From Tetramitus jugosus (Eukaryota; Protista; Heterolobosea): a stretch of DNA of 64,000 bases. The stretch lies in the NCBI GenBank assembly GCA_937625935.1, contig OW569385.1:62001-126000 (forward strand), written 5' to 3'. Both the position numbers and the translations under genes were made by a program. Shown here in pieces: positions 1-64,000 of this stretch; the first letter of the stretch is position 1; the number at the start of each line of letters is the position of its first letter. Below the pieces are notes generated by a model, which saw nothing but the letters and a program-made list of their open reading frames with translations, searched no databases and was not told the origin of the DNA.

Positions 1-512
1 TCTTTCATGAGAAACAGAATCGCTCTGTTTCACTCTTTCGAAGGGAAGAATGACCCGCGTAGCATAGGTCAAGATTCTGTTCCGAGCATCCAATGAATCA
101 AAAAAAAGATGCGACAACAGACACGGATTCGATGGTGAATCAATGAAGGTCATTCGTCGATAAGCTTAACTGCAACGAGAGCGATGAATACTTCCAGATT
201 CAATTTGGTGGAAGCAAAAATGTTCATCTGTTGTAATGTTGATCTCCGACAAGAATCGGCGAAATTATCTCCAAAGAGAACAACTTCATGCCCTATTCGG
301 GAAGTCATCCTTTACGGATAACATTTTGCTCTGAATTGTGAATCGTCAATCATTGTATTGAATGTGTGAGCCCTTGAATCCTCCCTACATAAAGGATGAC
401 AGGGAACTCTGGCTCTCTCTCAACAACAACCACAAACACAAAGAATACCAACCATAACAACAAGTACACTGAGATCTTCTCACTTTTAGGACAACACAAG
501 AGAATTTTAACA

Positions 513-1082
513 ATGAACAGTTCACTACTCAGAATTTCAGCCAAGAGACTGCTCAATAACTCCAAGGGCTTAAATAAGGTTCAATTCCTTGCTGCATCGT
601 CCTGCTCTAGCATGATGAACACGAACCTTTCCAAGAATTGCTTCCAGTTGACTCAACCTCAATTCAGAATGGTTGCTTCGGACAAGAAGGCTGCTAACCC
701 TGGATACCTCGATGGACTCGTCGGTGAATACGAAGATCCAAACTACAAGCTCGATATCAAGACAGAAGAGTGGAGAGAGGGACAATGGTTCTATTTCTTC
801 TCAGATTTTGGTGTGTGGATTCTATTGGTTCCAACGTGCATAGCCATTGCTGCTTCAGCAGCTTCGTTGATGTGGTACACATTGTTCGATCCAACGAACC
901 AAGTCCTTAGATTCAATCCTCATCCTGAATTGGCCATCAAGAACGGTTTGGATCTCTATCAAGTGAGGAGTCCACTGTTGGCTTGGCAATATGAATTTGG
1001 TTTGCACCATGACAGAAAGATGCACTTTTATCATGAGATTGAAGATGCTATTGAGAGAAAGAAGAAGCTTGCCAGCTTGTAA
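513..1082 (+). CDS. Probable mitochondrial single-pass membrane protein, weakly NDUFA4/B12D-like
   Basis: First ATG at 513 gives a basic, Ser-rich presequence (MNSSLLRISAKRLL). One TM segment followed by LFDP resembles the B12D/NDUFA4 'LFNPDV' motif. Family call is tentative. Confidence 0.55.
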   Translation: MNSSLLRISAKRLLNNSKGLNKVQFLAASSCSSMMNTNLSKNCFQLTQPQFRMVASDKKAANPGYLDGLVGEYEDPNYKLDIKTEEWREGQWFYFFSDFGVWILLVPTCIAIAASAASLMWYTLFDPTNQVLRFNPHPELAIKNGLDLYQVRSPLLAWQYEFGLHHDRKMHFYHEIEDAIERKKKLASL

Positions 1083-1408
1083 AGTGCAGTTGACGAACAA
1101 TAGAATCTAAGTGTTCATCAACAAAAAAATCAGGGAAGTACTCCCTCTGCAACAATGTAAATAAACTAGCTAAATTGATGAACTTGAAGAGTATTATCGA
1201 ACAAGGACCACTAACGCTGAAGAATGATGAATTACAAGCAAAGATTGAGAAACATTCACACGTGCTCCGATACTCAGCAGATGACATAGAGAAGGAAAAG
1301 GAAGATTTTGCACATAAGAATGAAGATACGTCAGATCTCTCTAGTTCAGCGCCTACTACCTCATTGCCAATAAGGATTATAAAGTCGTGCTGCAAGTACA
1401 CAAAAGGT

Positions 1409-1481
1409 TGCCGAAAGCGTGGATCGAACACGCGACCTTAAGATCTTCAGTCTCACGCTCTCCCAACTGAGCTATTTCGGC
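1409..1481 (-). tRNA. tRNA-Phe(GAA)
   Basis: GCCGAAA/TTTCGGC acceptor, TGAGA-CT-GAA-GA-TCTTA anticodon arm, GTTCGATC T-loop, 73 nt, downstream T4. Confidence 0.95.
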
Positions 1482-1774
1482 CTTCTTGTTGTATTAATTT
1501 ACTATTTTAGGGGTATTGTAAATTTATCCAAAATTTTCAGTCTGTCGTCCTGGGCGAATGTCTTTCGACCTTAGGAGCCATCTATAAGTATCTGAGCAAA
1601 CACTGATGAGGTGTACTTACCACCGCTTAGGACTTATAAGATTTGTTACCACCATCATTAAAATTAAGATACGTTTAAAGCTACAATCTCGGCTCCAGAT
1701 GGCCTGAAAAACACTGCGCCACCATTAGAGAAAGTCGTACATAAACAGGAAATAATCAATAATCAACAAAGTCT

Positions 1775-2740
1775 TTACAATGTATCAAACAAACAAAGAG
1801 CCACCTTTGGGAGAGATGGTGTCACAGTGTATTCACCACTCTTCAAGTCCACTCTTGCAATATGAGATGTTGGTGGGGAATCAGTAGAAGAAACAGATGC
1901 ATAATAGATTCCGTTATTCAAGTCAATGTAAGCACCACCATTGACATTCTTTTTGCCAGTAAATGTCACAACAGATCTGGACACTGTTCCCGTGTTTCGG
2001 TCGAGCTCAACCAAGGCAGTCGTTTCTCCCCTATCTGAAGTGACGGTGGCATACAAGCGACCAGTGATGACTCCCATACTGGTTATTTCCTGGCTAACGA
2101 CCTTTCTACTCAGAATGGTTCCCTTGATGGCATCGAGCTTGATCCATTCATTTCCATTGGGACCTCGAGCAAAGAAATAAATGATACCCTTCTTGTCACA
2201 ATAGGCAGACACACCTCTCACGGGAACAGTTTCAGGAATCGTTGCTACAGTAGTGTACTTTGATCCACTAGGTGAAGAGGGATCGAAACGAATCAACACG
2301 GACTGATAGTCCATGGTTCGATTATTGACTTGCCACAGAATCGCATAGAGAACGCTCTGCACTTGATCAAACTCCACACTCAGGATACTCAAATCACGGA
2401 ATGACCAAGTCTCAAACAAGCTACCACTCTGAGCATCAATCGTATGAATGACATGATGCAACGGAGAAGACGAAGTCTGGTTCTTGGCAACAACGTACAA
2501 GAGCTTTGAATAACCATCGACAGTGCATGCACCTGGAGTAATGGTACCCATGAGTCTATAGTCACCATAGGACTTTAATGGCTTGAATGTACCTTGATTG
2601 ACATCTACTTGGTCAAACTCGTAACCAGTGGTCAAATCCAAGTTGGAAGCAACAGCTCTGGGAGTGCCACCGCAAACAGTAGAGACGATAAATAGGCAGC
2701 ACAACAAAAGGAATAGGAGGGACAGAGAATGTGGATTCAT
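1775..2740 (-). CDS. Secreted protein, probable beta-propeller
   Basis: 321-aa ORF with a hydrophobic signal peptide and repeated beta-strand units (LYV, xDxxSG). Confidence 0.7.
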   Translation of the reverse strand: MNPHSLSLLFLLLCCLFIVSTVCGGTPRAVASNLDLTTGYEFDQVDVNQGTFKPLKSYGDYRLMGTITPGACTVDGYSKLLYVVAKNQTSSSPLHHVIHTIDAQSGSLFETWSFRDLSILSVEFDQVQSVLYAILWQVNNRTMDYQSVLIRFDPSSPSGSKYTTVATIPETVPVRGVSAYCDKKGIIYFFARGPNGNEWIKLDAIKGTILSRKVVSQEITSMGVITGRLYATVTSDRGETTALVELDRNTGTVSRSVVTFTGKKNVNGGAYIDLNNGIYYASVSSTDSPPTSHIARVDLKSGEYTVTPSLPKVALCLFDTL

Positions 2741-3148
2741 ACTTGTGTGATGGTAATGCTTGTGTTAAGATCTTTTAGTATGTCTTTTGATGTTGTTGAC
2801 TACTGCTTATTTTTGGAATGACCTTATCCAGTGAAGAAGCTTTCCGGATCTTGGAAACTTCTATTGGAAGAACTCGGGATATCATGATCAAAAAAACATC
2901 AATCGATTTTCCCGGTTTGACATTTGACAAGCGCTCTTGGTTCGTGATGGGTGAGATTGGCATTGAAAAAACTTAGTTGCAACTTCTTCTTCGCTTCCGA
3001 AGTTGCAAAGTTCCCTATCCGGCCCTTTCCTTTGGTATCCATCATCCTCAACTTTCTCCACCAGAACACCCCAAAACTTGTTTGTTGCGAGGTAAAAAAC
3101 AAAGTCATTCAATTTGAAAAGCAATTTGGTGGTGCGAAAAAGAGAGAG

Positions 3149-6100
3149 ATGTTGAAAGTGATAAGAAAAAAGAAACTTTCGCCATTCACATTTCTTCTGC
3201 TGCTCCTACTGCAGTTACTTTCACTCACATCCAGCAAAGCCATTGTCACATCCATTTGTGACAACATTTTGAACAATGCGACATTTCTTCTGGGACCAGT
3301 TACACTGTTGGCGTCATGTACATTTGAGATCTCGTCATCTGTCTCCCTTAATTATCCACTCATTATCCAACCAGGTGTCACCATAAAGTTCAATGCCAAC
3401 TCGGAAATTGTAGTCAACGAGGGTGGTTGGATTGAAGCACGTGGAAATGCTCAACAACCCATTATTTTTCAGTTGATGAGTGGTGAGACCACGAATGGAA
3501 TTTGGTTTTCAGAGAATAGTCTGGGAACAGGTGTAAATGACTTGGGTGAGAATCATGTGCCGAGAACAGATCGATTCACATATGTGAATGGCACAGTGTT
3601 CGAACATGTGATTTTCAAGGATTTTAATAATGAGATGAATCGGATGATACTTTCCGAGTCGTCTCTCATGATGAATCATGTTCAGTTTGTGAATATGAGA
3701 GTGGGATACGTTATTGATTTTTCTAATGAACAATTATATGTCAATAATTGTACGTTTGATGGGTTGGATGCTGGATCGGCCATTCGTGTGAGTGGCACTG
3801 TAAACGTGCCGTCCTCCTACTTGTTTGGTAATCAATTTTTGAACATTAGAGATTCGCCTGCAGTGTACTATGATAGTTTTGTGGAAGGTAACCATGTCAT
3901 TGCTGACAATGTGTTCCAAAGGTGTAAATCCGCAATTGACGCCAATGATGTGAAGTTTAATTCGTTGTTGATTGATCATAATCAATTTGATGATATTAGT
4001 AACCAAGGATTAAATCTGTACATTAATGCAATGAACGGTGTTTATAATAGCAGAGTACAGGTGTCGAGTAACACTTTCTTTAACGTTTCGAATGCAGTCA
4101 TTTTCAAGAAGGGCAATATCTTGGAAGAGTTCTACATATTGGATAATTCGTTTGAGAGTTGTTATGGCGAACATGTTTTGGATCATGGATATTCTGATGT
4201 ACCTGATGCGTCTGGTTATACGACTCAAATCAAAAGCAATTCTTTCATATCTTGCACGACAAATGGCTACGTGGTACGTCTCGGGTTAGCGGATCGTGTG
4301 AGTACAAGTAGTTACTTTGCCATTCCAAGCCAATTCAGATTCAATCGTTTCACGGGCAATAATGTACCTCATGCGGGACAACTACAAGTCGTTGGATCGG
4401 AAATGTTGATCAATCACAACTCCTTTGAAGGCAAAGACACTGGTTTTTTCATCTCCTATGAACTTGATGCAAATACATCGGGATTGGGTTTGTCTGCTCA
4501 GTACAATTATTATGGAACGATGGATGCACAGGAAGTTTTACAAAAACTCAATCAATCAGAGTCGTTCAATCAGAGCACTATTCTCTTCAGTCCTTTTAGG
4601 GCCAGTGACAGTGAATCTGCAAGTCTGATCGAGTATCCATACTTTTCATCGGAAGTACAAAAGTCTATTCTGTCCTGTGAGAATATACAAGCCCTAAACT
4701 CGCACGCAGCGGCTGGTTATTACGATCTCTATCTGACCTGTACCGAAAAGGTTAAAGTGTATTGTCAATTTGGAGACAATGTTTGGACTACTGTTCAAAG
4801 AAGATTGGATATGACAACTGTTGATTTTAATTTAGATTTAGCGTCATATGTGAATGGATTTGGGTCTTTTGATGGATTTTGGTTGGGATTGAACAACTTT
4901 TATACCCTCCTCAAAGATCAGCAATTTTATATGGAGATTGCTGTTGTTGATAAACAAAATGGTCAACTGGTATCTACTTATTCAATGCTAACATTGAAGA
5001 GCGCTGATGAAGACTACCAAATTTCATTTGGAGAATCATCGGGTTCAGAATTGTGGATAAATGCTGGTGACGTGTTTCAAACAGCATGGTGGGGTGAAAA
5101 GAGCTTGAACAACAACTCGGATAACAATTTGGCCACCGAGGTGAGAGTACGACACTTGACAGGATCTACTCCTCCTGTTACCTGTCAGAATAATTCGATC
5201 GCTGAGGTCGATTTCTCTGTTTCTAGAACTTATAGTTGTCAACTTGTGAACAACTTTGCGGTTGTATCCAGTGGTAGCCCGTTGGATAGTACCGTGCAGT
5301 TCAAGTGGAATCTAGTCCCCAAAAATGCTTCAACCATCATTGATCTGAATTTGTTGGGTTATATAGACCTTCAGAATGGACAAACACTTCAACTTGACTT
5401 CTCAGATCTACCCTTGCATGAAACATATGTAGTCACTGGTATCATTCAGGGTACAGAAGGAGGAACTAAAGCCTATACAATGGAATACTTCAACGGATTT
5501 TCAGATCCGTATCTTGTGTTCGATGATGATGGGTCCAACTTCTTCATCAGACGATCTCAAGATCTTTCATTCACTTTCACAGTGATGGATGTGGATACTT
5601 GTTTTGCGAATGTTGAGCGGGAGTGCGAGTTGACAATGGATAGTGTGACATATAGAACGACATCTGCAAATGATTCTGTATCATTCTTTGTTCCTCGGTT
5701 ATCCTTGTATCCAAACAGTGGTTCGACCGATTTCTATGAGGGACAGTTAAAGTGTATTGTGAACGGCACAAACTACTTGTTTGAGATCAAAGACACGATT
5801 AGAGTTCAAGTGTACGACGATAAGCCAGTAATCATTATTTCAGGAGCAAATCGATTGTTTGCTTCTGGTTCAACTGCAGTCGTCAATGCTTCACTCACAT
5901 ATGATCCACAGAGAGATTCCAAGAATCCAACTGTACCATTGTTCGTCTGGGAATGTACCTTGTGCTCACAGAAAAGTAGAAACTCATCCTCTCCGTTTCT
6001 ACACTTGGCAGAAAGCGATGGTACCTATGAAGTCTGCCTAACCTATTATCCAGACAAGAATGACTTTGGTCGGTCGTCGTTGAAAAAGTTCACAATCTCC

Positions 6101-9100
6101 TTCGTAACAGCAGGTACTCCTTTGATCTACATCAAAAACCAACTGCCTGACATCCTCAATACTCAGAAGAAGATTGTAATTGAACCTGCATGTGATACTG
6201 CCATTACGAGAGGTTACTTGTTCAGATGGCGCTATGATGCAGTCTCAACAGAATGGAGACTTTTGCCAAAGAGTCTTGTCCTCAAGGAAAACACTTTGAA
6301 TAGCTCCAGCAATTATGTTTTCACTCTTGAAGTGAAAAATATTCAATCAGATAGGGTGGTATCCCTGTCATTATTTGGTCAGACATCAACTGCCCCTATG
6401 ATTGCTGATGTAGATGTCTTACAAGATGGTTATGCTGTAGTTTCAAAGTTCGTATTCTCAGTGCCAACTCTGGTTGCAGATTGGAGTTCCTTCCCCTTAC
6501 AATATGTTGTCTCGTACTATGATCCTTCATTAGGAGAGAAAGTAGTTGTTCGAACGACGTCTAACAGTCGTATAACGACTACTTTGCCAGCCGGATTCGG
6601 TGAACTTGAAATACTCGAACTATACTTCATCGCACAGGATTCGAATGGATACCAATCGGAGTCAATCAAGATGGAGCTCCAAGTCACTCAACCTCCTCGA
6701 TTTTCTTACATATTACTCATTCAAGAGATTGAGAGTATGTTGTTAGACATTGAGACGTTGCCCCTCGCGAAGACAAGAAACCTGTTCATATCCATCAGTT
6801 CCACGATTCAATCTCTTGTATTGTCTATCCCAGAGATTTACATCCCTAATTTGATCAATCTGGTTCAAAATTGTGTGAGAACTCTGTTGGACCGATGTAG
6901 AGTCGTACCTGGTTATTCCTCTTTGACTTTTGAGATGACTACGAATATATTGAATACGCTCACTTCGAGTATCAATCTGATGAATGAGGATGCCATTTCT
7001 TTGTCGTTCAACCTTGTTGATGTGCTGTTGAACAGTACAATCGATGAGTCAGGTGTCTTTTCAAGCGACCAACAAGCTCAGTTGGTGGGTCTTGTCATCT
7101 CAAACTTGTATGTTGCTTCGCAGCAAAGTAACAACACTGAAAAGGCTCTTCCCTACATTTATAGACTCTTGAGCAAGGTGGCTCACGGAAAGTACGTCTC
7201 TGACTATGAAACACTCATCTCCACCAATGCTTTTGGAATTATTGTGAAGAAGGATTATGGCATCTTCTTGGATAATCAAACATTTGCCAACAATGAGTCC
7301 ATGATTGCCTTGCCATCATTGTCCGATATTTTGGACTACTCTGGGGTGTACTCTACACACTTTGTTGCGTTCTCTCAAGCATCAAACCCGTATCGAAGAA
7401 ACTCTGAAACTACACAAAACATGGCCTCATCTGTCGTTACATTCAGAATTGTATCAGGTGATGATAAGGTTGCTCTGACTAATTTACAAGAACCAATCGA
7501 GATTATACTGAAGAGAGAAAATGTTTCAATTCGAAATGATAGTGACTTCCACTACGAGTGCCGGTACATTGAAGAAGACATCAACGACAACAGTGACTGG
7601 AACAATGCTGGATGTTGGTTGCACAACATCACCGATACAGAGGTGATCTGCCGATGCTCTCACACTACTAGTTTCTCCAGCTTTATTATCTATGATCCTA
7701 AGAGTCCAAACAAGTCTGCGCCTGGATTCTATGTGGCTCATATCGCTGTGAATTGTGTTATTCTTACCGTTGCTTTCACTTTGTTCATCATGTTGTTCGT
7801 TTATCGAAATGATCAGCCAATCAAGTCAAGATACATTGCACCACACCTTGGTCTAACTGCCATTATTCTCGAAACCATTCTCAACGGTATTGCCAGAAAT
7901 GCTCTGTTGCTCGCTACAACCAACTACAAGGCAATTAATGATTTGGCTTATGTTATCATGAGCATCGTGAACCCTATTGTTTTGGCTTCTCTATTTCTAT
8001 TCCTATGGCAACAATGGAGGTACTACTTCTTCAGAAATCTGTATGCCATCATGGGTGTGAAGAATGAGAGTAACAGGTGGAAGATGGTCATGTACAGAAT
8101 GATGACTTCAAAGATTGTGTTCATCTGTGCTCTGTTGAACATTCTTCTGTTCTCGGGAAGCTACTTTGTAGCCATTTCAATTGCTCAAGGGGCTAGTGGA
8201 ATGAAGAGCAACGTAGCAACTGCATTTAATGCCATTTCATATGTCACCATGTCAATAGCTATCGGAGTACTCATATTCTTCAGCTTTGTCATTGACTTCT
8301 TGCTATCACTTGTGAAAAGAGTTATGGAAATAATGAAAAGAGACAATATGAATCAAGAGGAGAAAGTGCAAGGCTCTATCCAACAATCATTTGGTTATTT
8401 CACATTGGATGATCCATTAGGCTTCCGATTGGAGAGTTTACTGATGATACTGGCCATGACACTGATGGTTGCTTCGTATTGCGTAGGCTTGAGTGATCGA
8501 TACGACAAGAATACGACTCCAAAGTCAGGTGCCAAGATTGCCGAGTTTATTCTTGATATCTTGTACATTATAACAAGAGTGTTCGTGTTTGGAGGATTCG
8601 CTATGGGTCTTCGTCATTTCCAACACAACAAATGGTCTGAATACCTTGCTGTTCAACACAAACAAGCCATCAGCTCAGAGTCTGCTGTCATGGTAGATAG
8701 CTCGGTTGAAGATTCTTTACTAGAACTATTGCGTGACGAAGTAGGTCTACGACTCTTCTCCCAATATACACGCAAAGAGTTTAGTTATGAGAATGTTCTC
8801 TTATTCCCACTGTTGGAGTCTTTCCTGAGAAACAATGAGAATATGAGTGAAGGCGAGCGTAGAGAGGAACTGGAGACAATCTACATGGATTTTATCAAAT
8901 CTGGTTGTCCAAACGAGGTGAACATTGATGGAAAAACGAGGAACAAAGTTACGAAAGCCCTATCGGGTAGACAAGTAACAGCTGACATTGGCTTCGATGT
9001 CGTGACATCATTGCGCAAGGAAATTTTGTGCTGCATGAGTGACACTTACAGTCGATTCATTGTCACTCCACAAGCCACACAACTCAGAAAACTAAAGGAG

Positions 9101-9142
9101 ATGGAGTCAGATGTTGAGAGGGATGGTGGTTTCGAGCTTTGA
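3149..9142 (+). CDS. Adhesion-type 7TM-RGS receptor: beta-helix repeats, fibrinogen-like domain, REJ/PKD-like region, GPS/GAIN, 7TM, C-terminal RGS
   Basis: Signal peptide; NxF/NNxF beta-helix repeats; FReD motifs (VYC...WTTVQRR...DFN...YVNGFG...FWLGL); GPS (C...W...GC...CRCSHTTSF); several TM segments; RGS motifs (F.QYTRKEFSYENVLL, IYMDFI...EVNID, DTYSRF). First ATG at 3149. Confidence 0.88.
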   Translation: MLKVIRKKKLSPFTFLLLLLLQLLSLTSSKAIVTSICDNILNNATFLLGPVTLLASCTFEISSSVSLNYPLIIQPGVTIKFNANSEIVVNEGGWIEARGNAQQPIIFQLMSGETTNGIWFSENSLGTGVNDLGENHVPRTDRFTYVNGTVFEHVIFKDFNNEMNRMILSESSLMMNHVQFVNMRVGYVIDFSNEQLYVNNCTFDGLDAGSAIRVSGTVNVPSSYLFGNQFLNIRDSPAVYYDSFVEGNHVIADNVFQRCKSAIDANDVKFNSLLIDHNQFDDISNQGLNLYINAMNGVYNSRVQVSSNTFFNVSNAVIFKKGNILEEFYILDNSFESCYGEHVLDHGYSDVPDASGYTTQIKSNSFISCTTNGYVVRLGLADRVSTSSYFAIPSQFRFNRFTGNNVPHAGQLQVVGSEMLINHNSFEGKDTGFFISYELDANTSGLGLSAQYNYYGTMDAQEVLQKLNQSESFNQSTILFSPFRASDSESASLIEYPYFSSEVQKSILSCENIQALNSHAAAGYYDLYLTCTEKVKVYCQFGDNVWTTVQRRLDMTTVDFNLDLASYVNGFGSFDGFWLGLNNFYTLLKDQQFYMEIAVVDKQNGQLVSTYSMLTLKSADEDYQISFGESSGSELWINAGDVFQTAWWGEKSLNNNSDNNLATEVRVRHLTGSTPPVTCQNNSIAEVDFSVSRTYSCQLVNNFAVVSSGSPLDSTVQFKWNLVPKNASTIIDLNLLGYIDLQNGQTLQLDFSDLPLHETYVVTGIIQGTEGGTKAYTMEYFNGFSDPYLVFDDDGSNFFIRRSQDLSFTFTVMDVDTCFANVERECELTMDSVTYRTTSANDSVSFFVPRLSLYPNSGSTDFYEGQLKCIVNGTNYLFEIKDTIRVQVYDDKPVIIISGANRLFASGSTAVVNASLTYDPQRDSKNPTVPLFVWECTLCSQKSRNSSSPFLHLAESDGTYEVCLTYYPDKNDFGRSSLKKFTISFVTAGTPLIYIKNQLPDILNTQKKIVIEPACDTAITRGYLFRWRYDAVSTEWRLLPKSLVLKENTLNSSSNYVFTLEVKNIQSDRVVSLSLFGQTSTAPMIADVDVLQDGYAVVSKFVFSVPTLVADWSSFPLQYVVSYYDPSLGEKVVVRTTSNSRITTTLPAGFGELEILELYFIAQDSNGYQSESIKMELQVTQPPRFSYILLIQEIESMLLDIETLPLAKTRNLFISISSTIQSLVLSIPEIYIPNLINLVQNCVRTLLDRCRVVPGYSSLTFEMTTNILNTLTSSINLMNEDAISLSFNLVDVLLNSTIDESGVFSSDQQAQLVGLVISNLYVASQQSNNTEKALPYIYRLLSKVAHGKYVSDYETLISTNAFGIIVKKDYGIFLDNQTFANNESMIALPSLSDILDYSGVYSTHFVAFSQASNPYRRNSETTQNMASSVVTFRIVSGDDKVALTNLQEPIEIILKRENVSIRNDSDFHYECRYIEEDINDNSDWNNAGCWLHNITDTEVICRCSHTTSFSSFIIYDPKSPNKSAPGFYVAHIAVNCVILTVAFTLFIMLFVYRNDQPIKSRYIAPHLGLTAIILETILNGIARNALLLATTNYKAINDLAYVIMSIVNPIVLASLFLFLWQQWRYYFFRNLYAIMGVKNESNRWKMVMYRMMTSKIVFICALLNILLFSGSYFVAISIAQGASGMKSNVATAFNAISYVTMSIAIGVLIFFSFVIDFLLSLVKRVMEIMKRDNMNQEEKVQGSIQQSFGYFTLDDPLGFRLESLLMILAMTLMVASYCVGLSDRYDKNTTPKSGAKIAEFILDILYIITRVFVFGGFAMGLRHFQHNKWSEYLAVQHKQAISSESAVMVDSSVEDSLLELLRDEVGLRLFSQYTRKEFSYENVLLFPLLESFLRNNENMSEGERREELETIYMDFIKSGCPNEVNIDGKTRNKVTKALSGRQVTADIGFDVVTSLRKEILCCMSDTYSRFIVTPQATQLRKLKEMESDVERDGGFEL

Positions 9143-9202
9143 GCTGGCCCAGAAATAAGAACTCCAGTTTCAGCTCTCGAATAAAGAAAAGTCTGTATGA
9201 AA

Positions 9203-11110
9203 TCAATCAACTTTATTATTTGACAAAGGTTGATGATTCCAACCAAGCATTTGCATCAGCTTCTCACAAGAAGAATCACACGAACCCAGCAGTGATATGT
9301 CTCTGTAGTTGTCCGTGTCATCCTCCTTGTCAAACACCCCGACCGCATTCATGTTGATGAGCAATCGTGGTACCGTTGGTGCAACCTTGTGAACTAATCC
9401 AGCAACAGGATACACCTGCATCGATGTTCCCATAACAATCAGAAGATCTGCCTTCTTAAAATCAACCTTGCTCATCTGATAGAAACTTTCTGGTAAATCT
9501 TCACCAAAGAAGACGATATCGTGCTTCACCAAACCCTTGTAGGGAATGGATATCTCTTGTGTTGGATTGCACCGATCACAGAACGGTATTTTATCTCTGT
9601 TGACAAGTGGAGAGACATATGTCTGCACATCAAACTTCTTACCACAGTCAATGCATGAAGCTGAAGCAAACGTTCCATGTGCTTCTACTAACATCTCTGG
9701 TGGAATGTTAGCCAATCTCTCCAATCCATCTATATTCTGGGTGTAGCACCGCAGGAGAATACCTTGATCGTGCAGTGTCTTGATGAACTTGTGTGCAACA
9801 GTGGGTTTGTACCTTGGATTCCGAGGATCACCAATCAACTCCTTGGCCAAGGTGAAGTAGGGCCTTGGATCCACATCTCTGAAGTAAGCGAGATCAAAAA
9901 TGTCTTCTGGTTGAGAAAGCTTGAACCCATAATTGCTCAGCGTATAGTACAGACCGACTCCTTTTGTTCTGAAATCGGGTATTCCAGCAGATACAGAGAT
10001 ACCAGCACCTGCAATAATGATCACATTCTTGTATTGATCGAGTTTCATCCGGGCAACCAACTGCTCTACAGTAGGATCACCGTCCAGAACATTCTTCTTC
10101 TCTTCATAGGAGAGACTGGGGTTTGGAGTGTTCTCTGACCGTTCCCTCTCTATTTGTTCTTGCAGACGACGAATGAGTGCTTCGTCACACAGGTCATCAT
10201 CAGACAGCAGGTCCATCAATTGTTCATCATCATACAGTGACTCTGTAGGAGAGTCCAGCACAGAAGAAACAGGAGAGGACGATGTCGAAGCATTGGAAGA
10301 AGTCAACTGAGCATCATTGTCATAGCCAAAACCACCGTCATTGTCATTGCTTGTGTTGCCAAGGATATTGATGTCGTTTATCGCGACATCTTCATCCTCC
10401 TCTGCATACGAGACACCAGCTTCACCAAAAATGCCCACCATATGGTCGTCAACCTCATTATCCTCTTCCGCGCCACCAAAAAACGCCGCCGTAGGTGATT
10501 TTTGGCGCCCAACGAGAGGAAGTGAGGGCAAAGCTGCGCTCATATTTTCTTCTTCGACTTGTTCCAGACAGGTAATGCACTTGTGGCATAAAACCATGCC
10601 TGACGTCAACCGAAAGGACGAAAGGTTCTTCTTGGATGAAAGGGCATGAGACGCACCACAACAAAAGCTCTTGTTGTCAGTCTGTGGAGGCGTCAACAGC
10701 AATGAATCAACCAATTCTTGCCAATAAAATTGGTTCCTTGATGTAATGTTACAAATCTTCTTCTTCTTTTTGTGGTGTTGTTGTTGCTTGGACTTTTGCT
10801 CAAGTAATGGACTTTGTGATGATGAGAAACTTTGATCATCATCTTCCGTCATCACGAGACTTGAGGTGGAGGTCAATCCCATGTGGGAAAAAAAAGGGTC
10901 TTGAATGGGATGGCGGTTGGTCTTGTTCAAAATTTTGGAGACATAGGAACAATCATTACCCAGAGAACATGTACTCTTGATGAAGAATACACATAGGGAG
11001 CACTTGAATTTTGGCCTCACGTAGGGATGTTGGTGATGGTGATGATGAACAGCGGTTGATTGATGATTCATCATTGGTCTTGTGTTATTGTAACAAGAGG
11101 AAGAAGACAT
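9203..11110 (-). CDS. Class I sirtuin (SIRT2/Hst2-like NAD-dependent deacylase) with long Cys-containing N-terminal extension
   Basis: GAGISVSAGIPDFR, YTQNIDGLE, EAHGT, CxxC...CxxC, DIVFFGE and GTSMQVYP motifs. Confidence 0.92.
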   Translation of the reverse strand: MSSSSCYNNTRPMMNHQSTAVHHHHHQHPYVRPKFKCSLCVFFIKSTCSLGNDCSYVSKILNKTNRHPIQDPFFSHMGLTSTSSLVMTEDDDQSFSSSQSPLLEQKSKQQQHHKKKKKICNITSRNQFYWQELVDSLLLTPPQTDNKSFCCGASHALSSKKNLSSFRLTSGMVLCHKCITCLEQVEEENMSAALPSLPLVGRQKSPTAAFFGGAEEDNEVDDHMVGIFGEAGVSYAEEDEDVAINDINILGNTSNDNDGGFGYDNDAQLTSSNASTSSSPVSSVLDSPTESLYDDEQLMDLLSDDDLCDEALIRRLQEQIERERSENTPNPSLSYEEKKNVLDGDPTVEQLVARMKLDQYKNVIIIAGAGISVSAGIPDFRTKGVGLYYTLSNYGFKLSQPEDIFDLAYFRDVDPRPYFTLAKELIGDPRNPRYKPTVAHKFIKTLHDQGILLRCYTQNIDGLERLANIPPEMLVEAHGTFASASCIDCGKKFDVQTYVSPLVNRDKIPFCDRCNPTQEISIPYKGLVKHDIVFFGEDLPESFYQMSKVDFKKADLLIVMGTSMQVYPVAGLVHKVAPTVPRLLINMNAVGVFDKEDDTDNYRDISLLGSCDSSCEKLMQMLGWNHQPLSNNKVD

Positions 11111-11314
11111 TTTGCGTGTTGACCAAAAAATTTGGCGGTTAGTCGGGACGGTTTTTTCGAAGCCCCAGATTCAGATTTCCACATATTTCAGGAATCTTGG
11201 ATTCTGTTGTAACAGTCAAGGAAAGGAGTAACTGGTTTTTTGAAAGGAGTTGCTTTCGAGGTTCATACTATAATACATTTTCTTGTGGTATGTGGATTAT
11301 AGAACAACTATTTT

Positions 11315-12226
11315 ATGTCAATTCTATGTTCCATGTTTAGTTCTTCATGTCCTCACGATATCAAAATGGCTATAGAAAACAAAACCAACAATAAACAAAT
11401 GTCCTCGAATCCAAGCAATTCCATCCTGTGGGACTCCTTGATCAGTTCAGACCATCGAAAGAGTAATGACATGAAAAAATTGGACAGCAACGGTCAATAC
11501 TTGCCCTTTGAAGGCTTGACAGTCATCATGCCATTAGAAACCGATCTATCATCGATGCACCAAGACTTGGTAAAAGTAGTTCCAGCTCAGGTTCACGCTT
11601 TGCTACCCTTTGAGAGTTATCATGTGACATTGACTGGAATTCGATGTCGATTTCATTTCAAAACATGTGAAAAATACAATGAGTTTTTGAAGGAGAAACA
11701 TGGAGCTCTAGAAGAGTTGAAGAAAGATTTGCTCCTTGTGAATGAGAGAGCCGAACAAGAAGACACAAATTTAAAATTTGTTCTGGAACATGATGTCAGT
11801 GATACTGAGATGAAGCAGATTACGGCTCATTTGAAACCTGCAGACTTAGCAACCTCTCAATATCTTGATACTGTGGCTCACCATTGTCAAAAGCATTTGG
11901 GTCCGAAATTGTTTCGAAGAAGCCGAAGTCACCTAAGTATGGCCTACAAAGTACCAAACAGTGATGAATTAAGTGAGAGTCAACGAATAGCAATTGCCAG
12001 AGTGGTCAACTCTCATCTCAAAGGACGTGAAATATCATTCGGTAAGGCACATGTCTGTAAATTCAACGACATGCGTAGTTTTACACCATATAAAACAGTG
12101 GCTCTAACAAACGATTCAAACGTTCCAGCACATTTCTTTGGTTCGCAAAAGTTAACTCTCTTATTTTCATTTAGTGTGATAACAAAATTGTATCGGAAAA
12201 GTGAAGTTCTTATTGGATGCGTTTAG
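11315..12226 (+). CDS. 2H phosphoesterase family protein (DUF1868-like)
   Basis: Two HxT/S motifs (SYHVTL, SHLSMAY) and N-terminal KLDSNGQYLPFEGLTVI. True start may be a downstream ATG (11366 or 11399). Confidence 0.7.
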   Translation: MSILCSMFSSSCPHDIKMAIENKTNNKQMSSNPSNSILWDSLISSDHRKSNDMKKLDSNGQYLPFEGLTVIMPLETDLSSMHQDLVKVVPAQVHALLPFESYHVTLTGIRCRFHFKTCEKYNEFLKEKHGALEELKKDLLLVNERAEQEDTNLKFVLEHDVSDTEMKQITAHLKPADLATSQYLDTVAHHCQKHLGPKLFRRSRSHLSMAYKVPNSDELSESQRIAIARVVNSHLKGREISFGKAHVCKFNDMRSFTPYKTVALTNDSNVPAHFFGSQKLTLLFSFSVITKLYRKSEVLIGCV

Positions 12227-12277
12227 GGCTCCAACATCATGGTGAGGAAGTGATTAATGGATGGAAGAAAGCATGTG

Positions 12278-13204
12278 TCACTGTGGATGATTGTTTCGCT
12301 GGTTATGAAAAGATAGATTACGATGACCCGTGGATGATGCAGTCGGCGGAGTGTCTGTTAGTTCTTGTACTTCTAAATGGTTGTTCGCAGGAGTGAGGTA
12401 AATATGAGAAGTGGAAAGAGGTATTTGTTGAGCTTGTTGTGGCACCAGATTAGAGCCATTATGGTAGCTCAATGCAGGTTGCATCATGATACTACTGGGC
12501 ATGGAGTTCATTTGGGGGTAGTACATGACGTTCGCTGCAGACTGATGCGTGCTGTTCATGAGGCTGTGCGGTGAATTCAGTGGCCGCAACTGATTTTGTA
12601 TTTCGGGGACCAAATTGGAAAGTCGTTGTGGTGCGGGTTGGCTGGGCGGTGTATTTTGCAGCACCTGCGGTGGAAATGAAGAGCTGCCACGCTGTTGTAT
12701 GAGAATGTTCATAATCATCCGATTCCAACCAATCAATTGCTGAATCCTCCGATTCTCCTGTACCACGTGTTGAATGCTTTGTTGAAGCGATTCATTCCGT
12801 TGATAATGAATGAGCTCATTGTCATTGCACTCCAAGTTCAATCGTATGATAGATGGATCCTGCAGTTTCTCACTATTATTATTATCCTGATTCTCACCAC
12901 CACCACCATTGCCTCTATTATCATTGTCACTACTACTACTGCTGCTACTACGACCACTATCACCTATTTCAACAGTATGGACCATATGGTGATGATTACT
13001 GAGCAAGAAAGCTGAGGAAACAAACTGAGGTAGTGAAGAATGAGAGAAAGCTAGCTCTAGTCGTGGATCTTGTTGGGATTGTTGTTGGATCGAGATGGGA
13101 AAGCTTTGACTATAGTCAATGTGAGGAGAAGACGATATGGAATGGTTGGTTATGACAGTGGCGCAATAAGAGTGATGCAGCATACGATAGCACTCAAACA
13201 ACAA
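12278..13204 (-). CDS. Low-complexity Q/N/S/P-rich hypothetical protein
   Basis: 308-aa ORF with no recognised domain; start uncertain. Confidence 0.5.
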   Translation of the reverse strand: MLFECYRMLHHSYCATVITNHSISSSPHIDYSQSFPISIQQQSQQDPRLELAFSHSSLPQFVSSAFLLSNHHHMVHTVEIGDSGRSSSSSSSDNDNRGNGGGGENQDNNNSEKLQDPSIIRLNLECNDNELIHYQRNESLQQSIQHVVQENRRIQQLIGWNRMIMNILIQQRGSSSFPPQVLQNTPPSQPAPQRLSNLVPEIQNQLRPLNSPHSLMNSTHQSAANVMYYPQMNSMPSSIMMQPALSYHNGSNLVPQQAQQIPLSTSHIYLTPANNHLEVQELTDTPPTASSTGHRNLSFHNQRNNHPQ

Positions 13205-13466
13205 GTTAGTTCTCTCTAATTGTTGCGTTGTTGAGGTTCACACACCTTCAAACGAGCGAAAACAGCTGCCTCAATGTCCACTGGTTTCATTTTTTGCCAG
13301 TTCACTCCTCGGTCCCAATAAGGATGGAGAGATGTCCCAAGTAGGAATCTGTCCAGTTTAGTATTTTCTTGTGAGCTTCCCGTTGAGTCGGGCTAATGAT
13401 TTTTATGGCGCGCAGAAACAATTTACAAGCTCAGTTTTGTGTTGTTGATTTTTTGTTTGAGATCAA

Positions 13467-16210
13467 ATGTCTTTATTTAAGGTGAGAGACTGGTGGAGCA
13501 CAAAATGCGGTACAGAAGAAGAGTTCGATAAGGGATGTCTTTGCGTAGGCAATATTGACAATCAATCCACGAACCAGAAAGGTAGGTCCATTCACTTTGT
13601 CTTTGTCATTAACAGCTTCTTCTAATCAGTTTCTTCTTGCATGTTTATGTGTAATTTCTAATAATGAAGATTATTCTGACAAGGTCTTGACTGGATCCTT
13701 CTCTGGAATTCTGAGAATATACAAACCTCAGAGAAACAAGTTTCAAGTATCTGACTTGCTATTGGAGCAGCAGTTAGAAGGACCCATCATTCAAATGGCA
13801 ATTGGAAGATTCATGGTGTATGTATCACAGTATGAACACATTACTTTTTATTTCTAGCTCGGTTACTCATTCTTCTTCTCTGTTCAATGAGAACAGGAGC
13901 TCTCAGTCCAATGCTCTGGCCGTATTGATGCCCAGAAAGTTGGTGGTGTTTTCGGTCACCAGCTCGACGAGGGATCTCCCGCAAGATTCTGAGACTTCAA
14001 ACGAAGATCAAAGTGGTCTTTCTCAATGTGACTTGACTAGATTGTATGAGCATGATTTGTCTCGTTTGTCCTATAACTTTACCTATGGACCATTTGGTGG
14101 AACATATGGAAAGGATTTCTTCTGTGTTCAGTCATTTGATGGCCAACTAGCTTTTTATGAGCAGGATCACTTTGTTTTTGCTCGATTCATGTCCGATACT
14201 CTGCTCCCTGGACCTCTACTGTACAACAAGAACACGGACTCTTTTATCACCTACAACTCCAACATGGAACTAGAGTCATACAAGTACCAAGTATTGGCCA
14301 CTTCATCGGGGTCAAATGAAAAGGACTCGAGTTCAAGTGGAAAGAAAGTTCAAGTAGATTGGAGTTTGAATTTAGGAGAGGAAATTCTTGATATCCAGGT
14401 GGCTCGATATGGACAAAACCTATCGACCTCTCAAAATGAAATAATTGTCCTGGGAACACGTACATTGTATAGTATTAAGGAAAATGGTAAGTTGGCAGCT
14501 CAGAAAAGATTAGATTTCTTCCCGAGTACCCTCTTTGTTTACAATCAATCCTTGGACCGAGCTGCTGCAAAGCAAAATCTAATGATTGCGACTCATAATC
14601 GAACCCTCATGATCTATCGGGATCCTAAGTTGATATGGGCTGCTGGAACAAGCATTGTCCCAGTGTCGTTGCAACTCGGTACATTTGTAGGAATTAAATC
14701 TATGATTGTTATGTTGGATGATCAAGGAACTCTTTCCGTCAACTACTTGGGTACAGATGCTGTAAGTAATCCTGTCCCTACCATGGAAAGTAAGGAGATT
14801 GATTATGGTGAACTAGAAGATGAACATCGGAAACTGCAATCATTAATTCGCCAAACCCAAAATGCAGGCAAGTTCGAACCCACCGACAAGTTGTTAATAA
14901 GAGCTCAAGTTCCGAACTCTATCGACCAGGAAGTGTACTCCTCTGGTGTCGAACAGAAGAAAAAAGTAACTGTTAAACTCTACCTAGGCTACACTGGAGA
15001 CAATGTTTCGTTAAGTAACATTTGCCTGAATGTGTCTGTCCAACCTCCATTCTCGGTTGCCCAAAGTACGATACAAATCGAATCTCTTCAAGGTGGATCG
15101 CATAGAACTCCAGTGATCATTCCAATCACAATTTATGGAGGATCTCAGATCATACCAACGACATTAACAGCAGAAGTGTTGGCTGTATTTAATGCACCAA
15201 CAGGAGAGCTTCGAACTACTTCTTGTGAATTTCTTCTACCTATGTCTCTGGCTGGTGATGTGATATCACCCAAGAAAACTGGTACCACCAAGATAACAAT
15301 AGACACCAACAGGATGCCTCCACCAATGTCAGCTCTCTTTGAAGACGTTCTCCATAATGTTGATGCAGAAAAAGTTTTGGCAGGTGGTAGTGTACTAACA
15401 TTCAAGTACTCCAATGGCCAAGATGCTACAATACTCGTGTCTAAAACATCAGGTCGATATCGCATACAATCCAACGATCTTGAAACTCTTTGGATCTTAA
15501 CCTCAGAGTTGATACGAAGAGTTGATACTTATTTCTTGAGCATTGGCCAGGAAGATGATTCCCCAGAGCTTTACTCAATGACATTTACAGAGAACTTGCC
15601 CTTTCAGCAATACTTTCAAAAGATTGACGATCATTTTGAACAAAGGGTGTCTCTCAAGAGTGTAAGTGAAAAACTACGGAATTATACTCACCAATTAAGA
15701 GCAATTCAAAAGAGACTTCTCGTTCGGTTCAAGGATAGAAATCCCACTCCTATCAATAATTTGGATATTCTGTTCGACCAAACGTATGAAACTACAATCA
15801 AATTATCCAAAGAAGTGGAAAGATGTCAAGAGAGCTTAGAAGTATCGAGGAGAAACCTCAGTTGCTGCACCAGCCTCATCTTGGCACTTCTAAAGCTCAA
15901 ATTACAATTACCTGACCAAGAGATAGCCATCCTCACTCAATATCTCTCCCCGAATATTGTTGATACCGACGACCATGGCTGGGAGGAGGTGACAGAAGCT
16001 GGAATGACTTATCTACTTCGAACCGTGTTGTCAAAGAGTACCAAAGACAATAATACAATGCCCTCGCCACTTGAAATGCCGCGAGATACTTCAAAGCTCA
16101 AGAAACATATTGCCCTTGTTTATGATAGAATTAGCAAGGGAATGTCACTCACACAGGCAAAGGACAAGAAAAAGAAGAAGAAAAAGGTGCAAAACGAGCA
16201 AGATACATAG
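13467..16210 (+). CDS. BBS9: Bardet-Biedl syndrome 9 (PTHB1) BBSome subunit, 3 exons
   Basis: Starts MSLFKVRDWWS; also GPFGG...CVQSFDG.L.FYEQ, QLRAIQKRLLVRFKDRNP and GWEE. Introns about 13582-13669 and 13818-13896. Confidence 0.93.
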
Positions 16211-16259
16211 AATAAATAGAGTGTATTGTGATCTTTGTGTACATGAGAATATCTTGTGC

Positions 16260-19200
16260 TTAAGCTCCTTCGTAAGCTTGTCTGTAAATGGAACGCAACA
16301 TGGAATATGGTGTCAATTCTTCGAATACAGACGTATGCATGAATGGTGCCTCTTGAACCAACTTGTCAGCAAAGATGTAGGAAGAGTCAACAATCTTGTC
16401 CGATCCCTTCTGACTTCTCAAATTGAGTAGCAACATTGCTGAGCACTCTGCAAATTTTTCATACATTTGTTCAATGACTCTGAGTTCACTTGACTTGACT
16501 GTGAAGATGGAAACAAGCAATTGATTGAAGCAATCAATAGCCAAATGAGCATTGTTGTTCCAACCCTCCAGATCAGGATTGTAATCATTCTCCTTCCACA
16601 GAGGTGAGCAAGTGAGCAAAACAGCGAATGCAACAGGAAGCATCTCCCATGCAGCCGAGTTCTCAGCCATTCTTGACAAACGAATCTTGAGGGCAGAATC
16701 GGCATTGTATGCAGGAATACCACAATCAGTTGACATCTCATCAATAGACAAGAATTTCTTGTCCATAAACACATTCTCTTCATATTGCTTGTGTGCTGCG
16801 TGAACTACCTTGTAAATAATTGGAATGTTCTGTCTAACGACATCTTCCAATGCCTCATGCAAGTTCTGTCTAAATGCCAAGATGGCACCAATCGAAATAC
16901 ACAGATCCATCAACTTTTCAATACCCTTGAACTTCTTTTCTAGTCCCTTGAGAATATTGTCAGAGTAGAGTGTACTCTCCACTTCCTTCAAATCCTTGAC
17001 GTGCACAGACAACACACCTTGCAACTGTTCAGTCAAATTGTACAATTCATCCAACAAATGCTGATCTAGGACTCTGACACCAAATGGACCAATCAATGTG
17101 GCCAATGCGGTCAACTCTGGCAATCCTACATACTCTTCAGTATTGAAAGAAATGATTGGTGTGGCAGCAGTGGTTGCAAATGTCTTCTTGACACGAGAGT
17201 AGATGAGCTTGTACTTTGAATTGGAGTTTGCGATCAAGTCAGTGTACCATCTGGCATAGGTGATAATGGCATTGTCAGCCACCATCCTTTGCCTGTCCAC
17301 CTCATAAGGTGAATCAATGTACTTCAAGTTGACAAAATGCTTGAGGAAGGCATTCATGACCAAGTCTTCAGTCTTGACTCTCACACACTGTTCAACAAGC
17401 TTGAGAGTCACCATGAAACTGGTCAATTCATTGAGGATGGAGGTTGGTGTTGGGAACTCAATCTGCTTTGCCTTTTCCTTGTTGTTTGGAATTTGAGGAA
17501 CCTTGAGTGCGACACTGGCCACAAACGAGTCAATGTAGCTCTCGAGTCTATTTCTCAAGAACTCTGTTGGATAGTACACGGTGTCAAAGATGACAATCTC
17601 ATCATAACGACCCAGGGTGAACAACAGTTGAGTAAAGTTCTTCTCCAGTGTTCTCATGCTCTTGATTGTCTCCTTCTCGTGGTGATAACTCTCAAAACCT
17701 GGTCTTCGTTCGAGTTCCTTTGCCTTCTCCTTGTTCTCATACTGACCCTTGGTACTGAGCAGCTTGAACAGTTCAGCCTTTTCGGAACCGTTGATCTGCT
17801 TGGACAGCAGAGCATGTCCCTTGTCGCCCCGCAGTTCATCCAACTTTTTCTCAATGGTCTGCGAAAGGAATTCGAGCATCTCATTGGCCAACTCAACAGA
17901 TTGAACACCGACTTGCTTTCTCAACTCTGGATTCAATGTCTTGTGAATGTTATCTGGATAGTAGTCCAAGATACGGATGAACGAAATGGAGAACAATGGT
18001 TGTCTCATCTCACCCTCCAGACCAGACTTGAACATTTCGGACACTTGCTTATGATAATAGTACAGCTCCTTGAGCGATGCTTGCTCTGCCAATTGAATCT
18101 CCACTTCGTCCACGTGACGCGAGAACAGATAGACCTTGGACATGGTGACAAACATTTCACGAACCGTTGGATCGGACATGGCTTGCTTGAATTGGAATCC
18201 GGAGAGGAACGCTTCCAATCTCTTCCAATTCAATCTCATGCTCTGATAGTTGTTGGTAGATGGGTTCTTGAGATCATTGAGCACGCTTTCCATGACGTTT
18301 GGTACTTGACCTTCGAACCACTTCTTGTTGACCTCGTACAGCTCACTGACCTTCTTATGATACAAGTTGCTCAAAATGTTCCTATGATAGATTTGGATGA
18401 CATTCTTGTGCAATAGGCACACGCTCATCAACTCATCCACTAGATAAATCATTTCACCAATGTTTGGATCACGCAGATCCTTGAATTTCTTGGTGGAGAA
18501 CTTTGGTTGAACGCCCAAGTGTCTAAAATACCACATAATCTCCATCTTACTCAATGAGAGAGTAGCGAGAACGAGTTGGAACTTTGGTCCGAGCAATCCA
18601 GGTGAATCCTTCATCATATTCAACAAGGATCTCAACTGCAACAGTAGATACAAGCGTTTTTGCATGTGAACGTCCTGCGAGTTTTGTGCAGACAATTGCA
18701 TTGCATTGTCCAAGCTCTTTTTTTCCTTTTTCAAGTTCATGAATCCAGTCTTGTACTTTTTGGTCAACTCATCATACGGCTCATGAATATAAAAGTATTC
18801 ATCACCATAAATACGCATCAAATACGTGTTTTCCAACACTTTCATCAACAATAGCTCATATGTACGAATCTCCTTGTGTTCACTCTTTTTAAACTTGTTC
18901 AGGAGACCACTGCCCACTCCACCACCACTACTGTTGCTGCTATTGACACTGGCAATGTTGTTTGTGCCACCAGGTGTCATTCCCAGTGCATCCGGACAAC
19001 AAATGAACGTATAAACAATCCATTCACTCATTTGTTCGTGCAATGCAAGGTAAATGTAGGTACTGTCGACCGATGGATATGGAATCTTGTCCGGTTCACT
19101 CAACAACTCCAATGGTCTCTTGTTGGTCAAGTAATGTGTCATTCCTCGATCAAATGCTGGTATGAGGGACAACAAGGCCTTACCTGCATGCGTCTGAATC

Positions 19201-19963
19201 GACACAAATCGTTCTCTAAACGTATCAAACGGTTTACTGTCAAATTCTTTGAACAATTGATGAACGCGGAGAATATTTGGCTCAGCAATACTATTGACAC
19301 GAGTGTACACCAAATTGAACAGTGAGAGCAACAAGAATTTTGTGTCGACACGGTTCATCAACAACACCATTTTCACATAATTGGTCAACACTGTAAAATA
19401 GTCAATAATGGTCAATAGAGTCACTTCATGATCCAAGTCCATTCCACTGCTACTGGCACTGGAGATTTCTTCGAGTGCGGATTGTGCGTGTTGGATCCAA
19501 TCGTTCATTGCTCTAAATGTGTTGTAAATGGGTGTGACTTCCTCTAGGATACTACTGAGATTGTTCTTGATTTGATCATATCCTGGTAACTATCATCGCA
19601 TCATTATTTTTTTTTTTTGTATTATGAGTTTTATTATTGTTGTTGTTGATGTTGATGTTGTTGATAACATGCAAAAATTTTTTATGTGTGAGAAGAGAGA
19701 AAAAAATGTAAAAGCTTTTTGGCGCCAAAAAAAATTTTGATGCCGTGGCGATATATTAAAAAATGACATACTCTTTCGACTTCATCAGTAAATTTGGGAC
19801 AACTTCTTTCGAGGGATTGAAAAATTTGTTTCATGTTGGTTGCGTTCAATATTTGAGGTCTCTTCTTTGGGTCATCAATCGATTTTTTAATGTGATACAA
19901 CCGTTCGAGCAAGCCCTCTGAGTGCTCTCTCAGAATTTGTAGCTTTTCTGCAAATTTTGCCAT
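16260..19963 (-). CDS. NCKAP1: NCK-associated protein 1 / Hem (WAVE/SCAR complex), 2 exons
   Basis: Starts MAKFAEKLQILREHSEGLLERLYHIK; also PGLLGPK, E.MWYFRH, ELTALATLIGPFG and PYSMLRS. Intron 19590-19771 keeps the frame. Confidence 0.93.
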
Positions 19964-20349
19964 GTTTCAACAGGAAGAAGAAGAAGCTTTTTCTCAAGGG
20001 GGTTTGTTGTTTGTTGTTTGGTGGTGTTTGTATGTACAAAAATCTGATTTTGTTGTTTTTTGTTTGACAAGCATTGAGTGAGTTCCACAAGGCTTTTTTT
20101 TTCACCGACTCATGGTCGTTGAGTTTGACGATGATAGGTGATGTGCGAAATGTTGTGGGCCACCATGACAGATGAAACTGTAAACTTGGTGTGAACGGAA
20201 AGCTTTATCTTTGGGGTGAACCGAATGGTGTGAATGCACTGTGGATGGAAGATAAGCTACATGGATGAGATGTCTCACCAAGATACTGCATGCAGCCAAA
20301 AGGATGACAACAAAAATGAAACAACAAAAACAACAGATGAGAGAAATAT

Positions 20350-20937
20350 TTACTCCTTCTTCAAAATATTTTCAATCTTGGACTTGGTCACAGTCTCTGG
20401 TGCAAGCTTTAGTGGAACACCCTCAATCAATGAGTCAAAAAACTCGTCCATGAGGAATTGGCACTATCAATGATAAGGAAAAAAACGAAAAAAAATATCA
20501 GTGTTAGCTCTGAGCGCAACTTGCCATTTAACACTGTGGGAAAAACTTTCAGAAAGAGACACAAAAAAAAACCATCAATGACATACGTCTCGCTTATTCT
20601 TCTCCAACATCTTGCTGCACACTTCTTCAGTGATCGCTTCCTTGTTCTTCTTGATTAGAACCTTGTCATTGTTGTACTTTTTCACAGCAATCTTCACTTG
20701 CTCTTCAATTGGTTCAATCACTATGTGTGTGAAACAACAAAAAAAATTCATGTCGTGTTGTGTGAGCAAAAAAGCTTTAGCTATGATGATGTGAGAGTGT
20801 TTCGATGCAAACATACGGGTCAAATCGGTTTTGTCAACGACAATAGGTGTCGACGTTTCAGCCCTTTGGGACAACTTGGCACCAGCGGCAAGAGCAGCAA
20901 TACTAACAACAGTAGCACCAATTCTTCTGGCCAACAT
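20350..20937 (-). CDS. Small three-exon protein, degenerate saposin-B-like
   Basis: Exons 20937-20817, 20720-20587 and 20463-20350 joined through GTATGT..AG introns give ...EEVCSKMLEKNKRDCQFLMDEFFDSLIEGVPLKLAPETV... Confidence 0.65.
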
Positions 20938-21796
20938 TTTTCTTTTTTTTCGTGATTTTTTTTGTGTGGTCCAGGAGGAGACAAATTTCGGCTATTCACT
21001 AATTTACCGCGCGTCTTACAATTTGATTGCCGCTGAGGTTGTATATCCGCTTTTGTTTCGAACTTGTTGGTGGTAAGTGAACACCTACCTGACCTATGTC
21101 ATACGGGCCACAGTGAATGGAATGTAAAATTTGTTGCTTCTGGTTGGAATAGTTCATGTTCGAGTCGTTGCATTTTGTCATCCCATCAAGCGCTGTTTTA
21201 GTCGGGAGTTTATTTTGAGTTTGCTGTTGCTAAAGTGGGCGTGATGGTTGTATTCTGGTCTTCCATTCCAATTCTTTAAAATACGAAGAAAGGTCAGACG
21301 TTTCAGAAACAAATTGATTCTGCTCCATACGAAAGCAACAAATTGTTCTTGCGTGTTAGACCTCCACTGGACCTTTTCAAAACATTCCTGTTCTTGCTAT
21401 CAATCACTTCACAACACCTCAACTGTCCAGATTCAAATCGATCCTACATACCTCGGTTGCAACATCCGCACAGTTCCTATCCTTCACTCGCAGTCATCAG
21501 TCAATCGCGCCATCACCGCAAAGGACTCACATTCTAAACTTGGCTGAACTTTGACCTCTTCACGGTCATTACGATAATCCCCGACTACGCCTTTGCACAA
21601 GCGAACAAGAAAGCTTTTTCGCCTGAACCCTCAGCTTCGTTTGGAAACATCAAAGCACGGAAAGAGAACACTACCCCCAGCAACAACAACACCAACCGCC
21701 AACCATAGAGAGAGAAGCACAACACCACCCCACCACTATCACTCTCAAAAAAATTATTAGAGCTACTCTCACTCGCACCAACTCAACAACTGTAAC

Positions 21797-22822
21797 ATGA
21801 CAACCACCACCACTACTCCCAGCATAACTTCAAATAACAATCATAATAATACGAACCAACCATCAATCGTGAACAAGAAGATGATTGAAGAAGCTTCAGC
21901 TTGTGGTAGTCATCAGACTCCAGATTCCACCACCACCACTCTCCACAACATGATGGACCATCATCCAATATCAACTTCAGCGACAATAACAACAACAACA
22001 ACAATTTCCACTCAAAAATCATCCAATAGCAAGCATGCGAGTACGAAGAAGCGAGAGGACATTGAAGAACTCAAAAAAAAATTTCCAGCACTGTTTGAGT
22101 CATACACCACTAGTGATCACCATAGCAAGAAGATGAAGAATGGTAGTGGTGGTGATGTGAACACGAATGATGATGATGACTATTATGATGATGAAGAAGA
22201 AGAAGAAGACGTTTGTCCCATTTGTCTAGATCCATTTGCAAATGACAATCCTGCTACCATTTGTTCATGCACTCACCAGTTTCATTTTCAGTGCGTGGAA
22301 GAGTGGTTACAACGCAGTTCCGAATGCCCTGTTTGTTATTCTAAACTACAGTATGATTTGATGAGTTCAGAAGAGGATGTTGCCTATGCGAGACAACAAT
22401 TGGGTTATCAGTCCACATTGGATCAAATCAATAGACATCAACAACAGCAGCAGCAGCAGCAGAGACACACGTTGGCTGCAACTACTGCTTCATCATCGTC
22501 ATCGGTGCTCAGTCAAGAAATCTTGGGTTTGTTATTGTTGAGGGAGCATAATAGAGCGCGATTGAGTGAACAGTCATCATCATCGTCCTCCGGAAGAGTT
22601 TCTTCACTACCACAGTCGACATCATCCACTGCAACATCTAGCAGCAGCAGTAGAAGTGGTAATGGTAGTCGTCACAGGACTATGACGCAAACTGCACCAC
22701 CACCACAACAACAAGCACAGCGTTCCTCCCGAAGTTTTATCGGCAAGATTTTTGACAAGTTTTTTGCTTCTTCTTCAAGTGCAAGTGGCAATGCCAGCAG
22801 TCATAGCACTAGTTTCCTATAA
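21797..22822 (+). CDS. RING-H2 E3 ubiquitin ligase
   Basis: CPIC...CTHQFHFQC..EW...CPVC motif. Confidence 0.88.
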   Translation: MTTTTTTPSITSNNNHNNTNQPSIVNKKMIEEASACGSHQTPDSTTTTLHNMMDHHPISTSATITTTTTISTQKSSNSKHASTKKREDIEELKKKFPALFESYTTSDHHSKKMKNGSGGDVNTNDDDDYYDDEEEEEDVCPICLDPFANDNPATICSCTHQFHFQCVEEWLQRSSECPVCYSKLQYDLMSSEEDVAYARQQLGYQSTLDQINRHQQQQQQQQRHTLAATTASSSSSVLSQEILGLLLLREHNRARLSEQSSSSSSGRVSSLPQSTSSTATSSSSSRSGNGSRHRTMTQTAPPPQQQAQRSSRSFIGKIFDKFFASSSSASGNASSHSTSFL

Positions 22823-23198
22823 TATACAGCCTGGAATAGATGTGCTCAAATGTTTCGATTGATTGCAATAACTTGACAAGAATGACAGTGACAACACACA
22901 CACATACAATATCATGTGTGAGAGGTGCAACTCAGTGCAGTTCACTTTTTTGTTTGGCAATGACATCTTGTTTGCTTTGTGTGCACACTTACACTTTGGA
23001 GAGTACCCGTATGATTGGATCCAAGGTACAACAACACTTTGTCAAGATTTTTTTAGGTTGACATGTCGTGGATCATTTGTTTTGATCAAATAAATACATG
23101 TTCATTATTAGTATTCAATTGAGCTTTACGAAGCTCTCCTGTTATCAATCGTTTTTCATGCATTTGCTCTGATCTCCTGTCCTGTAACTTGAGCTCCA

Positions 23199-23298
23199 AT
23201 TTCGCCCGCCAGAACACTTGACAGGTCAGACCGCCAAAACTTCGAAATTTAGAGTCGTTTTTTACCTTTTTGCCAGCCCGCGTTTTTCTTTGGCGCCT
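23199..23298. promoter_or_regulatory. Cluster of E2F-like sites upstream of the E2F7/8-like gene
   Basis: TTTCGCCCGCCA (about 23200), CCGCCAAAA (23231) and TTTGGCGC (23289-23296) resemble the E2F consensus TTTSSCGC. Confidence 0.5.
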
Positions 23299-23660
23299 TG
23301 GGAACGAGTCAAGCCCATTTGATTAATTTCAATAAGAAGAATTATTATTCATCACAAAGCAACAGTGAGTACTCATTGCTAGCACGCACACGCACACTCA
23401 CTCAAACACTACACGGCTCACCCAATCATTTCCAATTATTTAAACAAGAGTAAGTAACCTCCCCTCCTGCTATTCATTCAAAAAGCTCTCAAAGTCTTTC
23501 TCATGTTCCAGTCGTCAGGAGACACAATGGCCTTTTTGTTGCTTTTTGGGTTGAATTCAACCAGTGCTTTACTTATCCCTGCTTTTGTCTCTTGTATTTC
23601 ATTCAGAGTGTTTCATGCGCCATTGGATTGAGCAAGCTTCACACAAACAGAACGAACATT

Positions 23661-26056
23661 ATGAGAACAAGTAAAGAAAAAGAGAATTGTCAAATGACAG
23701 ATCATCAGGTGAGGAATCTCCAGAACACTGCTACGAATCAAAGTTCAAGATCATCGACCGTGGTTCCGTTCAACATGTTGAACTCTGTTCCTTTTCCTTC
23801 CATGTGGAACATGGGCGATTCAAGTCATGGAAGAGCGTTTCCTCTTCAACAGGTGCAAAACTTGGAGGGATCAGGGAATGGTGTGCGGCAATCAGTCAAG
23901 TCCTTTGCATTCTCACAGCCTTCTCCTCCTCCACCTTCTTTCTCACAAGAAGAAAACGGTGACAGGATCAAGGTGAATGGAGACGAACAAGGGACAGATG
24001 ACTGTGCATTTAGTGCTCTGCTTCGGAGCTCTGATGGTAGCGCAGTTCAAGTCATGAGCTCTGGTGAAGTGACACCGGTGACTCCCTCCTTACCAATGTC
24101 TCAATTGACCATTTCCAAAAGTGGTGGCGATTCCAGTCCGACTACTCCTAATAGTCCTCTCAACAATACAACTGAACAGGCAGGCAAGTCCAGGGACACA
24201 ACAGAGGAACAAAAGAAAGACGACGATGAAAAGAGCACGACAACGAGTACTGCTACTACCTCCACGAACAGAAAGGAAAAATCACTTCGGGTATTAACTG
24301 ATCGGTTTATTGAGCTATGTAACCAAAAGAAGGTTCAAACACCGAATTTTGAGATCAAGTTGGATGATGTAGCAAAGGAGATGAACGTAGAAAAGAGAAG
24401 AGTTTATGATATTATCAATGTGTTAGAGAGCATATTTGCTGTAAAGAAGACGGCAACAAATGTGTATCAATGGATCGGCCTAGATGAATTGACTCTTTCT
24501 CTGAATAAGATAAGGGTATGTGGTTGTTTGTGTTGGGTGCGTCACATTAAGTTACTTACTTTTTCTTTCTGTCTTTATAGTTGAGTGCGTTGCAAGACCA
24601 ACAACTTTACAACAGCATATCCAACACGAATATAACAGGTGAAGAGACAGATGCCATCAGACGGAGCCTTGAGTGTTTTCCAGAAGCAATGCGGAATCCT
24701 TCCCAACAGATGACTGGTCCGGTAGCCAAGAAGAGTGAGAGATCGCTCACTCAGTTGAGTCAAAAGTTTATTCAGTTATTTTTGGTAATTCAATCAATCT
24801 CCTTATCTCATCAAACCGTTGTTGACATTTTATTTAAGAATTACAATAATATAACGACAGAATCCAGTTTAAGAAGTATGTGTAATGCACCGAGGTATAC
24901 GCTCCTCCGTGATTCTTGCTACGCCCAACTGAGTCTAACACTCATCCTCTCTTTTTTCATTCAAACAGCAAAAGTAAGACGCCTTTACGACGTTGTAAAC
25001 ATTTTGGCAAGCTTGAGTCTTATACAAAAATGTAACATAACTGAAGGAAAAAAACAAAACGTTTTCAGATGGACTGGTCAATTATTCAACAAAATTGTTA
25101 CATGCACGAATGAAGAATCACAAACGACTGTTGAGTCTCACTCGCCAATCGCCACTGCTTCGTCATCATCTCTCGACAACACCACCTCTACCTCCAACTC
25201 CACCAATAACAATGACCCGTCCTTACTTATATCTCCATCGAAATCTGTTCCGTTAAAGAAACGTAAGCGAACTTCTCGATCTGTGTCTGCCGTCCAAACT
25301 TTCGATGTACTTGCGGACGAACAAAATGAGAAACAAGCATCGAACAACGAGACTTATCAATATGATAATGCAGTTGATACAACGAGGCTTTCAATTGATA
25401 GTAACTTGTGTTTGGATACATCTGGTCTCGCTTCCGCTGATAGCACTCCACAAAAGAAGGATGAGGAACATGAAAAGGAGAATCGAACTGGTTACGTTTC
25501 ACCAACGGACCGAAGTGGACTCCACTTTCAATTTAATTCACCTCCACCAAAGAGGAATCGACAGTGCGGAGGACTTGATATTACGCCAAAGATGAGTACT
25601 GCCACACAGAGTCACGATAGCAATAAGAAGCCATTGTCAACACTGTACTCATCTAATCAAGATCAGCTCGCACCTAAACTACCAAATGTTACTCGTGTTC
25701 TCAGTTACAGCATTGGCACGACGAAATTTACATCAATGCCGAGCCATTCGACAAACATGATCAACATCAGCAACAACATTAATACTAACACTAATAACAT
25801 TAACTTGCCCAAACCCATGCATCTCGGAGCATTGAATTCGCGGCTAACAATGAGCTCTGTATCTAATTTAATCTCAAGACCTGCTGTATCAACGACACCA
25901 ACATCGTTCACACCACCGGCTATATCAACCAACAATAACACTGTTGGATCCACTACTCCACTCTCCCCTTTGAATCATACCAGCCACAAATCACTCACCT
26001 CAGGTCAATCTAGGATAAAGATCTCTCTGCTGGGCTCATCCAAACAACATCAATAG
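23661..26056 (+). CDS. Atypical E2F transcription factor (E2F7/8, DEL-like) with two DNA-binding domains
   Basis: DBD1: RKEKSL...VEKRRVYDIINVLES. DBD2: SLTQLSQKFIQLF...TKVRRLYDVVNIL after removing introns 24516-24580 and 24876-24968. Start ATG 23661 or 23694. Confidence 0.9.
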
Positions 26057-26432
26057 CATGAACCAACTCCCTCCTACCACTCTACCCTCTCCCAATTCGA
26101 ACAACAAATAATTATATCCCTCCTGAAACAACCACTCCCACAGGAACAACCACTCATGACAAAATATTTGACCCACTCATGCAAAACAAGGCAACAAACC
26201 CTATGTTGAACAGAGAGAGCACAACAGTGCAGCTGCACTTTAGCCAGAGTCGAATATGATGCATCGTGCTCAATAAAGTTCTCCACACCATTCTGTGTCC
26301 CCCCCTTCTTCAAACAACCTTTCCTTGAACTCGAAAATTAGCCCGTGTGAAAAAGCAAAACAAATTTCACCCAAAAAAGCAAAAAAAAAATTGCAAATCG
26401 CAACAAACAATAGAACAAAAGCAACAACAATC

Positions 26433-29400
26433 ATGACGATGACATCATATGCATCTTTGAGGCGACTTGGTCAACAACATTCACACATTACTCGTCAGAC
26501 TCTCAAGCATCAACCATCATGTTTTTCATTCAACATGTCTCATTTTCATCATCGTTTGTTACGCACCACAAATCATCAACATCATCAACGACATGTTGTT
26601 GTTAATCATCGTTTATTGACGAATACCGGTAGTAGTAGTAAACACACGTTGTACAATAACAATATTCAAAAACAACATTTTTCAACACTTGTTGCATCAA
26701 AACAACAACAACAATTTCAACTTCAACAACAAGAAAATAATGAAAAGAATGATGGTGAAAAAATTGTACTCTGTGCAAGTGCAAAACGAGAAATGAATTC
26801 ACTCATTGTTCCATTGCACTCCATTTTATCATTCTTCTCTTTGAACAATTCCAATAATAACACTAATAATAAGAATGAGAATGAGAATGAGAATGAGAAT
26901 GAGAATAATGAAAAGAGTAAAATTAGTCAAAAGATGAAGGAAACGATTCATGAAATGATTCAATTGATTCAATCATGTAATGATCAATCATATGCAAGAG
27001 TCATTGTACTTGCTCACAAGGCACTTTTATTGTCATCTCTTTTGAATGATCATACTGTTCATAGTGATAGTTGTGATCATGGTGGTGATCATCATGTAGA
27101 GAGATCAATGATGATGACGACGATGATGACATCGTATCTCTATCATTGGTCTTCTCGTTTCCTACTCGTGTTTTCCAACGCTCAAAAAACAAGATTGTTG
27201 TCAGAGTTGGTCTCACTTTCTCATTCTTCATCTTTGTCGGGGCTGTTGATGAACAATGGTGTGATGAATCAACAGGAAGAACAATCCATTTTTCAATTGA
27301 TTTCTCATGTGAGAATCATGATTGCACTCAAGAGAGGAGATGACATGTTGTTGAGAGTGTTGGATTCGTTGATTCATCAGTGTTTGATGCTGGTGGACAC
27401 TAGGGTTGATCACATTGAGAGTAGTAGTAGTGATGATGATGTTGGTGGAGATCCAATTGTGTTGAGAATGATGCAACAAGAGGGACTAGTAGAGTGTTTG
27501 GAAGATCAAACAAGGATGGCCAAGAGTACAGCTGCACTGTTGCACTTGTTGAAGGCGTTGGCGTGCAACGATGCAGGAATGGGAGAGGAAACTGTTGAAG
27601 AAACTACAAAATCCATTGAGTTGTTGAATGATTTCAGTGTGGCATATGTGATTCGAGGATTGACGCTATTGTCAATGGAGGAGACAGAACAGGGCCTCCG
27701 GGATTTGAATCAAGCAGTGCAGTTGGATGTGAAAGAGGAGGACAATGATGACAAATGGTTGAATAATCCATTGTCGTTGATGCAGAGAGCCATGGCCACA
27801 GTGAGAATGAATCCGCACGATGCTTTCCATGACATTGAGAGAGCGTTGGAGATGGAGCCAGATAATCCAACCATTTATTTGATCAGAGGTCATATGAATG
27901 CAGAGATGGATTCATCGGTTGATGATGCATTGCAAGATTACAGTACAAGCGTTGAGTTGAATCAAGGTGTGCCAGCTGGCTATTATTCAAGAGCCAATTT
28001 ATTGTCAAAGTATGATGATCATTTGATTGATGCATTGAATGATTTGGATTTGATTGAGAGCATGGATCAGAATTATGCAGCTGGATACAATTTGAGAGCA
28101 GTGATTTTGAATAAGCAAGGTCATTATTCGAAAGCGCTTGAATGTGTAGACAGAGTGATTGAGATTGATAGTCATTTCCCATTGATTTACGAGTTGCAGG
28201 GAAAGATTTATTTGGATGGATTGAGCGATAGGGAATCAGCAACGAAAAGCTTTGAGAAGGCAGTGGAACTACGATCAATGACTTGCGAGAGTTTAGTGAA
28301 TTTGGGAAATATTTACATGACGACAGGTAATCACGAACTTGCTCTTCAATACTTGAATGATGCGATTGAGATGGAACCTTACTCGAGTCAAACCTATTTT
28401 GCACGTGCCAAGTTTAATTTTGAATGCAAGAGGAATTTTAGAGAAGCAATTCAAGATTTTGAAAAGGGAATTGAAGTTGCAAACGAATCTCATGCACCAA
28501 TCAGCGAACAAGTATTTATCGATAAGGCAGCTTGTTTATTAGCTCTCAAAGATCATGCAAAGGCAATTGCTGAATTAAAGCATGTTCTTCAACTCGATAT
28601 ATCAAGCATGCAAAAGAGCTTATGCTTGATTCTCATTGGGGAGAGTTATGCTCAATCCAATAGAGTATCTCAAGCGATGGAGTGCTTGGACGAAGCCGCA
28701 GAAATGGCACCCAATGCACTCGTGCACTTTAAGAGAGCAATGTTGTTGAGAAATGTCTTGGATCGCAAGGAGGATGCACTGAGCAATTTTACCAAGGCAA
28801 TCGATTTGTCCAATGGTACTCGTGCTGAATTTTATTATGAGCGAGCTGTGACTTTTGTTGCACTGGACAATATTCAAGATGCGTTGAGTGATCTGAATCA
28901 GGCCATTGCATTGGACGCCGACTACGTGGAGGCATTGGGTGATAGAGCTAGCATTTACTTCTCTCAAAGTAAGTACAGGGAAGCGTTGGAAGACGCTGAT
29001 CATGTTATTCGATTGGAGCCGGACAATGTGGCCACATTCTACAACTTGAGAGGAAAGATTCGATCGATGAATGGTGAGGTACATGAAGCAAAAGAAGACT
29101 TTGATTTGGCAATCGAGCTCGGTCCAAACGATCCCACGGTCTATCTCAATCGAGCAAGACTTTATCTTGAGTCGTTGGACAATATTCGAAAGGGTTTCAT
29201 GGACTTGAGTCACGCACTCAGTATCAATGAGAAGTACTTTGATGTGTACTTGTATCGGAGCAACTATTACAGAACAGTGAGCAAGAATTTTAAGAAGGCA
29301 TTGGAGGATGGAGAGGCATGCGTACTCTTGGATCCATCATCTCCCTATGCATACTATGAGAGAGGCATGAGTCACTTGGGCATGGAAAGCTATGATTCCG

Positions 29401-29840
29401 CAATGAAGGATCTAAACAGATGCATTGAGTTACAATCTGATGACTCACGTATGTTTGGTGCTCGAGCACTGCTCAAACTCAAGTTGAATCAACCTGAGCA
29501 ATCGCTAGTTGATTGCTTGCGTGCCATGGAACTCAATTCCGTTGATGTCGACGCTCTGAATCTTGGGTCAGTCATTTTGATTCAACTGAATCGAACGAAT
29601 GAAGCTCTCGACTGTATTAGAGCTTCAATCTCATTGGATCAGACTCAAGTTGTTCCAAGAGTCATTCGAGCTTGTGCCCATGTCATCGCAGGCGTAGAAC
29701 CAGATCTGGCAAAACCAGATATCGAATGGCTGGAAGGCAATGGATCCATCGATAGATTCAACAATCTAAAGATGAGTATCCAAGAAACACAGATCGAGCC
29801 GCATGTTGCCCTATCCAACTTGTTTGACCAAACATTTTAA
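26433..29840 (+). CDS. Large TPR-repeat protein, probably with an organellar presequence
   Basis: Many 34-aa TPR units (YxxRG...A..D...A..L.P). R/H/S-rich N-terminus. First ATG about 26433. Confidence 0.85.
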   Translation: MTMTSYASLRRLGQQHSHITRQTLKHQPSCFSFNMSHFHHRLLRTTNHQHHQRHVVVNHRLLTNTGSSSKHTLYNNNIQKQHFSTLVASKQQQQFQLQQQENNEKNDGEKIVLCASAKREMNSLIVPLHSILSFFSLNNSNNNTNNKNENENENENENNEKSKISQKMKETIHEMIQLIQSCNDQSYARVIVLAHKALLLSSLLNDHTVHSDSCDHGGDHHVERSMMMTTMMTSYLYHWSSRFLLVFSNAQKTRLLSELVSLSHSSSLSGLLMNNGVMNQQEEQSIFQLISHVRIMIALKRGDDMLLRVLDSLIHQCLMLVDTRVDHIESSSSDDDVGGDPIVLRMMQQEGLVECLEDQTRMAKSTAALLHLLKALACNDAGMGEETVEETTKSIELLNDFSVAYVIRGLTLLSMEETEQGLRDLNQAVQLDVKEEDNDDKWLNNPLSLMQRAMATVRMNPHDAFHDIERALEMEPDNPTIYLIRGHMNAEMDSSVDDALQDYSTSVELNQGVPAGYYSRANLLSKYDDHLIDALNDLDLIESMDQNYAAGYNLRAVILNKQGHYSKALECVDRVIEIDSHFPLIYELQGKIYLDGLSDRESATKSFEKAVELRSMTCESLVNLGNIYMTTGNHELALQYLNDAIEMEPYSSQTYFARAKFNFECKRNFREAIQDFEKGIEVANESHAPISEQVFIDKAACLLALKDHAKAIAELKHVLQLDISSMQKSLCLILIGESYAQSNRVSQAMECLDEAAEMAPNALVHFKRAMLLRNVLDRKEDALSNFTKAIDLSNGTRAEFYYERAVTFVALDNIQDALSDLNQAIALDADYVEALGDRASIYFSQSKYREALEDADHVIRLEPDNVATFYNLRGKIRSMNGEVHEAKEDFDLAIELGPNDPTVYLNRARLYLESLDNIRKGFMDLSHALSINEKYFDVYLYRSNYYRTVSKNFKKALEDGEACVLLDPSSPYAYYERGMSHLGMESYDSAMKDLNRCIELQSDDSRMFGARALLKLKLNQPEQSLVDCLRAMELNSVDVDALNLGSVILIQLNRTNEALDCIRASISLDQTQVVPRVIRACAHVIAGVEPDLAKPDIEWLEGNGSIDRFNNLKMSIQETQIEPHVALSNLFDQTF
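26874..26906 (+). repeat. (AATGAG)n hexanucleotide coding repeat (poly-NE)
   Basis: About 5 tandem AATGAG units. Confidence 0.8.
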
Positions 29841-30136
29841 TAAATTGGATCCAGTTGTAGAGCTTCCGGAATCTGTTGATCGATTGTTTAAGACCAGATG
29901 TCTGGACTCAAGGAGTTCTTGTCAAGGTGAGGACGTTCAAATAAAACGAGATGATCTAAGATTTATTGGAATCTATTCAGGTTTTATCATCCAGGAGCTC
30001 ATAGAATCGATATTTACAAAGTTTTAAAGCAGTTCACACCTACTGCATGCAAATTCCTTGCTATTTGGTTCAGTCTGCCAATTCACTCAGAAGTATTTCT
30101 AACCATTCGAAATACTTTTGATAACAAACCAACTGT

Positions 30137-31207
30137 CTAATGATTTCTCTTGCATTGGGCTGGAGAGACACCAAGGGCAGCGCACTCTTGATTAACCCAA
30201 GCAAAGAAACGGGTATTACCGTTGGCTTGACTAACTGAGGAGTACATGTACTTAATCATTGGTTTAGAAGAAACGCAAACAGTTTCTGTATCCTTCAGTG
30301 ACTTGAGAACTACCTTGTTGTCAGTGACAATGAGAGTAGATTGAATGGTACCGTTAGTTTTCAACTCCGCGGCAATTGTAGGCAAGAGTTCTTCTACTCC
30401 ACCGGATCTTGCTGTTTTGGCACAGATTACTTGAACATTGGACATATCGAGAAAAGATCTGGTCTTCAAGTTATTCTCAACCAATGAAGCCAATTTCTGT
30501 TCTTTGAGTAACAATTGAATTTGCTGCAAAGGGTTCTCCTTCATCCCATGGTGGAACTCCACGAGGATCTTGGCCAGAATCTTTCCAGCAGCAAGAATAC
30601 ACTCCTCGCTCTTTGTCAATCTGTCCATTGCCTTAGTGGATGAAAGCATACTCTCGGCATCTATGATCAAGTGGGTGATATGGGATGGCCAAATGTTTTC
30701 TCTAAGGTTAGAGATGATGGCCTTCGAAGCCTTTTGGGTTGATCTGGATAATGCTTTTCTCTTTCTTGCATCACTGGATGAAGAAGTGGTATCATCCTCC
30801 TGGAAGGATGAATCAACAGGACTCAATACTGGGATAGATGGTTCCTCACTCAATTCCTCAAGTACTGGGTTTTCTTGATCGCTCCCATTGATCTCCTGTT
30901 CAACAGAACATTCAACGTCGGATGGAGTCTTGAAAACGAGATTCAAAGTGCTCTGACCCATGATTTCAGTTTGGACCTTGATGGCAGTCAAAAGTTCATT
31001 GTCAGACATTACTTGAATCAAATCCTTGTCATCGTCATAGTACTGGATGGAACAGAGTGGATACTCTTGCTCCTTGATTTGATAGAGGGCAAAGATTTGT
31101 TCCATTAGGGTATGGTACATGTCTGATCTTTTAGCCACAGTTAATCTTCTGATTTGACTTTGGTAGTGAACCTTGATATTAATAGTAGGTGCAGTAGTGT
31201 TGGACAT
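30137..31207 (-). CDS. PB1-domain protein with a possible degenerate NYN/PIN-like C-terminal domain
   Basis: IKVHY..QIRR...YYDDDKDLI...SDNEL..A is a PB1/OPCA motif. HLIIDAESML and LIVTDNK resemble PIN/NYN strands. Confidence 0.75.
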   Translation of the reverse strand: MSNTTAPTINIKVHYQSQIRRLTVAKRSDMYHTLMEQIFALYQIKEQEYPLCSIQYYDDDKDLIQVMSDNELLTAIKVQTEIMGQSTLNLVFKTPSDVECSVEQEINGSDQENPVLEELSEEPSIPVLSPVDSSFQEDDTTSSSSDARKRKALSRSTQKASKAIISNLRENIWPSHITHLIIDAESMLSSTKAMDRLTKSEECILAAGKILAKILVEFHHGMKENPLQQIQLLLKEQKLASLVENNLKTRSFLDMSNVQVICAKTARSGGVEELLPTIAAELKTNGTIQSTLIVTDNKVVLKSLKDTETVCVSSKPMIKYMYSSVSQANGNTRFFAWVNQECAALGVSPAQCKRNH

Positions 31208-31862
31208 TCTTCAGTGAATAGGGTTGTAATAGTGATGTAAGATATCTCTTTCTGGTGCTTGTTGCTTGATTTTGAGAGTGAATCGACACCCAATAGTTTC
31301 TTTTATACCACTGTCCTGAAAGGTTTTCCTTCAGTTCCAGAGAGACCTCCATTGTCGGTATTCCTTCAACTTCGATGCCACTTTTAGAAAACTCATCCAC
31401 GATGACCAAGAAATAATCTCAAGTAATCGAGCTCTGTAAGTTCCAACCGAACTTGGGATTGCCATCAACCCACACTTTTTTTGTTGAAAGATGAGGATTT
31501 CCAAAAGATTTAACCGATTGGTGTTGGTGCGAAAACTATGTTCAAAACAATTCCAAGCGTATTGATTAAGCCTTCACTGTCCAGAGTCACAAAGTGGCTT
31601 GTGGGATCGCGCTCTATTCCGAGTTGCTGTCCCATTTTGATCTAAAACAATAGAAACCTTTTCTTTTAAAAATGCTGAGCCTGTTGGCTTGCTGCATTTT
31701 GTTGGTGCGAGCCTATTTTGCTTATTTTCTTTTGAACGATACTTATCAAGCAAACGCCATTGCATCTGAATACCTCCAGTAATTAGGATCCCAACGAGCA
31801 AAAAAGGGTTTCCATTCCTAAACAAACTTAGTATTTGTTGGTTTAATGGCACACAAAAAACA

Positions 31863-31934
31863 GGGGACAACGGAGAATCGAACTCCGGGCCTCTCGCACC
31901 CAAAGCGAGAATCATACCACTAGACCATTGTCCC
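31863..31934 (-). tRNA. tRNA-Pro(TGG)
   Basis: GGGACAA/TTGTCCC acceptor, CTCGC-TT-TGG-GT-GCGAG anticodon arm, GTTCGATTC, downstream T6. Confidence 0.95.
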
Positions 31935-32148
31935 TATATGTCACTGAAATCTTGAATATTTGACAGGCTCGTATTCACCGACGAGAAAAACCTGAGAGCG
32001 TTACTAACAAGGTAGAGGAGACACAAGTGCTATCGAGCTTTGTGACGCTCTACTCCTCTCGTTTCCGAGCGTCGCAAGGACGATCTGGGAAACTAAAAGA
32101 ACCTGGACAGCAACATGATTACCGAAATTGTTTTATTTGTTGATCAAT

Positions 32149-33370
32149 CTAGCAACATGATCCAGTTGGTGGTTTGCAAGATAAGCCTGAATCACAACTG
32201 CTGCCACCAGAAGAAGATGAGGTTGTAACAGTAGGTCCACAAGGGAACACTCCATAATGAACATCACGTGTGCCAATAACATCAAAATACTTTGACAACC
32301 AAGTTTCACTCAACATGGACGCAGTGTTGCCACAAACAAGGAATGGTTTTCCAGTTTCCAACTTGTGATGATCATCCAACTCGTAACTGTGTTTATGACC
32401 TTCAATAGTTCCCTTATAGATGGCATATTGTCCATAATCTTCGCACTGAGGTTCCAAGTTTTTCAACTTGAACAAACGATATGTAATGGAATAGAATTTG
32501 GCTTCTCCTACAATATCTTTCAACTCTGGATCAGTAATCTTGATTTCAGATGTTGAAGCAACTCTTGGATCAAAGAATCCAGTCTCTCTGCACAATCTTT
32601 CGAAATCACCAATGTACAATGCACCAGCAATGCATTCACCCAACAAGACTTCATGAGAACGAACCTTCTCTGATAATCTACGATCACAGTACACGTCAGA
32701 AAAGTAGAATTCACCACCTTCTTTCAACACTTGATACACGCTATCAAGAACACGTTGCTTGTTAGGTGACAAGTTGACAACACAGTTCGAAATGACCAAA
32801 TCCATAGAATTTGGTTCAATGCCTGCCTTTTCCAAAAATTCGATATAGCCCTGAACAAATCTCATATTGGCCTTTGGGTACTGGCACACTTTCATGAAAT
32901 TTTCAATGTGTTCACGAGACACTTGCAATTGTTCGTCAGTCATATCAATACCAGTTACTGAGCCATTAGGTCCGACCTGTGTTATTGAAATAAAAAATCA
33001 GCATTTTAGAGTAAAATTAATCATAACATATGAACAACTACAACAACGAGTGAAAAAAAAACAAACATACCAACTGAGCTGCCACATAACAGTCTCTTCC
33101 TGATCCAGAACCGAGATCCAGGACATGAAGTCCCTCAATACCCAATGGAATCGGGTTTCCACAACCATAGAATTTGGAGTTAATTTCCTCAGGTACTTTA
33201 CGAATCAATTGTTGAATCAATGGATGAGGACGACTAGCAGCTGTACAGGCACTTGTTTTCAAGTCTTTTGTAGATTGAAGAACAGCTCCATAGTACTGTT
33301 GAACTGAAGAGTACACAGTGTCAAAATCAGAGTAATTTCCTTTGGTGTCACCACCGGCAATGATTGACAT
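32149..33370 (-). CDS. AS3MT: Arsenite methyltransferase (AS3MT/ArsM), 2 exons
   Basis: LKTSAC, FYGCG, VLDLGSGSGRD, ISNCVVNL, GECIAGA, CEDYGQ and C-terminal CC. Intron 32977-33070. Confidence 0.93.
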
Positions 33371-33445
33371 GATTGTATTTTGTTGTTCGAGATCAAATTT
33401 GTTTTACTACTTTTTTTTTTGTTAAGTGGACAGGCCTGAAACTTT

Positions 33446-33497
33446 AAAACGTGATCTGCGGGAAACGTGCGGAACTCAATCCCGCAACGTGTTCCGC
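33446..33497. promoter_or_regulatory. Candidate shared element in the bidirectional ArsM promoter
   Basis: CGG-N8-CGG-N9-CCG-N9-CCG, three AACGTG copies, and inverted pairs GCGGGA/TCCCGC and GCGGAAC/GTTCCGC. Confidence 0.4.
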
Positions 33498-33567
33498 CTT
33501 GATCAGATAATAGAAAAATTATAATTGGGGTGAAACAAACAAAAAACTACTACTTTGGCAAAGAAAT

Positions 33568-34708
33568 ATGTCTGTTGTTCAGAAAAATCTGGGTGATTTG
33601 AACATCACAGAAGAAGAAATCAGAGTGTACGAATCGGTCAAAAATTTCTACAGTAAATTGGAGTCTGGCGGCGATTTGAAGACGAGTGCATGCTCTGCTA
33701 CGAGCAAACCACATCCCATTATTTGCCGTATCATTAGTCAAATTCCGGATGAAATCAGTACAAAGGTACCTATACACAACAAAACTATTGTTTCTCATTT
33801 GACAGTTAAAAAAACTTAAAAACAATTTTAAAAAGTTTTATGGATGTGGCAACCCAGTGCCTCTAGGTATCGAGGGATTAAGTGTTCTCGATTTGGGTAG
33901 TGGTGCTGGTCGTGATTGTTACATTGCTGCCAAGTTGGTTGGTCCCAATGGACATGTAACTGGAATTGATATGACCCCTGAGTTGCTGGATATCGCAAGA
34001 ACACAGTCTGAGGCATATACGACATCGGTCTTGAATTATCCACATTCTAATTTATCGTTCATTCAAGGGTATATTGAACATGTGATTGATGCTGGTGTCA
34101 AACCAAATTCAATTGATTTGGCCATTTCCAACTGTGTGATCACTCTGTCGCCAAACAAGAAGAAAATCTTATCAGGTGTTTATCAGGTGTTGAAGCAAGG
34201 AGGTGAATTCTACTTTTCCGATATGGTTTGTGATCGGAGAGTGCCACAACATTTGAAGGGTAATGAAATGTTACACGGAGAAGGAATTGCTGGTGCATTA
34301 TATATTGGAGATTATATCAAACTTTGCAAGCAAGTTGGTTTTAGAGATCCAAGAATTTTGTCATCAAGACCCTTGACCATCAATCGTGAGATTCAAGATA
34401 TGGTAGGCGAAGCCAAGTTCTATTCAGTCACTTTCCGTTTGTTTAAAGTTTCTGAAATAGAAGATGCACCTGAAGATTATGGACAAATGGCCATTTATCA
34501 AGGAACAATTGAAGGTCATGCACACAGCTATGTGCTTGATAGCTCTCACAAGTTTGAAACTGGAAAACCAGTTCTTGTGAGTGGCAACACTGCATCCATG
34601 TTGATCGAAACTTGGTTGTCAAAGTATTTCAAAGTGATTGGATCCCGTGATGTGCACTATGGATCGTTTTTGTTGGACCGTGCCTTGTGTGTATCTTCTT
34701 TCAAGTAG
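33568..34708 (+). CDS. Second arsenite methyltransferase paralogue lacking the fourth conserved Cys, 2 exons
   Basis: LKTSAC, FYGCG (after intron 33766-33835), LDLGSGAGRD and ISNCV are present, but GEGIAG replaces GECIAG. Confidence 0.9.
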
Positions 34709-34883
34709 ATCAAAACTAGTCACTTGTCCTGCTACAGGTCAAATGAACAACCAACAAATGTTCTTCATAAACAATAAATAGAGGAGTTTAAACTATGAAA
34801 TCTTGATCGTCACGTACATCTATTCACCCCAGCAGTTGTTTCAATTCGGCATCAAACTGTCGATTGGTTTGATGGTAATTGAG

Positions 34884-36893
34884 TTAGACTTGCAGAGATG
34901 AACAGGATTTGCCGTTTTTGGCATTCTTGCCACACACTCCATCGAAAATGGAAACGAACCTCTTGATAATTTCTATTGAATCGTCCAAATCATCGTCGTT
35001 CAAAACGAGTTCAATCAAGTTCATATACTTGTAGATGGCACTTAGTCTTGAGAAGCGATTGGATCGAGCCTCTGAATCCAGAACTTGCTGTGTTTCACTT
35101 CTATTCTGCATTATATTGGAAACGTAAAACCTGCAATTTACCAAGAAGAGTTTCACTTGTTGCTTGTTATCTCTTCCTTCACCAATAAGATAAAATGCCA
35201 ATGTGATTAAAGCGCAGGCCAAATTACCGTCTCTATCCTTGTCGGAGTGATTGAATGGGCATCCAAACATTTGTTGTGTTAATAGTTGTAAGCAATAATT
35301 GTATAGTTGACGAGCAATATCACTGTGTCCCAATCGTTGCAAACAGCACGTTTGTATTGCAAGAAACAATAATGTATTACTCTTTTTTCCTCGATTCTCA
35401 ATCATTTGGTCAACGTGTTGAAACGATGTAAGCTCTGTTGCAACCTCCAAACTCTCACTAGTGCCCATCAATGGGACGCCCATGCAAAACACATTAAAAT
35501 ACGCTTTCATGACACTGTCCATATTGGACCGATTTGTCATCAATTCTGTCAAATTATTAATTCGACGATCGAATGGGAAATAGATTGGAGCAGACAACAT
35601 ATCATCATCCATCAAGATAGCATCTGAATTGAATTCTGGGGAACGTGACGATTTCACTTTTCTATCAGAGTGGTGAGAAGCAAATGATGATATGATCTCA
35701 TCTATCATTCTTTTTTTAACAATTTTACCACTACCACTACTGCTACTACTGTCATTCTTAATCTCATCATCATCATCATTACTTTTGTTATCACTGTTTG
35801 AAACCCTAGTGGAAGCTGATATTGAATCATCACGACCTCTCAACACTAGACAATTATTATCATTCTCATCATTTAAATTCAGATTCATTGGTATCGTCAT
35901 ATGTCCACTTCTATTGTCGTATTGAAATTGTCTGGCAAGTTGCTGATTATGTTGAGTCAATTGATACTGTTCTAATAATTGTTGTTGCATATTTTCAATT
36001 CTTTCAAGAGTAGATGCAATATCCATCAAAGAATTCGTCTTCTTATTTGTTGGCTCCACCAGTACCGATTGTTGTTGTTGCTGCATCGTCATATTGCTTG
36101 ATGCATGTATATCAATTGTCAGAGGTGTATCACCCATAGGAGGAGGAAGAGGTGATAACAAGGGTGACAAGGATGAGGATGAGGCCGAGGATGAATATGG
36201 ATGAAACAACAACAATGGTGATTTAGATTCTTCTGTTGTGAAAGAAGGTTGAGAAATGGATGGTGATAGTGATGATGGTGGATGATGCAGCAAGTCATAA
36301 TCATCAAAATTGACCAATAATGAATCCTGCTGCTGCTGTTGTTGTTGTTGCTGCTGCTCCAACATTAACATTTCACCACCAACAACAATAGACAAATTGT
36401 CGTTCATTTCCGATATGGAATATTGAGGAGAAGCTGGTGGTGAAAGTTCGAGATGAATCAAATCTTGTTCTTGCAGTGGTTGTTGGTTATATTGCGTATT
36501 GTTGGTTGTCAATGTGGTGCTAGGAAGGTAAGGATGATAATGTTGGTGGTGAGTCAAATCATTTTCATCATCATTATCATTCAAGATCTTGAGATCTGCT
36601 GTACCTGTGTTTCTTGCGACTCTGGCGATCGTACGATAGATACACACTTTACCAGTTTTTTCACAGTAGGAACAACCACTGAGAAGTTTATCACATTTTC
36701 GGTGACCTGTTGGGGTGTCAGAGTGAGTGAGAAGAACAGTATATACAACCAATTTTGTTGTGTGAAGTAGAAAATGGACGGACGCGCACGCCCACAAAAA
36801 AAAATAGCACTTACCTCTTTTACAATTCACGCAGGATGTCTTGCTGTATTCGGTTGGAGACTTATCGTTGGTTCTCGATTTCTTCTCTTTCAT
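34884..36893 (-). CDS. Zn(II)2Cys6 (GAL4-type) transcription factor
   Basis: Removing the in-frame intron 36707-36814 gives SCVNCKRGHRKCDKLLSGCSYCEKTGKVCIY. Poly-Q region follows. Confidence 0.88.
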   Translation of the reverse strand: MKEKKSRTNDKSPTEYSKTSCVNCKRGKCYFFLWACASVHFLLHTTKLVVYTVLLTHSDTPTGHRKCDKLLSGCSYCEKTGKVCIYRTIARVARNTGTADLKILNDNDDENDLTHHQHYHPYLPSTTLTTNNTQYNQQPLQEQDLIHLELSPPASPQYSISEMNDNLSIVVGGEMLMLEQQQQQQQQQQDSLLVNFDDYDLLHHPPSSLSPSISQPSFTTEESKSPLLLFHPYSSSASSSSLSPLLSPLPPPMGDTPLTIDIHASSNMTMQQQQQSVLVEPTNKKTNSLMDIASTLERIENMQQQLLEQYQLTQHNQQLARQFQYDNRSGHMTIPMNLNLNDENDNNCLVLRGRDDSISASTRVSNSDNKSNDDDDEIKNDSSSSSGSGKIVKKRMIDEIISSFASHHSDRKVKSSRSPEFNSDAILMDDDMLSAPIYFPFDRRINNLTELMTNRSNMDSVMKAYFNVFCMGVPLMGTSESLEVATELTSFQHVDQMIENRGKKSNTLLFLAIQTCCLQRLGHSDIARQLYNYCLQLLTQQMFGCPFNHSDKDRDGNLACALITLAFYLIGEGRDNKQQVKLFLVNCRFYVSNIMQNRSETQQVLDSEARSNRFSRLSAIYKYMNLIELVLNDDDLDDSIEIIKRFVSIFDGVCGKNAKNGKSCSSLQV

Positions 36894-37495
36894 TTGGAGT
36901 TTTTCTGCTTGCTGGCGGAATAAAACGTCTGCTCATGTGGACATTTTTTTGAACTGGAGCTAAATTGAGATTTAACAACATAATGGGCACAGAAACAAAC
37001 GTGCCATCGAAGATGTCACCAATGAACTGGTAGCGAAAGGGGTCAAAGGATCAGTGGCCGATAAGAAAGCAAGAACTATGGATTGGGTTTGTAACGGATG
37101 CCTCATGACTCTCCTTCACCTCTTCACCTAGTTTGGAGGACAGAAGTCACTGACATTTCGGGCCAATCGTTTCATTGCTTGATCTTTTCGGAGTTATTCA
37201 GTTCCTTTTCCTTTTTATCTTTGGGTCAAGAATCTCCTAAAGTTGTTTCGCAAATTGATTGATCAACAACCAGGTGTAGATTGCCAGATTCCAAAACAAA
37301 AATTCGAATGGGCAGTAGAAGAAGGAATTTTGAAAACGAATGGAAGAGCCAACACACTTCAATCTTGTTTTTCACAGACCTGCTACAACATCTTTTGTTT
37401 GATCCTCCTCAACAACAATAAAACTTGACAACCAACACAACAACCGAACAATTAGTCAATCAACAACAGAACAACAGGTTCATCTGGATATAGTT

Positions 37496-38293
37496 ATGGG
37501 AACACTTCGCGTCAAACTCATTTGTGGAACACATCTCGTCGCAAAAGACATGATCGGAACCAGTGATCCATTCTGTGAACTTCGTGTCGGTGGTCAACTT
37601 GCCCGCTCCCGCAAAATTTACAAATCAAAGAATCCGCAATGGAACGAAACATTTACATTCCATATCCAAGGTAATCCCATGACCGAATCACTTCTCATCT
37701 CCGTGTTTGACTACGATATTTTTACGCGACCTGAACCAATGGGCTATTGCCTCATTCCACTCAATTGCCTCGTGCGTGGTCAACCCAACTTTTCTGTTCA
37801 AAATCTATTGAACGTGTCACACGGCACGATATCGATCGAATTGACAGCATTGGATTTTGGTATTGAACCACCTTCTCATTACTACTATGGATACAATGCA
37901 CCCTGCGCCGGTCAACCAACCACAGCACCTGCACCACTGTCATCCTATCCCACAAAAATTACACCTTACCACGAACGATCCTCGCACTATCATCCATGTT
38001 TGTTGCCAGACATGGGTATGGCGTATCAAGCGTACCCTGGAACACCATCGTCCTGCTATTCGACCTCCAGGCGGTCCAACTATTTTCAACAACAGGACCA
38101 ACACCAACAACCACAATACTCGGCTTCTACACCATACCCTACTTCAACAACAACGGGTATGGGAGGTGTTGGTGGTGGTGGATACGACACCCCTTCTACT
38201 CTCTCTCCTTCCTCTCCCTATGGCTCAACAAATTCCAGGAACCCACCTTACCCAATTGACCTCAATCCTGGCATGTACCCGCCACTGAAATAA
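37496..38293 (+). CDS. C2-domain protein with Pro/Tyr-rich tail
   Basis: GTLRV...L.AKD..GTSDPF...NPQWNETF...VFDYD motif. Confidence 0.88.
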   Translation: MGTLRVKLICGTHLVAKDMIGTSDPFCELRVGGQLARSRKIYKSKNPQWNETFTFHIQGNPMTESLLISVFDYDIFTRPEPMGYCLIPLNCLVRGQPNFSVQNLLNVSHGTISIELTALDFGIEPPSHYYYGYNAPCAGQPTTAPAPLSSYPTKITPYHERSSHYHPCLLPDMGMAYQAYPGTPSSCYSTSRRSNYFQQQDQHQQPQYSASTPYPTSTTTGMGGVGGGGYDTPSTLSPSSPYGSTNSRNPPYPIDLNPGMYPPLK

Positions 38294-38446
38294 CAATACA
38301 AGATACCCCTAGAGCCAACACAACAACAACAAAAAAAAATGGCCAGAATACCATTTTAACAGGGTGATGCTCTCACTTAGCGTTCATCACTCTTCGTCGT
38401 CAACAATTTTCACACGAAAATCCTCAAAAATAAAAACAAACAAACA

Positions 38447-40032
38447 TTGCATGAAATGGTGTCAAAAACAACAAAAGCAACAACAAAAACAACTAACCAC
38501 AAAGAAAGAAAAACCGTCGCCAAATCGTCAAAAAGTCAATCCTCTCGACGAAAACAACCCCGAACGATCGAAGCAAAACTAAGGTGTCACTACCTGGGAA
38601 ACCACAATTATGTTCACAATGTCAAATACGGTTGGTCACACATGAGAGAAGCATACCTTCCATTGCGCAAGTTTCTCCATGGCGGAATTATTCACATGGC
38701 ACCGAAAGATTATTGGGTGTTGAAAATGCGCGCGCAAAAATTAATTTACAGCTCTCATCGAAAAGATTGGTGGGATCGCGTGCGCAGATCTTTGCAGCCA
38801 GGAATCAACATTTGCTCAAAATGTTATCAAGGGTTGATACAAGAGCTATCTGAGAGCTCTCAACCAGAACAAGAACAACAAGAATCAACAGAGCACGTGG
38901 CTGTTGAAAATCAAAGCTCTTGTTCGTCGAAAACAACAGAAGCCAAAGAAAACAAAGAAAATACAACAACAAACAATAACAATGACCATACGATAAGTAA
39001 TCAGCAACAACAGGAACATCCTAATAGCAAAGCTAAAGATGCAGTGGTTGTTCAAGGATTAGATGTTGTTGCTCATGTTGAATCTGCCAAATTGGACATT
39101 ACAATCAATGATCTCCAGAGAACGAAACAAGGTGAAATGTTGAATGATAATTTGGTTGATCTAGGAATCACGTATGTCATCTTTTTGTATGATTGTGTTT
39201 TTTGTAATTTTTTGTAATTTGTTTTTTGTCATCCATCGTTGTATCAAAAGCTAACGCGATTTTTTTCTCATATGCGCTGCACAGAATGATCAACGACAAG
39301 TTCTCAGAGCAAAAATCAAAGTTTTTCATCTTCAATTCCCAATTCTTCCCCATATTAAACAAGGACTTTGATCGATGTGTGAAACGTGTCAACAAGACTG
39401 TTCAAGTGATGAGTCACGAGATGGTGTGCATACCTATTTGCATCGATTATCACTGGGTGGTCATCATGATCCAAAACATGAATCATCTCATGTCAACCGA
39501 AATTCCGACTCGTATGTTGTATTGTAATTCATTCACTTTTTCGCTTCGTCAGAATCCACTCATGGGAGAGAATGAGAGTGGAGAGGACGATAATGAAGGG
39601 ATCGATTTGATGTTGTTAGTTCTAAATTATATCGTTGAGCGGTACAATTTTGAGAAGGGCACTAGTGTGACGGTGGATGGTCTCAATGAAGACATGCTTC
39701 ACATTCACTCTATGCAGTTGCCTCAACAAACCAATGAGTTTGACTGTGGTCTCTACTGTCTTCAGAATATTGAAGAGCTGTTAAGTCAGCACTTTACAAA
39801 CAAGGAACAGATGATCCAGTTGGATCAACAAGGACTGTACAATCGAAAAGCGATTGAAGCAAGGAGAGTTGAGATAAGAAACCACATTCTTCACCTCTGT
39901 CAACAGCAGAATCGAATGAGTCAAGAGCTCATCCAACATTTTACACTTGCTCTTCAAACTCCGAGATCAAACACCAATGTGGCTCAATCAACCGATGGTC
40001 GTAGTCAACAACAACCATTCCAAAAAGAATAG
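38447..40032 (+). CDS. Ulp1/SENP-family (C48) protease, 2 exons
   Basis: LNDNLVD, FNSQFF, IPI...HW and QQTNEFDCG. Intron 39172-39284 with GCTAAC branch point. Confidence 0.82.
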
Positions 40033-40292
40033 ACGAAAGAAAAAGAAGGCTCCCTCCTCAGAAAAAAGGAAGTCATCCAAGAGATGAGAAAGCGCGGAAT
40101 GATTACAATAAAAATTTTTGGTTTTCTGCAGCAGAATCTGTTCCTTGACACTCATACCCCGGTAGGTTCGAACATTGTCAAACTAGATTCAACCCCCAGA
40201 TTCGAAGGACACCAAAACCATCAAAAAACACAACACACTCAACCATCAACAAACAAACATCACTACCCTGATAAAAACTTTCAACCTGCAAC

Positions 40293-41894
40293 ATGAATCA
40301 ACAACAACTCCAAAACGATATCATCAGACAAGTCCATCCTTTTGTACATCTGGACCTGCCTCAAGTCATCGCCAAGTTCCCTCACATTGACCAACGCCTC
40401 ATTACCACTGCTTACAACCAAGCTCGTTCCATGCCACCTCCACACCAACAACAACAACAACAACAACAGTTGTTGAATCAACCAAAACCCCAATTGTACC
40501 ATCATCACCAACAACAACAACAACTACTTCAACAACAACAACCTCACCCACACCATCAACAACATCAACAACATCAACAACCACAACAGCTTCAACAACA
40601 AGCTTATCCACCACATTTCATGACAAACTCATTCAACCAAACCACTCAACAGCCACAACAACATGCATTCTACGGTCAACAACCACAACAAATGCAACAG
40701 CAACAGCAACCACAACAACAACAACAATTCCCGCCACAACAATTGAGTCAGTCGGGATATTTCATGGGAAATTACAGCGGAGGAGTTTTGAACAACAATA
40801 GAAGTTCAACCCCTGCTTCCAACAATCCGTCACCATCACCTGCTTTTGGTGTAGCTTCCATTAGCAACAACAACAACAACAACATTGCTCCTGTGAACCA
40901 TGTTCCTTCTACACCACCACTATCAACAACAACAAGTGTTGGACATGTAGCTCCTCAGTTGCCAATGGGTAGTTTCAATTCCAACAACAACACCACCAAC
41001 ATTCAAGGTCCATCTTACTTGATGAATAGCTCTAGCTCACCTTCGATTAGCAATGGCTATGATCTTCTACCAAAGTCACTACAACCACCCACCCCAGTTG
41101 ATACCATCAACAAGAATGGTGTCGCTCAACTACGTAGTGCAAGTGACGATGACAGCAGCAGTGATGAAGAAGAGAATCACAAGGGCAACAAGAATAACGG
41201 AAGAAGATATCAGAAGAGTTCTGCTCCGGGCAAAGTGAATCTCAAGGTATTCCTTCCACATGAGGAAATTAGAAGATTGAGAGTTGATGAAGCTCAATTG
41301 AATGACTTTAACCAGTTCTTGAGCACATGTTGTTCATTTGACAAGAATTTGAACGAAATTGTCAAGAGTGAAGCTCAGAATGCCATCAACAAGCTAAAGC
41401 TTTTCTATAGAGATGAAGAATCTGACTGGGTTCGTGTCACCAGCGCACAAGAATGGTCAGAAGCTTTACAATTCCATTTGGAATCTGTCTTGCGTCCAAG
41501 ACGCCGCCGTTTCTCTACGGTGAGTGTTCTCGCTGTCAGAGTAGTTTCTCCGGCTGTAGTTGCCGCTGCGACAACCCCCACTCCTGAAGTGCTTGCTCCG
41601 GCAGAAAAATTTTCCCAATATGATCAGCATCAGTCATCAGCAGCGACTGCTTCCAACGATATTGCCAGTAGCTTTGGTTCATTGGCAAAGAACGAATTCA
41701 CTCCAATAGGTGAGTTTGAGCAATCTCATCCTTATGGATCTTTTGCAAACAGCCCATCATATGACGACGTCAAATTTGACGATGCTATGAGACGTCTGAG
41801 TGTAATGGGATTTAAACCTGAATTAACTCTGCCTCTCTTGAGAAAGCATGGAGGAGAAATTGAACCAGTCGTTCAGGAACTGTGCAACCAATAA
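40293..41894 (+). CDS. Q-rich protein with PB1 and C-terminal UBA-like domains
   Basis: LKVF...EIRR...YRDEESDWV.V....EW (PB1); L..MGF...LL....G.IE.VV..L (UBA). Confidence 0.8.
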   Translation: MNQQQLQNDIIRQVHPFVHLDLPQVIAKFPHIDQRLITTAYNQARSMPPPHQQQQQQQQLLNQPKPQLYHHHQQQQQLLQQQQPHPHHQQHQQHQQPQQLQQQAYPPHFMTNSFNQTTQQPQQHAFYGQQPQQMQQQQQPQQQQQFPPQQLSQSGYFMGNYSGGVLNNNRSSTPASNNPSPSPAFGVASISNNNNNNIAPVNHVPSTPPLSTTTSVGHVAPQLPMGSFNSNNNTTNIQGPSYLMNSSSSPSISNGYDLLPKSLQPPTPVDTINKNGVAQLRSASDDDSSSDEEENHKGNKNNGRRYQKSSAPGKVNLKVFLPHEEIRRLRVDEAQLNDFNQFLSTCCSFDKNLNEIVKSEAQNAINKLKLFYRDEESDWVRVTSAQEWSEALQFHLESVLRPRRRRFSTVSVLAVRVVSPAVVAAATTPTPEVLAPAEKFSQYDQHQSSAATASNDIASSFGSLAKNEFTPIGEFEQSHPYGSFANSPSYDDVKFDDAMRRLSVMGFKPELTLPLLRKHGGEIEPVVQELCNQ

Positions 41895-41996
41895 TAACAT
41901 AAATATCATTCACTTCTATCAGAGGACATCAACTTTTATTTACAGTGCGTTTTACAAGCTTTATGGTTGATTGTTGTATGTGGTGGTGAAAGATTT

Positions 41997-42569
41997 CTAT
42001 TTTCGCTTCCATTGAATGTCCATCTCACAGCCAGACTCTTTGAACATGGCGTGCAGTGGTGATTGGGACTCAACTCTCTTCTGTAGTTTCTCCAGTTGAT
42101 CCTGTGAAACTTCACCTTCCACTTCACACACGGCTTCCACTCTTTGAAACGGTAGTTTTCCAGTGCCATTCTTGTATCCTCTTTCGTCAATGAAACCTGT
42201 GGCATTCTTGAATCTCATTGCCCCAATCTTCATTCCTCTCAGTTCTGGATCCTCTTTCAAGAGCAATCGAGTCTCAGCAATCTCACACGCAAACAGAGCT
42301 CCAAGTGAAGCTTGAAGTGGAGTCAATCCTGCGTCAGAACCACCCACTTGCTTCGGTTCATCAAAAACAATCTTGTGCGATTCAGATGGATTGGAAACCA
42401 CACATTTTGCTGTTCCTTCACTTTCTACATTGACCATAAAAGGCATCATGTGTCTGTGTCCTTTGTGAGGAGCTAGATTGACAGAAAAAGCTCCTTGATG
42501 GAAGTAGCTAGCTTTCTGATCAAACAACCCAACCTTGTTGTATTTACTTACTATTCTTCTGAAAATCAT
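41997..42569 (-). CDS. OsmC/Ohr-family protein with probable mitochondrial presequence
   Basis: DEP..VGGSDAG.TP....LGAL.AC motif; the second Cys position reads ESQSPL. Confidence 0.8.
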   Translation of the reverse strand: MIFRRIVSKYNKVGLFDQKASYFHQGAFSVNLAPHKGHRHMMPFMVNVESEGTAKCVVSNPSESHKIVFDEPKQVGGSDAGLTPLQASLGALFACEIAETRLLLKEDPELRGMKIGAMRFKNATGFIDERGYKNGTGKLPFQRVEAVCEVEGEVSQDQLEKLQKRVESQSPLHAMFKESGCEMDIQWKRK

Positions 42570-42967
42570 GTCTGTGTTTCGTCGTTTCTCTGGTTGAGCG
42601 AACTTTTGTTGTTTCGTGATCTACTCCTTCATTTCGGATCATCCTCGATCCAAAAAAAAGTCATCTTGGGTCATTTTGGATAAACGGGTAATAAGAGGTA
42701 CGAAGGACCATTATCAGCCGTTGCTTCTACACAAGAATAAAACAATTTCAATGATAAGTTTCGTTTATTAGGAGGGTTCTCTAGTTGGATAGTAGTAGGA
42801 TATAGGAAGCGATAAATTAGCTGTACAGGAATTGTGGTTGGCCGCTCGTTTACAATCACCGCTTGGGGAAAACAGCCACCAAATATTGGCGCCAAAATTG
42901 TTTCATGGAAGGGTGCGTGCAAGAAAAATTGTGTCGCCATTGAACAAGTTCAGGGTAGGACACCAGA

Positions 42968-42992
42968 AAGCTTTTTTGAGTCAAAAAAGCTT
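42968..42992 (-). other. Perfect inverted repeat (12-bp arms) immediately after the H2B stop codon
   Basis: AAGCTTTTTTGA-G-TCAAAAAAGCTT. Confidence 0.8.
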
Positions 42993-42993
42993 C

Positions 42994-43449
42994 TTACTTC
43001 TTCTCTGGCTTTCCAGCAGATTGGTTGTACTTGGTCACAGCCTTTGTTCCTTCAGAAACAGCGTGCTTTGCCAATTCACCAGGCAAGATCAATCTGACAG
43101 CAGTTTGGATCTCTCGGGAGGTCAAAGTCTTGACATTGTTGACTCTGCACAAGTTGGCTGCTTCAGCTGCAATTCTCTCAAAGATATCATTGATGAAAGA
43201 GTTCATAATGGCCATAGCCTTGTTGGAGATACCGATATCTTGGTGAACTTGTCTCAAGACCTTGTAGATGTAAGTAGAGTAGGATTCATGTCTCTTCTTT
43301 TTCTTGCTCTTCTTCTCACCCTCACCTTCTTCACCTTCACCAGCGTCCTTCTTGGTTGCTCTCTTTGCAGTCTTCTTCTCACCTGCTTCCTTGGATTTGG
43401 TCTCAGCTGCCTTGCTCTTCTTTTCAGTAGTCTTCTTGTCGGTGGCCAT
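42994..43449 (-). CDS. H2B: Histone H2B
   Basis: [22 protein letters not shown]...[30 protein letters not shown]. Confidence 0.97.
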
Positions 43450-43676
43450 TGTAGTGGTTGGTTGTTTGTTGTTAGCTGTAAGGTGGTATTTGCTTTTTGC
43501 TTTGTTGTTTTGTTGTCATTGTCGGCTCCGGTTCCAACAAAGATTTTAAAGGAGGAACAGGACATGGACGCCCAGATTTTGGTGGTTGCATTTTCAAACC
43601 GTAACGGCAAAAAGTTTTCGGCAAACGACGGATTTTGTTTCGTGGCGGGAAGCGACGGAAGGATGGACAAAACTTT

Positions 43677-43759
43677 CGCATCGAACAGGATTCGAACCTG
43701 CGCACCGTTTCCGGTATTGGATTTCAAGTCCAACCTCTTGACCGCTCGAGCATCAATGC
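43677..43759 (-). tRNA. tRNA-Ser(TGA)
   Basis: TTGGA-CT-TGA-AA-TCCAA anticodon arm, long variable arm TACCG-GAAA-CGGTG, G73, 83 nt. Confidence 0.94.
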
Positions 43760-44178
43760 TAATTGATTATCAATTCTTACAGAATTCGGGCAATTTATGA
43801 AAGATGAAAAAAAATGGATAACCAACAAAGAACCCGGAAGTGTGCTGCATTGCCTCATTCGAATGCTCAAGAGCTGTGTATACCAGGAGATGTCTAGTTT
43901 TTACAGTCGACATATGGTTCGATAATGTGAGACTGAGGGAAGGCAAGCTGGAAAAGCGTCCTTTGCGAGTGACGAGCAGAGAATTCTTAAGGGAATGATG
44001 GGCATAGAAACAAATGCGAGTGATGGCCTTGATGAAAATGTATTGACAATAAAGTGAGTAATCGCAGTGGTTGTATAAAAAAATGAAAAAAGTTTGTGGA
44101 CGGACACTGCTTCCCTTTTCCAACTGAAAACAAAGGGAACTTGTGAACCGAACTTTGAAAGCAGGAAAACCGAACCGA

Positions 44179-46605
44179 ATGAATGCACGCAATGTTTCAG
44201 TGATTGGCCACGTGGGACATGGCAAGTCCAGTCTCTCCAGGCTCATTGTCTCCCATTCAATCGGTCATCATCATCAAGATGACACACAACCATATCCAAC
44301 CACCACAGAGACACTCCGGTGCAAGAACTACTCCATTTCCTGTCCCTACCAAGATCAAACATACGATATCAATCTGATTGATACACCAGGTCATGGAGAT
44401 TTCTCATCAGAGGTCTCTGCAGCTCTCAGGGTCAGTGACGGAGCTATGCTTGTTGTGGATTACAGAGAAGGCTTTCATCTGAATGCTGAGACCATGTTGA
44501 AAGCTGCATATCATGAAAGAGTTGTTCATTGTTTGGTGATCAACAAGCTTGATCTGGCCTTACAAGATGACCCTGAGGAGTGTTATCAAAAGATTGTTAG
44601 AATCGTTGAATTTGTTCAAGTGTCTTCTGCGGCCTTTTCGTACGACAGTGCGAATTTCCAAACTAAGATTGATCCTGTCAAGGGTAATGTCGTTATGGGA
44701 TCGAGTGAGATGGAATGGATGTTTACTTTGACAACGTTTGCCAAGTTGTATGCAAAGAAATTCAATGTTTCGGAAGATGCACTTGTGGAAAGGCTGTGGG
44801 GAGATTGGTTCTATTGTCACAGCTCCAAAAAGTGGCAGAATCATCCAGTATCAAACACTACTAATCAGAAACTCAAACGAGGATTCTGTGAGTTCGTATT
44901 GGAGCCAATCCTCAATCTCTTTGAGATTGTACGTGCAAATGACTGGAGCAAACTGAAGAAAGCTTTGTCGAAATTACGTATTGACCTGGATGACAAAGAA
45001 GTTCAAGTACCAACAGGAGATCTCCTTAAAACAGTTGTCCAAAGGTTTCTACCTGTTTCAGAGGTTCTACCGGAACTAATCGTGAATAATTTACCATCTC
45101 CAACAATTGCTCAATCGTATCGATACTCATTGTTGTACACTGGTCCTCTCGATGATCGATATGCCACTGCGATACGGAATTGTGATGAGGACGGTCCGTT
45201 GGTAGCTTACATTTCCAAAAAGTTACCATGCAAGGCATTAAACGGGCAGTTCATTGCACTCTGCAGAATTTTAAGTGGTACTCTCAAACAAGATCACTCA
45301 GTCAGAGTAATGGGGCCTGATTATGACCCATCAAAGACAGGCAGGGGCAAGAATATTATCGCCCAAGTGAGAGGACTACGGATTATCATGGGAGAAGACA
45401 GCATAGCTGTTAGTGAAGCAACATGCGGACACTGTATAGGGATTGTGGGATTGAATACAGCGATGCTAAAAATGGGAACCATAGTTGATTTAGAGTGTGA
45501 AGATGCTTTCCCTATCAAAAACATGGTATTCTCTTCTTCTCCCCTTGTTCAGATGGATATCGATGTACAACAACCACAGGACCTTCCCAAGCTATTAGAG
45601 GGATTCAAGAAGCTCTCGGCGAGTGATCCACTTATTCAATGCTTATCACACGAAGATGGTCACTACAGCATTTCAGGTTCTGGAGAGTATCATCTCGAAG
45701 TATGTTTTAACGACCTAGAAAGTAGCTATTGCAAGAATGTCAAACTACTCAATTCCAAAATCATGACCACGTTCAAAGAAACTGTGATAGGTGTGTCAGG
45801 AGAGTGTATGTCGAAATCGCCAAACAATCATAATAGAATATACATACAAGCACTTCCTTTGGAAGAAGAGTTATGTAGTGATTTGGAGAACAAGATCCTA
45901 GATCCATTATTGAATTATGGTTCCCTGTCAAATATTATTGTCCAGAACTATGGATGGGATGAAAGCTCTGCCCGCCAGATTTGGTGTTTTGGACCAAACA
46001 AATGCGGTCCTAATGTGCTGTTGAATTGTATACCCACCCATTATGTAGCTGAAGCCAAACAGCACATTGCAACCACATTTCAATGGGTTTCTGATGCTGG
46101 TGCGCTCTGTGAGGAAGGTATGAGGGGTGTTCGATTTAACTTGTTGGATGCATGTCTGGTGTCAGATGCAATACATAGAGGAGGAGGACAAGTGATACCT
46201 GCATCAAGAAAAGCATTTTATGCCAGTCAGTTATCAGCTCAACCTCGATTAGCAGAGCCGATAAACCTAAGTGTTATTCAAACTGATGGAAGAAATGTAG
46301 ATGCGATATCCAGGGTGCTACAACAACGACGAGGCACACTATTGTCAGTGGAACAAGCTAGTTATCCATTTCATACAATTATGAGCTATATTCCAGTTAG
46401 TGAGAGTTTTGGCCTAGCGCATGAGTTAAGAGAAGCGAGTAATAGTCAAGTGCTACTGCATTGTTCATTTGATCACTGGCAAATTATTGACTCGGATCCT
46501 TATGACACCACTGGTAGAGCACATCAGATGATTACAGAAACAAGAGAGAGAAAAGGACTATCTCTTGCGATTCCAACAGCATCCAATTACTTGAGTACAC
46601 TATAG
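44179..46605 (+). CDS. Divergent eEF2-like translational GTPase
   Basis: RNVSVIGHVGHGKS, NLIDTPGH.DFSSEV.AALRVSDGA, NKLD, SKSPNNHNR, DAIHRGGGQVIP and FDHW. Confidence 0.88.
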   Translation: MNARNVSVIGHVGHGKSSLSRLIVSHSIGHHHQDDTQPYPTTTETLRCKNYSISCPYQDQTYDINLIDTPGHGDFSSEVSAALRVSDGAMLVVDYREGFHLNAETMLKAAYHERVVHCLVINKLDLALQDDPEECYQKIVRIVEFVQVSSAAFSYDSANFQTKIDPVKGNVVMGSSEMEWMFTLTTFAKLYAKKFNVSEDALVERLWGDWFYCHSSKKWQNHPVSNTTNQKLKRGFCEFVLEPILNLFEIVRANDWSKLKKALSKLRIDLDDKEVQVPTGDLLKTVVQRFLPVSEVLPELIVNNLPSPTIAQSYRYSLLYTGPLDDRYATAIRNCDEDGPLVAYISKKLPCKALNGQFIALCRILSGTLKQDHSVRVMGPDYDPSKTGRGKNIIAQVRGLRIIMGEDSIAVSEATCGHCIGIVGLNTAMLKMGTIVDLECEDAFPIKNMVFSSSPLVQMDIDVQQPQDLPKLLEGFKKLSASDPLIQCLSHEDGHYSISGSGEYHLEVCFNDLESSYCKNVKLLNSKIMTTFKETVIGVSGECMSKSPNNHNRIYIQALPLEEELCSDLENKILDPLLNYGSLSNIIVQNYGWDESSARQIWCFGPNKCGPNVLLNCIPTHYVAEAKQHIATTFQWVSDAGALCEEGMRGVRFNLLDACLVSDAIHRGGGQVIPASRKAFYASQLSAQPRLAEPINLSVIQTDGRNVDAISRVLQQRRGTLLSVEQASYPFHTIMSYIPVSESFGLAHELREASNSQVLLHCSFDHWQIIDSDPYDTTGRAHQMITETRERKGLSLAIPTASNYLSTL

Positions 46606-46606
46606 A

Positions 46607-48403
46607 TTATTTATTTTCATTCTCCAATTCGGAGGTTGTATTTACAATTGCAGCTCTCATATCTTCCAAGCAATACTGGGTGGCGTACTGTGACGCTTCT
46701 TGTAATAAACGCAAACTTTCTTCAGTTCGTCCATTTTGGGAGATCATCACTCTCGCACGCGAATACTTGTGCCATGCTAACAATTCTTCTTTCAACATGT
46801 TGTCAACATGTTCAGCTTCTTGCAGCATCTTTTGTGCAGCATCCAAATCTGCAAATGCCTCAGAGAATTTCTTCAAATGTGCCAAAGCGACTGCTCGATT
46901 TTCAAGACTCTCAATTTTCTCCTCCCAAGTCAATTCAGGCATCGAAAGACACTTGTTGGCCACATCCAGAGCTTCATTGAACTTGCCATGGTGAATATAC
47001 ACCTCTACCATGCGCGATAATAGAGCTGGAGACTCCTCATCTGTTTTGATAGTCTCGGCTTTGTCAAGTGCCTCACTATACTTCTTTTCTAGGAGAAGTT
47101 TGTCAATTTGAGCCATATTCTGTATCGTTCTTGCCATTTCTTCATACTGACTGGGCAGATCTAAATCGTGGATGATATGAGTCAGTTTTGTAATGTACGA
47201 AATGAGTTCATCATATCGAGCCAATCGATTCAAAGCATTTGCATGCCATTCAATCAATTGAAGAGTAAACATTGGATCAATATTCTCTGCTTGCTGACAA
47301 TCTTTAAGAGCATCTTCATAACGATGCAAATTGCTGTAGCACTCGGCTCTCATTGCAAAAGCCTCTGCGTTCCTACCGTTTTGCAACTCAATTATTCGAG
47401 TACACAAGTCTGCACCTTCACTGGCTCTACCTGTCTCAAGCATACACTTTGCAATCAAGATTCGAGCACTGGACACTGCACTCTCATCCGTATTCAACTC
47501 GATGGCTTTGTTGGCATAGTGTTCGGCTTCAGAGTACTCTGATCGCTTGAAACAAATCTCTGCCTTGAGCAAGTAGGTTGTCGATTGTTTGACAAGACGG
47601 TTCGACTCATCTAGATCCATCATTGAATCATGCAATTGCTCCTTTTCAAAGTAAATGCAAGCTCTTCTGAACAAGAGAGTCGATTGCACATCGAACAAAA
47701 TGTTTCTCTTCTGAGAATCCTTCTCATTGCTCACTCTGTGCTTGACACGACCAATCCATTCAGACAAAATGGTCAATGCTTCCTCAGACTTGTTCTGAGA
47801 CATTAAAATTTCACTTTTTGTTCGACTCAAATGAACAAACCAGAGAAACAAGTGATCCAACAACCCTACTTTTTCAATCTCCTTCTCCATACCAAGTGCT
47901 TCATTACAATAACGAAGCGCACCTTCCGCATCCGCAAATTGAAAGCACAAATTGGCCAATACACGTTTCTTTGAAAACTCCCAAAACAGTTTGCTTCGCT
48001 CATCCTGTAAAAATTCAATTTTTTGGTCCAGTCCGTTCCATTTTTCCCGCAGCGCCTCGTAAACTAAATTCGGATCGGCTGGTGGTGCTGCTGCTGATGA
48101 GCTCAATTGTTCTCTCATCCAGTCATCCACTTGTTTTTGGTAGCCCAGGGTAGCTGCGAATGCTTCTTGAGTGTCCATGCGTCCTCTGCCAAACAACCGA
48201 CCAAAAAATCCCATTTGGTGCGGTTGTTGTAATTGCATTGTAAAGTGGCGATGAACAACAACAGCAGGAGTTGACTCTTGGTTTACAAAAAAAGGAGAAG
48301 AAGGTTTCGCGAGAAGAATACCATTCTTGTTTTGTGAGAAGCGAGCAAAGTGGATCATACTGCGACTCGTCATGGCGAGTAACTTGCTATTGTTTGAGAT
48401 CAT
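46607..48403 (-). CDS. TPR-repeat protein, probably mitochondrial
   Basis: TPR-like helices and an R/S/F-rich N-terminus. Confidence 0.8.
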   Translation of the reverse strand: MISNNSKLLAMTSRSMIHFARFSQNKNGILLAKPSSPFFVNQESTPAVVVHRHFTMQLQQPHQMGFFGRLFGRGRMDTQEAFAATLGYQKQVDDWMREQLSSSAAAPPADPNLVYEALREKWNGLDQKIEFLQDERSKLFWEFSKKRVLANLCFQFADAEGALRYCNEALGMEKEIEKVGLLDHLFLWFVHLSRTKSEILMSQNKSEEALTILSEWIGRVKHRVSNEKDSQKRNILFDVQSTLLFRRACIYFEKEQLHDSMMDLDESNRLVKQSTTYLLKAEICFKRSEYSEAEHYANKAIELNTDESAVSSARILIAKCMLETGRASEGADLCTRIIELQNGRNAEAFAMRAECYSNLHRYEDALKDCQQAENIDPMFTLQLIEWHANALNRLARYDELISYITKLTHIIHDLDLPSQYEEMARTIQNMAQIDKLLLEKKYSEALDKAETIKTDEESPALLSRMVEVYIHHGKFNEALDVANKCLSMPELTWEEKIESLENRAVALAHLKKFSEAFADLDAAQKMLQEAEHVDNMLKEELLAWHKYSRARVMISQNGRTEESLRLLQEASQYATQYCLEDMRAAIVNTTSELENENK

Positions 48404-48514
48404 GATGCGTTATTCTCTTTGTTTTTGTTGAGGTTTGGTGAGATCTCAAAGTTTTTTTAAGAACACGCCATCAATAATAAAAACAAAAAGGATATGATTC
48501 TGTTGTAAAACAAT

Positions 48515-48610
48515 CTCCCATACCGGGACTCGAACCCGGGTCTTCCGGGGACTTTTGCATTTCGCTTGGAAGTGAAAGCCGGATATCCTAACCAGCTAGA
48601 CTATATGGGA
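48515..48610 (-). tRNA. tRNA-Glu(TTC) with a 23-nt intron at 37/38 (48550-48572)
   Basis: TCCCATA/TATGGGA acceptor; TCCGG-CT-TTC-A[intron]C-CCGGA; removing the intron leaves 73 nt. Confidence 0.92.
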
Positions 48611-48659
48611 TTTATATCTATTCTCCACTTTCGATTTTGAGCTCGATATATTTTCCGCA

Positions 48660-48671
48660 TTCCCGCCAAAA
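48660..48671. promoter_or_regulatory. E2F-type site TTCCCGCCAAAA upstream of the haspin-like kinase
   Basis: Matches TTTTGGCGGGAA, about 90 bp before the ATG. Confidence 0.5.
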
Positions 48672-48762
48672 ATAAAGTCGTTACTATTCCAATTTTTGAG
48701 AGAAGTTTTTACCTGAATTGAATCCTTCCAGAGATCAAGGACAGAGGCCAAAGACAACAACA

Positions 48763-50415
48763 ATGATGATGAGAAGTAGGGAAGCCGGTGCAGTGATTCG
48801 ACGAAGGAGAAGAATTGCACTCAAACAAGATTCGACAACGACGTCCAACGACCAAACAGCATTGGAACAAAAGGCTACAACCGATTATGCTAGCACGGTC
48901 ATTCTACCACCTGGAGAGCTGGTGACAGAACGAAAGAAGAGTGACTCTTCTGTTGCTGTTTTGGATAAGGAGAATATCGGGCCACCAATGATGCAAACAC
49001 CAAAGCGCATCATCACCTATGAACCACCTTCCAAGAAGGTCAAGATGTTAAATTCATCGTTGAATGATTCTTTGGTTGCTCCATCGACTCCAGCTAGGGC
49101 ACCATCTGCCAATTATTCGACTCCTCTTCGAATTATTAGTCGTGCGCAGGTGACAAGAAGAAGAAACCGTGGAAATGCTGTTCCTGCTGCGGCACCTGCG
49201 ATGCCCATGTCTAGTAGTAGTGCAACACCACTCCGAAGTGGTTTTTCAATGGCTGGTGCCAATTTATTGGCCACACCCAAGCAAGGTGCTCGATCTGCTT
49301 TGAAGCAATTTGGTTTGAGAGTTGTGGACGATGAGATACCAAAGCACGGCAAACATGCTTCTGTGTATGCTGCCAAAGTGATCATGTCTCCTTCGCCCCA
49401 CACACCAGGAAATCAGATTACAGAAGCCATATTCGCCACACCTAAAAAACGACTCAAGTTCCAGAGTCCAAATGTCATGATCAAAGTTCAGGCCAACACA
49501 AAATACAAGGATAAGAACAATATCTGTATCAGAGAGATGAATATTAACAGTGCATTGAATGCAGCACTGGGTAATCAATGTCCAAATTTTATTCGGATGT
49601 ATGCTGTAAGGAATACGAACAGTGGAATCGTTGAGGAAACTGAGGAAGAGGATGATGAACCTGTTCGGGCTCGAAATAACAAGAGAAAGAGAGACGAGTC
49701 AGACGAACACGTACCACACTTTATTTACGTGATGGAGAAGGCAGATGAAACACTAAGAGATTTTGTTTCTCGAATGACAAAGAACGAATCTGGTGTCACA
49801 CCAAACTTTATTCGATCGTGCCTGTTTCAACTGTTTTATGTGCTGCACATGGCTCAGACAACTTGCGAGTTCCAGCATAATGATCTTCATTTTAAGAATG
49901 TACTACTAAAGAAGTTGAAAAACACTTCTAACACCTGTGCCTTTCATCTGAATGGCAAAACATTTGTCTCTACTGAGGAATACCTTGTGAAGCTGGCTGA
50001 TTTTGGTCTTTCACGAGTGAAGTTACCCAACGGTAGCATTGTTTACAACGAACGTATTGGAGACATGTTCTCTGACACGGTAGATATACAATCAGTGCAT
50101 ACACAACTTAAATCTGTCAAGGTGAAGTGGGACGCGATTGAGAACAAGGACGAAAGAGCAGCACAGCAATCCCTGTTCTCTAAATTGAAACGAGAGATGT
50201 CAAAGGGATTGAGTGGTCCTGGACAGTTGTTGAAACACGAGTTTTTCAATCCAATGATTGTCAGCGATTGTGATAGTCTGAGTGGTGGTGTGTTACATTT
50301 CGGTGACAAGCATTCATCAAACGAAAAGGAAAACTTTAGGGAGTCAATCTCGAGTCAAATTGGCTCCGCAATGGTTCTATCTCCAAATCGTAAGAGATTT
50401 AGATTTAGGCAATAA
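48763..50415 (+). CDS. Haspin-like Ser/Thr kinase
   Basis: VMIK, FQHNDLHFKNVLL and LADFGLSRV (haspin: FEHRDLH..DYTLSR). Disordered N-terminus rich in S/T-P sites. Confidence 0.72.
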   Translation: MMMRSREAGAVIRRRRRIALKQDSTTTSNDQTALEQKATTDYASTVILPPGELVTERKKSDSSVAVLDKENIGPPMMQTPKRIITYEPPSKKVKMLNSSLNDSLVAPSTPARAPSANYSTPLRIISRAQVTRRRNRGNAVPAAAPAMPMSSSSATPLRSGFSMAGANLLATPKQGARSALKQFGLRVVDDEIPKHGKHASVYAAKVIMSPSPHTPGNQITEAIFATPKKRLKFQSPNVMIKVQANTKYKDKNNICIREMNINSALNAALGNQCPNFIRMYAVRNTNSGIVEETEEEDDEPVRARNNKRKRDESDEHVPHFIYVMEKADETLRDFVSRMTKNESGVTPNFIRSCLFQLFYVLHMAQTTCEFQHNDLHFKNVLLKKLKNTSNTCAFHLNGKTFVSTEEYLVKLADFGLSRVKLPNGSIVYNERIGDMFSDTVDIQSVHTQLKSVKVKWDAIENKDERAAQQSLFSKLKREMSKGLSGPGQLLKHEFFNPMIVSDCDSLSGGVLHFGDKHSSNEKENFRESISSQIGSAMVLSPNRKRFRFRQ

Positions 50416-50465
50416 ACCACAGTGACTATTAAATAATATTATTTATTCCTCAGACCGACCGGCAA

Positions 50466-51902
50466 TTAGAATGAAACAAATATTCCCGGGTTAGTACTGT
50501 GTGTACAACCCACGTACTTGTCAAAGCTTTGGGGATCAGGTAGTTTAGTCAGTTCAGCACCGCCATGAGAAAATTTGTATCGTTCAGACACGTAAGTGCC
50601 ATTGCAATTTTGTGTTTTGGTTGTCATGTCCCAAGGATAAATAGGACTGGATTTGATGGCAACATGACCAGTGATTTCGGCCACCTTAAAGCAACAATTT
50701 CCAGATTGATAGGGGGGGTTACTGCCATATTCAAGGTTCAAGTAACCTCCGAATGCCTCATAATACTCCTTCATCTCATCATACAATGTCCCTGTGAATT
50801 CTGTCCAGGTGATCAATCTAAAACCGCTGTATGACTTTTCTGAGTTTCCAAATCCAAAGATACAAACGGTTTTCCTTGACTTATAATTGGTTGGATATTG
50901 GTCTTCGAGCTCAACAATTAGTTCTCTGGTGAGATCTTTGCAAGCTCTCGAATACTTCAATGCATCTCGAAAATATTGCATCAATTCTTCGTCTTGAATC
51001 TTGTACAAGAAAGGAAACACTGCGTTTTGGAGATAATCGTGGCCACATGTTGGCAATCGAACAGCTTGAATCAATGCTCGGATTTCTTCAGTGGTTAAAT
51101 TGTCTTGACCTTGCTGCTCAATCCACTGTTTCACATACGCAAACACTTCTTCCTCTGAAATCAACATTTCAGGACACTGCAAAAAGGCATACCAATGACT
51201 CAGTGTGATATCCTTTCTAACTTTGACCTTTGCAGGATCGAAAGTTCGATTGTTTATACCCTCAATCGTCTGCTCATCCAACAATTTTCGAGTGCTGTAA
51301 CGAACCAATTTCTCGCACGATTCAATCAACAGAGGTACTTGACAAGACCTTGCAATCGTCAACACTTCCAATACGATACCCCAGTTCACCATACTCTCAT
51401 CTCCACCCTTCAAAATAAAATGATCCGTAATGTACTTTATGCAGCAATCCAACAAACCGTACACGGAATACTTTTGAGCCAGATTGAGCAGAGTAACCAC
51501 ATTTTCCTCTGACAAATGACATTGCGCACAAGTACAAAAACGAATAAACTCGAGGAAAGTCTCCGAAGGCACAAAACACTCTTCTTCCAACTCTTCTTCT
51601 GCTTGTTGTTCTTCTCCTGTCTCTCTTCTCACTGCAGGAATGAAAATTTTCCTAGTTTTACATTCTTCAAAGTTCTCATTGGTCAACATGGACTTGAAAA
51701 CTGGACTCGAACAAGACAATAGTGCACTATTGCAATAGAATTGTTCTTGGTTGCCCAAATGATCTCTCTTGATAATCGTTGTGTCATTCAAAGGGGATTG
51801 GACATTAACAAGAGTAGCCAATTGATCTTGAAGATACTTGGGATTGGATGAGACCTGGGTAGTTACAGACGACGACGGCTCTTGTTGTTCTGAAGCAGAC
51901 AT
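50466..51902 (-). CDS. BTB/POZ-BACK domain protein
   Basis: F.C.SALL...SPVFKSML, L.LAQKY...L...C, SEEEVF..V..WI and VRLP. Confidence 0.88.
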   Translation of the reverse strand: MSASEQQEPSSSVTTQVSSNPKYLQDQLATLVNVQSPLNDTTIIKRDHLGNQEQFYCNSALLSCSSPVFKSMLTNENFEECKTRKIFIPAVRRETGEEQQAEEELEEECFVPSETFLEFIRFCTCAQCHLSEENVVTLLNLAQKYSVYGLLDCCIKYITDHFILKGGDESMVNWGIVLEVLTIARSCQVPLLIESCEKLVRYSTRKLLDEQTIEGINNRTFDPAKVKVRKDITLSHWYAFLQCPEMLISEEEVFAYVKQWIEQQGQDNLTTEEIRALIQAVRLPTCGHDYLQNAVFPFLYKIQDEELMQYFRDALKYSRACKDLTRELIVELEDQYPTNYKSRKTVCIFGFGNSEKSYSGFRLITWTEFTGTLYDEMKEYYEAFGGYLNLEYGSNPPYQSGNCCFKVAEITGHVAIKSSPIYPWDMTTKTQNCNGTYVSERYKFSHGGAELTKLPDPQSFDKYVGCTHSTNPGIFVSF

Positions 51903-52055
51903 TTCGTTGTTGGCTTGTTTTTTGTCAATGTTTTTTGTGAGTTCACATGGTGAGTTCCAAAATTATTTTTACCTGTTGGTTCGAAAAGTTGTGTGCCTGA
52001 CGAATGTTGCAAAGGTTCAAGTGGACATTGACTCTCCTCTCAGCCACAACAACCA

Positions 52056-52586
52056 ATGACAGAGGACGAAGAACAAGTATCTGCCAAGTTTGTATCCAAT
52101 CCCAAGTACTTGCTAGAACAGCTGGGTTCGCTGGTCAATGTTCAATCTCTCTTGAATGACACGATGATTGTCAGGCGAGATTTTTCGGGCAGCCAAGAAC
52201 AATTCTATTGCAATAGTGCACTGTTGTCCTGCTTGAGTCCTTTTTTCAAGTCCATGTTGACCAATGACGATTTTGAAGAGTGCCGAACAAAGGTGATTTT
52301 CATTCCTGCTCTTCGGAAGGAGACAGGAGAAGAACAAACAGAACAAGAGTTGGACGAAGAGTGCTTTGTGCCTTCGGAGACTTTCCTCGAGTTTATTCGT
52401 TTTTGTACCTGTGCAAAATGTCATCTTTCCGAGGAGAATGTCGATTCACTACTTTTACTCTCCCAGCAATATTCCGTGTACGGTTTGCTAGAGTGCTGTA
52501 TCAAGTATATTACCGATCGGTTTATTATGAATGGTTTGCCACAAGATCGTGTTAATCGAATCCTGCAAGAGGTGTATTTGTTGTAG
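52056..52586 (+). CDS. Truncated inverted duplicate of the BTB gene (BTB only; possible pseudogene)
   Basis: Near-identical peptide blocks to the N-terminus of 50466-51902 (EECFVPSETFLEFIRFCTCA); stops after 176 aa. Confidence 0.75.
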   Translation: MTEDEEQVSAKFVSNPKYLLEQLGSLVNVQSLLNDTMIVRRDFSGSQEQFYCNSALLSCLSPFFKSMLTNDDFEECRTKVIFIPALRKETGEEQTEQELDEECFVPSETFLEFIRFCTCAKCHLSEENVDSLLLLSQQYSVYGLLECCIKYITDRFIMNGLPQDRVNRILQEVYLL

Positions 52587-52758
52587 GCCTTCGTCTTCCA
52601 AAATCATTCCTTGAACAATCTCCCCAGACGAGGCTTAAGCAGCGTTCTCTCCTCTTGATTTATCTTTTTCTTTTGTAAAATGTTCGAAAGTTTGGCTGAA
52701 ACTTGTAACTTTTTTTTGGGAACACAAAGAAAAAACAAATTTTGCTGCGTAGAGAAGA

Positions 52759-54153
52759 ATGCAACTTCATCATCAAGAGGATATCTGGCTTCACGTGATC
52801 GATTTTTTGGGGAATGGTCAATTTCCATTGATGAGTCATCTCCGACTCGTAAATCATCAATGGTTTCTGCTTGTCAATCAATCTGTTCGCCGCTTGACAC
52901 TCACGCAACAATTTTGCCTTCAAACAAGCAAATTGTTGCCAGTCAACTATAACCAGAAGGAGAGAATTGCTCAATTGTTTCACTTTTTGAAACAGTTTAC
53001 TCATGTTCAAGTGATTCAAATCTATGGATTCGATCACGATGTTCGAATGGTTCATTTAAGTCAGTTAGGACGATCGTATTGTCCCTTGTTGGAACGGTTT
53101 GAGATGGATGGTCACGTAATTAATGCCTGTAGTAATCATTTGCATTTGAAACAGTTTCTGAAAGCTTGTCCGCACTATAAGACGCTTGTTCTCTATGCGC
53201 CTCAACCTTGGAGCTCTTCTCCAGCTGCAATGGTCACCAAGAGAAACCTCCCACTTTCGTTGAATCCTCAGAGATGTGCAAAGTACATTGCCAAGTATGG
53301 GAGAAATCTAGAAGAACTCTATTTGAGTTCTAGCATGGAGCCTTTTGATTTTACTGACATTTGTGACCACTGTACAAAGCTGAACAAGGTGTATATTCGA
53401 GCTTCGGGTTCATATCAGCCTTTTGACCTATCTGGACTGAAATTCATCAAGTCATTGTCACTGTCCGGAGAGAACTTTTTTCGAGAAGGTCTTGAGCGAT
53501 TTATTGAAAACAATGTGCGAAATTTAGAATCGTTGGCTCTGTTTGTTCCAGGTGATCTCATGGATTCGATACTAGATGGATTCGCGCATACTGACCATTC
53601 GATATCAGAACTCAGTCTGACTGCAAGCTCCTCAATGGCCGAAGTTTGTAAGCTCGTACCTTTCATTACTTCCAACATTGCAAACTTCCAAGTGTTAAAG
53701 GTGTCACATTTCCACACGTGTCCTATTGATACTCTTGTGGCAGAAACACTTTCCAAATGTCCAAGATTCACCACACTCGAGATTAAGGATGTCAGTACGG
53801 TTCCTCAAGGAACATTCAAGTTGTTGGCAGAAACATGTACGAGCTTGGAGAATTTAACACTCACCAACATCGATCTCCTCGATCAGGATGACGTTATCGC
53901 TTTCGGATCGCAGGCATGTGTTTGTAGTCTCAAGTGTTTACATCTCTCTGTAGAAGATGCCTACATCAATCACCAGTTTCTGTCAAAGCACACTGATCTG
54001 AGGCGGGTAACGCTTGGATATCTCGATCAACTATTGTGGATTGTGATTCAAAGATCTCTAAAGAAGTTGGAATATTTGGAAGTCGCTTTCGTCGAAGATG
54101 GCCTCGCTGCAACGATTGCACAAACTACGAACATCAAATTGAAAGTAGGTTGA
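52759..54153 (+). CDS. F-box/LRR protein
   Basis: EDIWLHVIDFL...LRLVNHQW F-box-like start and CPxLxxLxL repeats. Confidence 0.8.
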   Translation: MQLHHQEDIWLHVIDFLGNGQFPLMSHLRLVNHQWFLLVNQSVRRLTLTQQFCLQTSKLLPVNYNQKERIAQLFHFLKQFTHVQVIQIYGFDHDVRMVHLSQLGRSYCPLLERFEMDGHVINACSNHLHLKQFLKACPHYKTLVLYAPQPWSSSPAAMVTKRNLPLSLNPQRCAKYIAKYGRNLEELYLSSSMEPFDFTDICDHCTKLNKVYIRASGSYQPFDLSGLKFIKSLSLSGENFFREGLERFIENNVRNLESLALFVPGDLMDSILDGFAHTDHSISELSLTASSSMAEVCKLVPFITSNIANFQVLKVSHFHTCPIDTLVAETLSKCPRFTTLEIKDVSTVPQGTFKLLAETCTSLENLTLTNIDLLDQDDVIAFGSQACVCSLKCLHLSVEDAYINHQFLSKHTDLRRVTLGYLDQLLWIVIQRSLKKLEYLEVAFVEDGLAATIAQTTNIKLKVG

Positions 54154-54176
54154 ATGCTAATAAATGAATATCTATA

Positions 54177-57100
54177 TTAATGATAGCCAACGTACATTGA
54201 ATAGGCTGTTTCGGCATCTTTGAGAACGTCATCCACATCTAACGAGTGGCTAATGTTCACACAAAACTTGAGAATGTCATCAAAGGCCCAATCCTGGTGC
54301 ATTTCCATCATTTCATGCTTGTAGTGTCGCAATATTCCATAGGCAATATACAGGAAGAAATCGTTGACAGGACAAGGCGTTTGTGAAGGATTTCTCAGAT
54401 TGAATCCTAAACTCCACACTCGCTCCCACAGATTCTTGATTTGGTTGAATGTGAACTCTCTCTTGAGTAATACCAGGATCCAACGGAAACAGAAGTAAAA
54501 GTTCACTGCGTCTCTCTTCTCCAAGTACTCGTACCAATCCTTGTCTAGAACCTTTGTGATTTGCTGCAATTTATTCAATTGCTTCTCCATATATTTAGAA
54601 TTCATTTCGAAATGTCCTGAACATTGCATATAGCGGATATCACCGCTTCCATTGCCTTCAAGACGTTGTCGTTCAACTTCAAACAAATCATTCTCATTAA
54701 AAGTGAAAGAAGTATCAAGCGATGCTGGGGTCTCCATAAGACACACAAAGCACCAGAATGTTTGCGACTCATCACGAATGACATGCAATAGAGGTGAGAG
54801 CAAGTCGCCCATACCCTGACAGTACCCTAGATCAAAATTCCACATACCATAGGTCAACAGTATATTTCGGAGCTTTTCTAGGTACTGACTGTCATTTGCA
54901 ATAAATATATCTACATTTCGGTCCGTACGGACGACATCCTTATCGATTCTTCCCTTTCTTTCTCTGTACAATGAGAAGTATCTCTCCTGCAATGGAGTGA
55001 TGCTCGTCCATTGACTCTTCACTGAATCATACAGGATAGCACGTTCACGATCTAGAGCTTCCCTCTGCTCTACAGTTCTACAATTCTCATCAAATGAATA
55101 ATAACCTAATAAATACTTCCAAACTTCAGATCTTAATTGCTCATCATTTTCCTCAATGCCTCCATAGTACAAGCTGAGACAAATGGCAGACCATTTCTCT
55201 TTTGCATCTGGCACTTGACTACCAAATTCGTCAAATAACACTTCCCATTGCGCTCTGTTCAACTTTGGTGTTTCACTGTACTTTGGATGTAAGATTGATG
55301 CAAGTATCGCGAACCTTTCGTCTGTATCAACAACTGGAGAAGCAGGAGTCAGTGGAGGGCTCCGAGAGCTATCAGACTTTGTTGGCTCTTCAATAATTTC
55401 GAACCCATCCTCATCAGCATTGTCAATCGAGGTCTCTGTAAGGACTGCTTCACTCTGTTTTTGGTCATCGGGCGTTGTGACACTTGTATAATTTGTTTCA
55501 TTCAAATCCTCGGCCTCTTGCCCAAGATAATCGTGATCAGTAACTGATTTGATATCACAGTTAACCACGGATCCAGCCATCACACCTTGCTCACTGAGAT
55601 GAGCACTACCCTTTGAGTCACTAATGCTGTTTGATGGCTCTTCGTCCGCTTGCATGTGAATATTGTTCATCGAGATATATGTACTGGAAACATTGGGCAC
55701 AGGCAATGAGCTTGGAACCTTGTATTTGGAAGAGGATTGATTGGTCGATGAGATTCTATTGTACACTTTTGCTCCCCATTCGACAAGCCATCCATTACTG
55801 GATCCCACGCTAGACGATTTTCCAGTGTTAGCCTTGCTATTTCTGTTGGAGTTGCTAGTATTGATGTTGCGTACGTTTTGAGCCGTGCTTGTTGGCTCCT
55901 CAGGATAACAAACATGATCAAAATAGCTATCAAATTGCATCTGATTCAAAGATCGTTCCAACTGCTTGTTGTTGGCATTGATGGGTGAACTAGGTTGAAT
56001 ATTGTTGCCATTGTAGGCAGTGTCGTCGGATGGAATCAGAAGAACCTTGTACAGATGTGAATCGTTTGGCATCACTGCAATCACATTTCTCCTTTGCAAA
56101 AGAGAGAGAAAGTCATTGACACCACCTTCGTGGAAGTACAATGGTGGATGAGACACAACCGAGGTCATATCAATATCCTCCTCACTAATCTCCTCAAATC
56201 CATCATCAACAATCGATGATGATGATGAATGAGATGAAACTGAACGAGAATGATGATTTGCACTCTGTTGTGACGGTTGTTGTTGCGTAATAATAATGTA
56301 CGAGTGACCAATCGAAGGCGAATGCTTCTTAATGTTCAACACTTGTTCCATTCGCACTGCAATGGCATATTCTTCTGCTCTGGAGACCATTGGATTCACA
56401 CCCAATGTCAATGAGGAAGTAGCAGCCGCAACAGATGAAGAGCTATTGTTGTTGTTGTTGTTGCCTTGATTGGAAGAAGAGCATGGAATAGAGACGTTGG
56501 ACGCTCCAGACAACATTTCTTCCGTCAATTGAAGCACATTGTTCTCATCACCCATCGTATTCATCATCATCATCATGCTCATTGTTGCATTGTCACCACT
56601 CAATGATGATTGATGACCAACCGCACTATTATTACCACTACCATGACTACCACTACTATTGTTATTATTATTATAATTGTTGTTTTGAGAAGGAGTTCTT
56701 CGGTGGTTCATGGACGGTGGTGACAATGGAAAATCAATCGAAGGTGTTCTTCGTTTAGGAAGAGGTGATTGATGAGTAATGAGGTGCATGTACTCTGCTC
56801 TCGTCACTACTCTACCATTTTTTCTCGTGTGATTCACAAGTATACCATCCTCCCATTGAACCAACAACAAATAAGGTACCCACAATAGGTAAATAATGGG
56901 TTGATTTCGAATTTGTTGCACTGGTGTTAATATTTGTTCAATTAGGAAGAGACAACCAGCAATTTTGGATGATTTTTTAGCTGAAGATGATGATGATGAA
57001 TTGGATTGTGATTGTGATTGTTGATATTGTTGATGTTGTTGTTGATAATGTTGTGTATGAATGTAAACATCGTCTTTTCGGTGCAATATCTTGTATTTGA

Positions 57101-57398
57101 CCTTGTGAGTGACCAATAGATCATAAATGAGTTGTTTTGTATGACTTGTCAATGATTCTGCATGATGGTTATTGTTGTTGTTGTTGTTGGTTGAAGCTTC
57201 TACTTGATGATATTCACTACTCTTGGGAAGTGATAAGGAGAGTGATGCATAGGAAGAATTGTTATTGTTTGACATTTCGGTTGTGGTTGTAGTGTGAATG
57301 GATGGGGATGGAATAGGCGGGAAACCTTGATGAGAAGAAGAGCGGTCAAATGTGTTGTTGGAAGAGGGTAGTGGCGGGAATTTTTTTGAGGTTGTCAT
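54177..57398 (-). CDS. TBC-domain RabGAP (TBC1D15/17, Gyp7-like)
   Basis: LRSEVWKYLLG, IDKDVVRTDR, GYCQGMGDL, FCFRWILV.LKREF and upstream PPLYFHEGG. Confidence 0.9.
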   Translation of the reverse strand: MTTSKKFPPLPSSNNTFDRSSSHQGFPPIPSPSIHTTTTTEMSNNNNSSYASLSLSLPKSSEYHQVEASTNNNNNNNHHAESLTSHTKQLIYDLLVTHKVKYKILHRKDDVYIHTQHYQQQHQQYQQSQSQSNSSSSSSAKKSSKIAGCLFLIEQILTPVQQIRNQPIIYLLWVPYLLLVQWEDGILVNHTRKNGRVVTRAEYMHLITHQSPLPKRRTPSIDFPLSPPSMNHRRTPSQNNNYNNNNNSSGSHGSGNNSAVGHQSSLSGDNATMSMMMMMNTMGDENNVLQLTEEMLSGASNVSIPCSSSNQGNNNNNNSSSSVAAATSSLTLGVNPMVSRAEEYAIAVRMEQVLNIKKHSPSIGHSYIIITQQQPSQQSANHHSRSVSSHSSSSSIVDDGFEEISEEDIDMTSVVSHPPLYFHEGGVNDFLSLLQRRNVIAVMPNDSHLYKVLLIPSDDTAYNGNNIQPSSPINANNKQLERSLNQMQFDSYFDHVCYPEEPTSTAQNVRNINTSNSNRNSKANTGKSSSVGSSNGWLVEWGAKVYNRISSTNQSSSKYKVPSSLPVPNVSSTYISMNNIHMQADEEPSNSISDSKGSAHLSEQGVMAGSVVNCDIKSVTDHDYLGQEAEDLNETNYTSVTTPDDQKQSEAVLTETSIDNADEDGFEIIEEPTKSDSSRSPPLTPASPVVDTDERFAILASILHPKYSETPKLNRAQWEVLFDEFGSQVPDAKEKWSAICLSLYYGGIEENDEQLRSEVWKYLLGYYSFDENCRTVEQREALDRERAILYDSVKSQWTSITPLQERYFSLYRERKGRIDKDVVRTDRNVDIFIANDSQYLEKLRNILLTYGMWNFDLGYCQGMGDLLSPLLHVIRDESQTFWCFVCLMETPASLDTSFTFNENDLFEVERQRLEGNGSGDIRYMQCSGHFEMNSKYMEKQLNKLQQITKVLDKDWYEYLEKRDAVNFYFCFRWILVLLKREFTFNQIKNLWERVWSLGFNLRNPSQTPCPVNDFFLYIAYGILRHYKHEMMEMHQDWAFDDILKFCVNISHSLDVDDVLKDAETAYSMYVGYH

Positions 57399-57718
57399 TT
57401 ATGAATGGGGGATCAATGTCTCTCCAATGTTTGTTTTTTTAATTGTTGATCACAAACAAGTTTCTGCTCGGTTTTTGCTGTGCTGAGTTGTTGCTTGAGT
57501 ATTGGAATGGTGTTCCACTTGTGCTGTGGAATCACTTGTGTTCTTCGAACAACAAGTTAATTTTGGCCCGAGATTGAGAGTGAAACCTGTTCATTGAATT
57601 TTCACAGTTGTAACCGGGAGAGGAACGCAATAGACCGAACAATAAAATTCACAAACAAAACAAACAAAGGAAAAAGCTGTCGAGGAGAATTTTTGGATTG
57701 ACAAACAACTATTGAAAT

Positions 57719-59272
57719 ATGCCAAATCAAATATCGCAATTCTTCGTATTGTCTTCCCGTGGAGACAGAATTCTCACCAGAGAATACCGCCAAGATATTG
57801 TACAAAACTCCGATCTCATATTTTTCCGTCATGTGCGCGCCTTGGAGAACCCTGCTTACAGTGCAAATGTCGCTCCATCGCCCACATTGACCAACCAAGA
57901 CGAACTTGTCAAACCTGCCTTCGTACGTAGCAAACAATGAAACAAACATGTTGAATTTTTGATGCACAATCAACAATCAAACTAACGATTTGATAACTAA
58001 CAATCACAATCACAACAACAATAATAGAACATTGATGGCATCAATTTTATCTATGTGAAGAAGAATTCAATGTATTTTGTATTTACAACAGCAGTGAACG
58101 CATCTCCTCAATATTTGCTTGAGCTTTTGAACCGTATGCTATTGTTGTTCAAGGACTTTACTGGAGTGTTGAGTGAACAGAGTTTGCGATTCAATTTTAC
58201 TCTCATGTATGAGTTAATGGACGAAATGTTGGATGGTGGTCACGTACAAAACACTACAACCAGTTTGTTGAGTTACTATGTGATGAATCCTGCTGTAGAT
58301 CTCGAAAAACATAGTTCTTTGCTTAGTGCTGTGAACACGACGGGATTTGCTGTGACTGGACTGTTTTTTGAACAAAAAACTGCAAAAGCTTCTGCTTCAG
58401 CTCGTTCTGTAATTGATAAAACCGATGATATCTATGTCGATATTTTGGAGAAGGTTGATGTAGAGTTCTCTGGCAATGGAAGCGTTTTGAGAAGTGAAAT
58501 TTTGGGTTCTATTGTTGTGAGAAGCTTCTTGAAGGGTGAACCATTGTTGAAGTTTGGACTCAACACAAATTTATTTATTGGACGGAATGGTGGGTCATCA
58601 TCGAGCACAGCCAATTATGGAGATGTTGTCCTAGATGCAGTCAATTTTTACTCCCATGCCAATCTGACAGAGTTCAAGAGGGACAAGGTCGTTAGTCTTT
58701 ATCCTATCGATGGAGAGTTTACCGTGTTGAATTATAGAGTGACGAGCGAGAATGCAGCCAGACCATGGTCATTGCCAATTCGTTTATATCCTCGTGTAGA
58801 ATTATTGAGTGAATACAGAGCAAGAGTTGTGATTCGTATAATGACTGATCTCGGCAAATCTAGCCACGTATCAAATGTCATTGTCCGAGTGCCAATTCCA
58901 AAGTTCTGCACTGCTGTTACCTCGGTATCGTTTGACGAGGAGAATCGTTCCAATAACTCGTACGAGTACAAAGCCGATGACAACTGTTTGTTATGGGGAA
59001 TAAGACGTGTCAGCAATGGTTTGGAACAATCTATTACCCTTCATCTGTCATTGGACAAGGCTAGCCCTGTACAGAGCCAGTTGTGGTATCTGAAGAGACA
59101 ATTGGGTCCTATTGGTGTAAAATTCGAAGTTCCAATGCACAATCTCTCTGGCCTCCAGCTCAGATTTTTGAAGATTGGTGATTATGAGGAGAGCAATAAG
59201 GATATTAAGAGATGGGTCAGATATGTGTGTCAAGGAGGCAACTACATGTGTCGCATGGATGGAACGGACTAA
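57719..59272 (+). CDS. AP4M1: Adaptor complex mu subunit, AP-4 type, 2 exons
   Basis: ISQFFVLSSRGD, NFTLMYELMDEMLDGG, FEVPMHNLSGLQLRFL and RWVRY. Intron 57923-58027. Confidence 0.85.
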
Positions 59273-59392
59273 TAAAACAGCAGTACTGTAAAATATGGCG
59301 GCGCCAAATGCCGACAACCGTTTACTCTTTCTAATGACAACAACACGAATTTTGCAAGCTCACAAATCAGATTTTGACAGCTCTAACAATCG

Positions 59393-60796
59393 ATGAATCA
59401 TAGCTCCAACTACAATAGTTTGATGTCTCGAAACAACACCACTGGTGGTGCACAAAGTGGAAACACAAGTTGTCTTCTGCCATCCGATGCAACAACGAGT
59501 TCAACAACCACTCATCATCACCCATATTCGAGACGAGAAAAGAAATTGAGTGAATTGAAAGCAGAGCACGAAAAAGTTCTTCGCCAACATCATCAGATCC
59601 GAATGGGAGTTAATGACCGCTCATCTACGGCTCATTCACACAAACAGCAACACCAGAACTCTCATCGCTCACACCAGCAACCAAAATTTATTAACAACTT
59701 TTTTGACCAAGATCATACGAACTCTTCATCCACAATGGTCAGTGGAAATAGATCGATATCTAGGAATCTTATCGATCCTTCAAGTGCATCCATCACAAAT
59801 GATCAGGCTAGGAGTAATGTTTCATATGGAGGTGCCAGTACACACTCACCACATCTGAAAGCTCAAATGACGAGCAAGAGTAAGAGTAAAACGAATTTGA
59901 TTGAACAACGAGCCCGAGATTTAATGGCACAGATTGAGCAAAAAGTACGAAGAGATCTCAATATTCCTCAACTGTCACCAGATAAACCTTTGCCAGCCAA
60001 AGGGTCGCAGTATCATGCTTCTCCAATTGATTCTGATACAATGGAGGAACTCAATGAAAAGCAGTCAATAGACTTAAACAACCTTGAAGAGAAGGAACGA
60101 GAATTGCAACAAGAGTTGTTACAGATTGATCACTTACTGTTGACTAGTCGAAGAACTCCGCAGCAAAGAGAACAAAATCTATCCATATCGAATCAATCCG
60201 AACCTTCTCGAACTCAGAAGCAACCTGAGCGTGATGTTACAGAAAATAATCGGAGTAGACCTCATAAAACAGAGTCACTACATAGTGTCACCTCCAATCG
60301 ATTGGAACAATCTCGAATACGGAAAAGAGATACCTCAACAAAGCGCTCTCTTCAGCAAGCAACACACCATGACCAAAAATCCTTAATTTCAAATACCACA
60401 AATCAGAGACCATTGTCTGCTCAAAGGAGGAGAGTGCAGCTATCTTCATCAGTCATTATGAATCGAGCGACTTCTGTCAACAGACCAAGGTCATCTAGCG
60501 CTAGTAAAGTGAGAGACTCCAGTGACAACTGGTACTTTGTCAATAATAGAGCTGAGAAGACGATGACCATAGAGGTAAACAAAGCCATAGACAAGTTACA
60601 ACGCCAACTCCAACCCAAATTACTTCACAACAAAGGTGATACGCCCAAAACAGAAAAACCAATCGTTAAATCAGTATCGGTTCAATTGAAAAACCTTCTC
60701 ATCCAAGATGAAGAATTGAAGAGAGTGAGAAGAGAAATAGAGGCCCTAACTAATGGCTCAACCAGAGTCAGTGAAAATTCTTACTTTTTTCAATAA
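59393..60796 (+). CDS. Low-complexity coiled-coil hypothetical protein
   Basis: 467-aa ORF with short coiled coils and RPxSA motifs. Confidence 0.65.
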   Translation: MNHSSNYNSLMSRNNTTGGAQSGNTSCLLPSDATTSSTTTHHHPYSRREKKLSELKAEHEKVLRQHHQIRMGVNDRSSTAHSHKQQHQNSHRSHQQPKFINNFFDQDHTNSSSTMVSGNRSISRNLIDPSSASITNDQARSNVSYGGASTHSPHLKAQMTSKSKSKTNLIEQRARDLMAQIEQKVRRDLNIPQLSPDKPLPAKGSQYHASPIDSDTMEELNEKQSIDLNNLEEKERELQQELLQIDHLLLTSRRTPQQREQNLSISNQSEPSRTQKQPERDVTENNRSRPHKTESLHSVTSNRLEQSRIRKRDTSTKRSLQQATHHDQKSLISNTTNQRPLSAQRRRVQLSSSVIMNRATSVNRPRSSSASKVRDSSDNWYFVNNRAEKTMTIEVNKAIDKLQRQLQPKLLHNKGDTPKTEKPIVKSVSVQLKNLLIQDEELKRVRREIEALTNGSTRVSENSYFFQ

Positions 60797-60836
60797 ATGG
60801 ATTCAGCCAAGAAAACAGAGTCAAAATTCACCAAAA

Positions 60837-62289
60837 TGCATTGACCGGGAATCGAACCCGGGTCCTCAGCTTGGAAGGCTGAGATGCTCCCGAATAAAAC
60901 GTGGGAACCTGACTATGAGAGATCAGGTCATGAGTCAGGTGCTGCCTAATTCGACACAAAAGTCGGGAATTGACTCGAAAATAACTGCTGCCGACTCCGG
61001 TGTTAACTCCATCAGAAAGTTGGGAATACCACTCAGGTACTGACTCACACGAAGTACACCACTGAACCATGAGTTAAGTGAAAAAACAGCAAGTCAACTG
61101 AGTCGATATTTTAGCCCGATCTCTCTCTCAACTGCTAATCACAACCAACCGCTTTGAATTTGTCGAAGTCGGTTTGTTTCCAACAAACCGAACACAACTA
61201 ACCCAAACGCAACTGCTTCAAGCAACAAAAAGTTTTTAAGTTGGGATACAAACTCCCTTATTGATCTCAAAACGTGTGATCACAACGGCTAAAGAAACAT
61301 TTACCAAGAAGCATATTGTTACTCCTGCGGCTCCATCCACTGAGCAAGTTCTGACACAAGGAACAGGTGTTGAACAAACAGATCAAGAAAGAGTTGAGAC
61401 TGAATACTGGTAAGTTTGTTCTTTTTATTTATGTTTCGATCACTTGTGATTTTCTGAATTTTCACTTCAAAGGAGTTAGGAGTGACTTACTTGCTGGAGA
61501 ATGATGAAGCAATGCCTGCTTTGAAATTTGGGGACAGGATGTTGAATAGTGCCAAAACAGAAATGCTCAATGAATTAGGTCAGTATCATTTTTCTATGCT
61601 GTTAATTGTTGATGTCATTTACCCTCCTTTTTCACAGTGCAGAGATGTCATCGAACAACAAAGAAAACTGTACATGGTATGTCGAACTGCAGTTTGTGTT
61701 TGTACCTGCTACTTACAACTTCTTTCCTACATCTTGTGTTTGTTTGTTGCGGAATTGTTGCTTTGGTGGTATGAACTTAAGCTCTTTTGATCGCTCTCGC
61801 ACCTTGCTCAAAATCGTCGGAGAAATAATGATCAACCACCTGACGAGGAGTCTCCTTGATCAAACTTGCGGAGATAAAGTACAAAGATCAGTGATTACCC
61901 ACTTGCCATGATGAGAGTTTTCTTGGGAATCTGTCCGGTTGATTTTGATTCACGAAAAATATTCATAATAAAAGTTTTCTTCATTCTCTCTCTACAAGAT
62001 TACAAGAATTTTTTGGTCCCTCACTCGCCCTGTTTCTCCTTGTTAGCCGCCTGATGTTGACTTGGGTCATGAGTTTGCACAGGACACAATACCTGACTTG
62101 AGCAAGTCGGCACCTGAAAATGAATGGCAACTTGGACCACTGCAGATGGTTGGTTTGTACCTGACTCCAGTGCTGACTCTGGGATAGTCAGCACCGGACT
62201 TGATCCGAGTCAGGATCTGGCGCAACGAAAGTCAGGTGCTGGTTGCCTCATGTGATTTTTTATTCGGGCTGCCTCTACACCATCAATGC
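60837..62289 (-). pseudogene. tRNA-Gly(TCC) interrupted in the D-loop by a 1380-bp insertion
   Basis: 5' piece GCATTGATGGTGTAGAGGC (62289-62271) plus 3' piece AGCATCTCAGCCTTCCAAGCTGAGGACCCGGGTTCGATTCCCGGTCAATGCA (60888-60837) rebuild a canonical 71-nt cloverleaf. Confidence 0.93.
60889..62268. mobile_element. Non-autonomous TIR DNA transposon, CMC/CACTA-like
   Basis: Termini CCCGAATAAAA...TTTTATTCGGG, CT duplicated on both flanks (60887-60888, 62269-62270), and subterminal ACCTGACT/AGTCAGGT repeats at both ends. No transposase recognised. Confidence 0.88.
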
Positions 62290-62785
62290 TCCTTTGCTTT
62301 CTGTAAATCGGCAGTTGACGGTTTCGTATTTCTCCACTTTTCGTGTCGAAAAGTGATAGGTACCGGATGAGCGAGGATCTCGCAAAGGACCTTGGTAGTG
62401 AAGATTTGGGTTTTTCACGTGCGTGCATCCCAGTGCAGATCCAGCTTCACCACTTCAAAGAGGAGACAAACGGCAGTCAGTCAGGACATCTATTACTGTG
62501 AACACCCAGTCTATGACCGTTTCTTTCCATCTCTTCGTATCACTCTCTGTTCCTTTGAAAGCCAACACTATCACACCAGCTTGGTTGTTCACTGCAATCG
62601 TAGCATGAGAATTCAAAAAATTCTTTGACTATGAATTTCACTACGAAGCTGCCAGTTACCACATGATTTCAATCTGGAATAACCGAGATCAGCAGACATG
62701 TTCACGAGAAAAGTTGTGTGTTTGATTTCAAGCTCAAGACTTTAATAAAACGGAGAAAGGTGAGTAGAAGTCTATAAAACGAGAC

Positions 62786-63418
62786 TTAACACGGATGAGC
62801 GGCTGTTCGTTTCTCCACTTCCGACTTTGTTGTCAAATAACCATGTGCTCCCTCTCTCAGAATCAACTCTGTAACCAACACTCCATTCTCGTTCCAATAG
62901 GACTTGTACTGCTTGGTACCAATCACTTGACTTGTCGGCTCCACAGGTATCAAATTCACAGCAGCATTCACATTTGAATCATCAATAGGAGATGACAACA
63001 ATAGTTCTGCTTCATTGACAAACAACAGACTTGAATTCGAGTGAACAATGGACAAATTTGGACACAATGATTCATCTTGAATGATCAATCGAGAATCATG
63101 ACACTGATCAATGGCAATCAATTGAACATTGGTGCTAGATTGGCTAGGGAATTGTAATTGAACATTGTTTGAACTGAACATTTCAATTGTGCTCGTGCGT
63201 ATTCCACAATTAATGACAAGCTGTACGTCCGTGCATTTTTCGATCAATACTTTTTCCAGTTTTTGACAGGTGACAGAAATTTGACACTTGGAACAATTGC
63301 GAATGTAGAGGAGATGATTGTTCATTTCATGACCAATTTCAATGGTCTCATTTTCATTGTGTCTATTCTCAATAAATGATTGCTTTCGTTGTTGGAGTGA
63401 GAGGAAAATTTGATTCAT
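62786..63418 (-). CDS. CAP C-terminal/CARP-like beta-helix protein
   Basis: LYIRNC..C.I, VLIEKC..V, IAIDQC repeats and a QYKS motif. Confidence 0.7.
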   Translation of the reverse strand: MNQIFLSLQQRKQSFIENRHNENETIEIGHEMNNHLLYIRNCSKCQISVTCQKLEKVLIEKCTDVQLVINCGIRTSTIEMFSSNNVQLQFPSQSSTNVQLIAIDQCHDSRLIIQDESLCPNLSIVHSNSSLLFVNEAELLLSSPIDDSNVNAAVNLIPVEPTSQVIGTKQYKSYWNENGVLVTELILREGAHGYLTTKSEVEKRTAAHPC

Positions 63419-63676
63419 CGCTTTCTTTGTTGTTTGGTTTTCTTTCCTCCTGGAAGCAGTTTGATGGCCTCTCAGATGTCGGGTATGATAGGTGATACTC
63501 CGAACGATCCTGCTCCTTTACAAATCACAATTGGGCTAAACAGTCGTCTGCTCTCTTGTAGACCAAGGACTCAAATCATTGATTCTACAACGCATTAACT
63601 TAGATGAGTTAACTTGTTCAAGATATAAACAAGAAAGAATTGATACGAAGAGTTTGCTCTGCGAAAAGAGTAAAAG

Positions 63677-63749
63677 TACCGACGACGGGACTCGAACCCG
63701 CGACCACTGGATTAGAAGTCCAGTGCTCTTCCAGCTGAGCTACGACGGC
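63677..63749 (-). tRNA. tRNA-Arg(TCT)
   Basis: CTGGA-CT-TCT-AA-TCCAG anticodon arm, GTTCGAGTC, 73 nt; one U5-U68 mismatch in the acceptor stem. Confidence 0.92.
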
Positions 63750-64000
63750 TAGATATTCGAGTGATTTGACTGATGCACTATGTGCGAAACAAAAAACGAA
63801 AATTTCGCTGGTGAAGCGAGCGGCGGCATGATGAGGCTCACAGCGAGACAAGTGGCTCGAATTGTTAACACCTGCATCCACCCGTGAGGAGATCAAGCTT
63901 CGGCAAACATTCCAAAGGGAGAATGTCTTTCAGTCCAACAACAGGCTGGAGCTCATACCTCAAGTGGTGCGCGGAACGCCTGCACAACAACAATTTGACT

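Follow-up and report, generated by a model that had tools for sequence, protein, structure and literature searches.

A non-autonomous TIR transposon with four copies in Tetramitus jugosus, all within the D-loops of tRNA genes

Target-specific DNA transposons are rare in eukaryotes, and the literature consulted names Dada, Pokey, and some CryptonV families. Dada elements are DNA transposons that reside inside multicopy tRNA genes, many of them at the A box. They have no TIRs, are flanked by 6–7-bp TSDs located at nt 8–13 or near the anticodon, encode a C/DxxH transposase of the MuDR/hAT/P/Kolobok type, and mostly use one or a few tRNA types chosen by sequence (PMC3706591, PMC8869645). Pokey resembles the element described here in being a TIR DNA transposon with a preference for a multicopy RNA gene (cited in PMC3706591), but it belongs to the piggyBac superfamily, targets 28S rDNA, and also inserts elsewhere. 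The retroelements Ty3, Ty1, TRE5, TRE3, and DGLT-A offer a likeness of another kind, a position-defined choice of sites near any tRNA gene in compact genomes (PMC5006619, PMC5911963); they insert up- or downstream and spare the gene, whereas the present DNA transposon breaks it. Most members of the CMC/EnSpm superfamily have 5'-CA..TG-3' termini (PMC12730594). Pack-CACTA elements, described in plants, are non-autonomous and carry CACTA-type ends around captured host DNA (PMC6379663), a criterion that the present element meets; to our knowledge, tRNA targeting by Pack-CACTA elements is not known.

The element at the split tRNA-Gly(TCC) gene

We analyzed a 64,000-nucleotide stretch of T. jugosus DNA (the window), in which a tRNA-Gly(TCC) gene is interrupted by a 1,380-bp element with CCC..GGG termini. 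The insertion is bounded by perfect 11-bp TIRs, CCCGAATAAAA and its exact inverse, and the CT flanks, which read AG on the tRNA strand, are duplicated. Excising the element together with one CT restores a 71-nt tRNA-Gly(TCC) recognized by ARAGORN, which is 100% identical to eight intact paralogs in this genome; a ninth tRNA-Gly(TCC) paralog differs from the rejoined gene in the acceptor stem. The subterminal repeats, TCAG[G/C], occupy 12 sites in the terminal 430 bp compared with a single site in the 950-bp interior. A first-pass annotation, made from the sequence alone, had described the split 71-nt gene with its stems, the 11-bp TIRs, the 2-bp CT/AG duplication, and subterminal repeats, all of which held, and had left to be checked whether other intact tRNA-Gly(TCC) genes exist, which they do. 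The 1,380-bp element showed no similarity to a transposase and is hence non-autonomous; a Pfam search with two of its open frames likewise returned no match. These data show that the element is a non-autonomous, Pack-like TIR DNA transposon with 2-bp TSDs. All features are listed in Table 1.

Table 1. Coordinates of the element, its target gene, and related features (positions within the window unless a contig is named)
Feature	Coordinates	Strand	Remark
tRNA-Gly(TCC) 3' part, nt 20–71	60837..60888	-	One TSD copy included; identical to intact paralogs
2-bp TSD, left copy	60887..60888		CT; AG on tRNA strand, about nt 20–22
Non-autonomous CMC/EnSpm-type TIR element	60889..62268	+	1,380 bp; one of 4 copies
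Left 11-bp TIR	60889..60899	+	First 21 nt 20/21 identical to left end of L041 transposase-coding element
Left subterminal TCAG[G/C] repeats	60908..61040		Spacing 35/47, versus 36/48 in L041
Spliced polyadenylated transcript	61235..61992	+	RNA run X4
Exons (about)	61235-61409, 61473-61578, 61638-61676, 61782-61992	+	X4
GT..AG introns	61410-61472, 61579-61637, 61677-61781	+	X4
Captured 44-bp host coding piece	61633..61676	+	89% identical to host gene at C39
Captured 76-bp host piece	61726..61801	+	81% identical to DNA ~130 bp upstream of CDC48/p97 gene
Right subterminal TCAG[G/C] repeats	62050..62240		Both orientations
Right 11-bp TIR	62258..62268	-	
2-bp TSD, right copy	62269..62270		
tRNA-Gly(TCC) 5' part, nt 1–21	62269..62289	-	Acceptor 5' strand, D-stem, A box
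Accessory-gene relic	C45:398013-398659		
Accessory-gene relic	C35:267900-270208		
Accessory-gene relic	C33:139942-140925		
Accessory-gene relic	C31:406782-407135		

Two other readings of the locus can be dismissed. An intron or a split tRNA is ruled out by the TIRs and TSD, by the different tRNAs affected, by the occurrence of both orientations, and by the abundant intact paralogs (see below), and an assembly artifact is ruled out by PacBio-derived contigs that span the right junction. Elsewhere in the window, at 48515-48610 on the minus strand, ARAGORN called a tRNA-Glu(TTC) with a 23-nt intron.

The allele state was inferred from the PacBio-derived contigs of run X1. The filled right junction lies in a single unbroken contig with a depth of 22. 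A second contig, with a depth of 20, has a 59-bp deletion in the same flank, and its short side aligns over 27 letters only, where an empty tRNA predicts exactly 27 and a filled one 30. The Gly insertion appears heterozygous; the evidence is indirect and is not proof, as no single record spans the whole locus. Apparent heterozygosity fits a recent event, and the recent insertion suggested in the first-pass annotation thus has indirect support from a putative empty allele, short of proof. Fragments matching the element with few mismatches also turned up in a soil metagenome and in a run labeled as another organism, with no flanks visible in either.

Sequencing run X4 behaves as RNA, with three GT..AG introns, a poly(A) tail after position 61992, and alleles from several copies of the element. 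The transcript follows the + strand of the element, starts at ~61235, and measures ~531 nt when spliced. X4 contig depths over the element range from ~300 to 2,300 per contig versus 8–62 for neighboring contigs; such depths gauge expression only poorly. The longest ATG-initiated ORF in the spliced RNA encodes 53 amino acids, frameshifting indels distinguish the copies of the element, and the spliced RNA folds no better than shuffled sequences (z +0.9). The transcript is apparently non-coding. One exon derives from a host gene on contig C39: it is a captured 44-bp stretch of coding sequence, and by eye, without an HMM, we take the gene product to be a PB1...UBA (p62-like) protein. Only the Gly and Tyr copies contain the 76-bp fragment captured upstream of CDC48. 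These two fragments are the only traced cargo; the rest of the interior has no traced source, and the interior is not shared with L041, the transposase-coding relative described below. The interior is Pack-CACTA-like cargo, and we saw no sign that it serves as a guide.

Two features of the X4 data are recorded here separately. In the flanking gene (60500-60807 of the window), X4 and the DNA run X1 differ at ~5 sites, so X4 may represent the other haplotype or another culture. X4 record 16, over 61909-62600, is an RNA contig that carries alleles of the Met copy in the right part of the element and then continues into the Gly-locus flank; an assembly-graph chimera formed via the shared end and gene conversion are both possible.

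Four copies in four tRNA genes

A search of the genome (26.35 Mb in 56 contigs) identified four full copies of the element, on contigs C42 (1,380 bp), C28 (1,375 bp), C39 (1,299 bp), and C17 (1,315 bp). The Gly and Tyr copies diverge by 0.65%, and the others by 5–6%. The 11-bp TIRs and 2-bp TSDs are present in all four, and each copy occupies the D-loop of a different multicopy tRNA. The TSD is AG in tRNA-Gly(TCC), ending at about nt 21 (8 exact intact paralogs); AG in tRNA-Tyr(GTA), ending at nt 22 (12 paralogs); TG in tRNA-Met(CAT), ending at nt 18 (8 paralogs); and TA in tRNA-Ala(TGC), ending at nt 21 (14 paralogs). The counts for Tyr, Met, and Ala are based on zero-mismatch matches to 40-nt rejoined junctions. 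All of the rejoined genes are valid tRNAs, and a D-loop GG is common to all targets. The TSDs end 29–35 nt ahead of G53 of the B box, which places the insertions at the 3' edge of the Pol III A box, two sharing the orientation of the tRNA and two opposed to it. With the first copy granted and 300–2,500 tRNA genes assumed, three further insertions would fall in a 6-nt window by chance with a probability of 3e-13 to 2e-10.

In this genome, a B-box-plus-TIR pattern retrieved only the four copies and no more tRNA-inserted relatives, and a left-end pattern retrieved the same four. The JGI metagenomes contained neither a left-end match nor a transposase relative. No insertion in an anticodon or T loop was found among the known sites. 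These results show a D-loop position, on the 3' border of the A box, for each of the four copies. The first-pass annotation had proposed from its single copy that the element targets tRNA genes, an idea that copies at random non-tRNA sites would have refuted. It withstood this test, and targeting proved wider than the tRNA-Gly site, with four tRNA types in this genome. The suggestion that multicopy tRNA genes serve as a safe harbor is plausible, with 8–17 intact paralogs per target, and is still an inference.

We also noted a tRNA-Tyr copy at G000:C28:224959-224998, 2.6 kb from the split Tyr gene, which diverges directly after the anticodon and may be intron-bearing or truncated. Contigs G000:C54 and C56 have tRNA matches at identical coordinates and with identical scores and are likely a duplicated organellar contig.

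Relatives within and outside tRNA genes

A Transposase_21 search led to a 4.7-kb, two-gene CMC family (L026, L028, and L032) whose copies are 97–98% alike. This family has the same left TIR as the tRNA-inserted element and 2-bp TSDs, and its insertions lie outside tRNA genes in three of three cases. Beyond the TIR, the two show no similarity (left-end P 0.16 and 0.43). We therefore rejected the 4.7-kb family as the direct parent, on the grounds of its non-tRNA sites and the lack of similarity past the TIR; cross-mobilization is not excluded. No insertion in a tRNA gene occurs in further families, small or decayed, that begin with this 11-bp TIR (L021, L033, L034, L020, and L035, the last two being decayed relatives of the 4.7-kb family), and among the related transposase loci L040, L042, and L044-L053, those with visible (CCCG) ends are not in tRNAs. 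Possession of this TIR does not by itself confer targeting, given that sister elements sharing it insert elsewhere, and because the same-TIR 4.7-kb CMC family inserts outside tRNAs, targeting is lineage-specific. It marks one sub-lineage, recognizable by an extended left end.

The sister family has peculiarities of its own. Its insertions (L028:201-4880, L026:201-4878, and L032 on the minus strand) all three lie ~11–25 bp past a run of 7–18 T, and the family may have its own target preference. The other flanks of L028 and L032 are related (67% over 900 bp), possibly as parts of the same retroelement family. L032 also carries an extra ~570 bp just inside the left TIR that is absent from L026 and L028 and looks like captured host coding DNA.

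A closer relative was found in L041, a contig of assembly GCA_037189345.1 that carries a homolog of the sister family's transposase. The thiolase of its host is only 79% identical to the thiolase of the present genome, which marks that host as a related but separate species. The left end of the L041 element is identical to that of the T. jugosus element at 20 of 21 nt, and the similarity extends past the TIR (P ~0.001), with TCAGG at like spacing. The element starts directly after 22 nt that are the exact 5' end of tRNA-Val(AAC), a stretch with 17 copies in the T. jugosus genome. Only this junction is visible; the TSD, probably TA, is presumed, because the contig stops inside the element before the right TIR.

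L041 encodes an uninterrupted CMC/EnSpm DDE transposase and a second protein. The transposase, P0002, has 685 amino acids, is 48% identical to the sister-family transposase, and groups with the sister transposases with full support in a tree. It displays the CMC signature (D234, D321, C340/C343, H561/H565, and E585; motifs per PMC12730594), and its Pfam matches to Transposase_21, DUF1258, and DUF4218 are all below the curated cut-offs. The second protein has 412 amino acids and is about 21–26% identical to the accessory protein of the sister family. The model of its C-terminal domain has a pLDDT of 89, and the top five structural matches are all BEN domains; the match is moderate (best Z 7.5, Foldseek E 0.07), and the model of the whole protein is poor (pLDDT 49). 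This domain is thus predicted, with a likelihood that rests on a model and a moderate match, to adopt a BEN fold. A perfect B-box-like word lies at L041:651-665 (minus strand), ~55 nt into the left end of this tRNA-Val-inserted element, and may be due to chance because it is absent from the T. jugosus copies.

An autonomous DDE-coding copy with the same ends, which the first-pass annotation had put forward as a check, was not found intact in the T. jugosus assembly, where no intact partner with the 21-nt end was detected; a near-identical left end occurs in L041, at a D-loop site. Decayed accessory genes in T. jugosus (Table 1) are closer to that of L041 (29–45%) than the sister family's is (21–26%).

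The annotation's guess of CMC affinity is supported by this transposase-coding element. In common with CMC/EnSpm elements of the animal/protist type (Transposase_21, DUF1258), the present element has short TIRs, a 2-bp TSD, and subterminal repeats in two orientations, and L041 adds two genes, one for a DDE transposase that displays C(2)C and H(3)H motifs (PMC12730594) and one whose product has a fold of the DNA-binding type. It differs in its CCC..GGG termini, which do not meet the usual CA..TG; we regard them as a clade variant because bona fide Transposase_21-coding elements of the clade have the same ends. It also encodes no DDE transposase itself, whereas L041, which shares its left end, does. 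A further difference is its confinement to tRNA D-loops: we found no report of tRNA-gene targeting by CMC/EnSpm in the literature searched, which left out most subscription journals and Repbase Reports. By its ends, TSD, repeats, and linked transposase, the element is very likely a CMC/EnSpm member, with CCC rather than CAC termini and with tRNA-gene targeting.

The likeness to Dada lies in insertion into multicopy small RNA genes, seen at five of five present sites. Unlike Dada, the present family uses sites at nt 17–22 rather than nt 8–13, comprises five tRNA types at five sites in both orientations, and is linked to a transposase that matches CMC profiles and motifs (no direct comparison with a Dada profile was made). 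The perfect TIRs and 2-bp TSDs rule out a Dada identity, and the contrast drawn in the first-pass annotation, that Dada lacks TIRs, held (PMC3706591).

Explanations for target choice

We consider it very likely that the element is a CMC/EnSpm member mobilized in trans by an L041-like two-gene autonomous element and that targeting is active; this is strongly inferred, without transposition data. With less assurance, we lean toward a target read by position rather than by sequence, through docking of the transpososome on the Pol III promoter complex, an inference for which there are no TFIIIC interaction data. In this model, the DDE transposase and the BEN-fold accessory protein of an L041-like element would act in trans on the non-autonomous copies, the BEN-fold protein binding the subterminal repeats. 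Accessory proteins bind subterminal repeats in CACTA elements. The transpososome would then dock on TFIIIC, or on the polymerase on the gene, and insertion would strike the exposed DNA immediately beyond the A box, ~30 bp ahead of the B box. The price would be a single one of 8–17 identical tRNA copies per event, which makes the site cheap in a gene-dense genome. Our reason for favoring tethering is that the position hardly changes (TSD ends at nt 21, 22, 18, 21, and 22), whereas sequence (TSDs AG, AG, TG, TA, and probably TA), tRNA type, and orientation all differ among sites, a pattern typical of factor-tethered retroelements. Ty3 and TRE5 are known to use tethering to Pol III factors (PMC5006619). 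The evidence for position over sequence is limited to five known sites, the fifth (L041) with one junction, and a loose sequence readout is not excluded because all targets share the D-loop GG.

Direct DNA readout, in which the BEN-fold protein or the transposase would bind a degenerate A-box/D-arm and cut a few bases away in a Dada-like manner, remains possible. BEN domains bind DNA, and the matched structures are DNA complexes; TCAG, the core of the subterminal repeat, occurs in the D-stem of three of the five targets, and Dada is thought to read primary sequence (PMC8869645). However, TCAG is absent from the Gly and Met targets, the site shifts by 4 nt, the TSDs differ, and an 11-bp degenerate box without a B box would be expected widely outside tRNA genes. 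Scored with a profile of the subterminal repeats, the target A boxes did not stand out from random 26-mers (fractions 0.05–0.31), so that mimicry of the target A boxes by the subterminal motif is not supported. Another explanation is a transposase that needs no tether and prefers a DNA state (bent, nucleosome-free, or prone to hairpins) formed at the D-arm when a tRNA gene is active. It would account for insertions that fall within the loop of an inverted repeat, in either orientation and with varying sequence. It likewise remains possible, slightly less so than direct readout; against it, ~50% identical transposases whose elements have the same TIR insert at other sites here and in other genomes, and no anticodon or T loop was seen to be hit.

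Guidance by the spliced RNA of the element or by tRNA fragments is suggested by a well-represented spliced RNA without a conserved ORF. It appears very improbable: the longest word shared by element and target is 9 nt, RNA folding is at the level of shuffles, the interior is host-derived and not common to L041, and we detected no nuclease-guide domain. A scenario of random insertion, with every harmful copy lost afterwards, draws on the gene-dense genome, in which selection purges many insertions, but it is all but excluded. Sister elements persist at non-tRNA sites, selection cannot restrict four sites to a 5-nt window of the tRNA, and a second species uses the same site. Docking on the Pol III complex thus remains our preferred explanation. 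For a bolder version of it, that the transposase system finds any tRNA gene by such docking and integrates no more than a few bases from where the A box ends, we find the case evenly balanced.

What is new here are the D-loop copies, four of four with exact empty paralogs, together with an autonomous relative in a second species, non-targeting controls, an RNA, and captured host fragments. Genes interrupted in this manner can pass for intron-split tRNAs and so bear on tRNA annotation. L041 and its non-targeting sisters have the TIR in common and ~50% transposase identity, with an accessory protein only about 21–26% identical; such a shared TIR and transposase with a divergent accessory protein makes the gain of a safe harbor directly testable by domain swaps. 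Under the bolder reading, L041 would be the uninterrupted two-gene version of the system and the non-targeting sisters its natural controls. The targeting logic apparently differs from that of Dada, in that any tRNA type is used at a fixed position and in either orientation. If confirmed, targeting by this family would mean that target specificity arose independently in a superfamily unrelated to those named above; with docking on the Pol III complex, it would be the equivalent, among DNA transposons, of Ty3/TRE targeting, conserved among heterolobosean species.
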